In this document: positions 1 through 64,000 of the stretch, piece after piece
Layout of the letters: each line of letters starts with the position of its first letter
Numbering within the stretch: the stretch's first letter is position 1
Source: a virus
Length of the DNA stretch: 64,000 bases
Virus record (IMG/VR): IMGVR_UViG_3300042860_001108
Coordinates: 3,176-67,175 of that record
Strand: one strand, 5' to 3'
Notes under the pieces: generated by a model
Seen by the model: the letters and a program-made list of their open reading frames with translations, nothing else
Told to the model about the DNA's origin: nothing
Database searches by the model: none
Program-made: the position numbers and the translations under genes

Positions 1-342
1 GCCAAGCCCCGCAAGCTGATCGTTCCTCCGCAACTCCAGTTCGTTGCTACTCGTCTGTTGGAAACCAGCCTGCGCGTTGGCACCACCGACAACGACATCA
101 ACGCGCTGAAGAACAACGGTTCGATCCCGGAAGGCTACACGAAAAACCACTTCTTGACCGACACCAATGCGTGGTTCCTGACCACCGATGTGCCCAACGG
201 TCTGAAGCACTTCGTCCGCGTGCCTTTGGCTACTTCAATGGACCAAGATTTCGACACCGGGAACAACAGGTACAAGGCGCGAGAGCGGTATTCGTTCGGC
301 GTCTCTGATCCCCTGGGAATGTTTGCAAGTCCTGGGGCTTGA
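1..342 (+). CDS. Major capsid protein, C-terminal part (Mu gpT-like), 5' truncated
   Basis: Frame open from base 1 (AKPRKLIVPPQLQF...NHFLTDTNAWFL...DFDTGN.RYKARERYSFG.SDP.G..ASPGA*), a typical gpT-like capsid C-terminus. Confidence 0.9.
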   Translation, partial: AKPRKLIVPPQLQFVATRLLETSLRVGTTDNDINALKNNGSIPEGYTKNHFLTDTNAWFLTTDVPNGLKHFVRVPLATSMDQDFDTGNNRYKARERYSFGVSDPLGMFASPGA

Positions 343-367
343 CACCTCACGGATTCCAGACTACGAT
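339..367 (+). promoter_or_regulatory. Sigma70-like promoter for the endonuclease gene
   Basis: TTGACA (339-344, overlaps the capsid TGA), 17-bp spacer, TACGAT (362-367). Confidence 0.7.
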
Positions 368-391
368 ACCTCCTTCACTGGGGGTGTCGTA
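362..391 (+). promoter_or_regulatory. RBS-sequestering hairpin upstream of the endonuclease
   Basis: TACGATACCTCC-ttcact-GGGGGTGTCGTA: 12-bp stem (2 G-U pairs) covering the SD-like GGGGGTG and the A of the ATG at 391. Confidence 0.7.
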
Positions 392-1224
392 TGGAATGCA
401 AATCGGCGGGGTGCGGCAACAAGATTTTTTCTAGATTGTTGTGCCGTAAGCACTATGAAAGGGAGCGGCTGGAGACGGCTGCTCCCTGTTCTGTTTCTGG
501 ATGTGACAAAAAAACGTACCGTGGAGACTTGTGCATTACGCACTATCGTCTTTACATACTTTCACAACGCAAAGAATGTGTCGTGCCTGGATGTACAAAC
601 CCGCAAAAAAACGTCACATTGGGTCTGTGCGGCAAGCATGAATCTAGAACAAGGTCGCATGCATCGTTAGATGCCCTACGCCCAAATGATTGGGGCGCAA
701 GAGAAAAGCATCCGCTTTACAAAATTTGGACATGGCACAAGCGCGTAAAAGACGGTTTATGCTCAGAGTGGAAAGCGGACTTTTGGGCTTTTGTTGAAGC
801 TGTTGGTGAACGACCAGATGGGTATACGCTACGACGCGAAGATACCTCTAGACCTCTTGGTAACGGTAATTGGTATTGGAAACAGCCCATTAAGTCTGAA
901 AGTGCTGCAGATTACCAACGTCAATGGCGCAATAACAATCCAGACAAAGCCAAAAGTAACGAGCTAAAAAAGATGTTTGGCATAACGCTTGAGGAGTACG
1001 AAGCGTTATTGACCGCGCAAAACGGGGTTTGTGCAATATGTAGTGGAAAAGAAACTACCAAAAACAAAGATGGTGCTCCAAGACGTATGCCGGTAGATCA
1101 TTGCCACAAAACCGGGCGCATCCGAGGTTTGTTGTGTACACAATGCAACCGTGGTTTAGGGATGTTTGGTGATGCGCGTGATCGGCTTCTGTCCGCCGCA
1201 AAATACTTGGAGAAGTGGGCTTGA
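391..1224 (+). CDS. Free-standing endonuclease VII-family (His-Me) homing endonuclease with N-terminal Cys/His repeats
   Basis: C-terminal GITLEEY..L...QNGVCAIC...VDHCHKTGRIRGLLCTQCNRGLG motif; three C-x4-C...LC..H repeats at the N-terminus; looks AT-richer than its neighbours. Confidence 0.88.
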   Translation: MECKSAGCGNKIFSRLLCRKHYERERLETAAPCSVSGCDKKTYRGDLCITHYRLYILSQRKECVVPGCTNPQKNVTLGLCGKHESRTRSHASLDALRPNDWGAREKHPLYKIWTWHKRVKDGLCSEWKADFWAFVEAVGERPDGYTLRREDTSRPLGNGNWYWKQPIKSESAADYQRQWRNNNPDKAKSNELKKMFGITLEEYEALLTAQNGVCAICSGKETTKNKDGAPRRMPVDHCHKTGRIRGLLCTQCNRGLGMFGDARDRLLSAAKYLEKWA

Positions 1225-1249
1225 CCCCGCCCCGACTCTATGCTACCCT
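1221..1249 (+). promoter_or_regulatory. Sigma70-like promoter with extended -10
   Basis: TTGACC (1221-1226, overlaps the endonuclease TGA), 17 bp, TACCCT (1244-1249) preceded by TGn. Confidence 0.6.
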
Positions 1250-1255
1250 CTTGTA

Positions 1256-1320
1256 AACCGAGCTTCACCACAGCCCGCCGACTGACTCGGCAGACTTCTC
1301 CTCAGAGACGACGGGCGCAG
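1256..1320 (+). ncRNA. Structured RNA, candidate Mu-gpT-DE motif (pseudoknot)
   Basis: CCGAG(1258-62)/CTCGG(1286-90) crosses GCCCGcCG(1273-80)/CGaCGGGC(1309-16); core ACTGAC....GCAGAC; lies downstream of a gpT-like gene. Confidence 0.6.
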
Positions 1321-1336
1321 ATTTGAGGAATAAGCC

Positions 1337-1831
1337 ATGAGCTTCTCGACCTTCTCTGGCCCTGTACGCATGGGCACTCAGCGCTACGGCTCCGCGACCA
1401 ACACCGGCCTGCCGGTTCTGACGCAATCAGCCAACGTCGCCTCCTCGGTGATGCTCCAGACCCCTGCGGCGCAGAATCTGTTTACGCTGCCTGCTGGGTC
1501 CAAGATCCTGCGTTTCACGGTTGAGAAGACCACCGCCATCTCTGGCGGTTCGGTTTCTGCTGTGGCCGTGACGTTCGGCAATTCATCGTCTGCCACCGCA
1601 TACCAGACTTCTGCTGCAATTGGTCTGACGACTGCTCAAGCAGTTCGCGCTACGCTGGACGCTGCGCTGGTTTCCTCGGCTACCAACAACATTGGCACTT
1701 CTGATGTGGTTGTGACGGGTACGTTTACCGCTACGGGCGGTGACCCTACCGCTGGTGCTGCTGTGGTGACGATTGAGTACATCCAGCGTGCTGACAACGG
1801 CGCACAAGCTCCGACCGTGTTCCAGAACTGA
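1337..1831 (+). CDS. Putative virion structural (head decoration-like) protein
   Basis: STFSGPVR N-terminus, Thr/Ser/Ala-rich, GAGG RBS, follows the capsid gene. Confidence 0.65.
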   Translation: MSFSTFSGPVRMGTQRYGSATNTGLPVLTQSANVASSVMLQTPAAQNLFTLPAGSKILRFTVEKTTAISGGSVSAVAVTFGNSSSATAYQTSAAIGLTTAQAVRATLDAALVSSATNNIGTSDVVVTGTFTATGGDPTAGAAVVTIEYIQRADNGAQAPTVFQN

Positions 1832-1835
1832 TGAC

Positions 1836-1851
1836 GGGGGCTTCGGCCCCC
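1836..1851 (+). other. cUUCGg tetraloop hairpin without U-tract
   Basis: GGGGG-CTTCGG-CCCCC between genes. Confidence 0.55.
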
Positions 1852-1865
1852 AGTAAGGAGTCGGC

Positions 1866-2201
1866 ATGCGTCCAGTAGTTGTAAGCGTAGGTGCAGCGGG
1901 ATCATCTACGGTGGTCCCACTGGATCACTATAAGCAGCCGTTCAATGTGGGTGTGGGCGTAGTTTTGTCTGCGGGCGCTACGATGACCTACACGGTAGAG
2001 CACACTTTCAGTGATCCGTTTGACAGTGGCTTTTCTGCAGCGACGGCAACGTGGTTCCCCAATACGGGCTTGAGCGCCAAGACGGCATCGTCTGACGGAA
2101 ACTATGCGTATCCTGTCAGGGCGGTGCGCCTGACGATCACCGCGTATACGTCGGGTACTGCAACCATGACGCTGATTCAAGCAGGTATGCCTGGAAGGTA
2201 A
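1866..2201 (+). CDS. Hypothetical virion protein
   Basis: AAGGAG RBS, beta-rich composition. Confidence 0.65.
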   Translation: MRPVVVSVGAAGSSTVVPLDHYKQPFNVGVGVVLSAGATMTYTVEHTFSDPFDSGFSAATATWFPNTGLSAKTASSDGNYAYPVRAVRLTITAYTSGTATMTLIQAGMPGR

Positions 2202-2204
2202 ACT

Positions 2205-2723
2205 ATGACCATTAGCATTGGTGAACTGCGAAAGTTCCAAGATACGTGGGGGCCGGTCATTGCGACTATCCCTGCGGTCATCAACATGGTTGAGAAGGAA
2301 GCAGACCTTAACCGTGCTTTGGTGACGAAGCGGCAAGAGTTTGAGGCTGCTGAGAAAAGCATTGCCTCGGCTTTTGAAGAAGCGGACAAGCGGCTTGAGA
2401 AAATCAATCAAGAACTTGAAGCGGTTTCCAAAGAGAAGCAGGCTTTGAGGGAAGAGATTGAAGCGTCTCGCACAAAATTTGCCGAGCAAGCAAGGCAGAT
2501 TGAGGCTGACCGTGATGCTTCGCTGAGTCGCATTCAGGCGGCTATTGCAGACGCCCAAGAAAAAGCAACGCAAGCCATCCAAGAAGCAGAGGCAAGTGTT
2601 GCGAAGGCACAAGCCGATGCGGCGGCTCAGAAGGCCGAGATGGAAGCGGAGATCAAAGACCTTGAGAAGCGCAAGGTTGCAGCGGAAAAGGCGTTGGATA
2701 CGCTGCGTGCAAGGCTGGGGTAA
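2205..2723 (+). CDS. Coiled-coil hypothetical protein
   Basis: E/K/A/Q-rich heptad pattern. Confidence 0.7.
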   Translation: MTISIGELRKFQDTWGPVIATIPAVINMVEKEADLNRALVTKRQEFEAAEKSIASAFEEADKRLEKINQELEAVSKEKQALREEIEASRTKFAEQARQIEADRDASLSRIQAAIADAQEKATQAIQEAEASVAKAQADAAAQKAEMEAEIKDLEKRKVAAEKALDTLRARLG

Positions 2724-2726
2724 ACC

Positions 2727-2984
2727 GTGTCGGTTTCTGGAGTAGCGCATCTATTCCCGGCAAACAGTTATTACCTCAACAATTTTGTTGATGGCGATCC
2801 GCTGTATGTTGGGAAAGTGACTGACTCCGGTGGGCGCTGGTTGGTTCAGAGGTTTAGCACGAGCACAGGTGTGATGGGGTGGGCTAACGTGTCCAACAAT
2901 CCTAGTTACACAACGTATACATCCGCATGGGCGAACAGGTTGACGCTGACATATTCGCCGTTCCAAGAACTGAGTAATGTCTAG
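2727..2984 (+). CDS. Hypothetical protein
   Basis: GTG start, tight packing between neighbours. Confidence 0.6.
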   Translation: MSVSGVAHLFPANSYYLNNFVDGDPLYVGKVTDSGGRWLVQRFSTSTGVMGWANVSNNPSYTTYTSAWANRLTLTYSPFQELSNV

Positions 2985-2993
2985 AGGTAACCA

Positions 2994-3425
2994 ATGGCAA
3001 AGTCAATAACCACTTGCAACAACCTGTTGAGGCTGATCTTCAACGCCACGGCTTGGGCGAACATGGCGGACAACGCCGCTTCGTCGCCGTACACAAATCT
3101 GTACGTTGGCTTGTATACGGCTGATCCGGGCACCGGCAACAACCAGACCACCAACGAAACCAGCTACACAAACTACACCCGGATTGCGGTGTTGCGAACG
3201 TCGGCAGGTTGGACGGTTTCAACCAATACGGCGGTCAACGCTGCGCTGATCCAGTTCCCCCAGTGCGGTGCTACGGGCGCTACGCTGACCCATGTGGCAA
3301 TTGGGACGGCTGCAAGTGGTGCGGGTAACGTGCTGTACGCTGGCGCGTTGAACAGTTCGCTGGCGGTTGCGTCAGGCATTCAACCGCAGTTCAATGCTTC
3401 GGCTCTGACCGTCACGGAGACTTGA
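2994..3425 (+). CDS. Putative tail/fibre-associated structural protein
   Basis: LYVGLYTADPG...ETSYTNYTRIAV...N.A.IQFP..THVAIGTA.SGAG.VLY.GAL pattern common in phage structural proteins. Confidence 0.7.
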   Translation: MAKSITTCNNLLRLIFNATAWANMADNAASSPYTNLYVGLYTADPGTGNNQTTNETSYTNYTRIAVLRTSAGWTVSTNTAVNAALIQFPQCGATGATLTHVAIGTAASGAGNVLYAGALNSSLAVASGIQPQFNASALTVTET

Positions 3426-3596
3426 ATGGACCAGCCCAATCTTGCCAAGGGCGAGTTGCCCAAGTATTTGTGCGCTCAGTGCAATGAGCCGGTGTTTCTT
3501 GTGCAGCACATCGTCTACAAGCCCTGCGGGCACAAGGACGCGCCGGTCTTGGCTAACATGGAAGCTGCTTTGCGTGGCACCAGCGCGGTAACGTAA
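3426..3596 (+). CDS. Small CxxC protein (56 aa, not in the ORF track)
   Basis: MDQPNLAKGELPKYLCAQCNEPVFLVQHIVYKPCGHK... fills the gap between neighbours exactly. Confidence 0.55.
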   Translation: MDQPNLAKGELPKYLCAQCNEPVFLVQHIVYKPCGHKDAPVLANMEAALRGTSAVT

Positions 3597-4478
3597 ATGG
3601 CTATCAACTCGTTCAAAGATTTGGTTGACGCCGAACAGAACGGGCAGACGTTTTTTGGCGGCTTTCGTAAGGCAATCAACCAGACCACAGGTGCTGGCGC
3701 TTGGTTTGATGTGACTTTGAGCCCTGGTAATCCGCTTCCTTTTTACTACGCCTCTACGCCACTTGTTGGCGCTCCAATTGGGCAAGCAGCAAATGGCGGG
3801 ATACCGCACAACCCTCCTGTAGCAAGTTTGGGGTACAAGACATACTTAAAAACACTGACAGTAGTCCCAATATCAATAACAGGTGTGGCAACGGGTCCGA
3901 TGATCCTGATGGATTACCTGTTCTATTACCCGTTTGTAGACACAGGTATTACTGACGAACAGGTGCTTGACAACACGGCAAGTTTGACACGCTATACGGA
4001 TGGGCAAGGCGTGAGTGTCATGGCGGTTCAGTTGGCAGGTATGCTGGGTATTGGGGGTCCAACATTCCGGTTTACATACATCAATCAGAGCGGTGTGCTT
4101 CAAACATCGCCCACACAAACTTGTGGGTCAGCGACCATTACTGGCGCATTGGTAACCGGCAACAACTCATCGGCTGCACGACTAAACAGTAACTACCCAT
4201 TTCTTACTCTGGCTCCAGGGGATACAGGGATCAGAAGTGTTCAGAGCGTAACATTTGATGCCCCTGACATTGGCCTGCTCGCTTTTGTGCTGGTCAAGCC
4301 GCTAGAGCAGATCATTTTGCGTGAGGTTGCGCAAGCAGGTGAGCGCACCCCCGCCATAGATTTTTTTGATTTGCCAGTGATTGCAGACAATGCTTATCTG
4401 TCAATATTGCTGAACACTGGGCAATCCGCTTCAAGCCAAGCCTCATACATAGGCACAATTCAAACCGTTTGGGGGTAA
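3597..4478 (+). CDS. Putative virion structural protein (paralogue of the next gene)
   Basis: Shares AGxWxD, LxRYxxGxG and PFLxLAxGDTGIxSVQS motifs and a terminal WG with 4482..5603. Confidence 0.7.
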   Translation: MAINSFKDLVDAEQNGQTFFGGFRKAINQTTGAGAWFDVTLSPGNPLPFYYASTPLVGAPIGQAANGGIPHNPPVASLGYKTYLKTLTVVPISITGVATGPMILMDYLFYYPFVDTGITDEQVLDNTASLTRYTDGQGVSVMAVQLAGMLGIGGPTFRFTYINQSGVLQTSPTQTCGSATITGALVTGNNSSAARLNSNYPFLTLAPGDTGIRSVQSVTFDAPDIGLLAFVLVKPLEQIILREVAQAGERTPAIDFFDLPVIADNAYLSILLNTGQSASSQASYIGTIQTVWG

Positions 4479-4481
4479 AGC

Positions 4482-5603
4482 ATGCCGCTGCAGTCAATGG
4501 ATCAAATCATCTCTGCGATCACCGCAGGGCAGTTCAACCGCACGGATTGGAACAAAAACGCGCTGCCAACAACCGCGCAAACGGCAGGTGTTTGGTATGA
4601 CCTCTCAGTCGGCGCAGGCAATCCGTTTCAGAACTCGACGCACGGGTCTACGACGAACCTAGCGTTCCAATCGCTGTCTGATACCACGACCACAACTGCC
4701 ACAACGGCGGCGACAAGCGGCAGCATCTCGGGCACCACGTTCACCGACACCACGCACGGCACGGGTCGATTCACAATTGGCATGCGGTTGACCGGCACAG
4801 GTGTTTCGGCGGGCACGTTTATCACCGCGCTGGGTACGGGCACAGGCGCAAACAACGGCGGTACTTACACCGTCAGCGTTTCTCAGACGGTTACTTCGCA
4901 GACCATCACAGGCACCTCTGCCACCAACGGTTTGTACACGGGGGGCGATGTCTCGCCGTCTGTCAAGAACATCCTGAACATATCGGCCTACTCAGCCGCA
5001 GCGACCAGCTCACCCGCCGTTCTGATGCTGATAGATCAGGTGGCGATGTTTACCATTTCTTCTGTCACTACAACAGGCGCTCAGTCGTTTACGGGTACAC
5101 AGACGCTGCCACGTTATGCAACGGGTGCGGGCCTACAGGCGTATATCGTGCCCTCTGTTGTGATGGGTGCTGGCACGCCGACAATCCAGCTTAACTACAC
5201 AAACGTGGGGAGTACATCAGGTCGATTGACTCCTGCAAGCCCGGTTTTGCCAACTGCCACCACCACATCTCCGGTGGGGTCGGTCATCTATTCCGGTACG
5301 GGCGCGGGCAAGTACGGACCGTTCCTCCCCCTTGCGGCGGGTGACACGGGCATTTTGTCAGTCCAGTCTATCAACCTGTCCGCCACAATGACGTCGGGTT
5401 GTTTGGTTCTTGTACTGTGTAAACCTTTGTTGACGATACCGTTGACGACGGTTGGTGTGGCGTCGGAGCGCGACTTAGTGAATCAGTTGCCGTCAATGCC
5501 GAGAATTTTTGACGGTGCAAATTTGCAGTGGTTGATGTACGCAGGCGCAGCTACTCCTGTCAACACCGCCTACTACGGCAGCATTGATGTAGCCTGGGGC
5601 TAA
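4482..5603 (+). CDS. Putative virion structural protein with Thr/Gly-rich insert
   Basis: Paralogue of 3597..4478 plus a GSISGTT...GTGTG..GTYTVS insert. Confidence 0.7.
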
Positions 5604-5604
5604 C

Positions 5605-6396
5605 ATGGCTCTGATCGGCAATTACTCCGTCTACGACAAGCTGCCGCTGAAGTACGGCGGCGGGTCCAGCGCTATCACGGCTATTCAGTCAGGTAACCGG
5701 GGTAATTTTTCTCAATCAGGTCGTGTGCGTAGCCGCATGATGCAGGACCAGACCACCACGGCGCTGGAGTACTACGCGCTGCCGAACGGGGCCTACCCCA
5801 GCCTGACATGGTTTATCCCACAACAAGCTGGTCAGATCGGAGCAAGCAACCAGATCTATGGCTTGGGAAGCATCGTCGCCGATCTGGCGGGGGGCAGAAA
5901 CGCTACTGCGGATCTGACGGGATCAGGCACGGTCACCAATGCGTTCCTGTCGCTGATTGCCGACCTGATTGCGTCGTTGACTGGCGCGGGCGACATTTCG
6001 CCCCCACCAAATTTGCTGGCGCTGCTAAATCTATCTGGCGATCTGACGGGCGCTGGTGCCATCACCGCCGTGCTGAATGCGTTTGCTTCTGTACAAGCAG
6101 ATCTGTCAGGCACAGGCACGCTAACGCTCGTCCCCTACGCCACTGGAGAGTTGTCGGCTGACATCACGGGCGAGTCTGTGCTGTCCCCGCAAAATTTGGC
6201 AGCGGCAGTGTGGCAAGCCCTGGCAGCGCAGTACAACGACAGTGGCACGATGGGCAACAAGTTGAACCTTGCAGCATCTGGCGGAGTAGACTACGATACG
6301 CTTGCGCAAGCTGTGTGGACCTATGTGAGCCGCACGCTAACCTCGGGCAGCAATGACTGCCTGACCCTCCCCCAGTTCCTGGCTCTGAAGGACTGA
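5605..6396 (+). CDS. Putative structural protein with ADLTGxG repeats
   Basis: Repeated (A/G)DL(T/S)GxG units and AxAVW motifs. Confidence 0.65.
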   Translation: MALIGNYSVYDKLPLKYGGGSSAITAIQSGNRGNFSQSGRVRSRMMQDQTTTALEYYALPNGAYPSLTWFIPQQAGQIGASNQIYGLGSIVADLAGGRNATADLTGSGTVTNAFLSLIADLIASLTGAGDISPPPNLLALLNLSGDLTGAGAITAVLNAFASVQADLSGTGTLTLVPYATGELSADITGESVLSPQNLAAAVWQALAAQYNDSGTMGNKLNLAASGGVDYDTLAQAVWTYVSRTLTSGSNDCLTLPQFLALKD

Positions 6397-6653
6397 TGAT
6401 GGCTAAGTCGCCTGCTTGGACCCGCAAAGAAGGCAAAGCCGAGGCTGGCGGCCTCAACGCCAAAGGCCGAGCCTCCTACAACAAGGCTAACCCCGGCAAG
6501 CCTGGGCTCAAAGCCCCGCAGCCCGAAGGTGGCCCGCGCAAGAAGTCATTCTGCGCCCGGATGTCAGGGATGAAGGCCAAACTTACCAGCGAGAAGACGG
6601 CCAAAGATCCGAACTCTCGTATCAATAAAAGCCTGAGGGCGTGGAACTGTTAA
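6396..6653 (+). CDS. Small basic conserved phage protein
   Basis: SPAWTRKEGK...GGLNAKGRASY...RKKSFCARM.GMK...DPNSRINKSLRAWNC. Confidence 0.75.
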   Translation: MMAKSPAWTRKEGKAEAGGLNAKGRASYNKANPGKPGLKAPQPEGGPRKKSFCARMSGMKAKLTSEKTAKDPNSRINKSLRAWNC

Positions 6654-6654
6654 C

Positions 6655-6831
6655 ATGAAACACGAAGTTTCTGAAAGCACAAAACATGCTGTTGACGCCC
6701 TATCAGTCGTTACAGTGGTTGGCACGCTCGTGGAATTTTTACCTGCTGTTGCAGCAATCTTTACGATTGTGTGGACCGCAATTCGCATCTGGGAGACAGA
6801 AACAGTTCGCGGATGGCGAGGAAAGAAGTAA
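6655..6831 (+). CDS. Small membrane protein (58 aa, possibly holin-like; not in the ORF track)
   Basis: MKHEVSESTKHAVDALSVVTVVGTLVEFLPAVAAIFTIVWTAIRIWETETVRGWRGKK; TAATG overlap with the next gene. Confidence 0.65.
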   Translation: MKHEVSESTKHAVDALSVVTVVGTLVEFLPAVAAIFTIVWTAIRIWETETVRGWRGKK

Positions 6832-7136
6832 TGCCTGTCCAGTCTGAAAAACAGCGCAGGTTTATGTATGCTTCACTTGCAGGCAAGACAGATGTCTCAC
6901 CCAGCGTAGCGAAGAAGTTTGTTGGTCCCAAAGCACATGCCGAAGGAGGCAGTATGAAAGAGTCCAAGGAAATGATGAAGAAGGAAGTGGCCTTCATGAA
7001 GAAGAAGGGCGCTCCGAAGTCCATGATCAAGCACGAGATGAAGGAAGCCAAGGGTTACGCCAAGGGCGGCGGCATTGAGTCCAAGGGTAAAAAACCCGCC
7101 AAGATAGTCAAGATGATGGGCGGCGGTAAGTGCTGA
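6831..7136 (+). CDS. Small basic protein with AxGG motifs
   Basis: Start at MPVQSEKQ (TAATG coupling); HAEGG and YAKGG. Confidence 0.65.
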   Translation: MPVQSEKQRRFMYASLAGKTDVSPSVAKKFVGPKAHAEGGSMKESKEMMKKEVAFMKKKGAPKSMIKHEMKEAKGYAKGGGIESKGKKPAKIVKMMGGGKC

Positions 7137-7146
7137 GGAGCCTGAG

Positions 7147-7500
7147 ATGCCATTACCAGTAATTGCTCGGGCAGTAGCTTCTAAACTTGCCAAAGATGCC
7201 GCAAAAAACACGGCAAAACAGACCGCGAAAGAAGCGGCAGAAACATCTGCTCAGCAAGCAGCAAAAGAAACTGCAAAATTTCCGGGGCAGCGTTTAACGG
7301 GAACGCGAGCAGCAAAAGACACAAAAGAGCCAACGGAATACACGCCAGAATTGTCTGGTCGTATGCGTTATCGTCAACCAAGGGAAGATGAGTTTTTTGA
7401 AACTCGCACTCCTCGCATGAGTGATGATTACAAAAAAGGCGGCAAAGTTCGTGGCGGCGGCTGTGAGCGGCAGGGCAAGACTAGGGGAAAATTTGTATGA
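7147..7500 (+). CDS. Small basic protein with YKKGG motif
   Basis: GAGGAG RBS; ends RG.GC..QGKTRGKFV. Confidence 0.65.
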   Translation: MPLPVIARAVASKLAKDAAKNTAKQTAKEAAETSAQQAAKETAKFPGQRLTGTRAAKDTKEPTEYTPELSGRMRYRQPREDEFFETRTPRMSDDYKKGGKVRGGGCERQGKTRGKFV

Positions 7501-7724
7501 GGCCGAGCCGTGGCATGGGTGACATTCGACCTGAACTGAAGAAGCGCCGTGACAACACCAACTTTAAGCAGTACGCCGAAGGTGGTGAGGTCGGGCTCTA
7601 TGCCAACATCAACGCCAAGCGCAAGCGGATTGCCGCTGGATCGGGTGAAACCATGCGCAAGCCGGGTTCTCCCGGCGCTCCTACTGCCAAAGCCTTCAAG
7701 CGTTCTGCGCTGACAGCAAAGTAA
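7497..7724 (+). CDS. Small basic protein with YAEGG motif
   Basis: MRPSRGMG...GLYANINAKRKRIAAGSGE.MRKPG. Confidence 0.7.
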   Translation: MRPSRGMGDIRPELKKRRDNTNFKQYAEGGEVGLYANINAKRKRIAAGSGETMRKPGSPGAPTAKAFKRSALTAK

Positions 7725-7727
7725 GCC

Positions 7728-8423
7728 ATGACAACATCCGGCACCGCTACGTTTAATTTAGATTTGGCAGAGTACGTTGAAGAAGCCTTTGAGCGCTGTG
7801 GTGCTGAGTTGCGCACGGGCTATGACCTGAAGACTGCACGGCGTAGCCTAAATCTGCTGTTTGCAGATTGGTCGAATCGCGGCATAAACATGTGGACCAT
7901 TGAGCAGGGTACACAAGTCCTGACCGCTGGCACCAATACCTACACGCTGCCCGCCGATACGGTGGATCTGATTGAGCATGTGATTCGTACGGGCGCGGGA
8001 AATGTTTCCACACAGACTGATCTGACCATCACGCGCATCAGCGTTTCTACCTACTCGTCCATCCCGAACAAGCTGCAGCAGGCAAGGCCGATCCAAATCT
8101 GGATCAACCGCCAAGCAGCAGCGCCGCAGTTCACCGTGTGGCCCACGCCTGACAATTCTCAGACGTACACGCTCGTCTACTGGCGCTTGCGCAGGATTCA
8201 AGACGCTGGTGCGGGCGGGACGTACACACAAGATGTACCGTTTAGGTTCATCCCCGCTTTGGTGTCCGGCCTTGCCTACTATCTGTCCATGAAGATCCCC
8301 GGTGCGATGGAGCGTATGCAGGTGCTAAAGGCGCAATATGATGAGGACTGGGATCTTGCCTCGACGGAAGACAGAGACCGCAGTGCAGTACGTTTTGTCC
8401 CAAGGCAGATGTTCATAAGTTGA
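7728..8423 (+). CDS. Putative head-tail adaptor / tail tubular protein
   Basis: EEAFERCG...ARRSLNLLFADW.NRG.N.WT...P.RF.PALV.GLAYYL pattern; position in the late module. Confidence 0.65.
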   Translation: MTTSGTATFNLDLAEYVEEAFERCGAELRTGYDLKTARRSLNLLFADWSNRGINMWTIEQGTQVLTAGTNTYTLPADTVDLIEHVIRTGAGNVSTQTDLTITRISVSTYSSIPNKLQQARPIQIWINRQAAAPQFTVWPTPDNSQTYTLVYWRLRRIQDAGAGGTYTQDVPFRFIPALVSGLAYYLSMKIPGAMERMQVLKAQYDEDWDLASTEDRDRSAVRFVPRQMFIS

Positions 8424-8438
8424 TCATGGAGGTTTAAA

Positions 8439-9107
8439 ATGGCAGGGCCGTTGTTTGCTGTGGGGCGGGCGCTGCTGGGCAGCCAGCTCACCCAGCCGAT
8501 AATGAATGAGATGGCGATTCGCGGGTTGGGTAGCGGAACGCTGAGTCCGGAAGTGGCGCGGTTGCTGTACAGCAACCGCACTCTGGGCGAGCAGCTTGCC
8601 AGCAGCGTTGAGCCGCTGGGGCGGCTGCTGGGGTTCCTGCCCGAGGAGCGACCCAACTACAACCTGCCCGACGACTACAGCGTGGGTCCGCAGGGCGAGA
8701 TTTACAACTTGGCCGGTGACCGCATGGTTACGGGCGAAGGCGTGACGGGGTTCCAGCCCGTAGCGCAATACGGGGAGTACGGGTTTCAAGAGCCTTTGCC
8801 GCCCCGTCCTGAAGGCTATCCGTCCGACGCACCGTGGCCGCCGCCTGGGGCGGGGGGCGGCTTTATGCCTGCTGCGGAGGGGCTGCTCAGCCTACAGCAA
8901 CCGTCGCAGGAAGATGAACAAGAACGGCGCCGCAGGGAATGGCAGGATGCAACCGGAGGTGCTCATGGAGGTGTTGTTGCAAATGGCGTGATAGCGCAAC
9001 GCAAGCGCCAGCAGGAAGAAGCAGCCAAAATGAAGGCACAAGCAATGCTTCGTGCTGTTCCAATGCCCAATGAGTACCGCCAAGGCGGGCGGGTGCGAAT
9101 GATATGA
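8439..9107 (+). CDS. Hypothetical protein with C-terminal xxGG motifs
   Basis: GGAGG RBS; Pro-rich; AHGG and YRQGG. Confidence 0.6.
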   Translation: MAGPLFAVGRALLGSQLTQPIMNEMAIRGLGSGTLSPEVARLLYSNRTLGEQLASSVEPLGRLLGFLPEERPNYNLPDDYSVGPQGEIYNLAGDRMVTGEGVTGFQPVAQYGEYGFQEPLPPRPEGYPSDAPWPPPGAGGGFMPAAEGLLSLQQPSQEDEQERRRREWQDATGGAHGGVVANGVIAQRKRQQEEAAKMKAQAMLRAVPMPNEYRQGGRVRMI

Positions 9108-9496
9108 GCAATCGCTTTGCAAACGGCGCAAAGGCATTTGGTTTCTGCGATGTCTGTGGGTTCCGTTTCGACCTCAAAAAGCTCAAGAATCTCGTAGTCA
9201 AAACCAAGCAAACACAGATCAAAGCGTGTCCTCAATGCTGGACCCCAGATCATCCTCAGTTGCAACTCGGGATGTACCCTGTAAGTGACCCCCAGGCCAT
9301 CCGTGATCCCCGTCCAGATACGAACACTTGGTACTCTTCAGGTCAGACGGTTATTGACACCATCGGTATTGGTAGCCGGGTGATTGAGTGGGGCTGGGCT
9401 CCGATAGGTGGGTCCAGTGGTTTTGATGCGCCCCTGACGCCAAACAGCTTGGTCGGGCAGGGATATGTTGGTACAGTCCAAATTGTCACGACCTAA
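9104..9496 (+). CDS. Zn-ribbon (2x CxxC) conserved phage protein
   Basis: CDVCGFRF...CPQCW.PDHPQL...DPQAIRDPRPD. Confidence 0.75.
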   Translation: MSNRFANGAKAFGFCDVCGFRFDLKKLKNLVVKTKQTQIKACPQCWTPDHPQLQLGMYPVSDPQAIRDPRPDTNTWYSSGQTVIDTIGIGSRVIEWGWAPIGGSSGFDAPLTPNSLVGQGYVGTVQIVTT

Positions 9497-9502
9497 GGAG
9501 CG

Positions 9503-9667
9503 ATGATGAAAGATGTTCACAAGCACGAACGTGCGATGCACCCAGGCAAGCCGCTGACCAAGCTTGCCAAGGGAGGGAAAGCCTTCAAGAAGGGTGGTCC
9601 CACCTCTGAGGACCGTATGCGCTTGGGCAAGAATCTGTCCCGCGCTGCCAACCAGAAGACGGGGTGA
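9503..9667 (+). CDS. Small basic protein (54 aa, not in the ORF track)
   Basis: AAGGAG RBS; MMKDVHKHERAMHPGKPLTKLAKGGKAFKKGG... Confidence 0.6.
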   Translation: MMKDVHKHERAMHPGKPLTKLAKGGKAFKKGGPTSEDRMRLGKNLSRAANQKTG

Positions 9668-9670
9668 GCT

Positions 9671-9862
9671 ATGAGCAAGATCACAAAACTGCCGCCTGCC
9701 AAGCAGGCATACCCGCAAGGCCCTGTCAATCCGCGTGACCTGTGCATGGTGGTGGGCAGCATCTCCAAAGAGTCCGCTCCGGGGCCGAAGACCTCCGGGA
9801 TCAAGCAGCGTGGATCTGGTGCCGCTACTCGCGGCTTCATGTCTCGTGGGCCGATGGCGTGA
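9671..9862 (+). CDS. Small basic hypothetical protein
   Basis: KTSGIKQRGSGAATRG...GPMA ending. Confidence 0.6.
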   Translation: MSKITKLPPAKQAYPQGPVNPRDLCMVVGSISKESAPGPKTSGIKQRGSGAATRGFMSRGPMA

Positions 9863-9870
9863 GGTGAAAC

Positions 9871-10518
9871 TTGAACTACACCGAGTTGCAGACTGCCGTT
9901 GAGGACAGCACGGAAAATACGTTTTCCGCGACAGACTTTGCGCTTCTGACGAAGCTAGCAGAGCAGCGCATCTACAACTCGGTGCAGCTTCCCAATTTGC
10001 GGAAGACATCAAACCTCACGCTGACCATTGGTAATCCGTTACTTGTAGTGCCGACAGACTTCTTGTCTGCGTTTTCCTTTGGGGTTACATCGGGCACTAC
10101 GTTCAGCTACCTGCTGAACAAAGATGTGAACTTCATGCGGGAGGCTTTCCCGAGTTCAACTACAACGGGGACGCCGCAGTACTACGCCCTGTACGGGACG
10201 CAGACCGGAACTCCGCTGGTGCAGTCTTTCCTGTTGGGGCCCACGCCCAACGCTGCGCTGACGGCTGAACTGAACTACTTCTACTACCCGGAGAGCATCG
10301 TCACTGCATCGACCACATGGCTGGGCAACAACTTTGACTCGGTGCTGTTCAACGCAGTGATGCTGGAAGCTGCCCGGTTCATGAAGCAGGAGCAGGACAT
10401 CGTTGCGCTGATGGACAAAGAGTACATGCAGTCCTTGGCGCTGTTGAAGAACCTGGGTGACGGGCGCGACAGGCAGGACAGTTATCGCTCGGGGCAGGTA
10501 CGAACACAGGTGAACTAA
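9871..10518 (+). CDS. Putative tail adaptor / tail tubular protein A-like
   Basis: MNYTEL.....AEQRI...GTPQYYA...GPTP..TTWL...L.EA pattern. Confidence 0.65.
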   Translation: MNYTELQTAVEDSTENTFSATDFALLTKLAEQRIYNSVQLPNLRKTSNLTLTIGNPLLVVPTDFLSAFSFGVTSGTTFSYLLNKDVNFMREAFPSSTTTGTPQYYALYGTQTGTPLVQSFLLGPTPNAALTAELNYFYYPESIVTASTTWLGNNFDSVLFNAVMLEAARFMKQEQDIVALMDKEYMQSLALLKNLGDGRDRQDSYRSGQVRTQVN

Positions 10519-10935
10519 ATGGCTCTGGTACAAACGCTATGCTCTTCGTTCAAACAGGAGTCATGGCTGGGTATCCATGATCTGGATACCGATGTTTTGA
10601 AGATGGCGCTCTACACGAGCGCCGCTTCTCTTGGTGCGGACACCACGGCCTACACCCTCACAGGTGAAACGTCTGGCACAGGCTACACCGCAGGCGGGGA
10701 GGTTCTTGTCAACGTTCAAGTCCTTCTTTCTGGTACCACGGCGTATTGCACGTTTGATAACCCTGCGTGGCCGGGGTCTAGTTTTGTCACCCGTGGTGCG
10801 TTGATCTACAACACTTCCAAAGCCGACCGTGCTATTGCCGTTTTGGACTTCGGTTCTGACAAAACTGCTGGGCCAAATTTTACGGTACAGCTTCCGGTTG
10901 CTTCTGCCACCACGGCAGTCATTCGATTTGCTTGA
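10519..10935 (+). CDS. Putative structural protein
   Basis: C.SFKQE...HD...K.ALYTS.A.L...GYTAGG..L...RGALIYN...A.AVLDFGSDKT. Confidence 0.7.
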   Translation: MALVQTLCSSFKQESWLGIHDLDTDVLKMALYTSAASLGADTTAYTLTGETSGTGYTAGGEVLVNVQVLLSGTTAYCTFDNPAWPGSSFVTRGALIYNTSKADRAIAVLDFGSDKTAGPNFTVQLPVASATTAVIRFA

Positions 10936-10943
10936 GGTAAAAA

Positions 10944-12368
10944 ATGCCATCTTCATACACCACCTCGCTGCGTCTCACGCTTCCTGCTACTGGGGAGTTG
11001 AGTGGCACTTGGGGCAGCACTGTAAACACCGGCATTACTGAACTGCTTGATGCTGCGGTTGCAGGTACGGCGTCGATCTCTACGTGGGGTGGAGCGGGGG
11101 TTGCGTACACGCTGAGCAACAATTCTGGCACTGCGGACGAAGCACGCCGGATGTTCATTGTGGCGACGGGCACTCCGGGTGAGGCCAAGAACGTCATCTG
11201 CCCTGCGGTCAGCAAAATGTACGTGTTCAGGAACGACACGACGGGTGGCTTTGCACTGACTCTGAAGACCTCTGGGGGCACAGGTATTTCTGTCCCAGCG
11301 GGCCAGTACAAGTTCCTGTACTGCGATGGGACCAATGTAGTTGAAACGTTCAACTCTGCCGGGGCACTGACCCTGAGCGGAGCTTTGTCTGTGGGGGGCA
11401 CGGCAACATTTGCAGCCAACCCGACGCTGTCTGCGGGCACAGCCAATCAGGTCCAGTACCTGAACGCTTCCAAGGTGCTGGTGGGCTCTGCGAACCTGAC
11501 GTTTGACGGTACGGCGTTGACGCTCGGAGGGAATCCGACGCTTTCCGCAGGCACCGCCAACGGCGTGACCTACCTCAACGGCAGCAAGATGCTGACGAGC
11601 GGGAGTGCGCTGACGTTTAATGGGACTTCGCTTGGTGTTGCTTCTGTCGCATCAACAGCCGCTTTGTCTTTGTCAAGCGCCACTAGCACTGCAATCAACC
11701 TCAACATTGGAGGTACTGAGCTTGCGCGTCTTTCTGCAAACGTAAACGGTATTTTTACTGTTGGTACAGAAGGAAGCGTTGCAGGGCTTGGTACGGGGTA
11801 CGCAACGCTAGGAGCTTACAGTACTAATGGTGGTGGTTTTCGCATTTATCGGGGTACAGGCGCAGGAACCTCATCTGCCTTTTTTTATGCAGATAGCACC
11901 GGCACATTTCTTGGTTCAGCCGAAAACACTTCTTTACTTTTTTACCAAAACAACACCGAACGCGCCCGCATCACGAGCGGGGGTAACCTGCTGGTGGGGA
12001 CGACAACTGATCCCGGTAGCACTAACAGCCGACTGGCTGTAGACCACACTGGTTCTGATTATGGTTTGACGCTCAACACAGCAACTTCTGCTGGCCCAAA
12101 TCTTCTTCAATTTAGAAACAGCAATAGCAACGGCGAAGCGCGGTTGTTGAACAACACTGGCGGGCCACTCACGTTCTATCGCAACCCTACCACCGAAGCT
12201 GCCCGCATCACGAGCGTGGGTGATTTCATACCAATAGTGCAGACAGCGGCACCTACGCTTACCAGCAACCAGCAGATGGTGTTTACGCTCACCAGCAACA
12301 CAAACTTGCGCATATCTGTTCGCGGAACGGACGGGACAACTCGCGTGGCAAACATTACTTTGGCATAA
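10944..12368 (+). CDS. Tail fibre protein
   Basis: GELSGTWG N-terminus; NPTLSAGTAN repeats; ERARITSGGNLLVGTT fibre motif. Confidence 0.8.
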   Translation: MPSSYTTSLRLTLPATGELSGTWGSTVNTGITELLDAAVAGTASISTWGGAGVAYTLSNNSGTADEARRMFIVATGTPGEAKNVICPAVSKMYVFRNDTTGGFALTLKTSGGTGISVPAGQYKFLYCDGTNVVETFNSAGALTLSGALSVGGTATFAANPTLSAGTANQVQYLNASKVLVGSANLTFDGTALTLGGNPTLSAGTANGVTYLNGSKMLTSGSALTFNGTSLGVASVASTAALSLSSATSTAINLNIGGTELARLSANVNGIFTVGTEGSVAGLGTGYATLGAYSTNGGGFRIYRGTGAGTSSAFFYADSTGTFLGSAENTSLLFYQNNTERARITSGGNLLVGTTTDPGSTNSRLAVDHTGSDYGLTLNTATSAGPNLLQFRNSNSNGEARLLNNTGGPLTFYRNPTTEAARITSVGDFIPIVQTAAPTLTSNQQMVFTLTSNTNLRISVRGTDGTTRVANITLA

Positions 12369-12378
12369 GGATCCAACC

Positions 12379-12687
12379 ATGAACTGGACCATCTCTTCCC
12401 TCGACCACACTCTTCCCGAGTGCTGCGTAACCACCGCCCACTGGCGTGTTTCAAAGACCGACGGCACTGCTTCTGGCAGCGTCTACGGCACGATCTCGTT
12501 GCCGCACAAGGATCACGACGCCCCCGACTTCATCCCTTACGAAGACCTGACCGAAGAAATTGTTATCGGCTGGGTCAAGGACCAGATGGGCGCCAACCAA
12601 GTCGCTGCGTATGAGGCCGCAGTGCAAGGGCAGATCGATGCCCAAGTCAATCCCACAACCGCCTCTGGAACTCCTTGGAGCAACTGA
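12379..12687 (+). CDS. Tail-fibre-associated small protein
   Basis: WTI..L...V.TAHW...FIPYEDLTEE.V.GWV...G.PW; directly follows the fibre gene. Confidence 0.7.
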   Translation: MNWTISSLDHTLPECCVTTAHWRVSKTDGTASGSVYGTISLPHKDHDAPDFIPYEDLTEEIVIGWVKDQMGANQVAAYEAAVQGQIDAQVNPTTASGTPWSN

Positions 12688-12863
12688 TGAAAACCGATAC
12701 CCCCATCTCCTTGACACTGGGCCTCGTCAACGGCATCCTGCAGTACCTCGGTACGCGCCCCTACGCGGAAGTCTTCCCGCTGGTGCAGGAGATCCAAGCG
12801 CAAGCCATGCCGCAGGTGCCTGTACCTGCTCCGACGCCCGAGTCCGCTGGTCTGAGCGACTGA
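12687..12863 (+). CDS. Hypothetical protein (possible fibre chaperone)
   Basis: LVNGILQYLGTRPYAEV..L...IQ.QA. Confidence 0.6.
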   Translation: MKTDTPISLTLGLVNGILQYLGTRPYAEVFPLVQEIQAQAMPQVPVPAPTPESAGLSD

Positions 12864-12867
12864 CATC

Positions 12868-13365
12868 ATGCTCGACATCCTCGGCGGGGGCCTGCTGGGC
12901 TCAATTTTTGGGGGCTTGTTCCGCCTCGCCCCGGAGGTGCTGAAGTTCTTGGATCGCAAGAACGAACGCCTGCACGAACTCAAGATGTTTGAGCAGCAGT
13001 GCCAACTGGAGCAGATGCGCGGGGCGCAGAAGTTGCAGGAGATCGGCGCTCAGCACGGCATGGCCGTAGATGTCGGCGTGTTGGATGCGTTCAAGAGCGC
13101 GCTGGATCAGCAGACCGAGATGGTCAAGGCCGCAGGCGGCTGGGTTGCTTCGCTCAGCGCTTCGGTACGCCCGGTGGTCACCTACTGGATTCTGTTCATC
13201 TGGTCGTTCGTGCACATCTGGTTTGCCTGGAACGCTTGGCTGCAAGGCATGCCGCCAGTGGAAGTGTTCAAGACCGCCATGTCGCCTGACTTCGCAGCAT
13301 TGGTGGCGGGTACGATCAACTACTACTTCATGAACCGCACGTTAGAAAAGAGAGGGCTTGCGTGA
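12868..13365 (+). CDS. Putative holin (GTA 3TM-like)
   Basis: ASVRPVVTY motif plus TM segments and YF..R..EK ending; directly upstream of the lysozyme. Confidence 0.7.
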   Translation: MLDILGGGLLGSIFGGLFRLAPEVLKFLDRKNERLHELKMFEQQCQLEQMRGAQKLQEIGAQHGMAVDVGVLDAFKSALDQQTEMVKAAGGWVASLSASVRPVVTYWILFIWSFVHIWFAWNAWLQGMPPVEVFKTAMSPDFAALVAGTINYYFMNRTLEKRGLA

Positions 13366-13844
13366 ACCTTGACGTAGCGGTCGCGCTGTGCAAGCAGTTT
13401 GAGGGGCTGCACCGGCTCGGCAAGGACGGGCTGATCTACCCCTACATCTGCCCCGCAGGCTACCCTACCATCGGTTGGGGAACGGTCTACAAGCCTTCAG
13501 GCAAAAAGGTCACGATGGATGACCCGCCGATTACCCGCGACATTGCAGACGCTTGGCTCATGGACGAGCTTCAGCGGGTCTGCGCTTCGGCGGTGATCAG
13601 GCAGTGTCCTGAGCTTTTTGCTTGGAGCGTGACCAACGGGAACTGGCGGGCCTTCTGCGCCATTGCAGACTTCACCTACAACCTGGGGTCAGGTAGACTC
13701 CAGACCTCCACCCTGCGGCGCAAACTCCGTGCGCTTGACTGGGAAGGTGCCAAAGAGCAACTGGCCCTGTGGGTTCGCGGTGGCGGCAAAATATTGCCCG
13801 GTCTGGTGAAACGCAGAGCCGCAGAAATCGCTTTGCTGGGGTAA
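13362..13844 (+). CDS. Endolysin, GH24 lysozyme
   Basis: FEG...PY.CPAGYPTIGWG, FTYNLG.G.L..STL, GLVKRRAAE. Confidence 0.92.
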   Translation: MNLDVAVALCKQFEGLHRLGKDGLIYPYICPAGYPTIGWGTVYKPSGKKVTMDDPPITRDIADAWLMDELQRVCASAVIRQCPELFAWSVTNGNWRAFCAIADFTYNLGSGRLQTSTLRRKLRALDWEGAKEQLALWVRGGGKILPGLVKRRAAEIALLG

Positions 13845-13846
13845 AT

Positions 13847-15709
13847 ATGCCACTCAAAAAGATACAGCTAAAGCCCGGTGTTAATAGAGAAAATACCCGC
13901 TACACCACGGAGGGTGGGTGGTTTGAGTGCGACAAAGTACGCTTTCGTTACGGCACACCAGAGAAAATTGGTGGCTGGAGTCAGGTATCTAACGTAAACA
14001 CATTTGAAGGTACAGCACGTTCGCTGTGGCCTTGGTCTTCTCTGCTGGGCATGGGTACGAACGAGAAGTTCTACATCATGTATGGTGGTGCGTATTTTGA
14101 CATCACGCCGATAAGAGAGACTACACCTGCAGGAGCAATCACATTTGCTGCTACAAACGGTTCTTCAACAATTACTGCAACGGACACCGCTCACGGAGCA
14201 ATAACTGGAGACTACGTTACTTTTAGCGGCGCAGTATCTTTAGGCGGCAACATCACAGCTACGGTCCTAAACCAAGAATACCAAATCACTGTACTGACGG
14301 TTAACACGTACACGTTCACCGCCACTGCTACAGCCAATGCGTCAGACTCAGGTAATGGTGGAGCCTCCGTAGTCGGCGCTTACCAAGTCAACGTAGGTCC
14401 ATCTATTCAAACACCTCTGTCTGGATGGGGCGCGGGGCCTTGGGGTGGTGGCACGTGGGGTATCGGGAGCACATCACTTGAGTCCCTGCGGGTGTGGAAC
14501 CAGCAGAATTTTGGTGAGGATCTGATCTTTGGCCCCAAGGACGGGCCGATGTACTACTGGGACAATTCTTCCGGTCTTTCCACCCGTGGTGTCAATCTGA
14601 CCTCACTTACCGGCGCGTCGGACGTCCCGACGGTGCAGCGCCTCATGATGGTCTCGGACGCCTCGCGTTTTGTGCTGGCCTTCGGGTGCAACGACTACGG
14701 CACCGCTGATCAAAATTTAATGCTGATCCGCTGGTCTGATCAGGAAAGCGCGGTCAGTTGGACGCCTGCCGCGACAAACCAAGCGGGTAGTTTGACGCTT
14801 TCACACGGTTCAGAAATCGTAGGCGTTGCCCAGGTTCGCCAAGAAATTTTGATCTGGACAGACATCGCTCTGTACTCGTTGCAGTACCTTGGCCCGCCTA
14901 TCGTGTGGGGTTCTCAGATGCTGGCCGACAACGTGTCGCTCATCAGCGACCGGGCCATGATCACCGCAGGCGGTGTGACCTACTGGATGGGTGAAGAGAA
15001 GTTCTACGTCTACGACGGTCGTGTGCAGACACTCCCCTGCGATCTGCGGCAGTATGTGTTCAGTGACTTCAACCTCAACCAAGCCGAGCAGGTCTTTTGT
15101 TCAACGGTAGAGCGCTTCAACGAGGTCTGGTGGTTCTACTGCTCGGCAGACAACAACACCGCTTCTCCTGACAAATACGTGGTGTACAACTACTTGGAAA
15201 AGATCTGGTACTACGGCACGATGGACCGCACCACTTGGATTGATGCCAGCATCATCAGCGACTTCCCCATCGCAGCCTACGGTAACCAACTCCTGTACCA
15301 AGAGTCCGGTGTGGATGACAACTCCACAGGTATTGCGGCGGCTATTGAGTCCTACATCACATCGTCTGAGTTCGACATTGACGACGGGCACAACTTCTCG
15401 TTTGTCTGGCGGGTGCTGCCTGACATCACCTTCCGAGGCTCTACGGCGGGCTCACCCACAGCCACGCTGACGCTCCTGCCCCTGCAGAACTCAGGTTCAG
15501 GCTACAACAACCCGGCGTCCCTCGGCGGCTCAGACAACGGGGCCATCACGCGCTCAGCCGTGGTTCCAGTTGAGCAGTTCACGGGGCAGGTAAACATCCG
15601 AGTTCGTGGTCGTCAGATGGCGATGAAGATTGAATCCGACGGTGTAGGTGTGATGTGGCAGCTTGGTTCTCCTAGAATCGATCTCAAGCCTGATGGCCGT
15701 AAAAGCTGA
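13847..15709 (+). CDS. Putative tail nozzle / DNA stabilisation protein
   Basis: Start MPLKKIQLKPG; IRWSDQE...W.P..TNQAG; beta-propeller-like composition; precedes the ejection genes. Confidence 0.65.
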   Translation: MPLKKIQLKPGVNRENTRYTTEGGWFECDKVRFRYGTPEKIGGWSQVSNVNTFEGTARSLWPWSSLLGMGTNEKFYIMYGGAYFDITPIRETTPAGAITFAATNGSSTITATDTAHGAITGDYVTFSGAVSLGGNITATVLNQEYQITVLTVNTYTFTATATANASDSGNGGASVVGAYQVNVGPSIQTPLSGWGAGPWGGGTWGIGSTSLESLRVWNQQNFGEDLIFGPKDGPMYYWDNSSGLSTRGVNLTSLTGASDVPTVQRLMMVSDASRFVLAFGCNDYGTADQNLMLIRWSDQESAVSWTPAATNQAGSLTLSHGSEIVGVAQVRQEILIWTDIALYSLQYLGPPIVWGSQMLADNVSLISDRAMITAGGVTYWMGEEKFYVYDGRVQTLPCDLRQYVFSDFNLNQAEQVFCSTVERFNEVWWFYCSADNNTASPDKYVVYNYLEKIWYYGTMDRTTWIDASIISDFPIAAYGNQLLYQESGVDDNSTGIAAAIESYITSSEFDIDDGHNFSFVWRVLPDITFRGSTAGSPTATLTLLPLQNSGSGYNNPASLGGSDNGAITRSAVVPVEQFTGQVNIRVRGRQMAMKIESDGVGVMWQLGSPRIDLKPDGRKS

Positions 15710-15711
15710 CT

Positions 15712-17079
15712 ATGCCGCTGATCTACAACGTCATCAAGCGCTTCGTTGCACCGGCTCTTCCACAGGCATCGCAAGAGTACGACCAGAAGTACTTCGACAA
15801 ATTTAACAGCGTCCTGCGCCTGTACTTCAACCAACTAGACCAACTTCTGGGGCAACTTGTGAGCACATCTGCAACCGTTCCAGTCTCCATCGGCGGGACC
15901 AACGTCGATGCCTTTGGTCGGCTAAGAACCAGCGCTCCTTACACGCTGTTTGACTCTCAGAACCGCTACGCTATTGACAATCAGTTTGACACCAGCACAG
16001 CCACTGGGGGGTCAACCACGTACCTGCCCAACGAATCATCGGTACGGATGGATGTCACTACCTCCAGTGGTTCTGAAGTTGTAAGGCAGTCTTACAGGTG
16101 CATGCCGTACCAACCCGGCAAGGGTTTGTTGTGTTTGGCTACGTTCGTGATGAACACCGCCAAGACGGGGCTTCGCCAGCGGGTGGGGTACTTTGGGACC
16201 CAGAACGGCGTGTTTATCCAACAGAACGACAGTACTGTTTCATTCGTCCTGCGGTCTTACATCTCAGGATCTGTCAGTGATGCGCGGATCGTGACGCAAA
16301 ACAACTGGAACGGCGACAAACTTGACGGCACGGGAGACTCCGGGTTTACCCTTGACCTGACCAAAGCACAAATTTTGTGGATGGACTTTGAATGGCTTGG
16401 TGTCGGGTCTGTTCGATGCGGGTTCATCATTGACGGTCAGTACATTGTCTGCCACACGTTTGAGAATGCAAACGACATCACTTCTGTTTACATGACCACG
16501 GCAATTTTGCCGGTCAGGTATGAGATTACCAACACCGCAGCAACTGCAAGCGCTTCGTCCTTGAAGCAAATTTGCTCCTCGGTGGTTTCAGAAGGCGGCT
16601 ACGAGCAGACATCCATCGAGCACGTGGCTCGCAGGACAACGACCAAGACTTCAATTGGCACGACATTTCTTCCTCTGGTGTCCATCCGGCTGGCTTCCAC
16701 CGCGCTGAACGCAGTGGTGCTGCCCGTAAAATTTAACGTGATGCCGACCTCGACGGGGGACGATTTTGAGGTTATTCTGGCAAAGAACAGCACAGGGCTG
16801 ACTGGGGCCTCTTGGGCTGCGGTCTCAAGCGATGCCAATGTGGAGCAGGACACTTCTGCCACGGCCATGACGGTAGGCACTATCGTAGACCTGCAGTACG
16901 TGAAGTCCACCAACCAGTCCAGCGGGACGATCAATCAGCCTGCGGCGTACAACTGGGATCTTCAGTTGGGCTCCTCCTTGACGGGGACGAGTGATATCTA
17001 TACGCTGGGCATCCGGGTGCTGTCGGGCTCTTCCGGTGCGGCCATCGGGTCTTTGACCTTCTACGATTTGACGCAGTGA
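15712..17079 (+). CDS. Putative virion structural protein
   Basis: N-terminal LP..A..EYDQ...LRLYFNQLD fused to a DAFGRLR...YQPGK...EWLGVGSVRCGF domain. Confidence 0.7.
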   Translation: MPLIYNVIKRFVAPALPQASQEYDQKYFDKFNSVLRLYFNQLDQLLGQLVSTSATVPVSIGGTNVDAFGRLRTSAPYTLFDSQNRYAIDNQFDTSTATGGSTTYLPNESSVRMDVTTSSGSEVVRQSYRCMPYQPGKGLLCLATFVMNTAKTGLRQRVGYFGTQNGVFIQQNDSTVSFVLRSYISGSVSDARIVTQNNWNGDKLDGTGDSGFTLDLTKAQILWMDFEWLGVGSVRCGFIIDGQYIVCHTFENANDITSVYMTTAILPVRYEITNTAATASASSLKQICSSVVSEGGYEQTSIEHVARRTTTKTSIGTTFLPLVSIRLASTALNAVVLPVKFNVMPTSTGDDFEVILAKNSTGLTGASWAAVSSDANVEQDTSATAMTVGTIVDLQYVKSTNQSSGTINQPAAYNWDLQLGSSLTGTSDIYTLGIRVLSGSSGAAIGSLTFYDLTQ

Positions 17080-17090
17080 TAGGGTAAACC

Positions 17091-19847
17091 ATGAGCCTTG
17101 ACGTTCTTGCTCACCACCTTGCCACCAAGGGTCGCAACGGCGACTCCATGCTGGTCCACATGACCCCCGGCGAGGTCCACGGGCTGCACGCCCTGGCTCT
17201 GGCGCATGGTGGGCGGCTGACCATCAATCCCGAAACGGGTCTGCCCGAGGCGAACTTCCTGAAGAAGATCCTGCCGATGGTGGCAGGCTTTGCGCTTGGC
17301 CCTGCCGGGTTTGGTTTGATGTCCTCGCTGGGCGCTGCAGCCACCGTTGGTGGTGTGACTGCGCTGGCTACAGGCAGTTTGCAGAAAGGTCTGATGGCGG
17401 GCCTGGGCGCTTATGGCGGGTCAAGCCTTGGTGCGGGCTTCATGGGTGCGGGCGAAGGGGCTATTGGCGCTAGCGCAGCGGCCTCTGAAGCAGGCAGAGA
17501 AGCGATTGCTCGCAACATCATGGAACAGGGTATGACTGAAGAGGCCGCTCGGGCTGCAGTCATGAAAAACGCAGTGTCTGGTTCCGGCTTTCTGGACAAG
17601 CTTGTCGCAGGCGGTAAAGAGGTGTTTGCTCCGGGCGGGCTGAAAGCGCTGTCTGCTGGCCTGCCTGCAGGTAGCTTCTCGCCTAAGGTACTTGCTGCTA
17701 TGGCCGCAGCACCCATCGCGGCAGACGCGATGGTGCCCACAGTCACCCCTAGAGAAAGCAAACCAGGAGAAACCGGCTACATCCGCCCCCGCGTTATTGA
17801 CATGAGCAGCTTTGGGCAAGCTCCGGGATCATTTACAACACTAGACCCTATCGCTGCAAACCAAATCAACTACGGACCGCCTCCAGGCGGTGCGGCTGGT
17901 GGCATCGTGGCTTTGGCCGGAGGTGGCTGGACAGGAGACATCCCCGCTCCAGGGGATTCTCGGCGTGCTGAGTTCGAGCGTTATCTAGCATCGCAGATGT
18001 CTCCTGCAGAGTTTGAGCAAATGCGCGTTAATCCCAACAGCGTATTAAGCCCCACTTTTAGTAGGGATCTGGCGGCAAATCTGCAAGGCCAAAAAGACTT
18101 GGCTGCGCGAGGGTTGCAGTCTGTTTTTGGCGGCTCTTTCACAGGATTAGGCGGGCACTACCACCACGCAATACAAGATGCAAGTAGTCCGACAGACGCT
18201 GTGTCACGGTATTTGAACGCACTGACAATAGAAAAGCCAATGGGCGGAGGCATGGCAGGCGAGCAAGACCTTAATACGCTTCTTAACCAGTATGTTGGAA
18301 CCGCATTAACCGATGCTAATAGTGCAGCAGATACGCTTGCCAGAATGCGAGCATTGGGTTTTGATCCGTACGCGCCTAATCAAGCCGGAATGCTGGAAGC
18401 ACTAGACCCTGAGTTCCGCGACAAGATGTACTACAAGTACTCTGATCCAAACAGGGCGGATAAAAGCGCAGTTGACCCCAATCAAATTCTCTACAACCGG
18501 ATGGTTGCAGGAGTGCGAAATCCGTGGGAAATGGCTCCATCGCCGTTAGCCGTTGCTCCTGCCGCACCCGCACCCGAAGAGATTATTCAAGGGGGCATAG
18601 GCGCATTGCCTAGAGCAGACACAACGCAAGCACAGCCAACCACAACCGCCGCTGCTCCCGGCACAAGCACAGAATCCGCCTTTGTGTTGCCCAGGACCGG
18701 GCAAGCAGTGCAAGATTCCGGCACCGGCACCGTCACAGGTGGTGGGGTGACAACAAACACCACATCAACTACTCCGACCTTCCAATTGCCCCCCGCAGAG
18801 CAGATCACGCGCGTGCCTTCGGGCACCATCACAGGCGGCACTGTAACGGGCGCAATAGACACGAAGAAAGCGCTGGAAGAGTACGAAAAGACGGCACCCA
18901 CAGGCCGTGCGCCGACAATCACCAGCACCAACAAGTTTGACGGCTATGTAGGCGACGACAAGACGTATGGGGACAAGACGTCGTTTGCCCCACTCACGCA
19001 GCCTGGATTGGGCACCGCTGGCAGCGTTTCTCGTGGCACCGAGACCGCGCAAGACGTGTACAGGGAAGTGGGCAACCGCTACGCTCCGCCCACCTTCAAT
19101 TACAACGTGTCCAATACAGGCGCTTCAAAGTCCGCGTACGACTACCTCATGGGCCAGGGCGCGTATCCCACGAACCAGACCATGCCTGGGGGCGCTCCGT
19201 TGTGGAAGCCATATGTAGAAGCCGTGGGCGCAACTGCTCCCAATGCTTTCAAGCCCATCAAACGGCCTTCGGCCACAGGCACCACAGGCACTACCGGAAC
19301 GGCTTCCGGCATACAAACTTGGGTCAATACGCAAACCGGACATAGATATTACGCCCCGGCAGGGTTCAAGCCTCCGGGTGAAGGGTGGGTGCTGGAGGAA
19401 GCAGCAAGCTCCAACCCGAGTACGGATGGTGGCGGTGAGGGTATTGGTGGCCTTGGTGATGCCGGCGATGGCGGTGGCGGTGGTGGGTTTGGTGGGGGCG
19501 AAACTGCAAAAGCCGGAGGCCTGATGCACCTTGCTATGGGCGGTGCTACCGGAGGCCAGTACAACCTCGGCTCCTACTCTGACGGCGGCAGGCTCTTGCG
19601 CGGCCCGGGTGATGGCGTCTCCGACAGCATCCCGGCAACCATTGGGAATCGTCAACCCGCACGCCTTGCCGATGGTGAGTTCGTGGTCCCTGCCCGCATC
19701 GTCTCGGAGCTTGGCAACGGCTCGACCGAGGCTGGAGCACGCAAGCTGTATGCAATGATGGACCGAGTGCAACGCGCACGTCGCAAAACCACTGGCAAGA
19801 AAAAGGTCGCAGTCAATACGCGAACCGAGCGCCTCCTCCCAGCTTAA
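17091..19847 (+). CDS. Putative internal virion/ejection protein
   Basis: N-terminal GRNGDSMLVHMTPGEV...INPETGLPE; C-terminal GPGDGVSDSIPA...LADGEFVVPA; several AxGG motifs. Confidence 0.65.
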   Translation: MSLDVLAHHLATKGRNGDSMLVHMTPGEVHGLHALALAHGGRLTINPETGLPEANFLKKILPMVAGFALGPAGFGLMSSLGAAATVGGVTALATGSLQKGLMAGLGAYGGSSLGAGFMGAGEGAIGASAAASEAGREAIARNIMEQGMTEEAARAAVMKNAVSGSGFLDKLVAGGKEVFAPGGLKALSAGLPAGSFSPKVLAAMAAAPIAADAMVPTVTPRESKPGETGYIRPRVIDMSSFGQAPGSFTTLDPIAANQINYGPPPGGAAGGIVALAGGGWTGDIPAPGDSRRAEFERYLASQMSPAEFEQMRVNPNSVLSPTFSRDLAANLQGQKDLAARGLQSVFGGSFTGLGGHYHHAIQDASSPTDAVSRYLNALTIEKPMGGGMAGEQDLNTLLNQYVGTALTDANSAADTLARMRALGFDPYAPNQAGMLEALDPEFRDKMYYKYSDPNRADKSAVDPNQILYNRMVAGVRNPWEMAPSPLAVAPAAPAPEEIIQGGIGALPRADTTQAQPTTTAAAPGTSTESAFVLPRTGQAVQDSGTGTVTGGGVTTNTTSTTPTFQLPPAEQITRVPSGTITGGTVTGAIDTKKALEEYEKTAPTGRAPTITSTNKFDGYVGDDKTYGDKTSFAPLTQPGLGTAGSVSRGTETAQDVYREVGNRYAPPTFNYNVSNTGASKSAYDYLMGQGAYPTNQTMPGGAPLWKPYVEAVGATAPNAFKPIKRPSATGTTGTTGTASGIQTWVNTQTGHRYYAPAGFKPPGEGWVLEEAASSNPSTDGGGEGIGGLGDAGDGGGGGGFGGGETAKAGGLMHLAMGGATGGQYNLGSYSDGGRLLRGPGDGVSDSIPATIGNRQPARLADGEFVVPARIVSELGNGSTEAGARKLYAMMDRVQRARRKTTGKKKVAVNTRTERLLPA

Positions 19848-19856
19848 GGACCGATC

Positions 19857-21869
19857 ATGGCTGAACCACAGATCCAAGAAATCAGGCAGACGCAGACCAC
19901 AATCCCTGACTATGCACGTCCGTATGTCGAGCAGTTGCTGGGCGACGTAGCGGGGACAATGTATAAGTACAAGGCCGATCCGTCGAAGCCAGACGGCATC
20001 GCCCGTGATGCGGCAGGTCTGCCTATCCCGGAGTCTTTTCAGCCGTACCAGCAGTACCAGGGCGATCGCTTCGCGCAGTTCAGTCCACTGCAACAGAAGG
20101 CTTTTGCTCAAGCAGAGCAGATGGGACAGCCCAAGGCGATGGAGGACGCAGCGTCTCTCGCCGGTCTTGCAGGTCTTCGCGCACTGAACTACGGTTACAC
20201 GCCTGGGAAGGCTACGAACCAGTTTGCTGCGCCTACCGCGTATCAGCCGTCACAGTTCACCGCTCCAGGCGTGGACTCGTCTGACCTCAAGTACTACCAG
20301 ATGGGCGACCCTGAGCGCGTGCGCTCGATGGCGGTGCAGTCACCGACCATCAACGCTGCGCAAGCACAGTACGCGCCGGATCTTCGAGCCTATCAGATGG
20401 GTCCTGCCCAGGAGGTTAGGGGGAGCACCGTCACGGCACCAACGGCTACTGCAGCACAGATGCAGTACGCGCCGGATCTTCGAGCCTATCAGATGGGGCC
20501 TGCGGAACGTGTCTTCACGCAGTCTTTTGCGCAGCCCGGGTCTGCGTCGGCCTACATGTCGCCCTACATGCAGAATGTGGTGGACATCGAGAAGCGCGAA
20601 GCACAAAGACAGGCGGACATTGCATCTACTTCCCGAGGGGCTAAGTTTGCCCAGGCCGGGGCGTTTGGTGGTGCGCGGCAGGCCATCGAGAACGCAGAAG
20701 CGGCACGCAACCTTGCGATGCAGCAGGGAGACATCCAGACGCGGGGTACGCAGTCTGCTTACCAGCAGGCCCAGCAACAGTTCAACGCAGAGCAACAGGC
20801 TCGGTTGGCTGCGCAGCAAGCAAACCAGCAAGCAGGTCTCACTGTAGGGCAGCAAAACTTGCAGTCCCAGCTTGGTACGCAACAGTTGGGTGCGCAGACA
20901 GGTCTGCAAGCGGGCATGGCGAATCTCAACGCTGCGCAGCAGACAGCAGTTCAGAACCAAGCGGCGCAGTTGCAAGCTAGTGGCATGACTGCTCAGCAGG
21001 CACTGCAGGCTGCACTTGCCAATCAGCAAGCAGGTCTCACCGTGGGCCAGCAGAACCTGCAGTCAGCACTGGGCACTCAGCAACTAGGCACGCAGACAGG
21101 GTTGCAGACAACGCTGGCAAACTTGAGCGCTTCGCAGCAGGCAGCGGTGCAGAACGCGGCCAACAACCTCCAGGCGCAGGGGCTGACGGCGCAACAGGCA
21201 CTGCAGGCGGCGCTGGCGAACCAGCAGATGGGGTTCAATACCGGGCAGCAGAACTTGTCCGCAATGTTGGGCGTGCAGCAGCTAGGTTCAGGGCAGAGTC
21301 TGCAGGCGCAGATGGCGAACCAGCAAGCAGGGATGAACGCGCAGCAGATGGCTGAGCAGTCCCGGCAGTTTGGTTACGGTCAGCTTATGCAGGGCGCAGG
21401 GCTAGGCGCTCAGTACGGGCAAGCTGCGCAGCAGCTTAACGAGCAGTCTGGGCAGTTTGGCGCAGGCTTGGGGCTCCAAGGGTTGCAGACTGCCATGCAA
21501 GGTGCAGGGCAGCTTGGGCAGATCGGGCAGCAGCAGTTCGGCCAGAACATGGGTATGAACCAGTTGATGAGCCAGTACGGCGTTCAGCAACAACAGCAAG
21601 CGCAGAACATCCTTGGCGGGCAGTACCAAGACTTCTTGAATGCGCAGAATCAGCCGTACAAGCAGTTGGGCTTCATGTCCGACATGCTGCGCGGCTTGCC
21701 GATGTCGCAGAGCGCGACTACGATGTACCAGCAACCACCTTCTATGGGCTCTCAGTTGGTGGGTTTGGGCACAGCAGCAGCAGGCTTTGGTAAGCTGTTC
21801 GCCAAAGGTGGCGCAGTAAACAGTCGTCCCGCCGGGTTGGCAGAACTGGCTATCAGCAGAATGGGTTAA
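19857..21869 (+). CDS. Putative DNA ejection (pilot) protein, Gln-rich
   Basis: YMSPYMQNVVD, GAFGGARQ, Gln/Gly-rich repeats, hydrophobic C-terminal segment ending FAKGG. Confidence 0.7.
   Translation: MAEPQIQEIRQTQTTIPDYARPYVEQLLGDVAGTMYKYKADPSKPDGIARDAAGLPIPESFQPYQQYQGDRFAQFSPLQQKAFAQAEQMGQPKAMEDAASLAGLAGLRALNYGYTPGKATNQFAAPTAYQPSQFTAPGVDSSDLKYYQMGDPERVRSMAVQSPTINAAQAQYAPDLRAYQMGPAQEVRGSTVTAPTATAAQMQYAPDLRAYQMGPAERVFTQSFAQPGSASAYMSPYMQNVVDIEKREAQRQADIASTSRGAKFAQAGAFGGARQAIENAEAARNLAMQQGDIQTRGTQSAYQQAQQQFNAEQQARLAAQQANQQAGLTVGQQNLQSQLGTQQLGAQTGLQAGMANLNAAQQTAVQNQAAQLQASGMTAQQALQAALANQQAGLTVGQQNLQSALGTQQLGTQTGLQTTLANLSASQQAAVQNAANNLQAQGLTAQQALQAALANQQMGFNTGQQNLSAMLGVQQLGSGQSLQAQMANQQAGMNAQQMAEQSRQFGYGQLMQGAGLGAQYGQAAQQLNEQSGQFGAGLGLQGLQTAMQGAGQLGQIGQQQFGQNMGMNQLMSQYGVQQQQQAQNILGGQYQDFLNAQNQPYKQLGFMSDMLRGLPMSQSATTMYQQPPSMGSQLVGLGTAAAGFGKLFAKGGAVNSRPAGLAELAISRMG
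20367..20497 (+). repeat. 35-bp exact direct repeat inside the ejection protein gene
   Basis: CAGTACGCGCCGGATCTTCGAGCCTATCAGATGGG at 20367-20401 and 20463-20497 (96-bp period). Confidence 0.85.
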
Positions 21870-21872
21870 GTC

Positions 21873-23639
21873 ATGGAATTCGGAAACATAGCAAGTATCC
21901 TTTCCACGCTGCGGCAGTTGCCCGATCCGCAATTGCAGCAGTTCGCTGCAATGCACAAGAACGACCCCTTCTTGTTGCCGCTAGCCATACAAGAAGACAC
22001 TGCGCGTAAACAGATGCGCATGGCGGCACAAGCGCGGGCGATGGGTGGGGAACCGCCCAAGGTCGTAGACCAAGCAGTGGCTTCAATAGGCCAGATGCCG
22101 CAGATGCCGATGCCCCCACAAGGCCAAGGCGGGCCGATGCCGCAAGGTGGGCCGATGCCGCAAGGCGGGCCGATGCCGCCGCAACGCGGACCGCAGATCA
22201 ATATGCCACCGCAAGATCCGCGTCTTGCAGGACTGCCTACGCTCAAAACCGGCATGGCTAGGATGGCTGACGGCGGCATCGCTGGGTACCCCGACGAGGA
22301 AGAAGTTGTTGGCATGGCCGAGGGCGGCGTGGCTCGGTATAACGGGGCGACGGGCAGCGTGACTGAAGACATGCAAGACGACCCCAGTCTTCCCGTCATG
22401 GAACGCATTCGCAGGGCGCGGCTGCGTCAGGCATCAGGGAGCACATCGCTTGTTGAACGTCCGCTGCTGGACGCGCTAGTAGCGCGTTTGCGCGGAGAAT
22501 CTTCTTCGCCTGCTCTTGCGACTTCTGCCGCTGCTCCGTCCGCTCTCGCGGCTGCTGCCGCCCCCGTTGCTACACGCCAAGGCAAGACAGGGGTAGCAGA
22601 TATCGATGTGGGCCCGTCTATGGCCCCTGCGGCTGCGCCACAGCCTGGACCAGGGCCAGGGCCAGGGCCAGGGAAACGCCCACAAGCAGGGCCAGGGCCC
22701 GTAGCGGCAGCACCGACTGCACCGGTAATGGCACAGCCCACGGTAGCAGGGGCAAAAGAGACGGCAGCGCAGTTCTTAGACAGTGAAGGCCTTGACCGGC
22801 GACTTTCTGAAAACCAAGCCGCCGAAGATGCACGCATAGCTGCAGATCTTGCGCGTGCAAAGACCTTGCTTAAGCGCGACGACAAGGCAGGCGCAGGCCT
22901 GGAAGCGCTACTCAAAAAAGAAGAAGCTGGTTCCGCAAAGGAAATAGAGCAGTCAAAGGCTTTTGCAATCATCAACGCGGGTCTTGCCATGATGGCGGGC
23001 GGTTCTCCTAATGCGCTTCAGAACATCGCCCAAGGCGCAATGGTGGGTACCAAACAGTACCAAGAAGCGCTCAAAGATTTCAGTAAGGCTGCTAAGGAAC
23101 GCCAAAAGGCGTTTGCAAGCATCGAAGAAGCCCGCCGTGCAGAAGCCAGAGATGATGCGAAGGCGATGCTTGCGGCTGAACAGCGTGCTTCTGATGCATT
23201 CGCTGCCTCCCGTAAGTTTGCTATACAAGGCAGCATTGACTTGGGCGTAAAGCGTGCAGACATCGCAGGTAAAGCATATGACTCTGCGATGGCCCAATAC
23301 GGAGCTACGCAACGTACGCAGATGGAAATTGATGCTCGTGCGGCTGAAGGTAAAGCAAACCGTGAAGTACAGCGTGAAGTTGACCGCACTCCCGCAGAAG
23401 TACGCTTGATGGAGTGGCTGCGCGATCCTGAGAATCGCAAGCTGTTCTCAGAAGTGCAGGGTATTAAGCAAGCGCCTAAGACGCGTCAAGAGCTTATGGA
23501 GCAGTGGAGCAAAAACTTCATGTTGCAGCAAAAGTTCCCTGACTTTAACGACTTCGTGATGGTGATGAGCGCCGCAAGTTCGTCCGCGCCCGGTAGTGTT
23601 CCGCCCCCTGGAGCCGTTAAACTGAAGCCCGGTCAGTAA
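21873..23639 (+). CDS. Putative internal virion/ejection protein
   Basis: PMPQGG and PG repeats, MADGG/MAEGG motifs, helical C-terminal half. Confidence 0.65.
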   Translation: MEFGNIASILSTLRQLPDPQLQQFAAMHKNDPFLLPLAIQEDTARKQMRMAAQARAMGGEPPKVVDQAVASIGQMPQMPMPPQGQGGPMPQGGPMPQGGPMPPQRGPQINMPPQDPRLAGLPTLKTGMARMADGGIAGYPDEEEVVGMAEGGVARYNGATGSVTEDMQDDPSLPVMERIRRARLRQASGSTSLVERPLLDALVARLRGESSSPALATSAAAPSALAAAAAPVATRQGKTGVADIDVGPSMAPAAAPQPGPGPGPGPGKRPQAGPGPVAAAPTAPVMAQPTVAGAKETAAQFLDSEGLDRRLSENQAAEDARIAADLARAKTLLKRDDKAGAGLEALLKKEEAGSAKEIEQSKAFAIINAGLAMMAGGSPNALQNIAQGAMVGTKQYQEALKDFSKAAKERQKAFASIEEARRAEARDDAKAMLAAEQRASDAFAASRKFAIQGSIDLGVKRADIAGKAYDSAMAQYGATQRTQMEIDARAAEGKANREVQREVDRTPAEVRLMEWLRDPENRKLFSEVQGIKQAPKTRQELMEQWSKNFMLQQKFPDFNDFVMVMSAASSSAPGSVPPPGAVKLKPGQ

Positions 23640-23648
23640 GGAGTCGCA

Positions 23649-26600
23649 ATGCCCACGTATGACGTAACGGTCGAAGGTAAGACGTACGAAGTAAACGCTC
23701 CTGATGAGACCACCGCGTGGCAGTGGGCAAACTACACGCACCGACAACAGAAGCAACAAGCCCCAGCACCCAAAGAATCCACCATCGGCAGTGAGCTTGT
23801 TCGGGGAGGCAAGCAGCTTTTCTCCACAAGTCGCACGGGTATCGGTGCACTGGCTACGCCTGAGGAATCAGCCAGGGCCGGTGTTGAGCGCAGTCAGCAG
23901 ATAGCTGCTGAAGCCGGTGAAGGCCCGTCCTTTGCTGCACTGCGCAAAGCCTACGAGGAGCGGGGGCTGTTGCCTGCCGCAGGCGAGTTGTTGTCGCAGA
24001 TCCCCCGGGCGGTCGCTGGGCAGGGTGCACAGCTTGCTGCGATGGCCGGTGGTGCCAAGCTGGGTGCGATGGCTGGTACTGCCGTTGCTCCGGGCGTGGG
24101 GACGATTGCGGGCGGCATCCTGGGTGCAGGCGCTACGCTGCTGCCGCAGTTTTTTGGCTCCAACGTCGAGCGCCAAGCTGCCGAGCAGATGGAGCGTGGT
24201 GAGCAGGTCAAGATCGACCGTGGCGCTGCCGCTGCTGCCGCCGCAGGTCAAGCCGGTATCGAGGCCGCAGGCACGGCGCTGGTCTTGGGCAAACGCGTGG
24301 TCAAGGGTATTCTGGGGGTCACCGATGATGCGGCGCTGACTACAGCCAAGGCGCGTGAAGAGCTTGTCAAGGCTGCTGGACGGTCGCGTCTGGGTGCTGC
24401 GGGGCGTGGTGCTGCCGTAGGCTTGGCTGAGATCCCAGTCGAGGTGGCGCAGGCGGTTATCGAGCGCCGCCAAGCGGGGCTGGACGTGCTGTCTCCTGAG
24501 GCGCTCAGTGAGTATGGCGAGAACGCCTACCTTGCCGGTCTGGTCGGCCCGACCATCGGTGCAGCCACACGCGTGACTGAGCCCGGTGCTGCCCGCAGGA
24601 AGCTGGCAGTAGAAGAGCAAGCGAAAGCTGCTGAGGAGCGTGCAGCCGCAGCGAAGGCAGAGGCAGAAAAGAAGAAAGACCCGGGCTACGCGCTCAAGCT
24701 TGACGCTGACTACCAAGCGGCAGTGCAGCGCATGAAGGAGTTGCAGGCGGCGGTGCCCAAGCGCCCCGCCAAAGACGCACTACCCGAAGAGCAGATGGCC
24801 TACAGGCAAGCCGTCGATGCCCGCAACGCGCACCTCAAGGATGTGCTGCAGCCCTTGGCTGCTGAGTACGTGCCACGCAAGGCAGAGATTGCTCAGTTGA
24901 AGGAGCAGCAACGCGTTGCCGGGATGAGCCCACTGGAGTACCAGATGGAGCAGACCGAGACTGCGCCAATCAAAGGTATTGCGCCTGGAGAACGTGCGCG
25001 TACCACGGTTGAAGACGATGAAATTTTCCCGGCAATCAAGCCAACTGCCCCGACGCTTGCTTATGCAAAGCAGCGTATTGCGCTGGCAAACGAGCAAGCG
25101 CTGGCTGACAGTGCAGAGCCAAAAGAGCAAGCAGATATTTACGCACAGTATCTGCTACAAGACCCCGTAATAGCGCGGCAACTTGTAAACACAAAACCCA
25201 ACATCCCCAACCTGACAGCTAAGCAGAACACTTCGCTGTATAAAAAGCTGTCAGAGTTACTAAGCACACAAGAGCAACAAGAAGCAGCAGCACTTGAAAA
25301 AACGCGGCCCGATCTGTACGGACCCGGTGAAACCGCAGACACGTTTGCGCCTTGGAAACAGTCCATTGAAGCGGAAGAGCGTCTGCGTGAAGAAGAGGCG
25401 ATGGCGGTTGCGCCTGTCCGCAAGGAAGAGGCGGTCATTTCCCCGGAGCGGGAAGAACAGATCAAGGCGCTTGAGACGGCACGCCAACGCTACCGCGCTG
25501 CTGCAGACACGTACCTGAAAGCCAAGGGTACGCCCGATGGCCCCCGTGCGCTGCAGCAGCTTCTTGCTGCCCGTAAAGAGTACGAATCGTTTGCTCCTGC
25601 ACCTCTGGTGGGGCAGGCTCCGGCCCCGGTACTGTCTCCTGAAACCGAAGCACAGCTTGACAAAGCGCTTACTGAAGTCGCTGGTGCAGCGCCTGCTTCG
25701 GCGGAGGAACTGGAGTCCCGTATCCAGCGTCTGGCCGACACGCGCAAGACGGCTATTGCCAAGGTGTCGGAGAACGCATCTGAGCTTGCCCAGTACGAAA
25801 AGCTGACCCAGTACATGGGTACTCCCCAGGGGTTGTCGGAAGTTGCCCGTACGCCGGAGATGGCAGAGGCAGCTAAGCGGCGCATGACCCCGATGCTGGA
25901 GCAGGCGCAAGCTTCGCGTAACGAGGCGATTGCTGCGGCCATCCAAGAGATTCGACTGCAGCGCGATGCGTCAGGGCTTGTGCCGCTGGACAAGAGTGAT
26001 GCGGACCTGCAGAACGAGTTCAGAGCCAAGCTCAACGCGGATCTGCAACAGGCCAAGGGCAAAGCCAAGGTCGATGAGAAGAAGCGGCAGGAAGCGATTG
26101 CGCAGCAGCTTCAGCGTATCAACGCCCGCATACGTCAGATTGAGGGCGGCGACCGTGCAGGTCGTCTGCTGGGTTACGCGTCTGCGTTCAGGTCTGAGCC
26201 CGAGCGTGTTGGGGAACTGAACAACCTGTACAAGGCATACAGGAGCTTGTCCACGCAGCAAGGGCTGACGCCCCAGGCAGCGCAGCTTAACCGTACGCTG
26301 CAGAACCTTGTGGACTTCTACACGGTGGGTGGTGGCGCAGCTAAGCCCCGGGTTGTTGCCAAGGGTCCGCGTGAAGCGCGGCGTGAGCTTGTGCTTGGCG
26401 AGCGTGCGTTCACTGGGTACGAACCCACGGTTGAAGGCACCGAGGTGCGGTACAACAAGCCGCGCAAGATGGCTGAGTACAAGGCCACGCCCGAAGAACA
26501 AGCGCTTGTCGAGGATATGCGGGCTCGGGAGCTTGCAGAACTGAACGAGGCTGCAGACCAGCAGTACACACCAGAGACTTCAGACCGGGGCAAGAAGCAG

Positions 26601-29600
26601 ATCTTTGACGCGCTGCGTCAGCGCATCGACAACATCAGTGCGCCCGCCACCCAGGAAGAAGTGGACGCCGCCAAGGCGCAGGCCGTTCCGCAGGATCAGG
26701 CTACGGGTGATTTGTTTGCTGCAGCCACGGAGCGTGCACAAGCCGAGTTGCAAACGGCAGGAGAGCGCCGTGCGGCAGCACGCAGTGAGGTTGGCAGGGC
26801 GATGGCAGGCATGCGCGGCAAGTCTGCCATCATGGATCAGGCGCAGCGTCTTGCAGAGAAGTTTGGCAAGGACCTTGGCATTGCGCCTGAAGGTACGTTT
26901 GCTGCAGCTAAGACCCGTTTGACCCAGGCACAGGCGGCAAAGCGCGGGGCAGAAACGGAGTTCAAGGAGAAGGAACAGGAAGCCCTTCGTGCCGCTGCCG
27001 ATGACGCGCTGATTGCTCAACGCAACGCCGAGGCCACCAGCCGCGCAGCGAACAACACGGTCGATGCGATTGAGGCCCGACTTGCTGCTGAGAAAGAGAC
27101 GCCTGCCGTTGAGGTGCGTACGCCTCCGCGTGCGATGGTGTTGCTGCAGAAAATTGTCGAGTTGCAGGCGCTGATCGGTAGGCGCGGTGCGCAAGTACGC
27201 ACGTCACAAGCCCCTACAAAGTACTCTCCTGCACAGTTTGTCTTCCGTCGTGCAGCGGCAGAAAAGACCGACGCGGACGTTGGTCCCGTACAAGATGCAC
27301 TGAATCAAGCAGTCAGTGCCGCCAAGCAAGGCGAGGGCTGGGCATCTGACATCGAGCAGGTGCAGGCGCACATGGCTACGCTTGAGAAGTACCTGTCTCG
27401 CCGCGAGGCGCAGGGGCGGTTGCTGCCTGAAGCCGAACTGATGGCAAAGGAGTGGTATCGCAAGCTTGCCGCTCACGAAGCCGCGCTGCGTCGCCCCATG
27501 TACGGCGCTGGGCAGTTGACCCCGGCAGAAATCCGCGACTACACGCAGCGCCGCCTTGAACTGGCACAGGCTGAATACGACCGCATTCAGCTCCAGATTG
27601 ATGGGCTGCATCGGCAGTTGCTGGACACGGAAGTTGCGGTAGCCAAGCGTGAAGTGGACCGCATTACCGGCGACATCAACGCGCTGGTGTCGCGTATGGA
27701 GCGGCGTGAGGGTGCGGATCTTGCTGGTCAGGAATTGGCTGCACTGAGTGCGCAGTACAAGGACGCAGTAGCAAATCTCGAAGCTGCACAAAAGACTTTT
27801 GCGGAGCGCAAGAAAGCAGAGTCGGTTCCGTTCACACGCAAGAGCCCTGGATCTGCGCTTGAGCAGTGGATGAAGGGTGCGCAAGATCGCTTTGACGTTA
27901 GCGTGCAGCGGTTCAAAGACAAGCAAGCCGCGCTGGAGCGGCAAGCTACTGCGCCTGCGGCAACCCCTGCCATTACCGCTGCCGAACGTCGCGCTGAAGT
28001 TGAAAAGCAGCGCAGCGGCTTGTCGATCCCTGAGTTGCAAGCGCAGCTTGAAGGGGCACTGAAAGCGCAGACTAAACTCAAGAAACGCGGATCTAAGAAA
28101 CAGCGCGAGGCGCTTGCCGAGAAGATCGCCGGTTTGCGTGCACAAATCGGGCGTCTAAAAGGCGAAAGCACATTTGGTACGGAATACTACGCGGAGTCTG
28201 AACAAGCCCAGGCTGCACAAGATGCGCGGGAAGAAGCAGAAGCACGCGAAGCAGGTAAGGAAGAAACCACCCGAGCAGGACGGCGTAAAGCCGCCAAGGA
28301 AATCTTTGGTGTACAACGCACAATCGCCGAAACAGGCGAGGTGCCGCAAGCAACCAAAGACGCTAACAAACTCGACGCCGTCATCAAGAACAACCGTCAA
28401 GCTTTTGAGATGGCGGTTGAGCAAGGGTTCAAGTCCACTGCGATTCGGCCTCAGAAACGCGGTAAGAGTGCTACGCCCGAGCGGCTGATGCGCACTCCGC
28501 TTGAAGGCATTGCGTATCGGTTGCGCCAAGAGATCGTAGAGAAGCTTGCGGCACCGCGCACCAAGAAGCAGAACCAAGAACTCAACAGGCTTCGTGAGCA
28601 ACTGTACGGACTTGAGCAGGCTATCAACACTGCGCCAGTCACGGTTGAAGAACGGCGCAGAACTGCGCGTGCTATCTGGGCAAAGCTGCCCAAGGATATG
28701 CGACAAGACACGGTGGACAAGCTCGGTGGCCGCCTGCCTAGCGGCGGCATCAGCATGTCGTTCTTTGATCGGTTTGCGGATGCGCTTGAGACCACGGTAA
28801 TTCGTGAGCGCCTGGGCCAGCCGATCAGTCAAGCGCCGGTCACAACTATGACCAAAGCGGAGCTTGCACCCATCCAGGCGGAGACCGAGAAGCGCGTGGC
28901 AGCAACGATGGCTGCTACCGAAGAACTGCGCACCAAGTACTACGAGCAGAAAGAGAAGGAGCTTTCAGACAAGGCTCGATTGAAGGGGACCATAGACGAG
29001 GCCACGCAGCGGCAGATTGAGAAGGAAGCCAACGAGTTTGCGGATCGTGTGGTGCAGCGCATCAAGGAGGAAGAGGCTCGGGAAGCAACCCAGCGCATGA
29101 CGGAGCCGATGCGAGGCAAGCCGAGCGCGGAGGGAGACATTGAGTTCTCCCGTGGCAAGCCTGCCGAGGGGCTGACCAAAGAGGAACTGATTGCCGAACT
29201 TGAGCGTGCGCTTGGTCAGAAGGGTTTGCTGGATACGCAAAACGTACTGATCGTTGTAGAGAGCCTTGCAGAACTTAAAGAAGGGAACGTAACTACGCAA
29301 GTCGGTGCGCGTAAAATGGTCCCAGTTTCCGCGCTTAGAAAACGCCGTGTATCGCTCCCTCCCGCGCTTAGAGACAACCTTGACACTATTCCTGATGATG
29401 CCAAGGGTTTTGTCTACGACGGCAAAGCATACCTAATTGCCGAGAACATCGGCAAGGACCATGCGCTGGGCGTGCTGCTCCACGAGGTGGGCGCACACAT
29501 CGGTTTCCGTAACTTTTTCAATACCGCGCAGTACAACGCGCTGGTTGAAACCGTTAAGCGCTGGAGCAATTCGAAAGCCAACACGCTTGAAGCCAAGATC

Positions 29601-32600
29601 GGTCGCGCCGCAAAGGAACGGGTAGAGGCTGCAAAAACACCAGAAGAGCAGGTCAATGACGAACTGCTTGCTTATGCCGTTGAAGAGGCCTTCAACGCTG
29701 GCGTGGAGCCCAGCGGGGTCAAGAGCGGCAACGCGGTCCAGAACTGGCTGCGGATTATTGTTGACGGCTTCAAGCGTGCGTTGGAGAAGTTTGGTCTTGC
29801 GCCTCAAAAACTGAAGGTCGGAGACCTCGTCAATATGGCTTACGGTGCAGCCAACCTTGAGCTTCGCGGCACTTGGCACGGCACGGGCAAACCCTTTAAG
29901 GAGTTTGACTTTACGTACATGGGCAGTGGCGAAGGTGCCCAGGTATTCGGTTGGGGAACATACCGTGCAAGCGCACACAGCACTGCGAAATTTTACCAAC
30001 GGCAGGAAGCAGAGAAGCAGCTTCGCCAGTGGCAAAACGACCCAAAGATAAAAGAGTGGCAAGCGTCGCTGACTGAAAACATTATGTTTGATGGGCGCAA
30101 GCTGTCTTCTGAAAGAGACCGGCTGCAAAAGCTCATACAGAGCAGCGATCCGGATACGAGCCGTAAGGCTTTTGCAGATGCGTACGTGTTTGATCTTTTG
30201 GCGCGAAGAGCTAGAGAAAACGACTTTAAGCTTTCGCCTGCAAAGATAGCGGAAAATATCACAAATAAAGGGGAGTTGATTGGGTTAGACAACGAAACCA
30301 AAGTTGCCGCACAAAAAACGGTAGATAGCATAATTGCAGGCGATCTAAAGATCGTGATGCCATTTCAAGGCGATTTTCTCTTACAAGATAATGTTGCCTA
30401 CTATAAAAATAAAGATTATTTAGAGAGCACTCTTCCCGTTGAAAGATGGATGGACATTGATGACCTTGTAGATGCGGCTGTAGATGAAGCAAAAGACAAA
30501 ACGTATGCGGCGGTTGCGGAAGCGCTGTCTCGTGTCTACAAAGAAAAACTCGCATCTTATGAAAAGCTTGCAAAAGCTAGCGGGTATTTTGCCGCAAAAG
30601 CCGCAGATTTGCGGAAAATAGACGTTGATGCAATCGTGTATCACCCATTACCAGAACCGCCAATTCCTGAGCCTAAAGGTGCGTTTGCTCGTGTAATGTC
30701 AACGCGTCCCGACGAAGAGTATTTTGTACTAGACTTGCCATTAGATCAGCAGGCACCCAAAGTGCAAAACGCTATTTCTGAACTGCTGAACAGTACTGAC
30801 GCGGTTAAGGACAAAGCGAGACTGCGTAGTGTGTTAAATGCAAAAATGGATGGTGATGACCGAGCAAGTGACTTAGCGGAGGCACTGCGTTGGATCCCCG
30901 CAAAACCAACGCAGGCACCCACGAGCAAAGCGCCGGCTATGAAGCGCCGTTCCGATAAAGCTATTTCGTATTTGCTTCGTGAGTACGGGATTGCGGGGTA
31001 CAAGTACCTTGACGCGCCAAGTCGAGATCGGAACATTACAAGAGACAGCAAGTTCAACTACGTAGACTTCTACGACAAGGACGAAGGCTCTGCCATCGTG
31101 GCGTGGGACATCGACCGTGTTGGCCCCGCCGAAGGCATCCTCTTCTCCCGCAACCTCCCCACCGCATCACGCGTAGCTAACCAGATCATTGGCAAGCAGC
31201 CGACCGTTCTCGACAGCATCAAGAAGAGTCTTTTTGGGTTGGCATTCCGTACGCAAGTTATTGACGCCCTGGCTCCCCTAGAGCAAATTGCCTACACCAG
31301 CATGGACGCGCTCAAGGGATCGCAGATGATGTACTACCTGCGCAAGTACGGCATGCGCAACAACATGACGCAGGAGGCTATCGAGAACGGAGTCGCCCAG
31401 GTCCAAGAGATAACGCGTCCTGACGGCCAGAAGGAGCGCATCATCGAGGCGGTCCAAGGGGCCAACATCAAGGACATCGTCAAGCGCCTTGCGGCAAAAG
31501 ACGTGATCAAGGAAGCAGGCAGCGCCGACGCAGCCAACCGGTTGTTCACGCTGTACATGTCTGCGATCCGTGGCGAGAACAAGGGCTTTGACAAGCTGAA
31601 CTTTGGCCGTGCCGCAGCGCTGAGTGAACTGCAGAAGATCGAGCGTGAGCTTGCCTCCCCCCGCCTGGAGCCGCAAGAGAAAACTCAACTGAACGCCCGC
31701 AAGGCGTACCTTGAGAAGAACCTCGACAGCATGCCCACCGAGGCAGACTTCCGCGCTGCCAAGGCGGAGATCGACGCCAACCCGACGCTGAAGAAAGCGT
31801 TCGATGAGGCGCGGGAGATGTACAACGAGTACAACACCGACCTGCTGAACTTCTTGGTGCAGACGGGTGCGATCAGCAAGGACGAAGCGGCCCGCCTGCT
31901 GCGTGCCAAGGACTACATCCCGTACTACCGCATGCGCGGAGGCAACGCCGAGTTGATGATTGGCGGTGAGACGCCCATTCGCATCGGCAACCTGAAGGAC
32001 AGCCCGCACCTCCAAGAGCTTGTCGGTGGTGAAGAGCCTATCTTTGACTTCCTCACCAGCAGCGTGCAGAACACGTCGATGCTGCTCGACATGGGGTTGC
32101 GCAACATCGCGGCCAAGAACGTGGCCTACGAGCTTGCCGATGCAGGGCTTGCCAGCAAGCCCGCCAGAGCGGGCAAGACGGGCGCTCCCAAGGGCACGCT
32201 GGAGTTCAAGCTCGACGGTGAGGACTACTTCGTACGTGTAGACACCGACTACATCGGCGTGCCGTCTGACCTGTTGGTCAAGGGCATGGCGGGTATCCCG
32301 ACGATGCTGCCCCAGGGCTTGCGTCTGATGGGCATCCCTGCGCAGATCCTGCGCCGTGCAGTGACCTCCACGCCGGTCTTTGCCGCCAAGCAGTTGTTCC
32401 GTGACTCGCTGGGTGCCTACATGCTCAGCGGCTCTGATGCGCCTCCATTGCTGAGCGCCGTCAACCAACTGCGCAAGGCATCGCCGCTGAAGGCCCGGGG
32501 CGTCACGGGCGGGCAGACTTTCACCGGCACCACCGAGGACATCAGCCGTCTGCTCAAGGAGATGCAGGAGGGGCGTCCAGGCTGGATGAAGGCGTTCACC

Positions 32601-33881
32601 AAGATGGAGGCGATGGCGCACAAGGCCGATGCCGCCACGCGGCAGTCCCAGTACGAGAGCTACCGTGCGCAGGGGCTGTCCGACATGGAAGCCGAACTCA
32701 TGGCGCTGGAGTCGATGAACTTCAGCAAGCGCGGGTTGTCACCCACCATGCACATGGCAAGCATGTTGGTGCCTTTCCTGAATGCGCAGATCCAGGGCTT
32801 GGACGTGCTGTACAAGGCACTGACCGGCAATATGCCGTTCAACGACAAGCTTGATATCCAGCGCAAGCTGTTCACGCGTGGCGCGTCGATGTTCGCTCTC
32901 ACGATGGCTTACGCCGCAGCCATGCAAGACGACGAGGAGTACAAGAACGCTCCGCCCGATGTGAAGTACGGCAATTGGTTTGTGCGCCTGCCCTTCCTTG
33001 ACGAAATGGCTGGAGAAAAGGTCACGCTGCGCGTACCGATCCCGTTTGAAGTCGGCTACATCTTCAAGGCGCTGCCCGAGATGCTGTACAACAGCATGAA
33101 GAGTGACCGAGGAGCAAAGGAAGCCTTTGAAGCGCTCAACCACATCCTGATCCAGATCGTTCCAGGCGGCAGCAGCATGGTGCCTATCGAGATTGGCGGA
33201 GCCAAGATCCCGGTGCCGGTGCCCATCCCTGCAGCCATGAAGCCCGTCATCGAGGTGGGCTTGGGCAAGTCGTTCTTCACTGGGCGTGATCTTGAGTCGG
33301 CGCGAGAGCAGCAAGAGGTTCCGGGTATGCGTTACCGGGAGCGGACTTCTGAGATTGCCAAGTACATCGGTGAGTCGGTGAACTTTTCACCAATCAGGAT
33401 CGAAGCACTTGTCAACGGGTACACAGGCGGGCTGGGGTTGCTGGCGCTCCAAGCACTGAGCTTGCCGCTGCCGAAAGCGGATGTGGTGGTGCCTGAGAAG
33501 CGCTGGTCTGAACTGCCGTTGGTGGGGCCGATGTTCCAGCCCGCAGACGCCAGCAACATCATCGATGGTGTGTATAAGGACTTCCAGAAAGTCACACAGG
33601 CTAAGACCACCTACGACAACCTGATCGTGAAGGGTGAGACCGGCAAGGCGCAAGCGTTCTTGCAGGAGAACCTGCAGTTGATCATGATGAATCAAATGGC
33701 GGGGGAGTACCGACAGATGATGGGTGAGTTGACCAAGAACGAGCGCATCATCCGTGGATCGAAGCTCACCGAGGAAGAGAAGCGCAAGCTGGTGGATCAG
33801 ATCAAGGCTGCGAAGATTCAGATTGCTGCTTCCGTACGGGCGGTACTCGAAAGAAAAGAACCCCAAGCCGCCCCTGCCTGA
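23649..33881 (+). CDS. Giant (3410 aa) polyvalent virion protein with metallopeptidase-like, ADP-ribosyltransferase-like and LPD38-like domains
   Basis: LLHEVGAH...DELLAY (~29475-29680); WHGT...FD....GSGEGAQ.FGWG.Y (~29871); GYKYLD...NYV.F (~31000); C-terminal NFS.RG...PFLNA.IQG...P.PFE.G..F. Confidence 0.8.
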   Translation: MPTYDVTVEGKTYEVNAPDETTAWQWANYTHRQQKQQAPAPKESTIGSELVRGGKQLFSTSRTGIGALATPEESARAGVERSQQIAAEAGEGPSFAALRKAYEERGLLPAAGELLSQIPRAVAGQGAQLAAMAGGAKLGAMAGTAVAPGVGTIAGGILGAGATLLPQFFGSNVERQAAEQMERGEQVKIDRGAAAAAAAGQAGIEAAGTALVLGKRVVKGILGVTDDAALTTAKAREELVKAAGRSRLGAAGRGAAVGLAEIPVEVAQAVIERRQAGLDVLSPEALSEYGENAYLAGLVGPTIGAATRVTEPGAARRKLAVEEQAKAAEERAAAAKAEAEKKKDPGYALKLDADYQAAVQRMKELQAAVPKRPAKDALPEEQMAYRQAVDARNAHLKDVLQPLAAEYVPRKAEIAQLKEQQRVAGMSPLEYQMEQTETAPIKGIAPGERARTTVEDDEIFPAIKPTAPTLAYAKQRIALANEQALADSAEPKEQADIYAQYLLQDPVIARQLVNTKPNIPNLTAKQNTSLYKKLSELLSTQEQQEAAALEKTRPDLYGPGETADTFAPWKQSIEAEERLREEEAMAVAPVRKEEAVISPEREEQIKALETARQRYRAAADTYLKAKGTPDGPRALQQLLAARKEYESFAPAPLVGQAPAPVLSPETEAQLDKALTEVAGAAPASAEELESRIQRLADTRKTAIAKVSENASELAQYEKLTQYMGTPQGLSEVARTPEMAEAAKRRMTPMLEQAQASRNEAIAAAIQEIRLQRDASGLVPLDKSDADLQNEFRAKLNADLQQAKGKAKVDEKKRQEAIAQQLQRINARIRQIEGGDRAGRLLGYASAFRSEPERVGELNNLYKAYRSLSTQQGLTPQAAQLNRTLQNLVDFYTVGGGAAKPRVVAKGPREARRELVLGERAFTGYEPTVEGTEVRYNKPRKMAEYKATPEEQALVEDMRARELAELNEAADQQYTPETSDRGKKQIFDALRQRIDNISAPATQEEVDAAKAQAVPQDQATGDLFAAATERAQAELQTAGERRAAARSEVGRAMAGMRGKSAIMDQAQRLAEKFGKDLGIAPEGTFAAAKTRLTQAQAAKRGAETEFKEKEQEALRAAADDALIAQRNAEATSRAANNTVDAIEARLAAEKETPAVEVRTPPRAMVLLQKIVELQALIGRRGAQVRTSQAPTKYSPAQFVFRRAAAEKTDADVGPVQDALNQAVSAAKQGEGWASDIEQVQAHMATLEKYLSRREAQGRLLPEAELMAKEWYRKLAAHEAALRRPMYGAGQLTPAEIRDYTQRRLELAQAEYDRIQLQIDGLHRQLLDTEVAVAKREVDRITGDINALVSRMERREGADLAGQELAALSAQYKDAVANLEAAQKTFAERKKAESVPFTRKSPGSALEQWMKGAQDRFDVSVQRFKDKQAALERQATAPAATPAITAAERRAEVEKQRSGLSIPELQAQLEGALKAQTKLKKRGSKKQREALAEKIAGLRAQIGRLKGESTFGTEYYAESEQAQAAQDAREEAEAREAGKEETTRAGRRKAAKEIFGVQRTIAETGEVPQATKDANKLDAVIKNNRQAFEMAVEQGFKSTAIRPQKRGKSATPERLMRTPLEGIAYRLRQEIVEKLAAPRTKKQNQELNRLREQLYGLEQAINTAPVTVEERRRTARAIWAKLPKDMRQDTVDKLGGRLPSGGISMSFFDRFADALETTVIRERLGQPISQAPVTTMTKAELAPIQAETEKRVAATMAATEELRTKYYEQKEKELSDKARLKGTIDEATQRQIEKEANEFADRVVQRIKEEEAREATQRMTEPMRGKPSAEGDIEFSRGKPAEGLTKEELIAELERALGQKGLLDTQNVLIVVESLAELKEGNVTTQVGARKMVPVSALRKRRVSLPPALRDNLDTIPDDAKGFVYDGKAYLIAENIGKDHALGVLLHEVGAHIGFRNFFNTAQYNALVETVKRWSNSKANTLEAKIGRAAKERVEAAKTPEEQVNDELLAYAVEEAFNAGVEPSGVKSGNAVQNWLRIIVDGFKRALEKFGLAPQKLKVGDLVNMAYGAANLELRGTWHGTGKPFKEFDFTYMGSGEGAQVFGWGTYRASAHSTAKFYQRQEAEKQLRQWQNDPKIKEWQASLTENIMFDGRKLSSERDRLQKLIQSSDPDTSRKAFADAYVFDLLARRARENDFKLSPAKIAENITNKGELIGLDNETKVAAQKTVDSIIAGDLKIVMPFQGDFLLQDNVAYYKNKDYLESTLPVERWMDIDDLVDAAVDEAKDKTYAAVAEALSRVYKEKLASYEKLAKASGYFAAKAADLRKIDVDAIVYHPLPEPPIPEPKGAFARVMSTRPDEEYFVLDLPLDQQAPKVQNAISELLNSTDAVKDKARLRSVLNAKMDGDDRASDLAEALRWIPAKPTQAPTSKAPAMKRRSDKAISYLLREYGIAGYKYLDAPSRDRNITRDSKFNYVDFYDKDEGSAIVAWDIDRVGPAEGILFSRNLPTASRVANQIIGKQPTVLDSIKKSLFGLAFRTQVIDALAPLEQIAYTSMDALKGSQMMYYLRKYGMRNNMTQEAIENGVAQVQEITRPDGQKERIIEAVQGANIKDIVKRLAAKDVIKEAGSADAANRLFTLYMSAIRGENKGFDKLNFGRAAALSELQKIERELASPRLEPQEKTQLNARKAYLEKNLDSMPTEADFRAAKAEIDANPTLKKAFDEAREMYNEYNTDLLNFLVQTGAISKDEAARLLRAKDYIPYYRMRGGNAELMIGGETPIRIGNLKDSPHLQELVGGEEPIFDFLTSSVQNTSMLLDMGLRNIAAKNVAYELADAGLASKPARAGKTGAPKGTLEFKLDGEDYFVRVDTDYIGVPSDLLVKGMAGIPTMLPQGLRLMGIPAQILRRAVTSTPVFAAKQLFRDSLGAYMLSGSDAPPLLSAVNQLRKASPLKARGVTGGQTFTGTTEDISRLLKEMQEGRPGWMKAFTKMEAMAHKADAATRQSQYESYRAQGLSDMEAELMALESMNFSKRGLSPTMHMASMLVPFLNAQIQGLDVLYKALTGNMPFNDKLDIQRKLFTRGASMFALTMAYAAAMQDDEEYKNAPPDVKYGNWFVRLPFLDEMAGEKVTLRVPIPFEVGYIFKALPEMLYNSMKSDRGAKEAFEALNHILIQIVPGGSSMVPIEIGGAKIPVPVPIPAAMKPVIEVGLGKSFFTGRDLESAREQQEVPGMRYRERTSEIAKYIGESVNFSPIRIEALVNGYTGGLGLLALQALSLPLPKADVVVPEKRWSELPLVGPMFQPADASNIIDGVYKDFQKVTQAKTTYDNLIVKGETGKAQAFLQENLQLIMMNQMAGEYRQMMGELTKNERIIRGSKLTEEEKRKLVDQIKAAKIQIAASVRAVLERKEPQAAPA

Positions 33882-34023
33882 TACCGAACTGGGCCCGGGC
33901 ATCCTTGATGTGAAGCGGGACTGCAGCCAGCAGTCCCGCCTGTCGCACGGCCTCTAGGTCAAGCGCAGGGACGAAGAACCCCTGCCCCTTCTCAAGCCGG
34001 TCCCACGGATAGTGCCGCAGCAT
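33802..34023 (-). CDS. Small hypothetical protein
   Basis: YPWDRLEKGQGFFVP motif; last gene of the minus-strand operon. Confidence 0.6.
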   Translation of the reverse strand: MLRHYPWDRLEKGQGFFVPALDLEAVRQAGLLAAVPLHIKDARAQFGIRQGRLGVLFFRVPPVRKQQSESSQP

Positions 34024-36898
34024 TGTGAGGGTCTTCTTCTATCGGTCGGCCTATGCAGATCGTGCGCACGCGCATCTGCGGGCCTCGAGTCTTTGCCATC
34101 ATGTCCTTGCGCTCGAAGCCGACCGTGTACCCGGGCATGGCCTGTATCTGCTTCTTGAACGCGTCGTAGCCGAAGGACATCGCCACGCAGTGCGACTTGA
34201 GCATCTGCTCCTCGATGAAGTACTCCACGTAGTTCTTCTTGTTGATGCCGTGCTCCACCCGGCCCATGACCTTGCTGCGCGTGACCGTCTGGTCGATCTC
34301 CTGCCCTGAGCCCAGCGCTGCCAACAGAGCGCCGTTGCTCTGGCGGATCACCACGAACTGACCGTAGTTCTCCCGGGTGAAGGCGTTCAGCACATCCTCT
34401 GCCGTGCGCCCGCCCGTCTTGATCACCTTGCGGGCTTTCTCCACCAAGCTCTTGAGGAACTCGATGATCTTGTCCACCGGCAGGTCGATGATGCCTGCGT
34501 ACCTACTTGAAGCAAGAATCGCACCGGCAATGATTGCGCCGCAGCCAGCGGCCCAGTAGCGCTCATCGCCCGACATCTTCCACTCGACCTTGATCTTGCG
34601 GATGCACTCCTTGGTGATGCGCTCCGCCGTCTCTTGATTCTGCACCAGCCAGCGCACGTAGATGTCGCCAGCCACGCCGTGGTTGTGCATGGGGATCTTG
34701 AGAAGGTCTTCCTCCTCCGGCGTCCAGTTCAGCTTGACCTCAGGCGTCCACTCCAGCATGCGCAGCAACTCGCCCTGAGACGTGTGCTGCCGAGCCCCGG
34801 ACATGTAGTCCTGCATGTGGGTGTTGGAGGTCAGGAAGACCAGCGTTGCCCACGACACGAGGTTCAGCCGCTCACGGTTGTGGTGCGCCTCGCTCTTCTC
34901 CTTGCCCTGGCCTTCCGAGGCGTCGAAGATGAAGCCGGGGAACCACTCCATGTCCTGACGAGACTTGTGCGTGATCTCATCCGATGTGAACGGCAGGCTG
35001 TTGAGGTTGCCCATGCGCTGCTGCATGGTCACAGGCGAAGTGCTCTTGCCTGTGCGGTAGCGGATCGGGTGGCCCCAGATCGAGTTCAGCAAGCTCAGCG
35101 CCAACGACTTGCCCGTGCCGCTGTCGGTGGACCCGCCATGTATCGTCAGCGCCGCCATCTGCGTGAACTTCATCAGCGGCGCACCGAACCCGATGCTGGC
35201 GATGCCCAGCAGGTCGAACTGCTTCTTGCGCATGAGCATCTGTGGGAAGCGTCTCCACTCCTCCAGCGTGCCCTGTGACCGCGTGATGCGCGTGAGATTG
35301 ACGAGGTCTGGCATCGGCACCGTGCGCGTGCTGCCGTCTTGGAAATACACCTTGCCGTTGTAGACGAACGTGCCATCCTCCTGCCAGCCGTACTGGCCTG
35401 GGATCTTGATGGCCTTCTTCGTGACGCTGGCATCCTCGATGCAAGCGCGGATGTACTCGAACAGATTCTTGTCGTTGCCTGCGCCGAACGAGGCAATGAT
35501 GTTCTGCTGTGCCAACGTCTTCAGGCACTCGTCCTTGGACACGGTGTAGCGCTGTGCCATCAGCACATCGATGGGAGCGCCGGGTCGGTTGGCGACCATG
35601 TGCACGGTGTGCTCACCGTCCTTGTTCAGCAGGTCCACGACGAACAGATCGTAGGGCACGATCATGATCTGGTGCTTGCGCTTGGTGCCGTCAGCCTCCT
35701 CCACCATACGCTCGACAAACACGCCGCCCTTGGCCCCGTAGGAGTAGCCCTTGGGTGGGATTGGGCGTGTGACTGTGACCGGTGGTGCCTCGGGGTCGTC
35801 CGGATCCACGGGCGTGATCTCGATCTGCTTCTCGGTGTTGTCAGCCAGGATCTCGCGCCCAAGCGCCAGGGGGTTGGTGATCTTGCCGAAGTGCTTGCAG
35901 CCTTCGCAGATGCCAGGGTTCTCGCTGTCGAACTTCAGGCACGGGTACGGGCCTTTGATCTCGCGCAGCTTGGTCTGCATGCGCTCAGGCTCGTAGGGGT
36001 GCAGGCTGCTCAACCAGACCGCAGCACGCTCACCATCCGCACACTGCTTGGCCTGGGACAGCCAGCCACGCCACTGGGGCTCCATGCCGTCATCAGCGGC
36101 GTGCTCAACGAAGTGCGCAAGCTGTGCGCAACCATCGCCTGCCGCCGTGCGCTGCATGATCAGCTTGAACTTGGTGACGCTGTTCTCCACCAGCTTGACG
36201 TTGCTGGCTACGGGCGCTTCGATGCGTTTGCCGGGGATGTCGAGCGGTGCGCGAGACGGTGCCGGCGCATTGACACTGGTCGGCCCCAGCGCGGCAGTGA
36301 TGGCCTCAGCGAAGTCCTCGAAGCTGCACGGGGTGCCCTCGGTCATGATCTTGACCGAGCGTGGGGTGGCGTACTTCTTCTTGAAGTTGAGCGTGCCCGG
36401 GATGCGCAACACGCGGGCCGCGTCGGCGGTGACCGTCATGTCGATAGACAGCGCTTGCTGCTTGCACAGGCGCTTGAACGCCTCAGCCACAGGCTTCCAG
36501 ATACCCACAGCAACGGGATGCGTGAAGGCCCAGTAGCAGTGCAGCCCGCCGCCTGATGCGACGATCCACGGAGTAGCCAGCCCCTCAAGCCCTGTGGTCT
36601 CAAGGAAGCCACCCAGCGCTTGTGCCGCGTCTTTCTTCGTGGCGTAGCCATCCATGTCGATGAACATGGATCGCACGTACTCGGCGTTGTCTGCCGTGCG
36701 CTTGCCCGACTCTTCGAACGTCGCCAGCGCGAAATAGATGTCCTTGCTCTGTGTCAGCCATTGGTCAGCATGACGCTGTACCTCCTTCAGATCTTCAACA
36801 AAAACGTGTTGCTTCTTCTTGGAAGACAACTCTGCTGCGCAGTAGTACCCAAAACCGGGTGGCGGAAGCACAGCCGCTAGAAACTCAAGCGGTTCCAT
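33992..36898 (-). CDS. DNA primase/helicase-like replication protein (primase-like N-terminus plus DUF927)
   Basis: DMD and SGGGLHCYW motifs, ARVLRIPGT, CxxC Zn site, GWQ, STDSGTGKS P-loop, DEIT. Confidence 0.85.
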   Translation of the reverse strand: MEPLEFLAAVLPPPGFGYYCAAELSSKKKQHVFVEDLKEVQRHADQWLTQSKDIYFALATFEESGKRTADNAEYVRSMFIDMDGYATKKDAAQALGGFLETTGLEGLATPWIVASGGGLHCYWAFTHPVAVGIWKPVAEAFKRLCKQQALSIDMTVTADAARVLRIPGTLNFKKKYATPRSVKIMTEGTPCSFEDFAEAITAALGPTSVNAPAPSRAPLDIPGKRIEAPVASNVKLVENSVTKFKLIMQRTAAGDGCAQLAHFVEHAADDGMEPQWRGWLSQAKQCADGERAAVWLSSLHPYEPERMQTKLREIKGPYPCLKFDSENPGICEGCKHFGKITNPLALGREILADNTEKQIEITPVDPDDPEAPPVTVTRPIPPKGYSYGAKGGVFVERMVEEADGTKRKHQIMIVPYDLFVVDLLNKDGEHTVHMVANRPGAPIDVLMAQRYTVSKDECLKTLAQQNIIASFGAGNDKNLFEYIRACIEDASVTKKAIKIPGQYGWQEDGTFVYNGKVYFQDGSTRTVPMPDLVNLTRITRSQGTLEEWRRFPQMLMRKKQFDLLGIASIGFGAPLMKFTQMAALTIHGGSTDSGTGKSLALSLLNSIWGHPIRYRTGKSTSPVTMQQRMGNLNSLPFTSDEITHKSRQDMEWFPGFIFDASEGQGKEKSEAHHNRERLNLVSWATLVFLTSNTHMQDYMSGARQHTSQGELLRMLEWTPEVKLNWTPEEEDLLKIPMHNHGVAGDIYVRWLVQNQETAERITKECIRKIKVEWKMSGDERYWAAGCGAIIAGAILASSRYAGIIDLPVDKIIEFLKSLVEKARKVIKTGGRTAEDVLNAFTRENYGQFVVIRQSNGALLAALGSGQEIDQTVTRSKVMGRVEHGINKKNYVEYFIEEQMLKSHCVAMSFGYDAFKKQIQAMPGYTVGFERKDMMAKTRGPQMRVRTICIGRPIEEDPHNAAALSVGPA

Positions 36899-36913
36899 GA
36901 AGCTCCCGGGGGG

Positions 36914-37054
36914 TTACTTGAGGTCGTCCAGCAGCGTCTCTACCGCCTTGATCAGCGCATCGCACCAGTCCTTAGGCAAGCCGTTGTCGTTCTTGAGGTA
37001 GGCATACCGGACCAGTTCCTCTGGCGTCAGGCTTGAAGGTTGAATTCCTTGCAT
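36914..37054 (-). CDS. Hypothetical protein
   Basis: MQGIQPSSLTPEEL...; fills the gap before the primase. Confidence 0.5.
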   Translation of the reverse strand: MQGIQPSSLTPEELVRYAYLKNDNGLPKDWCDALIKAVETLLDDLK

Positions 37055-37305
37055 ATTTGCACCCATGCGGTTTCTGCGTTCTTGGCGGCTCTGAGGATCT
37101 CGATCAGGCGCTCGACGCGGGGTTGATACGGATTGAGAACATCGCCGCCCAGCATCCAGTTGTAGACGGTTTGGCGTGATGCCCCAGTGGCTTTGGCGAG
37201 GCGCAAGACGCTGAAGTCCAAGCTCACAGCAAGACGCCCGAGCGTGTTGCCCAGGCTCTTGGGAGCGTCCTTCACCGCCAGCACGGTTTTGACAGAGTAG
37301 GTCAT
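37027..37305 (-). CDS. HTH DNA-binding protein
   Basis: SVLRLAKATGASRQTVYNWMLG helix-turn-helix. Confidence 0.75.
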   Translation of the reverse strand: MTYSVKTVLAVKDAPKSLGNTLGRLAVSLDFSVLRLAKATGASRQTVYNWMLGGDVLNPYQPRVERLIEILRAAKNAETAWVQICKEFNLQA

Positions 37306-37311
37306 GGTGAT

Positions 37312-37331
37312 AAAAGGGGGCCGAAGCCCCC
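37312..37331 (-). terminator. Intrinsic terminator
   Basis: GGGGG-CTTCGG-CCCCC-TTTT on the minus strand after the SSB-like gene. Confidence 0.75.
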
Positions 37332-37338
37332 ATCAAAG

Positions 37339-38319
37339 TCACTCATCATCCCAATCAGCCGCCAGCTTGGCAAGAGACGACTTGGGTGCAGCGGGTGCAG
37401 CCTTCTCTTCCTTGCGTACGGTTGGCTCGACGGTCTCCTCAGCCTCTTCCACAGGCTCAGCCTTGGCCTTGGGAGGACGGCCACGCCGGGGTGCAGGCGG
37501 CGGTGCCTCTTCCTCTTCTTCCTCAGCCGCAGGAGCGGGTGCGGGCTTGGCAGCAGCCTTGGGGGTGGGCTTGGTGCCCTCCAGCTTCATCGGCTCGACC
37601 TTGTCGGTCTGCGCCACGGTCATGGTGATCGCACGCTTGGCGTCCTCAGACTGACCCTGCTCCGCAGCCGAGGCGTACTCGTCCTCGCTCAACCAGCGCA
37701 TCGGCTTGAAGAACAGCTTGGGGCTCTCCGACTTCGTGTCGAACTTCATGCGCGTGACCAAGGTCTCGGGAGAGACGCCCTGCGCAGCCAGATACCGGGC
37801 GTACGCTTGCAGCGGACGGTTGTCGCCTTCCTCCTTGCCGAAGATGGACGTGGCAGGCAACTGAAGCTGCATGACGTCACCGTCCACATCGTTCGCCAGC
37901 ACCACTGCCAGACGCTGGCTGTAGCGGCAGGCACGGCTATCACCCTGACCGGAGCCCTTCACATTCTGCGGGCACGAGGCGCAGTTGGTGGCCTGGGGGG
38001 TGGCTGCGCTGGCGTCTGGCTTCTCGCCGTCAGCCGACCAGCAGTCAGGGCCGCTGGGCGTGTCGCCGTCGTACGCCTTCATGTAGAAGGTGCGCCCGAT
38101 CTTGGGAGCGGCGTTGACGACAACCACATCGAGGAAGCGCTCATCGACAGCGGCAACTTCCTTGCCGTCCACCATCAAGCGGAACACGCCGCCCTTGATC
38201 GAGATGCGCTTGCCGCCACCACCGGCACCCCCTGCGAGGGACTTGGCGAGGGCAGACAGTTCGCCCTTCTTGGCGAACGCGGGAACGGCAGAGCCGGAGA
38301 AAAGTGCAATGTTGCTCAT
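37339..38319 (-). CDS. Putative ssDNA-binding/annealing protein
   Basis: RISIKGG.F, PDCWS.DG.P, C.SCP.N..GS...ACR; acidic C-terminus ending WDDE; located in the replication module. Confidence 0.6.
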   Translation of the reverse strand: MSNIALFSGSAVPAFAKKGELSALAKSLAGGAGGGGKRISIKGGVFRLMVDGKEVAAVDERFLDVVVVNAAPKIGRTFYMKAYDGDTPSGPDCWSADGEKPDASAATPQATNCASCPQNVKGSGQGDSRACRYSQRLAVVLANDVDGDVMQLQLPATSIFGKEEGDNRPLQAYARYLAAQGVSPETLVTRMKFDTKSESPKLFFKPMRWLSEDEYASAAEQGQSEDAKRAITMTVAQTDKVEPMKLEGTKPTPKAAAKPAPAPAAEEEEEEAPPPAPRRGRPPKAKAEPVEEAEETVEPTVRKEEKAAPAAPKSSLAKLAADWDDE

Positions 38320-38329
38320 GTGTAGCCTT

Positions 38330-38722
38330 TCACTTGGTTGACGGTTTTCTTACAGAGATGTCGAACTCGGTGTCCGAGTTCAAACCTGGGGGAATGGACC
38401 CAGGGTTTTCTTCCAAGAACAACTTCATGTTGGACTGGGCGATGCGCTTCTCCAGCAGGTCGAGCGCGTCGTGTTCCACCATGAACTTCTTGAAGCTGTC
38501 CCAGTCGTTGGTGTAGTACCGGGTCTTCTCCATCAGCGAGACGGTGCCGTGGTCGGTGCGCAGGGACTTGACCCCCGTGCCCCGCATGCGGTCCTTGATC
38601 TCGTTCTTGACGGACTGTTGCTGCTCCTTGATCGCCTCGATCTGGGCGTCGAGGTCTTGGATGGCCGAGCGCATCTTCATGTAGATGCGGACCAGCCTGT
38701 CTACGGGCAATTCGTCTTCCAT
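38330..38722 (-). CDS. Conserved phage replication-module protein (coiled coil)
   Basis: AGGAG RBS; T..GTV...DWDSF..F..E...DLLEKRI...PPGL. Confidence 0.7.
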   Translation of the reverse strand: MEDELPVDRLVRIYMKMRSAIQDLDAQIEAIKEQQQSVKNEIKDRMRGTGVKSLRTDHGTVSLMEKTRYYTNDWDSFKKFMVEHDALDLLEKRIAQSNMKLFLEENPGSIPPGLNSDTEFDISVRKPSTK

Positions 38723-38752
38723 GCTTTCTCCTTTTTTGAGTTAGTGTCCAAC

Positions 38753-38781
38753 ACTGTACATTGTCAAACTGGCTTCGGCAA
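38753..38781 (-). promoter_or_regulatory. Sigma70-like promoter
   Basis: TTGCCG-17 bp-TACAGT on the minus strand upstream of 38722. Confidence 0.5.
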
Positions 38782-41208
38782 CCCCCTTCCTGAAATTTCT
38801 TCTTCGAACAGCTTGACCAGCAGGGCGTTGTCGTCCACCTTGCTGGACAGGGCCTTGAACATGCGCTTCTCGACCGGCGACCCCTCGATGTGGATCACGG
38901 TGACCTTGTCGGAGTTCTGCCCCTTGCGGTCGGCCCGGGCGATGCACTGCACGTACTGCTCCACGCTCATCAGCGGGCCGTAGAAGATCACGGTGTCCGC
39001 AGCAGTCAGCGTGATGCCGTGTGCTGTGGCCTGGGGCTGCATGACCAGCACCCTCGGGTTGGGCTGCGTCTGGAAGCGCTTGATGATGTCGCCTCGCTTG
39101 GTCGCCGTGACCCCGCCGTGGATCTCCTCGCAGGCCACACCGTTCTTGGTGAGGAAGGCGCTGATGGTGCTGATGGCAGCGCGGAAGAGCGCGAACACGA
39201 TGACCTTGCGGTCTGTCTGCTCCAGCGCCTCGAGCAGGACGTTCAGCCTTGGCGTGGCGTCGAACTCGACCACCTCTTGGTTGTCGGTGTAGGACACCCC
39301 GGTGCTGATCTGCAGGAGCTTGTTGAGCACGCCTGCTGCGTTCACGGCAGTGATCGTCTCGCCCGCAGCCATCGCCACCATCTGGTCGCGCAGCAGGTTG
39401 TAGTACTTGGCCTGCTGTGGGGTGAGCGGCACCTCACGTGTGGTCGTGAGCACAGGCGGCAGGTCCAGGCACTGCGCCTTGGTGAAGCGTATGGCGGGCT
39501 GCAGCGCAGCGTAGACCCGGTCAGCAGCGTCGGGCTTGGGAGCCCACTTGAACATGGTGATCTTCTGCATCACCTGATCGCGCCACGCCGTGTAGAACTT
39601 GGGCACGTTGGTCGGGTTGACCAGCCGAGCAAGACCGTACGCATCCACAGGAGACTGCGCAGCAGGCGTACCCGTCATCATCCACAAATACGTCTCTGGC
39701 TTGATGATCGAGTTCAATGCTTTCCAACGTCTTGTTTGTGGGTTCTTATATGCGTTGCAGTTGTGTACTACCCAGTGATCCCCAACAAGGTAGTTAGGTG
39801 TCCCTTCAACTTCGAGGTTGAAGACATCGACGCCGCCTGGGCATTCGATATACGAAACACTTTCCACCCAAGCGTCGCCAGTTTCGCTTCCTTCTTGCGA
39901 TCCTGTTCTTGACGTGCCCGTGACGTGTGGCTGCTGCCATCCACTTCCAACCCCACCATCCGGTCGGGCCACGCGAAGTCGAGCTTGTAGTTCGTAGGAA
40001 AGCCGGGTTGCCTCCCGCCCAACGCTACTGGGTAGTTCCATACCCACCCCGCAGGCAAGACCTCGGAAATCAACCGCTCGGCTGGTGTCATACCCTGGCC
40101 GTTCCCGCCCCGTACTTTCGGCTTGTGACCGATGGCCTTCAGCGTTGCGGACAGCTTCGCTCGATGCTCCGCCGTTTTCGGACCCGTAGACCTGCCGCGT
40201 TGCTCGGGCAACATTTTGTTGAAGTAGCTGGCTCCGGGATTCTGAGAGTGGTATCTCTTCCGTGCGCAGGATTTCGAGCAAGTCAACCCAATCGGATGGT
40301 TGTTTGCCATACCCCACAACACTCGGTGCCGCAGATGGCGAAATTCCTGCCCGCAGGCAAGACAACTCAACACCAGACACGAGCCTTCTTCCCGCAAGAT
40401 TCTTGGCGCAGATCCACCCTGCGTCGGTGAAGAAGGGGTGCTCAGGGGTGCACCGGATGACTTTTCCGTTTCCAAGTTTGACCTCCACCAATCGCGTAGC
40501 AGTATTGCGTACAAGACGGTTTATAGGCGCTATTCCGTCAGAAGTCAACACCCTGTCCCCGGGCTGAAGCTGCTCAATTGGGCGTCGTCCCAGGGGCGTA
40601 GCCACGAACGTGCCCGCCACAAAACACTCATCAACAATTACGAGGTCGAAACGCCCGTCGTTGTTCACCTCATTGGCAATCAAGTTCAGGCCCTCGTAGT
40701 TCGTGATGACGAACTCGTAGTCCTCCTGTATCAACTCGATGCGTCGCGCAGCCTGTGCGTGGTGGGCCACCACTGCGCTCCTGTGGATGACGGAGTTACC
40801 CAAGTCCTGCATCCATGCGCTGTGCATGATCGACAGGGGGCACAGGATCAGGCACCGCCTGACCTCTCCGCGCTTCATCAGGTAGTCAGCCGCCCACAGG
40901 GCGCTGAGGGTCTTGCCCGTCCCGGGTTCTGACAGCACGAACGCACGCCGGTTGAACGTGAGGAAGGAGGAGGTCTCCTTCTGGTGGTCCATCGGGCGGT
41001 AGCGCCCAGGCCACTCATACCTCCCCTGGATGGGAGAGGGGACGTTCTTCACGCCCAGATTGCGCAGCACTCGAGCCTCATCTAACGACCAATAGACAGC
41101 GACTTGGTAGCCACCCTCGATGGGCAGCACCTTGTGCTTGGGGATGATGCTGTAGCGGTGCGGGTGTCGGGTGTTGAAGAGCAGTATGCGGTTGTCGAAT
41201 ATCTCCAC
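38764..41208 (-). CDS. SNF2-family helicase interrupted by an intein (525 aa after splicing)
   Basis: EPGTGKT (motif I), LVIVDE|..|CNAYKN (II), MTGTP (III), HGITLTAA, Q..AR..R.GQ (VI). Confidence 0.92.
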   Translation of the reverse strand: MEIFDNRILLFNTRHPHRYSIIPKHKVLPIEGGYQVAVYWSLDEARVLRNLGVKNVPSPIQGRYEWPGRYRPMDHQKETSSFLTFNRRAFVLSEPGTGKTLSALWAADYLMKRGEVRRCLILCPLSIMHSAWMQDLGNSVIHRSAVVAHHAQAARRIELIQEDYEFVITNYEGLNLIANEVNNDGRFDLVIVDECFVAGTFVATPLGRRPIEQLQPGDRVLTSDGIAPINRLVRNTATRLVEVKLGNGKVIRCTPEHPFFTDAGWICAKNLAGRRLVSGVELSCLRAGISPSAAPSVVGYGKQPSDWVDLLEILRTEEIPLSESRSQLLQQNVARATRQVYGSENGGASSEAVRNAEGHRSQAESTGRERPGYDTSRAVDFRGLACGVGMELPSSVGREATRLSYELQARLRVARPDGGVGSGWQQPHVTGTSRTGSQEGSETGDAWVESVSYIECPGGVDVFNLEVEGTPNYLVGDHWVVHNCNAYKNPQTRRWKALNSIIKPETYLWMMTGTPAAQSPVDAYGLARLVNPTNVPKFYTAWRDQVMQKITMFKWAPKPDAADRVYAALQPAIRFTKAQCLDLPPVLTTTREVPLTPQQAKYYNLLRDQMVAMAAGETITAVNAAGVLNKLLQISTGVSYTDNQEVVEFDATPRLNVLLEALEQTDRKVIVFALFRAAISTISAFLTKNGVACEEIHGGVTATKRGDIIKRFQTQPNPRVLVMQPQATAHGITLTAADTVIFYGPLMSVEQYVQCIARADRKGQNSDKVTVIHIEGSPVEKRMFKALSSKVDDNALLVKLFEEEISGRGLPKPV
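39760..40626 (-). mobile_element. Intein (289 aa) in helicase motif II
   Basis: Block A CFVAGTFVATP, block B CTPEHPF, block F VFNLEVEG..NY, terminal VHN, +1 residue Cys. Confidence 0.92.
39768..40514 (-). CDS. Vsr/DUF559-like endonuclease with Zn and NUMOD3-like modules, nested in the intein in the +1 frame (start uncertain)
   Basis: CLACG..F...TCSKSC; EHRAKLS; TPAE..I; YKLDFAWP...GLEVDGSSH...DRKKE..L..LGWKVFRISN. Confidence 0.82.
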   Translation of the reverse strand: MYAILLRDWWRSNLETEKSSGAPLSTPSSPTQGGSAPRILREEGSCLVLSCLACGQEFRHLRHRVLWGMANNHPIGLTCSKSCARKRYHSQNPGASYFNKMLPEQRGRSTGPKTAEHRAKLSATLKAIGHKPKVRGGNGQGMTPAERLISEVLPAGWVWNYPVALGGRQPGFPTNYKLDFAWPDRMVGLEVDGSSHTSRARQEQDRKKEAKLATLGWKVFRISNAQAASMSSTSKLKGHLTTLLGITG

Positions 41209-41225
41209 TTGCTTTCTCCGTTGTT

Positions 41226-41465
41226 TTACTTGCCGTTGTCCGCTTGGTTTGCTTTGCGGCTTCTCAGGCGTGTGTTCCCCGGGGTGCTCTTGCCACCCTT
41301 GCGCAGCGGTGTGACGTGGTCGATGTCCTTGCCTGCGCGGTCCACACCAGCCTTGTCGTAGGCCCTGCGTGCGCGTTGGCGCTCGATCTGATCGGCGGTC
41401 TCTCCGGTCGCCTTCTGCAGCTTGTACGCGTGCTTGTAGTCACGCTTGCCGTTGACTTGAGTCAT
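41226..41465 (-). CDS. Small HNH endonuclease
   Basis: DIDHVTPLRKGG....N.R.....N. Confidence 0.75.
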   Translation of the reverse strand: MTQVNGKRDYKHAYKLQKATGETADQIERQRARRAYDKAGVDRAGKDIDHVTPLRKGGKSTPGNTRLRSRKANQADNGK

Positions 41466-41603
41466 TTAATCGCTCCTCTGCTAGTCGCACTAGTCCCGCC
41501 GCCATTTCTGGAAAAGCGTCGTTTAGCTTCCGCATAAACAGACGTACCCAGTCATCGTCGTCCAAGGGGATACTTTTCATTATGTCCACTAGCTCCTGTC
41601 GTG

Positions 41604-41927
41604 TCATGATGCTTCTCCTTCCGCCATCTGCTTAAGCAGACAAAGTATTGCGTTGGTTTCCTCGACGTTGCTACTTTCATAGCCAGGGGCCCATTTGTCC
41701 CAGTTATACGCGCTTCTTGCACCGACGCTTAGTAAGGCTGTGGCACGCATCACACGTCGGTGCTTTCTAACGAGCTGCTGTATGCGAGTTGCAGACAGGT
41801 CGTATCTTTTGGCTATCGCTTTATACGTATCGCCGCGTTCCCTGTAAAACGCTACCTGACTACAGCGTAGTGCCACAGGAGAGATAACGCTTTGGCGACA
41901 CCCAACGAGGGGACGGTCTTTTTCCAT
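41604..41927 (-). CDS. HTH (sigma region 4-like) protein
   Basis: GDTYKAIAKRYDLSATRIQQL; GAGGAG RBS. Confidence 0.6.
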   Translation of the reverse strand: MEKDRPLVGCRQSVISPVALRCSQVAFYRERGDTYKAIAKRYDLSATRIQQLVRKHRRVMRATALLSVGARSAYNWDKWAPGYESSNVEETNAILCLLKQMAEGEAS

Positions 41928-41928
41928 A

Positions 41929-42600
41929 TCAACTCCTCTTCGTATTGAACGTACAGTCTTTGACGGGGCACCATCCGCACAGCGGGCTCTGTGAGGGGTT
42001 CCACACGTCGAACTCGTGCGCTGCCTCGAGCTTGGCAACGCGCTCCCGGTAGTCCCACCACGCAGCCTCTGCGTCTTCGTAGGACATCTTGTGCTTGACC
42101 ATGCTGCCCTTGACGATGAAGAACAGGGCAGACGAGACAGAGCGGATGTGGGGGAAGTGGGCAAACACCATTAGGGACATCAGCGTTAGCTGGTCCCTGT
42201 CTGGATACTTGTCATTGCCCGTCTTCCAGTCCACCACCCGGGCCGTCAGGTTGTCGTCATCCACGATGAGCAGGTCCGCGATGCCGCGCACCCACCTGTC
42301 GTCAGACTTGAAGTCACAGGGTCGCAAGTCCTTGGTCAGCGCCATCTCATGCTCGAACAGCTTCCTCCCGGGCTTGGCAAGGAGAACATCTACCACAGGC
42401 TGGAAGATCACGAACTCTGGCGGCAGCGGTGTGCCGTCACGCCCGTAGTCCTCGATGGCCTTGTGAACATCCTTGCCGTAGATGGTGTGCTTGGTGTCTG
42501 TGAACGGGAAGCGCTTCAGCACCGTCACTTCGTGATACTGCCGCGCACACTGCTCAAACTTCTTCAGGCCTGAATGGCTCCAAGTGACTGCGTTACCCAT
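41929..42600 (-). CDS. Cas4/RecB-like PD-(D/E)xK exonuclease
   Basis: WSHS.L..FEQC, G..VH, RGIADL...VDWKTG, QL, C.WCPV..C. Confidence 0.85.
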   Translation of the reverse strand: MGNAVTWSHSGLKKFEQCARQYHEVTVLKRFPFTDTKHTIYGKDVHKAIEDYGRDGTPLPPEFVIFQPVVDVLLAKPGRKLFEHEMALTKDLRPCDFKSDDRWVRGIADLLIVDDDNLTARVVDWKTGNDKYPDRDQLTLMSLMVFAHFPHIRSVSSALFFIVKGSMVKHKMSYEDAEAAWWDYRERVAKLEAAHEFDVWNPSQSPLCGWCPVKDCTFNTKRS

Positions 42601-42899
42601 TAGATCTCCGATGTGTTGATGACCTCGTTGAGCCGGTTGGCAAAGCGTGTGACGAACTTCTCGTTGTTCCACAGCCGGTGGTTCATGTCCTGCAAGATGG
42701 CGTGAGTGACCTCGTGCCAGAAGGTGTCGGACACCTCCTCGGTCTTGAACGACCGGCCCGTCAGGTTGCTGGTGGTGGCGATGGTGACCACACGCGTGTC
42801 GTGGTCCACCTCACCCATGTGCCCCCGGCAGGGCATCGTGTCCACCATGCGCACGGTGAACGTCTTGTTACTGAGTTTGAACTTCTTGGGGGTTTGCAA
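42600..42899 (-). CDS. Small HExxH metallopeptidase-like protein
   Basis: TFWHEVTHAIL...E; TTG start after AAGGAG. Confidence 0.65.
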   Translation of the reverse strand: MQTPKKFKLSNKTFTVRMVDTMPCRGHMGEVDHDTRVVTIATTSNLTGRSFKTEEVSDTFWHEVTHAILQDMNHRLWNNEKFVTRFANRLNEVINTSEI

Positions 42900-43080
42900 A
42901 GGCTTTCTCCTTTTCTTCGAGTAACGCAAGCGTGGCTTGCAGGATGCGGTTCTCAACACCCAGGTGAGTGGTGAGTTCACGCGCTTGTCCATACTTGCGC
43001 TCAAGGCACAGGTCGTGGATTGCTCGGGCCATGCGCTCGATCTCCATGAGCGGCATGGCGTAGTCGGTGATGGTGCTCAT
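42868..43080 (-). CDS. Hypothetical protein
   Basis: Overlap-coupled with the polA stop. Confidence 0.6.
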   Translation of the reverse strand: MSTITDYAMPLMEIERMARAIHDLCLERKYGQARELTTHLGVENRILQATLALLEEKEKAFANPQEVQTQ

Positions 43081-45056
43081 CCTTTTGCCAGTCCATATCG
43101 TCTGTTAGCACCGCCGTCTGCCGCCAGGGGAATCCCCGGCATGTAGCTCGGCTGCACGGTCATGCAGGCCAGAAGGTAGTCTTTGGCCTCATCTGCTTCA
43201 CTCTCCGGCGCGATACACAACGCCTCGTCGTGCACGGTTCCACAGACCGGATACCGCTTTCCTATGCGCAGCATCCCATCAGTCATCACACAACGCGCCG
43301 TGCCCTGCACCACGTTGTTCGTGACCTTGCCCGCGTAGAGCTTGCTTCGCTTGCCGTCCTTGCCGTCAGCGTAGCTCCACTGGACTCGGCCCTTCTCGTC
43401 TTGGTCAGGGCGGAGGTCAGGATACCGCACAGACATGCCGCTTGGCAAGACGATTTCGCCCTTGCGGAAGGTCAGGCACTTGTGCGTGTACTCCTTGCCC
43501 TTGTACAGGCTGTGCTCGATGAGTTGCCCCATCAGTTCCCAGAAGTCCACGACCGGGGCCGAGGCCGTGCGGTACTTGTCGATGATGGCCTTGGCTGCGA
43601 GGCAGTGGATGGCAAGCTCGAGGTCGGTGCAGGTGTGGGGGATCTCCTCCATCTTCTTGAGGTTCTCGTCCCAGGACAAGAACTTCTGCACGTCAGCGCC
43701 GACAACGCCAAGCTGCTTCGCCTCTTCCCTTGAGTACCGCTTGGGTGGTGCACCGAGGAACCCAGTAAGCAACTGGGCCGCGAAGCTGGCCCAGCCTAGC
43801 TGGTAGCCCGCGCCCAGCAGGGCTGACTTGGCCGACTGCCGCTCCACCGGGTGACTGTCCTTGGTCATGCCTGGGATACTGAACATCTGCGAACCGAACT
43901 GCGCGTAGGGATCACCACCAGCGCGGAAGATGTCGAGCAGCGCGTCGTAGTCCGCCAGCCACGCCAGCACACGCGGCTCGATCTGCGAGAGGTCACCGAC
44001 CACGATGACATGTCCCTCAGGGGCCATGATCGCCTTACGCAGAAAAGAGCCCCTCTTCAAATTCTGCATGTTGATCGCGCTGCCCTTGGCTGCAGTCCAC
44101 CGGCCTGTGGCTGCACCGTAGTAACTCAGGGGCACCGGCAGGTTGCCCCGGTCAGCAATGTCGAGGAAGCGCTGCGCTCGTGTGCGTTCGCTAGTGCTCT
44201 TGACCTTCAGTCTTGCTTCGCAGAGAAGAGCCACATCCTCATTCTCATGATTGAGCAGGGCCTGGAACAGTGCATCATTCTTAGCGAGAGCAAGCGTCTC
44301 TTCGCCTGTTGTCTTGCTGATCTTAGTCGGCGGATCGACCCCAAGTGCTTTGAGCGCTTGCGCAAATTGCGGGTTCGAAGCGAGAGTAGCTTCCACCATG
44401 CCGAGCTTTGCAAGGAGTCCTTCACGTGCAGTCCTTTCTTCTTCAATCGCCTGCGCCAACATCTCCTTGTCAAGCTGCAGCAGCGGGCGGGTGTACATCT
44501 TCAGCGTCATGTCGATGAGCTTCAACTCCTTGGTCGGGTAGCCCTCGATCAAGCGCAGGAAGATCTGCTCACACAGGTAGGTGTCGTGCTTGCAGTAGTC
44601 GGCAAGCTCTTGCTCGATGTGGAACGGAATGCTCTCCAGCAGACCATCGGTGCTGTGCACCGCCTTGCCCTTGGGGGGAAGCTCGAACGCCTCGGCCAGC
44701 GTAGCCAGACTGTTGCCCACCTCCACGCCACGCAGGGCGCGGCCCATGCTGAGCGTGTCGAAGATGAACGCGGGCTGGATGCCATAGACCCAGGAGAGGA
44801 TCGTCACGTCGAACTGCGCGTTGTGGGCCAGCACAGCGGTGCGGGACCAGTCGATGCTGGACTTCCAGCGACCGATGCGGTCGCCCCTCACCCACACCGG
44901 GATCTCGTCGGTGCCGACGACCTTCCAGCACAGCCCCCACGCCTTGAAGCGCGGGTCGCGGACGTACTCTTCAGTAGTCATTTTGCTGAGCGTGTACTCT
45001 GCCCGAGACCATGCGGTCTCGAAGTCCAAGACGACGATCTTGTCGTAGGGTTTCAA
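43077..45056 (-). CDS. polA: DNA polymerase, family A
   Basis: LDFET and AHNAQFD exonuclease motifs; TGRW, N.QN, DLSQIEPR (A), R..AK...LG..Y (B), VHDE (C). Confidence 0.93.
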   Translation of the reverse strand: MKPYDKIVVLDFETAWSRAEYTLSKMTTEEYVRDPRFKAWGLCWKVVGTDEIPVWVRGDRIGRWKSSIDWSRTAVLAHNAQFDVTILSWVYGIQPAFIFDTLSMGRALRGVEVGNSLATLAEAFELPPKGKAVHSTDGLLESIPFHIEQELADYCKHDTYLCEQIFLRLIEGYPTKELKLIDMTLKMYTRPLLQLDKEMLAQAIEEERTAREGLLAKLGMVEATLASNPQFAQALKALGVDPPTKISKTTGEETLALAKNDALFQALLNHENEDVALLCEARLKVKSTSERTRAQRFLDIADRGNLPVPLSYYGAATGRWTAAKGSAINMQNLKRGSFLRKAIMAPEGHVIVVGDLSQIEPRVLAWLADYDALLDIFRAGGDPYAQFGSQMFSIPGMTKDSHPVERQSAKSALLGAGYQLGWASFAAQLLTGFLGAPPKRYSREEAKQLGVVGADVQKFLSWDENLKKMEEIPHTCTDLELAIHCLAAKAIIDKYRTASAPVVDFWELMGQLIEHSLYKGKEYTHKCLTFRKGEIVLPSGMSVRYPDLRPDQDEKGRVQWSYADGKDGKRSKLYAGKVTNNVVQGTARCVMTDGMLRIGKRYPVCGTVHDEALCIAPESEADEAKDYLLACMTVQPSYMPGIPLAADGGANRRYGLAKG

Positions 45057-45358
45057 TGCGTTTCTCCTTTGCGTTGCAGGTCGTTGGCGACCATGTTGGT
45101 GATGAACATCTCAGCGGCCTGCGTGACGATGTGGCCCGTGTCGTTTGCCGAGGAGTTGACACCCATGACCTTGAGCGTCTCCTCGTTCTCGACCAGCAGA
45201 AACACGCCGTGGTTCTTCTCATGCAAGAAGCAGCTACCCACCATGAGTATGGCCCGCACGAACTGGTCCGCCTCATCTGCAGGAAGCGCAGCGATGCGCT
45301 CCATCATCGCTACCATCTCGATGCGTTGCTTTAAGCTGTCTGTGTCTACTGTGCCCAT
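45053..45358 (-). CDS. Hypothetical protein
   Basis: Coupled to its neighbours. Confidence 0.6.
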   Translation of the reverse strand: MGTVDTDSLKQRIEMVAMMERIAALPADEADQFVRAILMVGSCFLHEKNHGVFLLVENEETLKVMGVNSSANDTGHIVTQAAEMFITNMVANDLQRKGETH

Positions 45359-45648
45359 GATTGCCTTTCTGCGAACCACTCTTCGAGCAGTTCAAGTGTA
45401 TCTTCCCTGACCACCATCGCGGACCCACCGGCACGGTGGATGTCTGCCATCTCACGCTCTTGCAGGGCAGTGGGCTTGTTAAAGCCTGCCTTACATTCTA
45501 CACCAAGGAACATGCCTCGGTAGCAGACGATGATGTCTGGTATGCCTGCTCGACCGTAGCCGTTCTGTGCAGGAAAGAAGTAGTAAGCGCGGTACTTCTT
45601 GATGATCTCGACGCACTTGGCTTTGACTTTACTTTCCGGGGTTGCCAT
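45346..45648 (-). CDS. VRR-NUC domain nuclease
   Basis: PESKVK...GIPDII....F.G.ECKAG..KPTALQ. Confidence 0.85.
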   Translation of the reverse strand: MATPESKVKAKCVEIIKKYRAYYFFPAQNGYGRAGIPDIIVCYRGMFLGVECKAGFNKPTALQEREMADIHRAGGSAMVVREDTLELLEEWFAERQSWAQ

Positions 45649-45926
45649 TAGCGCACCTTTCCTTCCAGGCGATCTGCAACTAGCTTGGCGTACCCGGCGA
45701 TGTCTATCCATGAATCTGCGTAGTCGGGATCACCGTTCACGATGCGGCCAATCTTGTGACAGATCATATCCAAGGCCTCCTGCTGATCCTCGACCAAACT
45801 CTTGTCCCGTTCGACCAGTGCGTATTGAATGACTGTCTTAAGCTGCTGCGTTACCTTGGCGTGACCGACGAAAGTACCGTAGCGGGAACCGCGTTCGTTC
45901 AGGGTTTGATTGATGTCTGTTGTCAT
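45648..45926 (-). CDS. DUF6378-like conserved phage protein
   Basis: ERGSRYG.F...KIGRIVNGDP...DSW.DIAGYA.L. Confidence 0.75.
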   Translation of the reverse strand: MTTDINQTLNERGSRYGTFVGHAKVTQQLKTVIQYALVERDKSLVEDQQEALDMICHKIGRIVNGDPDYADSWIDIAGYAKLVADRLEGKVR

Positions 45927-46125
45927 GATGTTGAGGTGTTGTTGGGGGTTGAGGTGTTGTTGGGGGTTGAGGGGGAGACACAGATTCCTAGCCCCCTCGG
46001 TCTAGGTTCAGGGAGATGCACCATACGCATCAAAATCAGCGGGCACGTATGGTGCGCAAGAAATGGCTTCACATCTGTGAGGCTAGAACCACGCTTGCAG
46101 CTATGCAACGCCCGCTAAAAATCTG

Positions 46126-46344
46126 CTACGCCGACTTCTTCGGCGCTTTTGTATTTGGATTTGTGGGGTGCTCGGTTGACGACGAGGGTGTCACCTCGGT
46201 AGCTGTAGAGGAAAGGCCAACAATTCTTTCCTCCGTGTTGAACCTGTGCAGGTTCGCGCACTGGTAGCGACGGCGGCGCGATCCATCTCTCCTGAGAACT
46301 GACTCCAGAACTTCTGTCCAGGCGTTGCATGTCGGACATTTCAT
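46126..46344 (-). CDS. Zn-ribbon protein (NrdR N-terminal-like)
   Basis: MKCPTC..T.VLES.....RRRRYQC...HRF.T.E. Confidence 0.7.
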   Translation of the reverse strand: MKCPTCNAWTEVLESVLRRDGSRRRRYQCANLHRFNTEERIVGLSSTATEVTPSSSTEHPTNPNTKAPKKSA

Positions 46345-46529
46345 TCCTCCACCCAAGCATCTACTGAAAACTCATGTGCATGTGCTGCCGCGAACATCAT
46401 CAGATTCTTGATGACGTACGGCGGGATCTTTACCAAAGCCCCTTCGCCGTCACGAAATCTAAGCCAGTCGCCGTAAACTTGCATGCCCACGGCATCGTCA
46501 ATTTCAGCGCCATCGGATTTCATCTGCAT
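46341..46529 (-). CDS. Hypothetical protein
   Basis: AGGAG RBS, packed operon. Confidence 0.5.
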   Translation of the reverse strand: MQMKSDGAEIDDAVGMQVYGDWLRFRDGEGALVKIPPYVIKNLMMFAAAHAHEFSVDAWVEE

Positions 46530-46550
46530 TTCATTCTCCTTTCCTTTGAG

Positions 46551-46763
46551 TCATCCTTCAATAATTCTTGTAAGCATAGCCATCCGATCAATTAGCTCTT
46601 GTTCTCGGCACCACAAATACGACCAATGGTGTTCTCGTTGCATAAAGATGTCAGGGTGGTTGTTTGCGTATAACTCGTCAAGCATTCTTTTAGCTTGATC
46701 GTATGAGTAACGGGCACGTTCTTCAACAGACATCGTGCTCCAAAGTTTTTTTGGTTCACTCAT
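46551..46763 (-). CDS. Hypothetical protein
   Basis: Packed operon. Confidence 0.5.
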   Translation of the reverse strand: MSEPKKLWSTMSVEERARYSYDQAKRMLDELYANNHPDIFMQREHHWSYLWCREQELIDRMAMLTRIIEG

Positions 46764-46944
46764 TTTCTTTCTCCACAAAATCCCCATTAGGACACGGACC
46801 ATGCCCGGTCCACGGGCCGATCCACATTTGGTGCTCTGCGGCGGGATGCACAGGATTTATGTGCACGTTCCGTGCGCATTGTTTGCACTGCTCAAGCAAG
46901 GGGTTGCTCATGCAGCGGGCGAAGTCTTGGGGTAAGTAGTTCAT
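46756..46944 (-). CDS. Small Cys-rich protein
   Basis: D.ARC......C..CAR; AAGGAG RBS. Confidence 0.55.
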   Translation of the reverse strand: MNYLPQDFARCMSNPLLEQCKQCARNVHINPVHPAAEHQMWIGPWTGHGPCPNGDFVEKENE

Positions 46945-46945
46945 G

Positions 46946-47167
46946 TCAACTCCTTATAAGACTGACATCTGGTTGAAGAGCGTACATCTCTACTTCATCC
47001 ATGCCTTTCACGAAACGTCCTGCGCTGGTTACCCAGCAATCTCCTTGAGGAAGACCCTCGTACCAGCAAGCGGTATGGATTCTGTCTAGCCCTTTCCACA
47101 GAACAATGCACTTTGATCCGTGTGGGGGCGCAGCCCCAGACAGCCATGTAAGCACGGTTTCGGTCAT
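46946..47167 (-). CDS. Hypothetical protein
   Basis: ATGA coupling. Confidence 0.5.
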   Translation of the reverse strand: MTETVLTWLSGAAPPHGSKCIVLWKGLDRIHTACWYEGLPQGDCWVTSAGRFVKGMDEVEMYALQPDVSLIRS

Positions 47168-47385
47168 GGTTTCCCCCTTGCTCTGATGGCGGCGGCGCAT
47201 TCATCTGCATAACACCCCTCCCATCCATCTGCAATGCATCTTGCGTCACACACCTTAGCGCAGGCCTCGCGCTCGGCAGCAGCGACAAGGGCGGCGAAGC
47301 GTTCAAGCCCCGCCATTAGCGTCAACTCGGTATGCGCGGCGTACACACCAGCCTCCCGCGCCATGCGGATGATGTCGTCTTTCAT
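47164..47385 (-). CDS. Hypothetical phage protein (EREACA family)
   Basis: DDIIRMAREAG...LERFAALVAAAEREACAKVC...CAAAIRARG. Confidence 0.7.
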   Translation of the reverse strand: MKDDIIRMAREAGVYAAHTELTLMAGLERFAALVAAAEREACAKVCDARCIADGWEGCYADECAAAIRARGKP

Positions 47386-47648
47386 ACCTTCCCCTCCACC
47401 TTAGCCCACGCTTCCTTTGCTTCTTGCATCGCAGGGTGTTCACCGTCTGCTTCCATCAAACGGTTTTCCAGCGTGTTGCAATAGCTAATGAGGCGGCGCA
47501 ATGCAGCGCCCAGTTCCGTATTGACGCTGTGCAGCCGGCGAAGTTCTGCAGCGGTTTCAGCGAGGGTACTCCAATGCTCTGAATCAGAGTATTTGGAAAC
47601 ATAAATCAAATCATCAGCCAGCCGCAGGGCGGTAGGTTGTTTACTCAT
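47382..47648 (-). CDS. Hypothetical phage protein
   Basis: QP.ALRLAD...AAELRRLH..N. Confidence 0.65.
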   Translation of the reverse strand: MSKQPTALRLADDLIYVSKYSDSEHWSTLAETAAELRRLHSVNTELGAALRRLISYCNTLENRLMEADGEHPAMQEAKEAWAKVEGKV

Positions 47649-47917
47649 GTGTTCTCCTTGATCCCATGCGCGGCCTCGACCGCTCGGGCGTATTCCCGGT
47701 GCTCCCAATCTGCGCTCATTGGCTCACGCCACAGGCGATCAAGCTCCTCGTCGCTCAGGGGCTCCTGCACCGGCTGCTCCAGCGCGGCCTTGAGCGAAGC
47801 AATGGCTTCCTCGGCGTCCTTAATGTCTGAACGGATGATGTTGCCCATTTCATACGTCTCAACCAAGCACTTCAGTGCCTCCAGCGCGTGCTGAGCGGCT
47901 TCGCGTAGCGTGGTCAT
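47645..47917 (-). CDS. Hypothetical phage protein
   Basis: LREAAQ.ALEAL...PLSDEE...ARA.EAAHGI. Confidence 0.65.
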   Translation of the reverse strand: MTTLREAAQHALEALKCLVETYEMGNIIRSDIKDAEEAIASLKAALEQPVQEPLSDEELDRLWREPMSADWEHREYARAVEAAHGIKENT

Positions 47918-48102
47918 ACCTTGTTCCTTTCTTGCCATGCCGGATCTGCACGCATCTGTGCGTATGCTTGTGCCATTCCTGCGCCGAACTTGCGGCCTGC
48001 TGCGTTGACCTTGTTGATCAGATCGTCCAGCACTTGCCGAGCGCGAATGTCGTCAAGCATCACCCGCAGCACGCGGTGCTTGCGTTTGGATTGGCGTTTC
48101 AT
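47914..48102 (-). CDS. Hypothetical protein
   Basis: AGGAG RBS, ATGA coupling. Confidence 0.5.
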   Translation of the reverse strand: MKRQSKRKHRVLRVMLDDIRARQVLDDLINKVNAAGRKFGAGMAQAYAQMRADPAWQERNKV

Positions 48103-48461
48103 TTCATCTCCTTTCCTATGGCAGCCGCAGCCCTGACGACGGCGCGGCGGGTGGCGGCGTAGGGGTCGCCGTTGTGCATCTGTGCGATTCGGATCGGGAG
48201 CTTGCCGTCTTCAAAGTCGTCAGGGCACGGGGCGACCCCCGCGTAAGTTGCACCAAGATGCGGGCCGACCGTAAACCCCAACTTCACCGCCAACCGCAGC
48301 GCATCACCGTCGTCGGTGAGGGGGTTCCAACAGGTCTGACCTTCGCTTATCCAAAGCCCCACATCGCCAGCGCCGCAGGCATCGCGGTCAGCTTGGTTGC
48401 GTGTGTGTACTTTCTTCCCCGCCGCTTTCGCAGCGGCCTCAAGCAGTTCGCGGTCAGTCAT
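48099..48461 (-). CDS. Hypothetical phage protein
   Basis: TDRELLE.AAKAAG...WNPLTDDGDALRLAVKL...ATRRA.VRAAA.IG. Confidence 0.7.
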   Translation of the reverse strand: MTDRELLEAAAKAAGKKVHTRNQADRDACGAGDVGLWISEGQTCWNPLTDDGDALRLAVKLGFTVGPHLGATYAGVAPCPDDFEDGKLPIRIAQMHNGDPYAATRRAVVRAAAAIGKEMK

Positions 48462-48634
48462 ACCAACACCCCCACAAGAAATGCAAGGACGCCGACAAGG
48501 ACAACAACGCACAGCCCGAGCAGCACCAGTTTGCCCAAGGATTCAGGGGCGTCATCAACGCCGATTTCAGTTGCCGCTTCAGCGGCTTCGGGGTAGCGGC
48601 CTTGTTGGTCAAGGCCTTTGGGTAGTTTCTTCAT
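48458..48634 (-). CDS. Small membrane protein
   Basis: QQGRYPEAA then a C-terminal TM helix. Confidence 0.55.
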   Translation of the reverse strand: MKKLPKGLDQQGRYPEAAEAATEIGVDDAPESLGKLVLLGLCVVVLVGVLAFLVGVLV

Positions 48635-48792
48635 TGCCCTGCCCTCCTCACAGGCTGCGCCAGCAACCACTTGTCCCCCAGGCGCAGGACGCTGCGGACC
48701 CAGGCCTTGCGATTGTGGCGGTTGACACTGGTCGGCACCAGTGGGGAGTTCCATAACTCCCGGGCGTGACGGACGAGATCTTTGGTGTTCAT
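48631..48792 (-). CDS. Hypothetical protein
   Basis: NRHN...WVRSV..LGDKWLLA. Confidence 0.55.
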   Translation of the reverse strand: MNTKDLVRHARELWNSPLVPTSVNRHNRKAWVRSVLRLGDKWLLAQPVRRAGQ

Positions 48793-49019
48793 CGCACGCC
48801 CCCCTGCCGCGCAGCGATCTCGTCGATCTGCTTGGCAACTGCTTCTGCAAGTGCGCGATCCTGTGTCCGCGCCCCTCCCGGCAGAACCCACCCCTCAGGA
48901 AAGGTTTCACCTTGATACGGCGGGTGCTTGCCCTCGTATGTGAGCGCTTCTGCCCAGATGATGCGGCCCCGCCCAATGGTGATGTCATTGGGGTGCTTGA
49001 ATTGGAAAAATTCTCTCAT
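48789..49019 (-). CDS. Hypothetical protein
   Basis: GAGGAG RBS; GWVLPGG..T motif. Confidence 0.55.
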   Translation of the reverse strand: MREFFQFKHPNDITIGRGRIIWAEALTYEGKHPPYQGETFPEGWVLPGGARTQDRALAEAVAKQIDEIAARQGGVR

Positions 49020-49043
49020 TTGCTTCTCCTCAAAGTTAAACAG

Positions 49044-49075
49044 ACAACAAAAACGCCCTGCCTAAGCAGAGCGTT
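49044..49075 (-). terminator. Intrinsic terminator
   Basis: AACGCTCTGC-ttag-GCAGGGCGTT followed by TTTGTT on the minus strand. Confidence 0.6.
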
Positions 49076-49095
49076 GAGTGCAGAGTCAGGGACTC

Positions 49096-49347
49096 TTAGG
49101 CCGTACGCCAGACACGAACGCCACCGTCCACCGTTGCGGTCTGGAACGCGCCCTCGTAGGACTCGAGGAAGACCTTCTTCGCCATCAGGAACTTGCGCCG
49201 CCAGTTGGTCAGCGCCTTCTTGTCCTTCGTGTCGCACTCGATCAGGAAGCTGTCGCCCACGTCCATCTCGGCCATCGGGAACGCAGTGGGCACACGGCCA
49301 CGCGTACGCTTGGGGATGGGAACGCCTGCTTCTACAGTGAAAGTCAT
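49096..49347 (-). CDS. Small conserved phage protein
   Basis: VE.GVPIP...FP..EM.VGDSF...GVRVWR. Confidence 0.7.
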   Translation of the reverse strand: MTFTVEAGVPIPKRTRGRVPTAFPMAEMDVGDSFLIECDTKDKKALTNWRRKFLMAKKVFLESYEGAFQTATVDGGVRVWRTA

Positions 49348-49378
49348 GTTGACTCCTAAAAGGGTTGATGAGGTGGGG

Positions 49379-49407
49379 AGTATCCGCCCCCACCATCGGG
49401 TTGTCAA
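49379..49407 (-). promoter_or_regulatory. Sigma70-like promoter
   Basis: TTGACA-17 bp-GATACT on the minus strand. Confidence 0.7.
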
Positions 49408-49412
49408 GCGCT

Positions 49413-50054
49413 TTACAACGCACGCAGGCGAATTACCTTGCCCATCTTCTTACCGTGGGCCACATAGGCAATGACCGGGATGCTGGCATCCCAGCATGCG
49501 CGGCACCCGCTGCACATACCGTCGTGCTCGTACGCTTCGCACACCTTGACGCCTTCCGGTGCCTCGGACTTGTGGCTGATGATAGTGCTGCCATGCAGCG
49601 CTGGCGTGAATTCACCCGCGACACTATCGGATGAGAAGCGCACGCTGACGTTGGGCAGCGCACGCATGGCCTTGAACACCTCATCATACTTGGCGAACTT
49701 GTACATGCGCGTGGGCAACCAATGGTCAACCCAGGGCGTAGCCTCCATGACCTGATACACCTTCCACGCAAGGTCCAGGGAGTACAGATCGCCGGAGTCA
49801 AGCCAGCGGAAATAGTCCTCATTGATGAGCGCGACGACCATGTCGGGCACCCAGTCGTCGCGCTGCCAGTCGGTCCGGTTGAACTCGCGTGGTGCCTTGA
49901 CGTTGGCGAAGACGTAGTTCCCCGTGGTGGCGTAGCAACCCTTGCATGCGTCCACGAGCTCGTTCTTGTGCGACACGCTACCTGGGCAGGTGTCGAGCGC
50001 TTGCAGGCTCCACGAGAGGATACCGTCAAGCTTGCTGGTCTTGCTGAGTTTCAT
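49413..50054 (-). CDS. Gp88-like protein
   Basis: LSKTSK...SWSL.A...CPG...C.GCYA..G.Y, FRW.DSGD, HWLPTR, C..CRACWD. Confidence 0.75.
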   Translation of the reverse strand: MKLSKTSKLDGILSWSLQALDTCPGSVSHKNELVDACKGCYATTGNYVFANVKAPREFNRTDWQRDDWVPDMVVALINEDYFRWLDSGDLYSLDLAWKVYQVMEATPWVDHWLPTRMYKFAKYDEVFKAMRALPNVSVRFSSDSVAGEFTPALHGSTIISHKSEAPEGVKVCEAYEHDGMCSGCRACWDASIPVIAYVAHGKKMGKVIRLRAL

Positions 50055-50095
50055 TGCTTTCTCCTAAGTGAAAGAGGACAACGATGTCCCCATTG

Positions 50096-50118
50096 AAAAC
50101 AGGGGGCCGAAGCCCCCC
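50096..50118 (-). terminator. Intrinsic terminator
   Basis: GGGGG-CTTCGG-CCCCC-TGTTTT on the minus strand after the DUF932 gene. Confidence 0.7.
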
Positions 50119-50123
50119 ACGAA

Positions 50124-51110
50124 TTACGCTGCCAGCGCTATCTCGACTGCGCGTTGCTTGAGGTCAGCGCCTGGGCCCCAGGTGGCGGATGCCGTGCGGT
50201 TCTCGTCCGAGCGGGCACGGACATGGTGGTCCACGTACTCGGTGCACGCGTTCAGCCAGCCCCACGAAGTCTCGCGTGCAGTCTCGAGCGTGCTGCCCTT
50301 GCCCCCGCCTTGAAATAACCCCATGATGCGGTGAAAGCCCGCACTATCTTTCGCGGCGTCGATGTTTCTGGTTGGAGTTGTCAACAGCAGGGCAGTCATG
50401 TCCTCGGCCAGCTTGGACTCGACCTTGATGGATGCAAGCTTGCGTGCCATCTCCATGAACGCGCCGAACTCCTCGTGGGCAGACTCGATGATGCCTCGGC
50501 ACTCCTGCGCCTTGAACGTGGTGCGATGGGAGATCTTGAAGGACGCCGCACCCTTGAGCGCTACGCTCAGCGTGTTGTTGCACACTGTGCGTACTTGAGT
50601 GAGCCTGCCCTCGGTGGCGAGTGAGCCATCGGCAGATGTGCTCAACAGGATGTAGGGCACAACAGTGTCCTTGCCTGTGTTCGCCACTGCCACTGCGTTC
50701 GCCATCTTCGCCGTGGCGAAGTAGCGCTTGCCTCCGAACAGCACGCCCGCTGACTCGATGGTGACCGAGTTGGCCTGCGCCCACTCACGGAAGAACTCGA
50801 GCACCTCACGGGGCTGCACTACCTTGTAGCTGTCAGAGACAACGCCCAGGGGTGCGCCCGTGTCGGAGCGAAAGAGGACAAGGCGGTCTTCAACCTTCTT
50901 AAGCTCTCCCACAGTAGCCAGCGCCTCGTCGAGGCGGGATGTAGCATACCGAAGGGTGGCACGCTGCACCTTGTACTCCATGCCTGCGGCTGTCGCCCAG
51001 GCCTCCACGTCCTGCCCGACGGGCATGAGTTCACCCAGCCCGTGCCACTCACGCTGGGTGCTGGCGTAGGAAGCGCGGTTCAGGGAGGTGGTGTCGATTT
51101 GATGAGCCAT
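50124..51110 (-). CDS. DUF932-family phage/plasmid protein
   Basis: MAH...WHGLG, R.DT..PLGVVS..YK.VQ, SAG.L.GG, S.DGS, R.VCNNT, W...NA.TEY.DH. Confidence 0.85.
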   Translation of the reverse strand: MAHQIDTTSLNRASYASTQREWHGLGELMPVGQDVEAWATAAGMEYKVQRATLRYATSRLDEALATVGELKKVEDRLVLFRSDTGAPLGVVSDSYKVVQPREVLEFFREWAQANSVTIESAGVLFGGKRYFATAKMANAVAVANTGKDTVVPYILLSTSADGSLATEGRLTQVRTVCNNTLSVALKGAASFKISHRTTFKAQECRGIIESAHEEFGAFMEMARKLASIKVESKLAEDMTALLLTTPTRNIDAAKDSAGFHRIMGLFQGGGKGSTLETARETSWGWLNACTEYVDHHVRARSDENRTASATWGPGADLKQRAVEIALAA

Positions 51111-51200
51111 TTGGTTTCTCCTAGTTGATGTGCCGCTGAACCGCAGCGGCCACGGTGTCAAAGACTTGACTGTATCACACTCCTGTGGGCACAGGAAGCT

Positions 51201-51515
51201 TTATTCAGTTGTAAGAACCCACTTCATGTCGAAGACGGTGGGGAAGTACTCCCGTCCGTCAGCGGTCCACACGCGGCCTGTGCTGCCGGAGTGACGGGGT
51301 GCGCGGCCACCGATGATGGTGTCAACCTCGCCACGGTGGGTAGCGGCCTTGGTGCCCTTGAGCACGGGCTCAGCGACGTCGCCGTCCCAGCACAGGTGCC
51401 ACTCACGGCAGGGACCATCGGTGATGTACGCGTCCAGTGCCTTCCACTGGCGGTATGCCTCTTGGTCAGCGTCAGCCTCAGCAAGGCTGAGGGGAGGGAG
51501 GGATTGGTAAGTCAT
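51201..51515 (-). CDS. Hypothetical protein
   Basis: AAGGAG RBS; P.HSGSTGRV...EYFP.VF..KW. Confidence 0.6.
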   Translation of the reverse strand: MTYQSLPPLSLAEADADQEAYRQWKALDAYITDGPCREWHLCWDGDVAEPVLKGTKAATHRGEVDTIIGGRAPRHSGSTGRVWTADGREYFPTVFDMKWVLTTE

Positions 51516-51526
51516 TGGGGTACTCC

Positions 51527-51745
51527 TTACTTGGTCTTGGGGTGGATGGTGGTGAGGAACACAGCCCCCTCTACCATGGGCTTGTAAAACTCGATGTCGT
51601 AGTCCATGTCCATGCCGACAGGCACGAGGTACAGACCGAAGGGGTGCCCTTCCTTCTTCATGGTGCGGATCAACCGCTCGATGTCAGTGTCAACTTTCCA
51701 CCCCCAAATGGACGCGGCAAAGAAGTGTCGGTTGTTGGTTGTCAT
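51527..51745 (-). CDS. Hypothetical protein
   Basis: AGGAG RBS; HFFA.S...W...Y.I..Y.P.VEGA. Confidence 0.6.
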   Translation of the reverse strand: MTTNNRHFFAASIWGWKVDTDIERLIRTMKKEGHPFGLYLVPVGMDMDYDIEFYKPMVEGAVFLTTIHPKTK

Positions 51746-51757
51746 TGCATTACTCCT

Positions 51758-51780
51758 AAAAGAAAAGCCCCCGAAGGGGC
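51758..51780 (-). terminator. Intrinsic terminator
   Basis: GCCCC-TTCG-GGGGC-TTTTCTTTT on the minus strand. Confidence 0.75.
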
Positions 51781-51800
51781 GGGTGGCACGCCTGACGCAG

Positions 51801-52331
51801 TCAGGCGCAGACGATGCGCTTCACTTCCTTGATCACGACCTCTTCAATCCTCTCAACTACTTCTATCCGACAAGAGTCGGAATCTTGTTTTACGTAAGCG
51901 CTGATGAAGATGTTGATCTCCACGGGCAGCGTGGTCTTGTCGTCGTGCCAGAAGTAAGCGTTCTTCTCCAGCCAGCGTGCCGCAGGGGTAGCTGGCATCG
52001 GGATGGGCAGCTTCTTGTTGAACCGATAGTCCCGGTTGGGCTTGTCGTGGGTGTAGTCGCTGGATGAGGAGTCCCAGCCCGGGTCGGAGACGAACGCTTC
52101 GAGCACGCGCAGGAGGGGCTTAGCTTTGAGCGAGTCGAGGTCGCGCATGAACAGCGAGAACGTGATGTTGTTGCTGTAGTCAGAGCAGCTGACCCGCACA
52201 TCCTTGCGGACGTTGCGTGGGAAGAGTTGCAGGATGGCCTGCACGGCAGGTGCCTCCAGTATGCGGACGCGCAGCGCGGCACGGTGCACGTTGGCGATGG
52301 CGTCTTGCTTGGCTTGTGTGAACTTCTTCAT
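51801..52331 (-). CDS. Hypothetical protein
   Basis: AGGAG RBS. Confidence 0.6.
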   Translation of the reverse strand: MKKFTQAKQDAIANVHRAALRVRILEAPAVQAILQLFPRNVRKDVRVSCSDYSNNITFSLFMRDLDSLKAKPLLRVLEAFVSDPGWDSSSSDYTHDKPNRDYRFNKKLPIPMPATPAARWLEKNAYFWHDDKTTLPVEINIFISAYVKQDSDSCRIEVVERIEEVVIKEVKRIVCA

Positions 52332-52407
52332 GGTTGCTTTCTCCTAGAGTTGAATGAGGACGGGGATGTCCTCTTTGGTGATGGGGGAGAAATCTCCCCC
52401 GGGGAAC

Positions 52408-52863
52408 TTAGATGCTGATGCTGAACGTGGCGTTACGCAGCGTCTCGTTGACGCGGTCGTCGATCTGGTCATGCAGATCGCCTTCACGCAGGAAGTCAGC
52501 CGGGTCTTCGTCGTTCCAGTTGCTGACGACGCTGTCGTACTCGTCGTGGTCGTAGCTCTCGCAGTGGTTGTCCATTGCCTGCTCCGCAGCGGCTTCTGCG
52601 ATCTCGCGGATACGCTGCTCACTGGCGTCAATGACGTGGTCCATGCGCTGCTCAAGCGCCACCACACGGTTGGTCAGCGTGGTGTCCACCCCGATGGCGG
52701 GGTTGTTCTCAAGCGCAGCAAGGCGCTCCCCAATCGCTACATGCTGCGAACTGAGCGTGTCGATACGCCGTTCCAGCACGGCAATCCGCTCCACCAGCGG
52801 AGCGATAGCCTGCTGCACAGCAGCGTTCAGGGCAGCGGACAGGATTTGGTTCAGATCAAACAT
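52408..52863 (-). CDS. Coiled-coil hypothetical protein with acidic C-terminus
   Basis: RIAVLE/RLAALE/RVVALE repeats; AAGGAG RBS. Confidence 0.65.
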   Translation of the reverse strand: MFDLNQILSAALNAAVQQAIAPLVERIAVLERRIDTLSSQHVAIGERLAALENNPAIGVDTTLTNRVVALEQRMDHVIDASEQRIREIAEAAAEQAMDNHCESYDHDEYDSVVSNWNDEDPADFLREGDLHDQIDDRVNETLRNATFSISI

Positions 52864-52955
52864 GTGAATCTCCTTTGAATGGGGTGTTGACACCCCTTTG
52901 ACACTGGTCGGGGCTGGGCCGCAGCCCCCACGGTTGGGGGAGAAACCTCCCCTGG

Positions 52956-53309
52956 TTACTCACCCCGAAGTTCCTCCGGGATGTTGATGGTGTCGCCCAG
53001 GCGGGAGGCGACGTAGCATCGCATGGCTGCGATAAGAGGCGTGGGGCCAAAGAACAGGCAGTCAGTGCTGTCGTGCTGCACGCATTGCCACCGTAAATCT
53101 TCATCACTCTCGTTAGGCCACGGCGTTACGTCGAGCCACTCCCGCTCGATGATCGGCCCACCCTCCTGCCAGGAGGTGGAGGGACTGAAGATAGGCGCAA
53201 CCAACGGAGGCGCCCCCTTGATATCGTCCAGCGTCACGCTGTACGGTCTGCCTTCACATGTCGCCACGGCCCAATCAAGGGCGGCTCCGGTCAGTTCATT
53301 TGTCTTCAT
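52956..53309 (-). CDS. DUF2591/NinX-like protein
   Basis: ELTG.ALDWAVA...PSTSW..GGPIIERE...GPTPLIAAMRC.VAS.LG. Confidence 0.8.
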   Translation of the reverse strand: MKTNELTGAALDWAVATCEGRPYSVTLDDIKGAPPLVAPIFSPSTSWQEGGPIIEREWLDVTPWPNESDEDLRWQCVQHDSTDCLFFGPTPLIAAMRCYVASRLGDTINIPEELRGE

Positions 53310-53392
53310 TGCATTACTCCTCATGGGGTCAGATGACCCCGAACATCAGTAGCAACGCGGCTACCACGCACACAGCCAACAGGCCGATATCT

Positions 53393-53710
53393 TCACTCGA
53401 CATCGGTTTCTCCTTTCTTACCAAGCTCGATGTACCACGCATCAAGCGCCAAGCGCCGGATGTGGAGCGCTTGCTTACGCACAGTGCGGAAGTGGCTGTT
53501 GACCATCTTCACGAGGGGCGCTTCGGTGGAGCCCGATGTGGTGGGCCTGTCCTCGCTCGGGTCCGTACGCAGCACGAACCACCCGCCGTTGTCCACCATA
53601 CGCTTGTACAGCGTGTCGTAGTCAGGCAGGCTGCGCGTGGGACATGGCTGTGGTGCCAGCGCAGCGTGCGGCAGGGAGCCTAGCTTCAGGGGGTACTTAA
53701 GCCCGGGCAT
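53393..53710 (-). CDS. Hypothetical protein
   Basis: AAGGAG RBS. Confidence 0.5.
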   Translation of the reverse strand: MPGLKYPLKLGSLPHAALAPQPCPTRSLPDYDTLYKRMVDNGGWFVLRTDPSEDRPTTSGSTEAPLVKMVNSHFRTVRKQALHIRRLALDAWYIELGKKGETDVE

Positions 53711-53894
53711 TAGCGTGCTCCTTCATATCGCTCTCTTCCCACACAGACTTGTAGAAGATGCGGGCATAGCGCTCATCAGGGTCAGCGTGGGGGAACTCTT
53801 GCCGTGCGTACATCTCCGCCGCCATCTTGGTGGCGAACAACACAGGCATCGGGGAATCAGGGTCAGCGCCCCGCACATACCAAACTTCTTTCAT
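53697..53894 (-). CDS. Hypothetical protein
   Basis: AGGAG RBS; LF.TK.AAE.YAR..FP. Confidence 0.55.
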   Translation of the reverse strand: MKEVWYVRGADPDSPMPVLFATKMAAEMYARQEFPHADPDERYARIFYKSVWEESDMKEHANARA

Positions 53895-53911
53895 CACTTC
53901 TCTCCTTTCAT

Positions 53912-54535
53912 TTACCAAGACAAACACAACGGGTCACGGTACAACCGACGACCTCGCACCACGGGGCACGATGCATACAGACGGCGCAGGGACTGCAGCG
54001 TCTCGGGATACAGCCAATGCATAGGCTCTTGCTCAGCAGGCGTGGGCTCGATCCTTGAGGTCTGCCCCTTGTGCTTGATCACCTTGCGTAGCGCATCGCT
54101 GAGCGCAGTCTCGTACGCCTCGAAGAACACGGCCCACTCCGGCGATGCTGGCGTGATCTGGTTACGCACACACCACGCCTTCTCCTGCCGCAACTCCCGC
54201 ATCAAGGGGGCCCACGCCTGGATGCGCTTGGACTTCACACGCTTGTCCGCTTTGGCACGGGCACGGGCCTTCTTCGCCTCAATGTCGGCAGCGTTCTGGT
54301 TGCGCATCCTCATGGGCGTGGCGTAGGGGCGTTGGTTGTCCACCGCCTGCCGCCGCTCGGTCGGGGTCATGTCCTCGAAAGCCTTCTCGGGCTCACACAC
54401 AGTGCACAGTGAGCGCAGGATGCGCTTCTTGCCCCACCACTTGTGGAACTCGTGCAAGCGCAGCGTTCGCCCGCAGCCAGGGCAGGTTGCCTGCACACCG
54501 AGGTGCAGGAATCGGTTGTAGTACGGCGTGGTCAT
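53912..54535 (-). CDS. Zn-finger (2x CxxC) hypothetical protein
   Basis: CPGCG...EF...LCTVC; AAGGAGG RBS. Confidence 0.6.
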   Translation of the reverse strand: MTTPYYNRFLHLGVQATCPGCGRTLRLHEFHKWWGKKRILRSLCTVCEPEKAFEDMTPTERRQAVDNQRPYATPMRMRNQNAADIEAKKARARAKADKRVKSKRIQAWAPLMRELRQEKAWCVRNQITPASPEWAVFFEAYETALSDALRKVIKHKGQTSRIEPTPAEQEPMHWLYPETLQSLRRLYASCPVVRGRRLYRDPLCLSW

Positions 54536-54846
54536 AGGCGTGAGCCTCCTTGGTTGAATGGGGACAATGCTGTCCTCTTTGTCAAGTGCTTGACAATTTG
54601 CGTCCAGTGCTACCCCAAACCGAACGTCTACTGGACAGTAGTTTGGCAACGGCGGAGCGTTGTCAGCATTGAGGTTTTCCGAAAGCTGGCCAAGTGTAAA
54701 GCCAAAACGGAAAGTGTAGACAGGGAACCTGCAGAAAGGGAAAAATAAATCTGGATGGCGGTCGCCCTTGGATATGTACTCGTCCATCCAGACACATACA
54801 TACATAACTATAACCTTAACCATTTATTTATATTTATATAGAAGAA

Positions 54847-55065
54847 TCAAGGACTTGGACGCGCCAACCTACTGTCCAACGCGGATTGGCTACGGGACTC
54901 GCGTCCATCGACCCTTTTGGCACGGTTCTTGCTTGGCTCGTTTGATTCAAGGATTGAATCGTGCGATTCATAGAAGTTATCAGCGCGCTTCGCAGCACGC
55001 GCAGCACGGCGCTGCTGGTCTGCACGGGCTTGCGCCCGGGCTTCACCCTTGTAGGACTTGGACAT
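54847..55065 (-). CDS. Hypothetical basic protein
   Basis: AGGAG RBS before MSKSYKG. Confidence 0.4.
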   Translation of the reverse strand: MSKSYKGEARAQARADQQRRAARAAKRADNFYESHDSILESNEPSKNRAKRVDGRESRSQSALDSRLARPSP

Positions 55066-55108
55066 GTCTGCTCCTAGGTTGAAAGAGGACGGGTTGTCCT
55101 CTTTGAAG

Positions 55109-55339
55109 TCAGGCGCGTTCGCAACGAACGCCACCACGCGGGCCGACTGACAGGACGTAGTCGGGGTACTCATCACACTCGCTGCGCTTGGCGGCGATGT
55201 GCACGCTGGCGTCGATGCGCTGGCCGTACCCCCACAGTTCGTGGGCTACCTCACGGAATGCCGCGACCGCGTCGCGCAGCGTGGTGTGTCGCTCTGCGCC
55301 AGTGAGGTAGTCGTTTCCCATGCGAAGGTAGTAGTTCAT
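55109..55339 (-). CDS. Hypothetical protein
   Basis: EYPDYVLS.GPRGGV..E.A; AAGGAG RBS. Confidence 0.6.
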   Translation of the reverse strand: MNYYLRMGNDYLTGAERHTTLRDAVAAFREVAHELWGYGQRIDASVHIAAKRSECDEYPDYVLSVGPRGGVRCERA

Positions 55340-55527
55340 ACCATCTCCTTGTAGGTGCGATAGTCGGCTTGCTCTTGCGGGCAGGGTGTGTGTCCGTGGG
55401 GCTGCATGTGGTTCTTCAGCATGCCTTCGCTGAGCCACTGAAGGCGCTGCTTGAACTCGATGAGGGGGCCGCACACCATCAGGGGTTGCGCGGACTCCAG
55501 CCACTTGCGGGCTTCTCGCTTTGTCAT
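55336..55527 (-). CDS. Hypothetical protein
   Basis: AAGGAG RBS, ATGA coupling. Confidence 0.5.
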   Translation of the reverse strand: MTKREARKWLESAQPLMVCGPLIEFKQRLQWLSEGMLKNHMQPHGHTPCPQEQADYRTYKEMV

Positions 55528-55567
55528 CACTCTCTCCTTGAGGTGGGGGAGAAATCTCCCCCGGTGG

Positions 55568-55711
55568 TTACGCCTTCTTCGCCGCCTTCTTGGCAGCACG
55601 CGCAGGGTTGTGCCTCTGCGCCACAGGCTCGGCCTTGTGGCTGGCCTGCGGGAGCAGGCGCTTGATCTCACGCTGCACCCAGGCAGCACGGACTTCCTTG
55701 ATGATGTTCAT
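55568..55711 (-). CDS. Small basic hypothetical protein
   Basis: AAGGAG RBS. Confidence 0.5.
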   Translation of the reverse strand: MNIIKEVRAAWVQREIKRLLPQASHKAEPVAQRHNPARAAKKAAKKA

Positions 55712-55803
55712 CACTCTCTCCTTCAAATGAAGCGCGGCCCATGCCGCGCCTAGTGCGAAGCGCACTGGCAAAGAGGACACGCAGTCCTCTTTAGCCGCTA
55801 CGC

Positions 55804-56094
55804 TTACCAGTTCTTTGCCAGCACCACTGCCAACACTTGGGCCAGCGTCAGGTAAGCGTCAGGTTCGTCTTCCCCGCTGAACCACACCTCGTACTTGCCG
55901 ACATGGTTGCCTGCGTGAAGCCTGCCCGTCACATCCCACAGGATGGAGTGCCCGTAGATGTGGCACTGCAACACGCCTTCCACAGCGCCTTTTACCCACT
56001 GCATCTCGCTCAGGAGTTGAGCCGCGTTCTCTGCCCGCAGGGCAACGTACGTGTTGGCAGCGGGTTCGTCGTGCACATATTCCATCGCGTTCAT
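55804..56094 (-). CDS. Hypothetical protein
   Basis: AGGAG RBS. Confidence 0.5.
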   Translation of the reverse strand: MNAMEYVHDEPAANTYVALRAENAAQLLSEMQWVKGAVEGVLQCHIYGHSILWDVTGRLHAGNHVGKYEVWFSGEDEPDAYLTLAQVLAVVLAKNW

Positions 56095-56204
56095 GATCTC
56101 TCTCCTAGCACGCCGCCCTCGACGAGGGCAACAAGCGCACTGGGCTGCGCGAACGCAGCCCGCTACGCTCGTAGCGGAATGGGGGAGAAATCTCCCCCGG
56201 TTGG

Positions 56205-56642
56205 TCACTCGAAGTCCAGCGTAGCCAGAGCACGCTCGTGTGCCGCGATGATCTGCTCACGGGTCAGGCCGACGTAGGCCTCAGCGACCCGCTCGACCGT
56301 GCCGTTCGGCAGGCGGATCTTGGCAGTCTTGGGCGCGACTTCGGCCTTGGCTGAGACACTGCGGACGATGTGGTAGGTGAAGTCACCACGCGCCTTGTCG
56401 TAGTCGCGCTGCTGCTCTGCGCTGCGGTCGTTGCGCGATGCGGCGCAGACACTCTCGGCTTGCTTGGGCGTGTAGCCCTGGCCGGTCAGGTGGTTAAGGA
56501 GCCACGAAACCCGCATCTCGCCCTGCTGCTCAGGCTCTGCGGCAACGTAGATGTTGTGCAAGGGCAGCGACGCGTCTCGTGTCAGGCGAACGTGTTGGCC
56601 GAGGTTGTGTGCGAACTCGTTCATGCTAATCAACTTCTTCAT
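56205..56642 (-). CDS. Hypothetical protein, first gene of the early arm
   Basis: GGAG RBS; follows the extended -10 element at 56717-56725. Confidence 0.6.
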   Translation of the reverse strand: MKKLISMNEFAHNLGQHVRLTRDASLPLHNIYVAAEPEQQGEMRVSWLLNHLTGQGYTPKQAESVCAASRNDRSAEQQRDYDKARGDFTYHIVRSVSAKAEVAPKTAKIRLPNGTVERVAEAYVGLTREQIIAAHERALATLDFE

Positions 56643-56716
56643 GATGCTCTCTCCGATGTGGGGGAGATTTCTCCCCCGGTTGATGCGACTAGGGCGAATC
56701 CCCAACCGCTGATGCT

Positions 56717-56725
56717 ATTTTACCA
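56717..56725 (-). promoter_or_regulatory. Extended -10 promoter element for the early arm
   Basis: TGgTAAAAT on the minus strand; no consensus -35, whose position is occupied by GGGGG-N8-CCCCC. Confidence 0.45.
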
Positions 56726-56779
56726 TATGGGGGTTCTTCTCCCCCCTTTTGACGTACCCTCGGACCCCACTATACCCCC

Positions 56780-57072
56780 ACCCCCTGGTTTGGTAGCGAG
56801 GGGGACGTTGTTGTATGAACACGAATCCACAACCATACTACACAAATTTTTACGTTTTAGCTGCACCCCACACTACACAAATTTTTCAAACTTCAGTTCC
56901 GTACTTTACTTTTCTCCCACCCCATACTACACAAAAAATACAAAAATATTCCCGCCAGCTTATTTATGTGTATTAAACACGCCCCTAACACATCTTCTAC
57001 AAACCGCAGCAAAAATTTCTACAAAATCCCAGACTTTTTCTGTCCAACTCTTGACACTACCATACAAAAAAA
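56780..57072. other. AT-rich, G-poor non-coding region between the divergent arms (candidate genome end, pac site or origin)
   Basis: ACTACACAAA at 56837, 56872 and 56926; multiple A/T tracts; upstream of the terminase genes. Confidence 0.5.
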
Positions 57073-57090
57073 TGCCCCGAACTTCGGGGC
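57066..57090 (-). terminator. Inverted repeat with T-tract (terminator-like)
   Basis: GCCCCGAA-c-TTCGGGGC preceded by A7 on the plus strand. Confidence 0.5.
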
Positions 57091-57137
57091 GCTAAAAGGA
57101 GCCTTGCGGCTACCTCAGGGAGAAAGCAAGTAAGGAC

Positions 57138-57166
57138 TTGCAAGGAGACAGACCCAACTGTACACT
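57138..57166 (+). promoter_or_regulatory. Sigma70-like promoter for the packaging/head operon
   Basis: TTGCAA-17 bp-TACACT. Confidence 0.6.
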
Positions 57167-57198
57167 GCGCCAAACTCGGACGCAAGCCCCGCTTTGAA

Positions 57199-57780
57199 AT
57201 GCTTGACCACCTGATTGACTTTGAGCCGCCTGTCTGCAATATCGCAGACACACTCCCCCTGGAGAAGGCTGATCCGCAAGCGCTCATCAACGCGCAGCAC
57301 GAGACGGCAAACTGGCTCGAGTCTATGGGAGCGCCCACTGCCGACACGGCAGATGCCGCAGCAGCCTCCTCGCTGGCGCAGAGCGCGTTCCAGGCGCTCG
57401 TCAAGCCCGACACCGATCCCAAGCAGAAGGCAGCGCTGCTGGCGCTCAAGACACCCGCTGCGGTGCGCCACCTCACGGGCATGCTCACAGCCTATGACTG
57501 GGAGTTCGTCAATCAGGCCAAGGAGCTTCGGGGTTACGCGGTGTCGAAGATCCTCGAAGAGGTAGAGCACCCGGATGCCCGCATCCGCCTGCGTGCCTTG
57601 GAGTTGCTGGGCCGGGTCACTGAGGTGGCGCTCTTCACCGACAGAGTTGAGGTCAAAAAGACGGACATCACGGATCAGGAGCTTGAGAGCAAGCTCAAAG
57701 AGAAGCTGGCGCGGTTCATGAACGTCACCGACGTTACCCCGACAGACGTAACTCCCCTGCTCAGCAATGAAGCTGCCTGA
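57199..57780 (+). CDS. Putative terminase small subunit
   Basis: Immediately upstream of and overlapping TerL; RLRALELLG...V.LF motif. Confidence 0.65.
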   Translation: MLDHLIDFEPPVCNIADTLPLEKADPQALINAQHETANWLESMGAPTADTADAAAASSLAQSAFQALVKPDTDPKQKAALLALKTPAAVRHLTGMLTAYDWEFVNQAKELRGYAVSKILEEVEHPDARIRLRALELLGRVTEVALFTDRVEVKKTDITDQELESKLKEKLARFMNVTDVTPTDVTPLLSNEAA

Positions 57781-59320
57781 TTTCCTGACGCCCAAGCAGG
57801 CGCAGGCCATCCAGGCCGCGCTCCCCACTATGAGTGTGCGGGAGAAAATGGAGCTTTTTGACCTCCTAGAAGAGAAAGAGCGCCGACACCGCCTAACGGC
57901 TGCGCAAAACAGCCTCTTAGGCTTCGCTCATTTCAGCTATCCAGGCTTCAAAGAAGGCGCCCACCATAGAAAGCTTGCACAAATTTTCGAAGAAGTGATC
58001 TCCGGCGTTAAACGCCGGGTGATTATCAACATCGCGCCTCGTATGGGCAAGTCGGAGTTCAGTTCTTACCTGTTTCCGGCCTACTTTTTGGGCAAATTCC
58101 CGCACAAAAAGATCATCATGGGGACGCACACGTCGTCTCTGTCAGAAGACTTCGGTCGGCGCATCAGAAACCTCATCGAAACGCCCGAATACAACACCAT
58201 TTTTCCCGATACGCAGGTCTCAGAGGACCAAAAAGCGTCAGGTAAATGGTCTACGAGTGCCGGAGGTCAGTATTACGCTGTTGGCGTCGGTGGTAGCATC
58301 GCCGGTCGGGGCGCTGACCTGTTCGTCATTGACGATCCGCACTCAGAACAGGACATCAAGGCAGGCACACGCACGCCGTTCGACGCTGCATGGGGTTGGT
58401 TCCAGACAGGGCCTCTGCAGCGCCTGATGCCAGGGGGCGCGATCATCGTGATCATGACCCGGTGGTCTCAGTTGGACCTCACGGGCATGCTGATCAGCCA
58501 CCAGATCAAGAATCCCGACGCGGACAAGTGGGAGATCGTGGAGCTTCCGGCCATCATGCACGAGCACACGCCGCAGGAGAAGTCTCTGTGGCCTGAGCAG
58601 TGGCCCCTGGAGCAGCTTCAGGCCAAGCGTGCGGGCATGGACCCGAGGTTCTGGCAGGCGCAGTACATGCAGAACCCCACCTCGGAGGTGGCAGCGGTCA
58701 TCAAGCGCGAGATGTGGAAGATCTGGGAGCCAGAGCGCCCACCATCCTGTGAGTACATCATCCAGTCGTGGGATACCGCGCACGAGACCAAGACCAGCGC
58801 TGACTACAGCGCATGCACCACGTGGGGTGTGTGGTTCAACGAGGAAGACAACGATAACGCACATATCATTCTTTTAGACGCGATCAAAGGGCGGTGGGCA
58901 TTCCCGGATCTCAAGAAACGTGCCAGTGAGTACTACAACGAGTGGGAGCCTGATGCGTGTCTGATCGAGAAGAAAGCTGCTGGAGCGCCGCTCATTCAGG
59001 AGCTTCGGGCGATGGGCATACCCATCAGCGAGTTCAGCCCCAGCCGAGGCAAGAACGGCACCAGCAACGACAAGGTGGTGCGCCTGAACGCGGTGTCCGA
59101 CATGTTCACCTCAGGCCGTGTGTGGGTGCCAGACACCCGCTGGGCACGAGAGCTTGTGGAGGAGGTCGCGGCCTTCCCCGCTGGTGAGCACGACGACTAT
59201 GTTGATACGATGACCCAGGCGCTCATGCGCATGCGCAACGGAGGCTTCATACGCCTGCCGTCCGATGAGCCCGAGGAGCCCCGACACTTCCGCAGCCTGA
59301 GACGGGCTGCGTACTACTGA
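57767..59320 (+). CDS. terL: Terminase large subunit
   Basis: APRMGKS Walker A, GRGADL.VIDDP, MTRW, QSWDTA...ADYSA, IEKKA.G, FP.GEHDD.VD. Confidence 0.95.
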   Translation: MKLPDFLTPKQAQAIQAALPTMSVREKMELFDLLEEKERRHRLTAAQNSLLGFAHFSYPGFKEGAHHRKLAQIFEEVISGVKRRVIINIAPRMGKSEFSSYLFPAYFLGKFPHKKIIMGTHTSSLSEDFGRRIRNLIETPEYNTIFPDTQVSEDQKASGKWSTSAGGQYYAVGVGGSIAGRGADLFVIDDPHSEQDIKAGTRTPFDAAWGWFQTGPLQRLMPGGAIIVIMTRWSQLDLTGMLISHQIKNPDADKWEIVELPAIMHEHTPQEKSLWPEQWPLEQLQAKRAGMDPRFWQAQYMQNPTSEVAAVIKREMWKIWEPERPPSCEYIIQSWDTAHETKTSADYSACTTWGVWFNEEDNDNAHIILLDAIKGRWAFPDLKKRASEYYNEWEPDACLIEKKAAGAPLIQELRAMGIPISEFSPSRGKNGTSNDKVVRLNAVSDMFTSGRVWVPDTRWARELVEEVAAFPAGEHDDYVDTMTQALMRMRNGGFIRLPSDEPEEPRHFRSLRRAAYY

Positions 59321-59328
59321 AAGCGCAC

Positions 59329-61878
59329 ATGGCAACGAATATCGACAAAGCGGTGTACAGCGACCCCTCTCTGCCCATAGGGGATTTTGACGCTGGACCA
59401 GCCATCGAGATTGAGATCGAAGACCCCAAAGGGGTCAGCATCGGCATTGACGGCTTGGAGATCGACCTCATGCCTACCAGCCAGGGCAGCGAGGACTTCA
59501 CGGCCAACCTTGCCGATGAGCTTGACGAGGGGGCGCTCAACACCATCGGCGGCGATATCGAGGGCGATATCGATCAGGACAAAAACTCCCGCAAGGACTG
59601 GGAGAAAGCCTACACCGAGGGCCTGAAGCTCTTGGGTCTGCAGATCGAAGAGCGCACCGAGCCGTGGAACGGCGCGTGTGGCGTGTTCCACCCCATGATC
59701 ACCGAAGCGGTGGTGCGGTTCCAGTCCGAGATGATCACCGAAACCTTCCCCGCGCAGGGGCCGGTGCGGACCAAGATCATTGGCAAAGAGACGCCAGACG
59801 TCAAGGAAGCCGCGATTCGGGTTCAGGACGACATGAACTTCGAGTTGACCGAGACGATGAAGGAGTTCCGTCCAGAGCATGAGCGCATGCTGTGGAGCCT
59901 CCCGGCCACGGGCTCGGCGTTCAAGAAGGTGTACTACGACCCGAGCCTGGAGCGCCAAGTTTCCATGTTCGTGCCCGCAGAAGACATTCTCCTGCCCTAT
60001 GGCACCACGGATCTCGACACCTGTAGACGCCTGACGCACGTCATGCGCAAGAGCAAGAACGAGATTCTCAAGCTGCAGGCAGCGGGGTTTTACCGCGATG
60101 TGGAACTAGGCGAGCCCGACAAACACCTGACAGACATCCAGAAAGCCAAGGACAAAGAGACAGGCTTCAGTGACCTGAATGACGACAGGTTCACGCTGTA
60201 CGAGGTGCACGTGGATCTGTGCATCAAGGAAGACCCGTACGGTGAAGGGGAAGACTCGGAGATTGCGCTGCCCTACGTGGTCACGCTGATCAAGGGCACC
60301 AACGACATCCTGGCTATACGGCGCAACTGGAACGAGGATGACAAGCTCAAACTCAAGCGCCAGCACTTCGTTCACTACCAGTACATCCCTGGCTTCGGTG
60401 CGTACGGCTTCGGCTTGTTCCACCTGATTGGTGGTTTCGCCAAGAGTGCGACGAGCATCATGCGTCAGCTTGTGGACGCGGGCACGTTGAGCAATCTCCC
60501 TGGCGGTCTGAAGAGCCGTGGCCTGCGGATCAAGGGCGACGACACCCCCATCGCCCCGGGCGAGTTCCGGGACGTGGACATCCCCTCTGGTGCCCTGAGG
60601 GACAACATCCTGCCGCTGCCGTACAAGGAGCCCTCCACGGTCCTGTACCAGTTGCTCGGCAACATCGTGGACGAGGGCAGACGCTTCGCTGCCACTGCCG
60701 ACATGAAGGTGTCGGACATGTCCGCCCAGACGCCTGTGGGCACCACCCTGGCGCTGCTCGAGCGCCAGCTTAAGGTCTTGACGGCAGTCCAGGCCCGCAC
60801 GCACTACTCGCTCAAACAGGAGTTGAAGCTCCTCAAAAACATCATCCGTGACTACACGGACCCGGACTACACCTACGATCCCGAGTATGGGTCGAAGAAG
60901 GCCAAGAAGGCGGACTACGACCTCGTTGATGTCATCCCCGTCAGCGATCCCAACGCGGCGACCATGTCGCAGCGCGTGGTGCAGTACCAAGCCGTCATTC
61001 AGATGGCGCAGATGGCACCGGACATCTACGACCTGCCGCAGTTGCACCGAGCGATGCTGGACGTGCTGGGAATCAAGAACGCCGAGAAGCTTGTGCCCAT
61101 CGAGGAGGATCAGTTGCCCAAGGATCCGGTGACTGAGAACCAGAACGTGCTGAAGAACAAGCCCATGAAGGCGTTCCTGCACCAGGACCACCAGTCGCAC
61201 ATCCAGGTGCACATGATGCTGCTGCAAGACCCGGTGGTGGCGCAGTTCATCGGGCAGAACCCCCGCGCACCGCAGATCCAGGCCGCGCTGACTGCACACG
61301 TTGCAGAGCATGTGGGCTACCTCATGCGCCAGAAGATCGAGCAGCAGCTTGGCATGTCGCTGCCCCCGGAGGACGAGAAGCTCCCGCCGCAGATCGAGAT
61401 CGCGCTCAGCAGCATGATGGCCCAGGCCGCACAGCAGGTGCTCCAGCAGGACATGGCCAAGGCCGCACAGCAACAAGCCCAGCAGCAGGCACAAGACCCC
61501 GTGCTCCAGATGCAGCAGATGGAGCTTCAGTTGCGCCAGCAAGAGCTTCAGATCAAGCAAGCCGAGGCGCAGGCCAAGGCCCAGATGGCGCAGCAGGACG
61601 CGCAGATGAGAGCGCAGAAGATGGCCCTCGATGCTGCTGCTCAAGCCGACCGCCAAGAGCTTGAGGAAGAAAAAGTCAAGGGTGATCTGGAGCTTCGGGC
61701 GATGAAAACCCAAGCAGATATTGAGCGTGACAAGGCCAACCTCATTGCACAACAAGAACGCGAAGGCGTTCGGATGGGTATCGAGGTAGCTAAGACTCGC
61801 ACACAAACACAATTCCAAGCCCGTAGCAAGGCGCTTGATTATGACGTTGCCACGAAGAAGCAAGGAGCGCCTAAATGA
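59329..61878 (+). CDS. Portal protein (podovirus-type, Gln-rich C-terminal coil)
   Basis: Follows TerL; GSAFKKVYYD, RQLVDAGTLSNLP; long Gln-rich helix. Confidence 0.85.
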   Translation: MATNIDKAVYSDPSLPIGDFDAGPAIEIEIEDPKGVSIGIDGLEIDLMPTSQGSEDFTANLADELDEGALNTIGGDIEGDIDQDKNSRKDWEKAYTEGLKLLGLQIEERTEPWNGACGVFHPMITEAVVRFQSEMITETFPAQGPVRTKIIGKETPDVKEAAIRVQDDMNFELTETMKEFRPEHERMLWSLPATGSAFKKVYYDPSLERQVSMFVPAEDILLPYGTTDLDTCRRLTHVMRKSKNEILKLQAAGFYRDVELGEPDKHLTDIQKAKDKETGFSDLNDDRFTLYEVHVDLCIKEDPYGEGEDSEIALPYVVTLIKGTNDILAIRRNWNEDDKLKLKRQHFVHYQYIPGFGAYGFGLFHLIGGFAKSATSIMRQLVDAGTLSNLPGGLKSRGLRIKGDDTPIAPGEFRDVDIPSGALRDNILPLPYKEPSTVLYQLLGNIVDEGRRFAATADMKVSDMSAQTPVGTTLALLERQLKVLTAVQARTHYSLKQELKLLKNIIRDYTDPDYTYDPEYGSKKAKKADYDLVDVIPVSDPNAATMSQRVVQYQAVIQMAQMAPDIYDLPQLHRAMLDVLGIKNAEKLVPIEEDQLPKDPVTENQNVLKNKPMKAFLHQDHQSHIQVHMMLLQDPVVAQFIGQNPRAPQIQAALTAHVAEHVGYLMRQKIEQQLGMSLPPEDEKLPPQIEIALSSMMAQAAQQVLQQDMAKAAQQQAQQQAQDPVLQMQQMELQLRQQELQIKQAEAQAKAQMAQQDAQMRAQKMALDAAAQADRQELEEEKVKGDLELRAMKTQADIERDKANLIAQQEREGVRMGIEVAKTRTQTQFQARSKALDYDVATKKQGAPK

Positions 61879-62069
61879 TCAAAAAGTTTGCCGACGTATT
61901 GCGTCAACAGATTCGTGAAGACATGAACAACTACGCCGATTCGCTTTCCGGCGGAGCATGTCGCAGCTTCGATGAGTATCAAAAACTCTGCGGTGTCATT
62001 CAAGGTCTAGCCATCGCGGAGCGTTATTTACTTGACCTTGCACAGAAAGCGGAAGACGACGATGAGTGA
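61875..62069 (+). CDS. Small conserved head-module protein
   Basis: L..G....FDEYQ..CG.IQGL. Confidence 0.7.
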   Translation: MIKKFADVLRQQIREDMNNYADSLSGGACRSFDEYQKLCGVIQGLAIAERYLLDLAQKAEDDDE

Positions 62070-62460
62070 ACTACTCCTGAGCGACGGCCAAAACACAACC
62101 GTGTTGCCGCAAACTGATGAGGAAAAGGCCCGACAAGTGCCTGATCCTGTGACCTACCACTTGCTCTGCGTTCTGCCTAAAGCGGAGGAAGAGTACGAAA
62201 GTGGTCTGGTCAAAGCAGGGCAGACCATGCACTTTGAAGAAGTGATGAGCCCAGTTCTGTTTGTCGCCAAGATGGGACCAGACTGCTACAAAGATCCTCT
62301 TCGGTTCCCTAGTGGTCCATCCTGCAAAGTCGGTGACTTCGTGCTGGTTCGGCCCAATTCTGGTACGCGGCTGAAGATCCACGGCCAAGAGTTTCGCATC
62401 ATCAACGACGACAGCGTTGAGGCGGTCGTCCAAGATCCACGCGGCATCAAGCGGTCATAA
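62062..62460 (+). CDS. GroES-like co-chaperonin
   Basis: P.P..Y..L...V.KMGPDCYKD..RFP.GP.CK.GDFV......G.R..I.G.EFRIINDD.VEAVV. Confidence 0.85.
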   Translation: MSELLLSDGQNTTVLPQTDEEKARQVPDPVTYHLLCVLPKAEEEYESGLVKAGQTMHFEEVMSPVLFVAKMGPDCYKDPLRFPSGPSCKVGDFVLVRPNSGTRLKIHGQEFRIINDDSVEAVVQDPRGIKRS

Positions 62461-62470
62461 GGAGTAACAC

Positions 62471-63391
62471 ATGAACGAATTTAAGTTCCCCGATGAGATT
62501 GAGGCTGAAAAGCCCGCAGACGCTACTGACGAAATCGAGATCGAGATTGTCGATGACACCCCTGAAAAAGACCGTGGCCGCAAGCCGCTGGACAAGGAGG
62601 TTGCGGACCCGACGGATGACGAGATCGAGTCTTATTCCGACAAGGTGCAGTCGCGCATCAAGGAGTTGACGCATGCACGCCACGACGAGCGACGGCAGAA
62701 AGAAGCGGTGGCCCGTGAAAAAGCTGAGCTTGAGCGCCTCGCGCAGCACCTGATCAACGAGAACAACGCGCTCAAGCGCAACGTTAATCAAGGGCAAGAG
62801 GTCATCATCTCTTCGGCGCGCAAGGAAGCCGAGACACAGCTTGAGACCGCACGCCGCAACCTCAAGGCCGCACAAGAGGCGTTCGACACGGACGCCATCA
62901 TCGCTGCACAAGAGGCGTTGGCAGAAGCGACTTGGGAAATGCGGACGGCAAAGAATTTTCGTGCCCCCGCTTTACAAGAAACGCAATATGCGGTACAACC
63001 CGAACCAGCACCGCAAGCCCAGGTGCAACCGGACGAAAAGTCCCTGCGCTGGCAGGCAAAAAACCAGTGGTTCGGTCAGCCTGGGTTCGAGGAATACACC
63101 AGCTACGCACTAGGGCTGCACCAGAAGCTAGTCAACGGGGGCACTGACCCTCGCTCGGATGAGTACTTCGACCAGATTGACGGTCGCATGAAAACCCAGT
63201 TCCCCGAAATCTTCGGCGGAGCAGACACCAAGCAGAAACGCCCGACCACGGTTGTGGCCTCTGCAGCACGTACAACCGGGACCGGAAAGGTTCGCTTGAC
63301 GCAAACACAGCTTGCGTTGGCGAAGAAATACGGGCTCACCCCGCAACAGTACGCAATTGAAGTGGCTAAGTTGGAGAGACAAAATGGCTGA
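62471..63391 (+). CDS. Putative capsid scaffolding protein
   Basis: Acidic N-terminus, coiled coil, W...N.WFG, C-terminal VRLT..Q.ALAKK.GLT..QYA. Confidence 0.75.
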   Translation: MNEFKFPDEIEAEKPADATDEIEIEIVDDTPEKDRGRKPLDKEVADPTDDEIESYSDKVQSRIKELTHARHDERRQKEAVAREKAELERLAQHLINENNALKRNVNQGQEVIISSARKEAETQLETARRNLKAAQEAFDTDAIIAAQEALAEATWEMRTAKNFRAPALQETQYAVQPEPAPQAQVQPDEKSLRWQAKNQWFGQPGFEEYTSYALGLHQKLVNGGTDPRSDEYFDQIDGRMKTQFPEIFGGADTKQKRPTTVVASAARTTGTGKVRLTQTQLALAKKYGLTPQQYAIEVAKLERQNG

Positions 63392-63830
63392 ACGTAATCC
63401 CCGTGAACTGGAAACCCGAGCGAAGGCTGAGAGGCCCAAGCAGTGGATGGTTCCTGATGTGCTTCCCCATGTAAATGAGGAGCCTGGATATGCCATGCGC
63501 TGGATTCGTGTGAGTACCCTTGGTAACGCCGACCCGCGCAATGTTTCCATGAAGCTGCAAGAGGGCTGGGAGCCCGTCAAGGCTAGTGATCACCCAGAGA
63601 CGTATGTTGCGGAGACCGGCGCGGGCCGCTTCCCGGACAGCATTCAGATCGGTGGCCTGATGCTTTGCAAAACACCGAAGGAGTTCACTGAACAACGGAA
63701 CGCCTTTTATCAGCGTCAAGCTGATGGGCAGATGGCGTCAGTGGACAACAACTACATGCGCGAGAGTGACCCCCGCATGCCTCTTTTCCGAGAGCGCAAG
63801 TCTGAGGTGTCGTTCGGACGCGGTACTTAA
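63384..63830 (+). CDS. Conserved head-module protein
   Basis: RWIR.S..G..D..NVS.KL.EGWEPV...IGGL.LCK. Confidence 0.75.
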   Translation: MAERNPRELETRAKAERPKQWMVPDVLPHVNEEPGYAMRWIRVSTLGNADPRNVSMKLQEGWEPVKASDHPETYVAETGAGRFPDSIQIGGLMLCKTPKEFTEQRNAFYQRQADGQMASVDNNYMRESDPRMPLFRERKSEVSFGRGT

Positions 63831-63846
63831 ACTTTAGGAGTCTCAC

Positions 63847-64000
63847 ATGGCCTACCCCTCGGTAGACGCCCCTTACGGGCTAAAGCCGATCAATTTGATC
63901 GGTGGGCAGGTGTTTGCGGGTTCTACCCGTTCCCTGCCGATTCAGTACGGCTACGCTACGGACATCTTCTACGGTGAATTCGTGGTGCTCAGTCGTGGTT
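63847..64000 (+). CDS. Putative head protein, 3' truncated
   Basis: AGGAG RBS; MAYPSVDAPYGLKPINLIGGQVFAGSTR...IFYG. Confidence 0.7.
   Translation, partial: MAYPSVDAPYGLKPINLIGGQVFAGSTRSLPIQYGYATDIFYGEFVVLSRG

What the first reader, a model, noticed from the sequence alone, without database searches (positions are those of the whole stretch)
39760..40626. Intein whose endonuclease is overprinted in a second reading frame
Seen: the helicase is split at motif II (VDE|CFVAGT...VHN|CNAYKN) by a 289-aa intein with splicing blocks A, B, F and G. Its central ~175 aa in the helicase frame are a featureless S/G/R/A-rich linker with no LAGLIDADG or HNH motif. The same DNA read in the +1 frame is an open ORF that stops 8 nt before the intein end (TAG 39770-39768). 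It encodes a Cys4 module, a NUMOD3-like helix (EHRAKLS) and a full Vsr/DUF559-type nuclease signature (TPAE; YKLDFA; LEVDGSSH; DR....L...GWKVFRI). Established: canonical inteins carry their homing endonuclease in-frame between blocks B and F. Inference: this is a dual-coding selfish element in which the nuclease is made separately, either by internal initiation (a GTG follows GGAAGAAGG near 40370) or by a +1 frameshift, while the splicing frame must stay stop-free. Standard annotation would miss the nuclease. Similar non-canonical phage inteins may already be reported, so novelty needs a literature check.
Basis: partly seen in the sequence, partly recalled or inferred. Interest (0 to 1): 0.93.

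Follow-up and report, generated by a model that had tools for sequence, protein, structure and literature searches.

The report
Helicase intein hiding an out-of-frame nuclease
A lake-water phage helicase gene carries a self-splicing protein insert (intein), and the same DNA read one base out of step encodes a separate DNA-cutting homing enzyme; the layout is real and kept by selection, but the general design has been described before.

Summary
The SNF2-type helicase (38764-41208, minus strand) is interrupted at motif II (VDE|C) by a 289-aa intein (40626-39760). Its +1 frame holds a 201-aa ORF (40373-39768) encoding a Cys4 zinc finger plus a Vsr/DUF559 nuclease (Pfam, PDB profile, fold match to I-Bth0305I).

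It is not an assembly error. The nuclease sits in the same +1 phase inside an intein in 7 of 7 GenBank phages examined, 77 of 80 viral contigs and 29 of 29 strong matches in bacterial/archaeal genome bins.

Substitutions switch codon phase exactly where the nuclease ORF begins. Frame-0 stops are avoided (2 of 5000 synonymous shuffles stay open).

Relatives mostly have an ATG just before the zinc finger, often with a Shine-Dalgarno-like motif, which favours internal initiation. The window has GTG-TTG.

The intein frame folds as a HINT domain with a ~150-residue low-confidence linker.

Of the 78 closest helicase alleles, 77 lack the intein. Intein-free and intein-bearing alleles coexist in three lake metagenomes.

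Out-of-frame homing endonucleases in inteins are already reported (cited 1998/2002 work; 2025-26 preprints). A sense-strand +1 Vsr-like one in helicase inteins, as a large fixed-phase family, was not found in print.

The parts
38764..41208 (-). Helicase precursor ORF (814 aa from GTG): SNF2-related N-lobe, intein, Helicase_C
   Evidence: SNF2-rel_dom 2e-18, Helicase_C 7.9e-16.
40627..41208 (-). N-extein, ending in motif II ...DLVIVDE
   Evidence: Intein-free alleles read VIVDE|ANAYKN.
39760..40626 (-). Intein, 289 aa, helicase frame. Has Cys1, block B TPEH, terminal HN, then extein Cys+1.
   Evidence: C1, H63, H288 and N289 are invariant in 55 aligned inteins.
40342..40626 (-). N-terminal splicing (HINT) part, about residues 1-95
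   Evidence: AlphaFold pLDDT 87-98. Substitutions concentrate at frame-0 third codon positions.
39877..40326 (-). Frame-0 linker of the intein (about residues 101-250): stop-free but poorly conserved and predicted with low confidence
   Evidence: pLDDT 35-60. Mean pairwise identity 0.18, against 0.36 and 0.41 for the two splicing parts.
39760..39876 (-). C-terminal splicing part (blocks F/G, residues 251-289)
   Evidence: pLDDT 93-97. jackhmmer C-domain hit.
39768..40373 (-). +1-frame nuclease ORF, 201 aa. Starts GTG 40373-40371 / TTG 40370-40368, stops TAG 39770-39768.
40384..40387 (-). AAGG, a weak Shine-Dalgarno-like motif 10 nt before the GTG, inside codons of the N-splicing domain
   Evidence: Distant relatives carry GAGG(T) 6-9 nt before an ATG.
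40266..40364 (-). Cys4 zinc-finger module of the nuclease (C4, C7, C32, C36)
   Evidence: C4, C7 and C32 invariant, C36 in at least 90% of 56 sequences. Profile resembles L24e/MYM-type fingers at E about 1e-3.
39771..40103 (-). Vsr/DUF559-type nuclease domain (about residues 91-201), with D132, E143, D145, H149, D158
39771..39876 (-). Doubly constrained overlap: nuclease C-terminus (GWKVFRISN...) over intein block F/G (AWVESVSYIE...)
   Evidence: Few substitutions at any codon position (4/5/5, WIN vs L014). Both frames are about 0.77 identical.
38764..39759 (-). C-extein, starting CNAYKN

Best explanation
This is a mobile intein of the non-canonical kind.

Shown:
- The helicase frame encodes a complete HINT splicing domain, whose two halves are joined by a roughly 150-residue stop-free linker of low conservation.
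- The DNA of that linker, plus the start of the C-terminal splicing domain, is the gene for a separate 201-aa enzyme read in the +1 frame. The enzyme has an N-terminal Cys4 zinc finger, a conserved middle region, and a C-terminal Vsr/DUF559 (EDxHD-like) nuclease domain.
- Selection acts on the +1 frame in the centre, on frame 0 at the N-terminal end, and on both frames in the last ~105 nt.
- The intein is polymorphic in natural populations.

Inferred:
- The nuclease is translated on its own by internal initiation at GTG 40373 / TTG 40370, behind a weak AAGG.
- It cuts intein-free helicase alleles at the DNA encoding motif II (...GTn GAY GAR | GCN/TGY...).
- Repair from the intein-bearing allele then copies the intein and nuclease gene in (homing).
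- Protein splicing restores the helicase, so the insertion is tolerated.

The constant +1 phase across more than 100 loci suggests one old origin, probably a free-standing nuclease gene that invaded a mini-intein. The element then appears to have spread among different SF2 helicase families through the shared Walker-B/DExH site.
For: Nuclease identity.
- Pfam DUF559 is above its cut-off for the window's ORF and for 56 of 56 aligned homologues.
- The profile hits PDB 3HRL at E 2.5e-13 and I-Bth0305I (3R3P) at E 0.0027.
- The model has mean pLDDT 81.9.
- VIA-align on residues ~91-201: 3R3P Z 10.9 (rmsd 3.0, 91 aligned); 3HRL Z 10.6; Vsr 1CW0 Z 10.5.

Intein identity.
- Pfam hits.
- C1, H63, H288 and N289 are invariant in 55 sequences.
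- The model is confident at residues 1-~95 and 251-289 and low at 101-250.

Conserved overprinting.
- The nuclease is in the +1 frame in 7 of 7 GenBank phage loci examined, out of 45 matching records.
- It is in the +1 frame in 77 of 80 viral contigs, with N- and C-splicing domains flanking it in the helicase frame.
- It is in the +1 frame in 29 of 29 strong matches among the 40 loci examined of 68 genome-contig loci.

Selection, window vs L014. Differences are given by frame-0 codon position 1/2/3.
- N-splice region: 12/8/40.
- Central overlap: 79/34/34.
- C-terminal overlap: 4/5/5.
- Amino-acid identity, frame 0 vs +1: 0.82/0.47 in the N-splice region, 0.46/0.68 in the centre, 0.76/0.78 in the C overlap.

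Stop avoidance.
- Pooled over 8 loci, two pairs of which are near-duplicates: 0 of 476 'dangerous' codons end in T, against 325 of 1317 elsewhere.
- Synonymous shuffles keep frame 0 open in 0-15 of 5000.

Start.
- ATG 45, GTG 10, TTG 5 and unresolved 7, of 67 distinct loci.
- A Shine-Dalgarno-like motif is present in 32 of 60.
- GAGG lies within the 'DEV' codons in the Vibrio and Pseudomonas phages.

Mobility.
- 77 of 78 closest helicase alleles lack the intein, including 6 with 99% identical C-extein.
- Contigs joining 39753 to 40627 with 6 other letters between give DE|ANAYK. They occur in 3 of 4 lake metagenome runs laid, next to intein-bearing contigs with 0 differences.
- phi673 has the intein and its 85%-identical sister phi674 does not (PMC6132909, passage read).
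Against: - Nothing here shows that the nuclease protein is made or active, that the intein splices, or which sequence is cut.
- The window's start is GTG/TTG with only AAGG at 10 nt. In two of the five distinct close relatives no Shine-Dalgarno-like motif was found, and in L014 the GTG is GTC.
- Seven of 67 distinct loci had no start within 12 codons of the first CxxC by my rule.
- Foldseek E-values were all above 0.001 (best 2.1e-3).
- The window's nuclease alone hits 3HRL only at E 1.6, so the family assignment rests on profiles and the model.
- The read evidence is from assembled contigs, not raw reads.
- The 80 viral loci were found with two peptide patterns taken from this family. This favours close architecture-mates and may under-sample free-standing relatives.
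- The single-origin inference rests on the constant phase only; no tree was built.
Confidence: 0.88

Rival explanations
1. Artefact or decay: the nuclease was once an in-frame intein domain. Compensating indels, either sequencing errors or real mutations, have left a dead out-of-frame remnant.
For: One relative (L044) does carry the nuclease domain in frame with the intein, inside a 1032-aa ORF. So the two layouts can interconvert.
Against: - The phase is the same in 7 of 7, 77 of 80 and 29 of 29 loci from independent sources.
- The +1 frame is open for about 190-340 codons in all of them.
- The +1 frame is the better conserved frame in the centre.
- It has its own start codons.
- No indels appear in contigs of 4 runs.
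- The GWKVFRI and VESVSYIE motifs use the same nucleotides, so no single frame could hold both.
Confidence: 0.02
2. The nuclease is made by a programmed +1 ribosomal frameshift from the helicase frame, giving an N-extein / N-intein / nuclease fusion rather than a free protein.
For: - The window's own start is weak: GTG/TTG with AAGG at 10 nt.
- The +1 frame is open for about 47 codons upstream of the GTG.
Against: - An ATG sits just before the first CxxC in 45 of 67 distinct loci, often behind GAGG(T).
- In the close relative L011 the +1 frame has a stop between the upstream TTG and the zinc finger, so the upstream open stretch is not conserved.
- No slippery site was looked for. A fusion would also lack the C-terminal splicing domain and waste the helicase.
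Confidence: 0.04
3. The +1 protein is functional but does not drive homing of this intein. It could be a domesticated DNA-binding protein or nuclease used in phage competition, or it could have lost activity while keeping DNA binding.
For: - No activity data exist.
- DUF559 proteins are numerous outside inteins: 37902 representatives at E <= 1e-3, and 11 of 40 genome loci examined were plain DUF559 genes.
Against: - The residues matching the Vsr/EDxHD composite motif are kept: D132, H149 and D158 invariant, E143 and D145 in at least 90%.
- The protein is almost always found inside an intein at one site type.
- The intein is patchily present among near-identical helicases and within single samples. 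This is the pattern expected of an active homing element.
Confidence: 0.06

Closest known systems
Non-canonical inteins with the homing endonuclease outside the intein frame. Sources: actinobacteriophage survey, bioRxiv 10.1101/2025.01.02.630785 (abstract and sections 8 and 15 read); cyanobacterial dnaX intein, bioRxiv 10.64898/2026.09.14.751524 (abstract and sections 11, 14 and 17 read). Both cite Gorbalenya 1998 and Gogarten 2002, which I did not see.
   Same: - The endonuclease ORF lies between the splicing blocks in another reading frame.
- The intein frame there is a low-confidence linker.
- Selection is frame-dependent.
- The proposed origin is a free-standing nuclease gene invading a mini-intein.
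   Different: - The reported cases are antisense LAGLIDADG, antisense Vsr-like, frame-3 endonuclease VII-like and a +2 LAGLIDADG. Their hosts are DNA polymerase, minor capsid, terminase, thymidylate synthase and dnaX.
- Here the nuclease is a sense-strand +1 zinc-finger/Vsr-like enzyme in SF2 helicase motif II.
- The phase is fixed in over 100 loci across phages and many bacterial phyla.
[quoted passage not shown]
Fractured genes: split inteins with a free-standing Vsr-like or GIY-YIG endonuclease gene between the halves (Dassa et al. 2009, PMC2677866; passages read).
   Same: - Vsr-like nuclease family.
- The position is between the intein halves.
- The 3' end of the nuclease gene overlaps the start of the C-terminal intein part (6-69 bp there; here the ORF ends 8 nt before the intein end).
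- Hosts are phage DNA-metabolism genes, including helicases.
   Different: There the host frame is broken and splicing is in trans. Here frame 0 is continuous and under selection to stay open. That paper states Vsr-like endonucleases were not known in inteins.
I-Bth0305I, prototype of the EDxHD homing endonuclease family (Taylor et al. 2011, PMC3239194; passages read; PDB 3R3P).
   Same: - A C-terminal Vsr-like catalytic domain: Z 10.9, profile E 0.0027.
- An N-terminal DNA-binding region followed by a C-terminal nuclease domain.
- A phage mobile-element context.
   Different: I-Bth0305I is encoded in a group I intron and has NUMOD-type N-terminal motifs. This protein has a Cys4 zinc finger and is overprinted on an intein.
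ShiLan-type out-of-frame HNH insertions in phage methylase genes (Arsenault et al. 2025, PMC11855218; abstract only).
   Same: A hidden nuclease ORF in another frame of an in-frame, stop-free insertion. It has a GTG start and its stop lies within the last bases of the insert.
   Different: That insertion has no splicing domain and stays in the host protein, and its nuclease is HNH.

Membership tests
Intein (HINT protein-splicing domain) | Sequence match to splicing-domain profiles above the curated cut-offs | tested here: met
   Intein_splicing 39.7 bits (cut-off 35.8); Hint_2 37.9 bits (cut-off 28.4).
Intein (HINT protein-splicing domain) | Catalytic residues: Cys/Ser1, block B T-x-x-H, terminal His-Asn, and a nucleophile at extein +1 | tested here: met
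   C1, TPEH (T60, H63), H288-N289, then Cys. Intein-free alleles have Ala at +1.
Intein (HINT protein-splicing domain) | Actual protein splicing | not testable with these tools
   Indirect only: the helicase frame is kept open, and intein-free alleles align exactly across the junction.
Vsr-like / DUF559 / EDxHD homing endonucleases | Profile match to DUF559 and to solved family members | tested here: met
   - DUF559 29.2 bits (cut-off 20.6) for the window's ORF, and 56 of 56 homologues match.
- 3HRL E 2.5e-13 and 3R3P E 0.0027 with the profile.
- The single sequence alone is weak.
Vsr-like / DUF559 / EDxHD homing endonucleases | Vsr-type nuclease fold | tested here: met
   - Model pLDDT 81-97 over residues 100-190.
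- VIA Z 10.9, 10.6, 10.5 and 9.9 to 3R3P, 3HRL, 1CW0 and 1VSR.
- Foldseek's top hit is 3R3P, at only E 2.1e-3.
Vsr-like / DUF559 / EDxHD homing endonucleases | Composite catalytic motif E-D-x-H-D | tested here: inconclusive
   E143, D145, H149 and D158 are conserved in 56 sequences and align with EaDGgqH...yD of 3HRL. I did not superpose them on the I-Bth0305I or Vsr active site.
Vsr-like / DUF559 / EDxHD homing endonucleases | N-terminal NUMOD-type DNA-binding motifs (as in I-Bth0305I) | tested here: inconclusive
   No NUMOD family in Pfam. A Cys4 finger is present instead. The region between the finger and the nuclease domain is conserved but unassigned.
Vsr-like / DUF559 / EDxHD homing endonucleases | Site-specific cleavage of the element-free allele | not testable with these tools
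   Only the polymorphism pattern is available.
Non-canonical intein with an out-of-frame endonuclease | Endonuclease ORF between the splicing blocks in a different frame, with frame-specific purifying selection | tested here: met
Fractured gene / split intein with a free-standing endonuclease | Host frame interrupted, so that two polypeptides are made | tested here: not met
   Frame 0 is continuous over 814 codons and in 77 of 80 relatives.

The most novel reading that the evidence does not exclude
Overprinting here is an old, stable architecture, not a transient accident.
- A single fusion of a zinc-finger/Vsr nuclease gene with a mini-intein, locked in the +1 phase, has persisted while the nuclease diverged to below 30% identity.
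- It has hopped between unrelated SF2 helicase families (SNF2, ResIII/DEAD-like, helicase-methylase fusions) through the shared DExH Walker-B site.
- It now occurs in phages of Proteobacteria, Actinobacteria and Cyanobacteria, and in genome bins of more than a dozen phyla.
- The nuclease's ribosome-binding site is written into conserved codons of the splicing domain, and its C-terminus into blocks F/G.

If so, this would be the largest known family of dual-coding inteins. It would also be a contiguous counterpart of the 'fractured gene' split inteins.
Probability: 0.55. Interest if true: 0.65.

Novelty: new member of a known kind. Interest (0 to 1): 0.55.

Why it matters
- Annotation. In all 7 GenBank phage records examined, only a 'helicase' or hypothetical CDS is annotated over the nuclease. 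A whole family of homing endonucleases is therefore invisible to standard gene calling. On short contigs it is called instead of the helicase.
- Evolution. The family links contiguous inteins, split-intein 'fractured genes' and free-standing nuclease genes. The one in-frame relative (L044) and the one free-standing relative (L025) show the transitions that the 'splicing first, nuclease later' models propose.
- Overlapping-gene biology. It offers over 100 natural replicates of about 600 nt of sense-strand dual coding, with a clear division of constraint between the frames.
- Tools. The nucleases may recognise the DNA of helicase motif II, which makes them candidates for new site-specific enzymes.

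Tried and rejected
Coordinate slip.
- Searches used window:39768-40374, one base too long, so they translated the helicase frame.
It says nothing about the nuclease.
- One search's alignment (A1) was discarded and redone as A2.

Nucleotide-level relatives. blastn of 39600-40800 against the phage collection found no match.

RNA structure.
- RNAalifold on 5 close relatives predicts a hairpin enclosing the AAGG and the GTG/TTG.
- 0 of 27 pairs show compensatory change, so no claim is made.

Expression. No RNA holder is listed for the stretch. I tried nothing further.

Context of predicted homologous proteins.
- The profile search found 1000 representatives at E <= 1e-30.
- Of 10 looked up, 6 come from contigs of about 1-1.6 kb, so they cannot settle it.

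Flanking differences. Differences between the window and intein-free alleles seem denser within about 125 nt downstream of the site. I ran no statistical test and make no co-conversion claim.

Other limits.
- Single-sequence PDB search of the window's nuclease gave only E 1.6 to 3HRL.
- No tree was built, so 'single origin' is inference from the constant phase.
- Only 40 of 68 genome-contig loci were classified. The 28 left out were weak matches to the DUF559 core.

Literature.
- Searches found no paper describing a sense-strand +1 Vsr-like nuclease in a helicase intein.
- Gorbalenya 1998 and Gogarten 2002 are not in the searchable library and are known to me only through the two preprints.
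- Supplements were closed and not opened. Supplemental Table 1 of the actinophage survey could list related cases.
- PMC12613952 was seen only as a search listing.
Full report
WHAT IS THERE

The window is 64 kb of a 67,175-base viral record that CheckV rates as complete.

On the minus strand, ORF 38764-41208 encodes an 814-aa protein with SNF2-related and Helicase_C domains. After ...DLVIVDE it is interrupted by a 289-aa insert that begins CFVAGT and ends VVHN, followed by CNAYKN (40626-39760). The insert scores above Pfam's cut-offs for Intein_splicing (39.7 vs 35.8 bits) and Hint_2 (37.9 vs 28.4 bits). It has no LAGLIDADG or HNH match at E <= 0.1.

The same DNA read one base downstream is open from 40514 to TAG 39770-39768, 8 nt before the intein end. 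The third frame is full of stops. The +1 product hits DUF559 at 28.6 bits (cut-off 20.6, E 1.4e-6).

THE +1 PRODUCT IS A REAL, CONSERVED PROTEIN

Its translation finds 45 phage records by tblastn, at about 37% identity and E about 1e-20. Every match lies under an annotated helicase or hypothetical CDS.

I fetched seven of these: Pseudomonas MR14, Vibrio CP-T1, Corynebacterium phi673 and four other Vibrio phages. In 7 of 7 the match is offset by +1 from the annotated CDS. Each CDS has an intein at DE|C...HN|C with a 216-264-codon open +1 segment.

A six-sequence alignment (A2) shows an invariant M-x(n)-C-x-x-C ... C-S-x-x-C finger. It also shows a conserved middle region (N52, R59, P65, R71, K73, T77, H83, P85, GGNG, T96) and the nuclease core (Y129, D132, E143, D145, G146, S148, H149, R154, D158, L165, G169, W170, R174, N177).

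HOW WIDESPREAD AND HOW REGULAR

Searching IMG/VR with A2 gave 88 relatives, of which the best 80 were kept.

In 77 of 80 the nuclease match lies in the +1 frame of an open frame of at least 350 codons. That long frame contains homologues of both the N-terminal and the C-terminal splicing parts on either side (jackhmmer within the set). The three exceptions:
- L025 is a free-standing 267-aa gene with no intein around it.
- L044 carries the nuclease domain, without the finger, in frame inside an intein of a 1032-aa protein.
- L086 is cut by the contig end.

In 76 of the 78 intein-bearing frames (77 loci plus the window) the insertion follows D-E of helicase motif II. L045 and L074 are offset by a few residues. 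The +1 extein residue is Cys in most loci and Ser in five. Three loci end VSN instead of VHN.

Over 67 distinct inteins:
- The site consensus is (nTn)4 GAY GAR | TGY CAY CAY.
- Intein length is 270-372 aa.
- The nuclease stop ends a median of 20 nt (range -10 to 65) before the intein end.

Eight host proteins checked with Pfam are SNF2, ResIII/DEAD-like or Helicase_C proteins. One is fused to a DNA methylase, and two also carry a second, canonical LAGLIDADG intein.

In the species-representative genome collection, 68 loci matched and I classified 40:
- All 29 with long matches are again +1 overprints inside inteins. They come from bins labelled Polyangiaceae, Dehalococcoidia, Dependentiae, Elusimicrobia, Verrucomicrobia, Brocadiia, Pelosinus, Cyanobacteriota, Bacteroides, Lachnospiraceae, Desulfobacterium, a Woesearchaeota archaeon and others.
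- The 11 weak matches are ordinary small DUF559 genes.

BOTH FRAMES ARE UNDER SELECTION, IN DIFFERENT PLACES

A frame-0 stop can arise only where a +1 codon ending in T precedes a codon starting AA, AG or GA.
- In the window, 0 of 42 such codons end in T, against 30 of 159 elsewhere (p = 4.6e-4).
- Pooled over eight loci (two pairs are near-duplicates), the counts are 0 of 476 against 325 of 1317.
- Shuffling synonymous codons within the nuclease ORF keeps frame 0 open in 2 of 5000 trials for the window and 0-15 of 5000 for the others.

Six contigs carry close relatives of the window's intein, all 289 aa and gap-free. L011, L012 and L013 are nearly identical. Comparing the window with L014, with differences given by frame-0 codon position 1/2/3:

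| Region | Differences (pos 1/2/3) | Identity, frame 0 | Identity, +1 |
|---|---|---|---|
| Before the nuclease start | 12/8/40 | 0.82 | 0.47 |
| Central overlap | 79/34/34 | 0.46 | 0.68 |
| Last ~110 nt | 4/5/5 | 0.76 | 0.78 |

Frame-0 position 1 is the +1 frame's third position. The other pairs give the same picture.

Across 55-56 diverse members, mean pairwise identity is:
- 0.36 for the N-splicing part;
- 0.18 for the frame-0 centre;
- 0.41 for the C-splicing part;
- 0.375 for the nuclease.

STRUCTURE

- With a 56-sequence alignment, the nuclease model has mean pLDDT 81.9, and 81-97 over residues 100-190.
- Foldseek's best PDB hit is the I-Bth0305I catalytic domain (3R3P, E 2.1e-3, probability 1.00). 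No hit reached E 0.001.
- VIA-align gives Z 10.9 (3R3P), 10.6 (3HRL, a DUF559 protein), and 10.5 and 9.9 (Vsr) on model residues ~91-201. RAP-domain proteins score alongside, at up to 11.2.
- The sequence profile hits 3HRL at E 2.5e-13 and 3R3P at E 0.0027. Its N-terminus resembles L24e/MYM-type zinc fingers at E about 1e-3.
- The intein-frame model is confident for residues 1-~95 and 251-289 (pLDDT 87-98) and poor for residues 101-250 (pLDDT 35-60).

HOW THE NUCLEASE IS PROBABLY MADE

- Within 12 codons upstream of the first CxxC, 45 of 67 distinct loci have an ATG, 10 a GTG and 5 a TTG. Seven were unresolved by my rule.
- 32 of 60 have a Shine-Dalgarno-like motif 4-13 nt upstream.
- In the Vibrio and Pseudomonas phages the motif is GAGG(T), written in the Asp-Glu-Val codons that end the N-splicing domain, 6-9 nt before the ATG.
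- The window clade has GTG-TTG. The TTG is present in all seven sequences, and the GTG is GTC in L014.
- AAGG lies 10 nt upstream in the window, L009 and L010 only.
- This points to weak internal initiation. I did not test for frameshift signals.
- A predicted hairpin over the start has no covariation support.

MOBILITY

- The 80 closest relatives of the window's C-extein were fetched. Of 78 with enough upstream sequence, 77 read VIVDE|ANAYKN with no intein, including six with 99% identical C-extein. One, on the contig of L010, has the intein.
- L115 lacks the intein but has Cys at +1.
- Nineteen lake-water or freshwater metagenome runs hold at least half of the stretch's sampled words.
- In contigs of four runs that are not marked as possible sources, no indels were seen.
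- Three of the four runs (three studies) contain both forms. One is an intein-bearing contig identical over 39724-40656. The other is a contig that joins 39753 to 40627 with six other letters, which on the coding strand reads GAT GAG GCG AAT GCA, i.e. DE|AN.
- The phi673 paper notes an intein in its helicase and none in the 85%-identical phi674 (PMC6132909).

WHAT IS KNOWN

- Two preprints describe inteins whose endonuclease lies in another frame or on the other strand, and cite Gorbalenya 1998 and Gogarten 2002 for earlier cases.
- The actinophage survey lists antisense LAGLIDADG, antisense Vsr-like and frame-3 endonuclease VII-like cases in polymerase, capsid, terminase and thymidylate synthase genes. 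It calls them rare.
- The dnaX study shows frame-specific dN/dS for a +2 LAGLIDADG ORF.
- Dassa et al. 2009 found Vsr-like nuclease genes between split-intein halves. Their 3' ends overlap the C-terminal intein part. The paper stated that such nucleases were not known in inteins.
- Taylor et al. 2011 defined the EDxHD family from I-Bth0305I.
- An out-of-frame HNH in a methylase insertion is also described (abstract).
- None of five searches found the present arrangement. Supplements were not available.

VERDICT

It belongs to a kind that is already described, so it is a new member rather than a new kind.

What my calls add is scale and regularity. There is one fixed phase in more than 100 loci, one site type across several helicase families, and division of constraint between the frames. 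Ribosome-binding signals are embedded in splicing-domain codons. One in-frame and one free-standing relative exist, and both alleles coexist in natural samples.

Noticed in passing
L044:1334-4432 (+) and L044:769-1347 (+): The only relative with the Vsr-like domain in frame with the intein: a 1032-aa helicase-like ORF with no zinc finger. A separate free-standing DUF559-like gene lies directly upstream.
   Followed up: partly
L025:2285-3088 (+): A free-standing 267-aa homologue of the nuclease (finger plus Vsr domain) with no intein or helicase around it.
   Followed up: partly
L115, at the motif II site (match start 1832): An intein-free helicase allele that nevertheless has Cys at the +1 position (DE|CNAYKN), where 76 other intein-free alleles have Ala. 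It could be a footprint of precise intein loss or a pre-adapted site.
   Followed up: no
L018:364-3807 and L032:664-4299: Helicases carrying two inteins: a canonical in-frame LAGLIDADG intein upstream, and the +1-overprinted Vsr-type intein at motif II.
   Followed up: no
L076, L077, L087 (intein C-termini): These inteins end ...LVSN|C instead of ...VHN|C, so the penultimate His is replaced by Ser.
   Followed up: no
L002:2267-3016 and L006:2255-3025: The nucleases of Vibrio phages CP-T1 and 1.088.O have a duplicated N-terminal zinc-finger module, so their ORFs are about 50 residues longer.
   Followed up: no
window 41226-41465 (-): A 79-aa ORF just upstream of the helicase matches only phrog_4590 (unknown function, E 1.1e-11). 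Its ...DIDHVTPLRKGG...N... stretch recalls an HNH-type motif, but that is my recollection and was not tested.
   Followed up: no
window 39400-41000, runs X11, X12, X15: The summed contig depth of the flanks (22-143) exceeds that of the intein (3-19). The phage population in these lakes may therefore be mostly intein-free, though contig depths are a poor measure.
   Followed up: partly
window 40334-40433 (-): A predicted hairpin encloses the AAGG and the GTG/TTG start of the nuclease ORF. No compensatory changes were seen among 5 relatives.
   Followed up: partly
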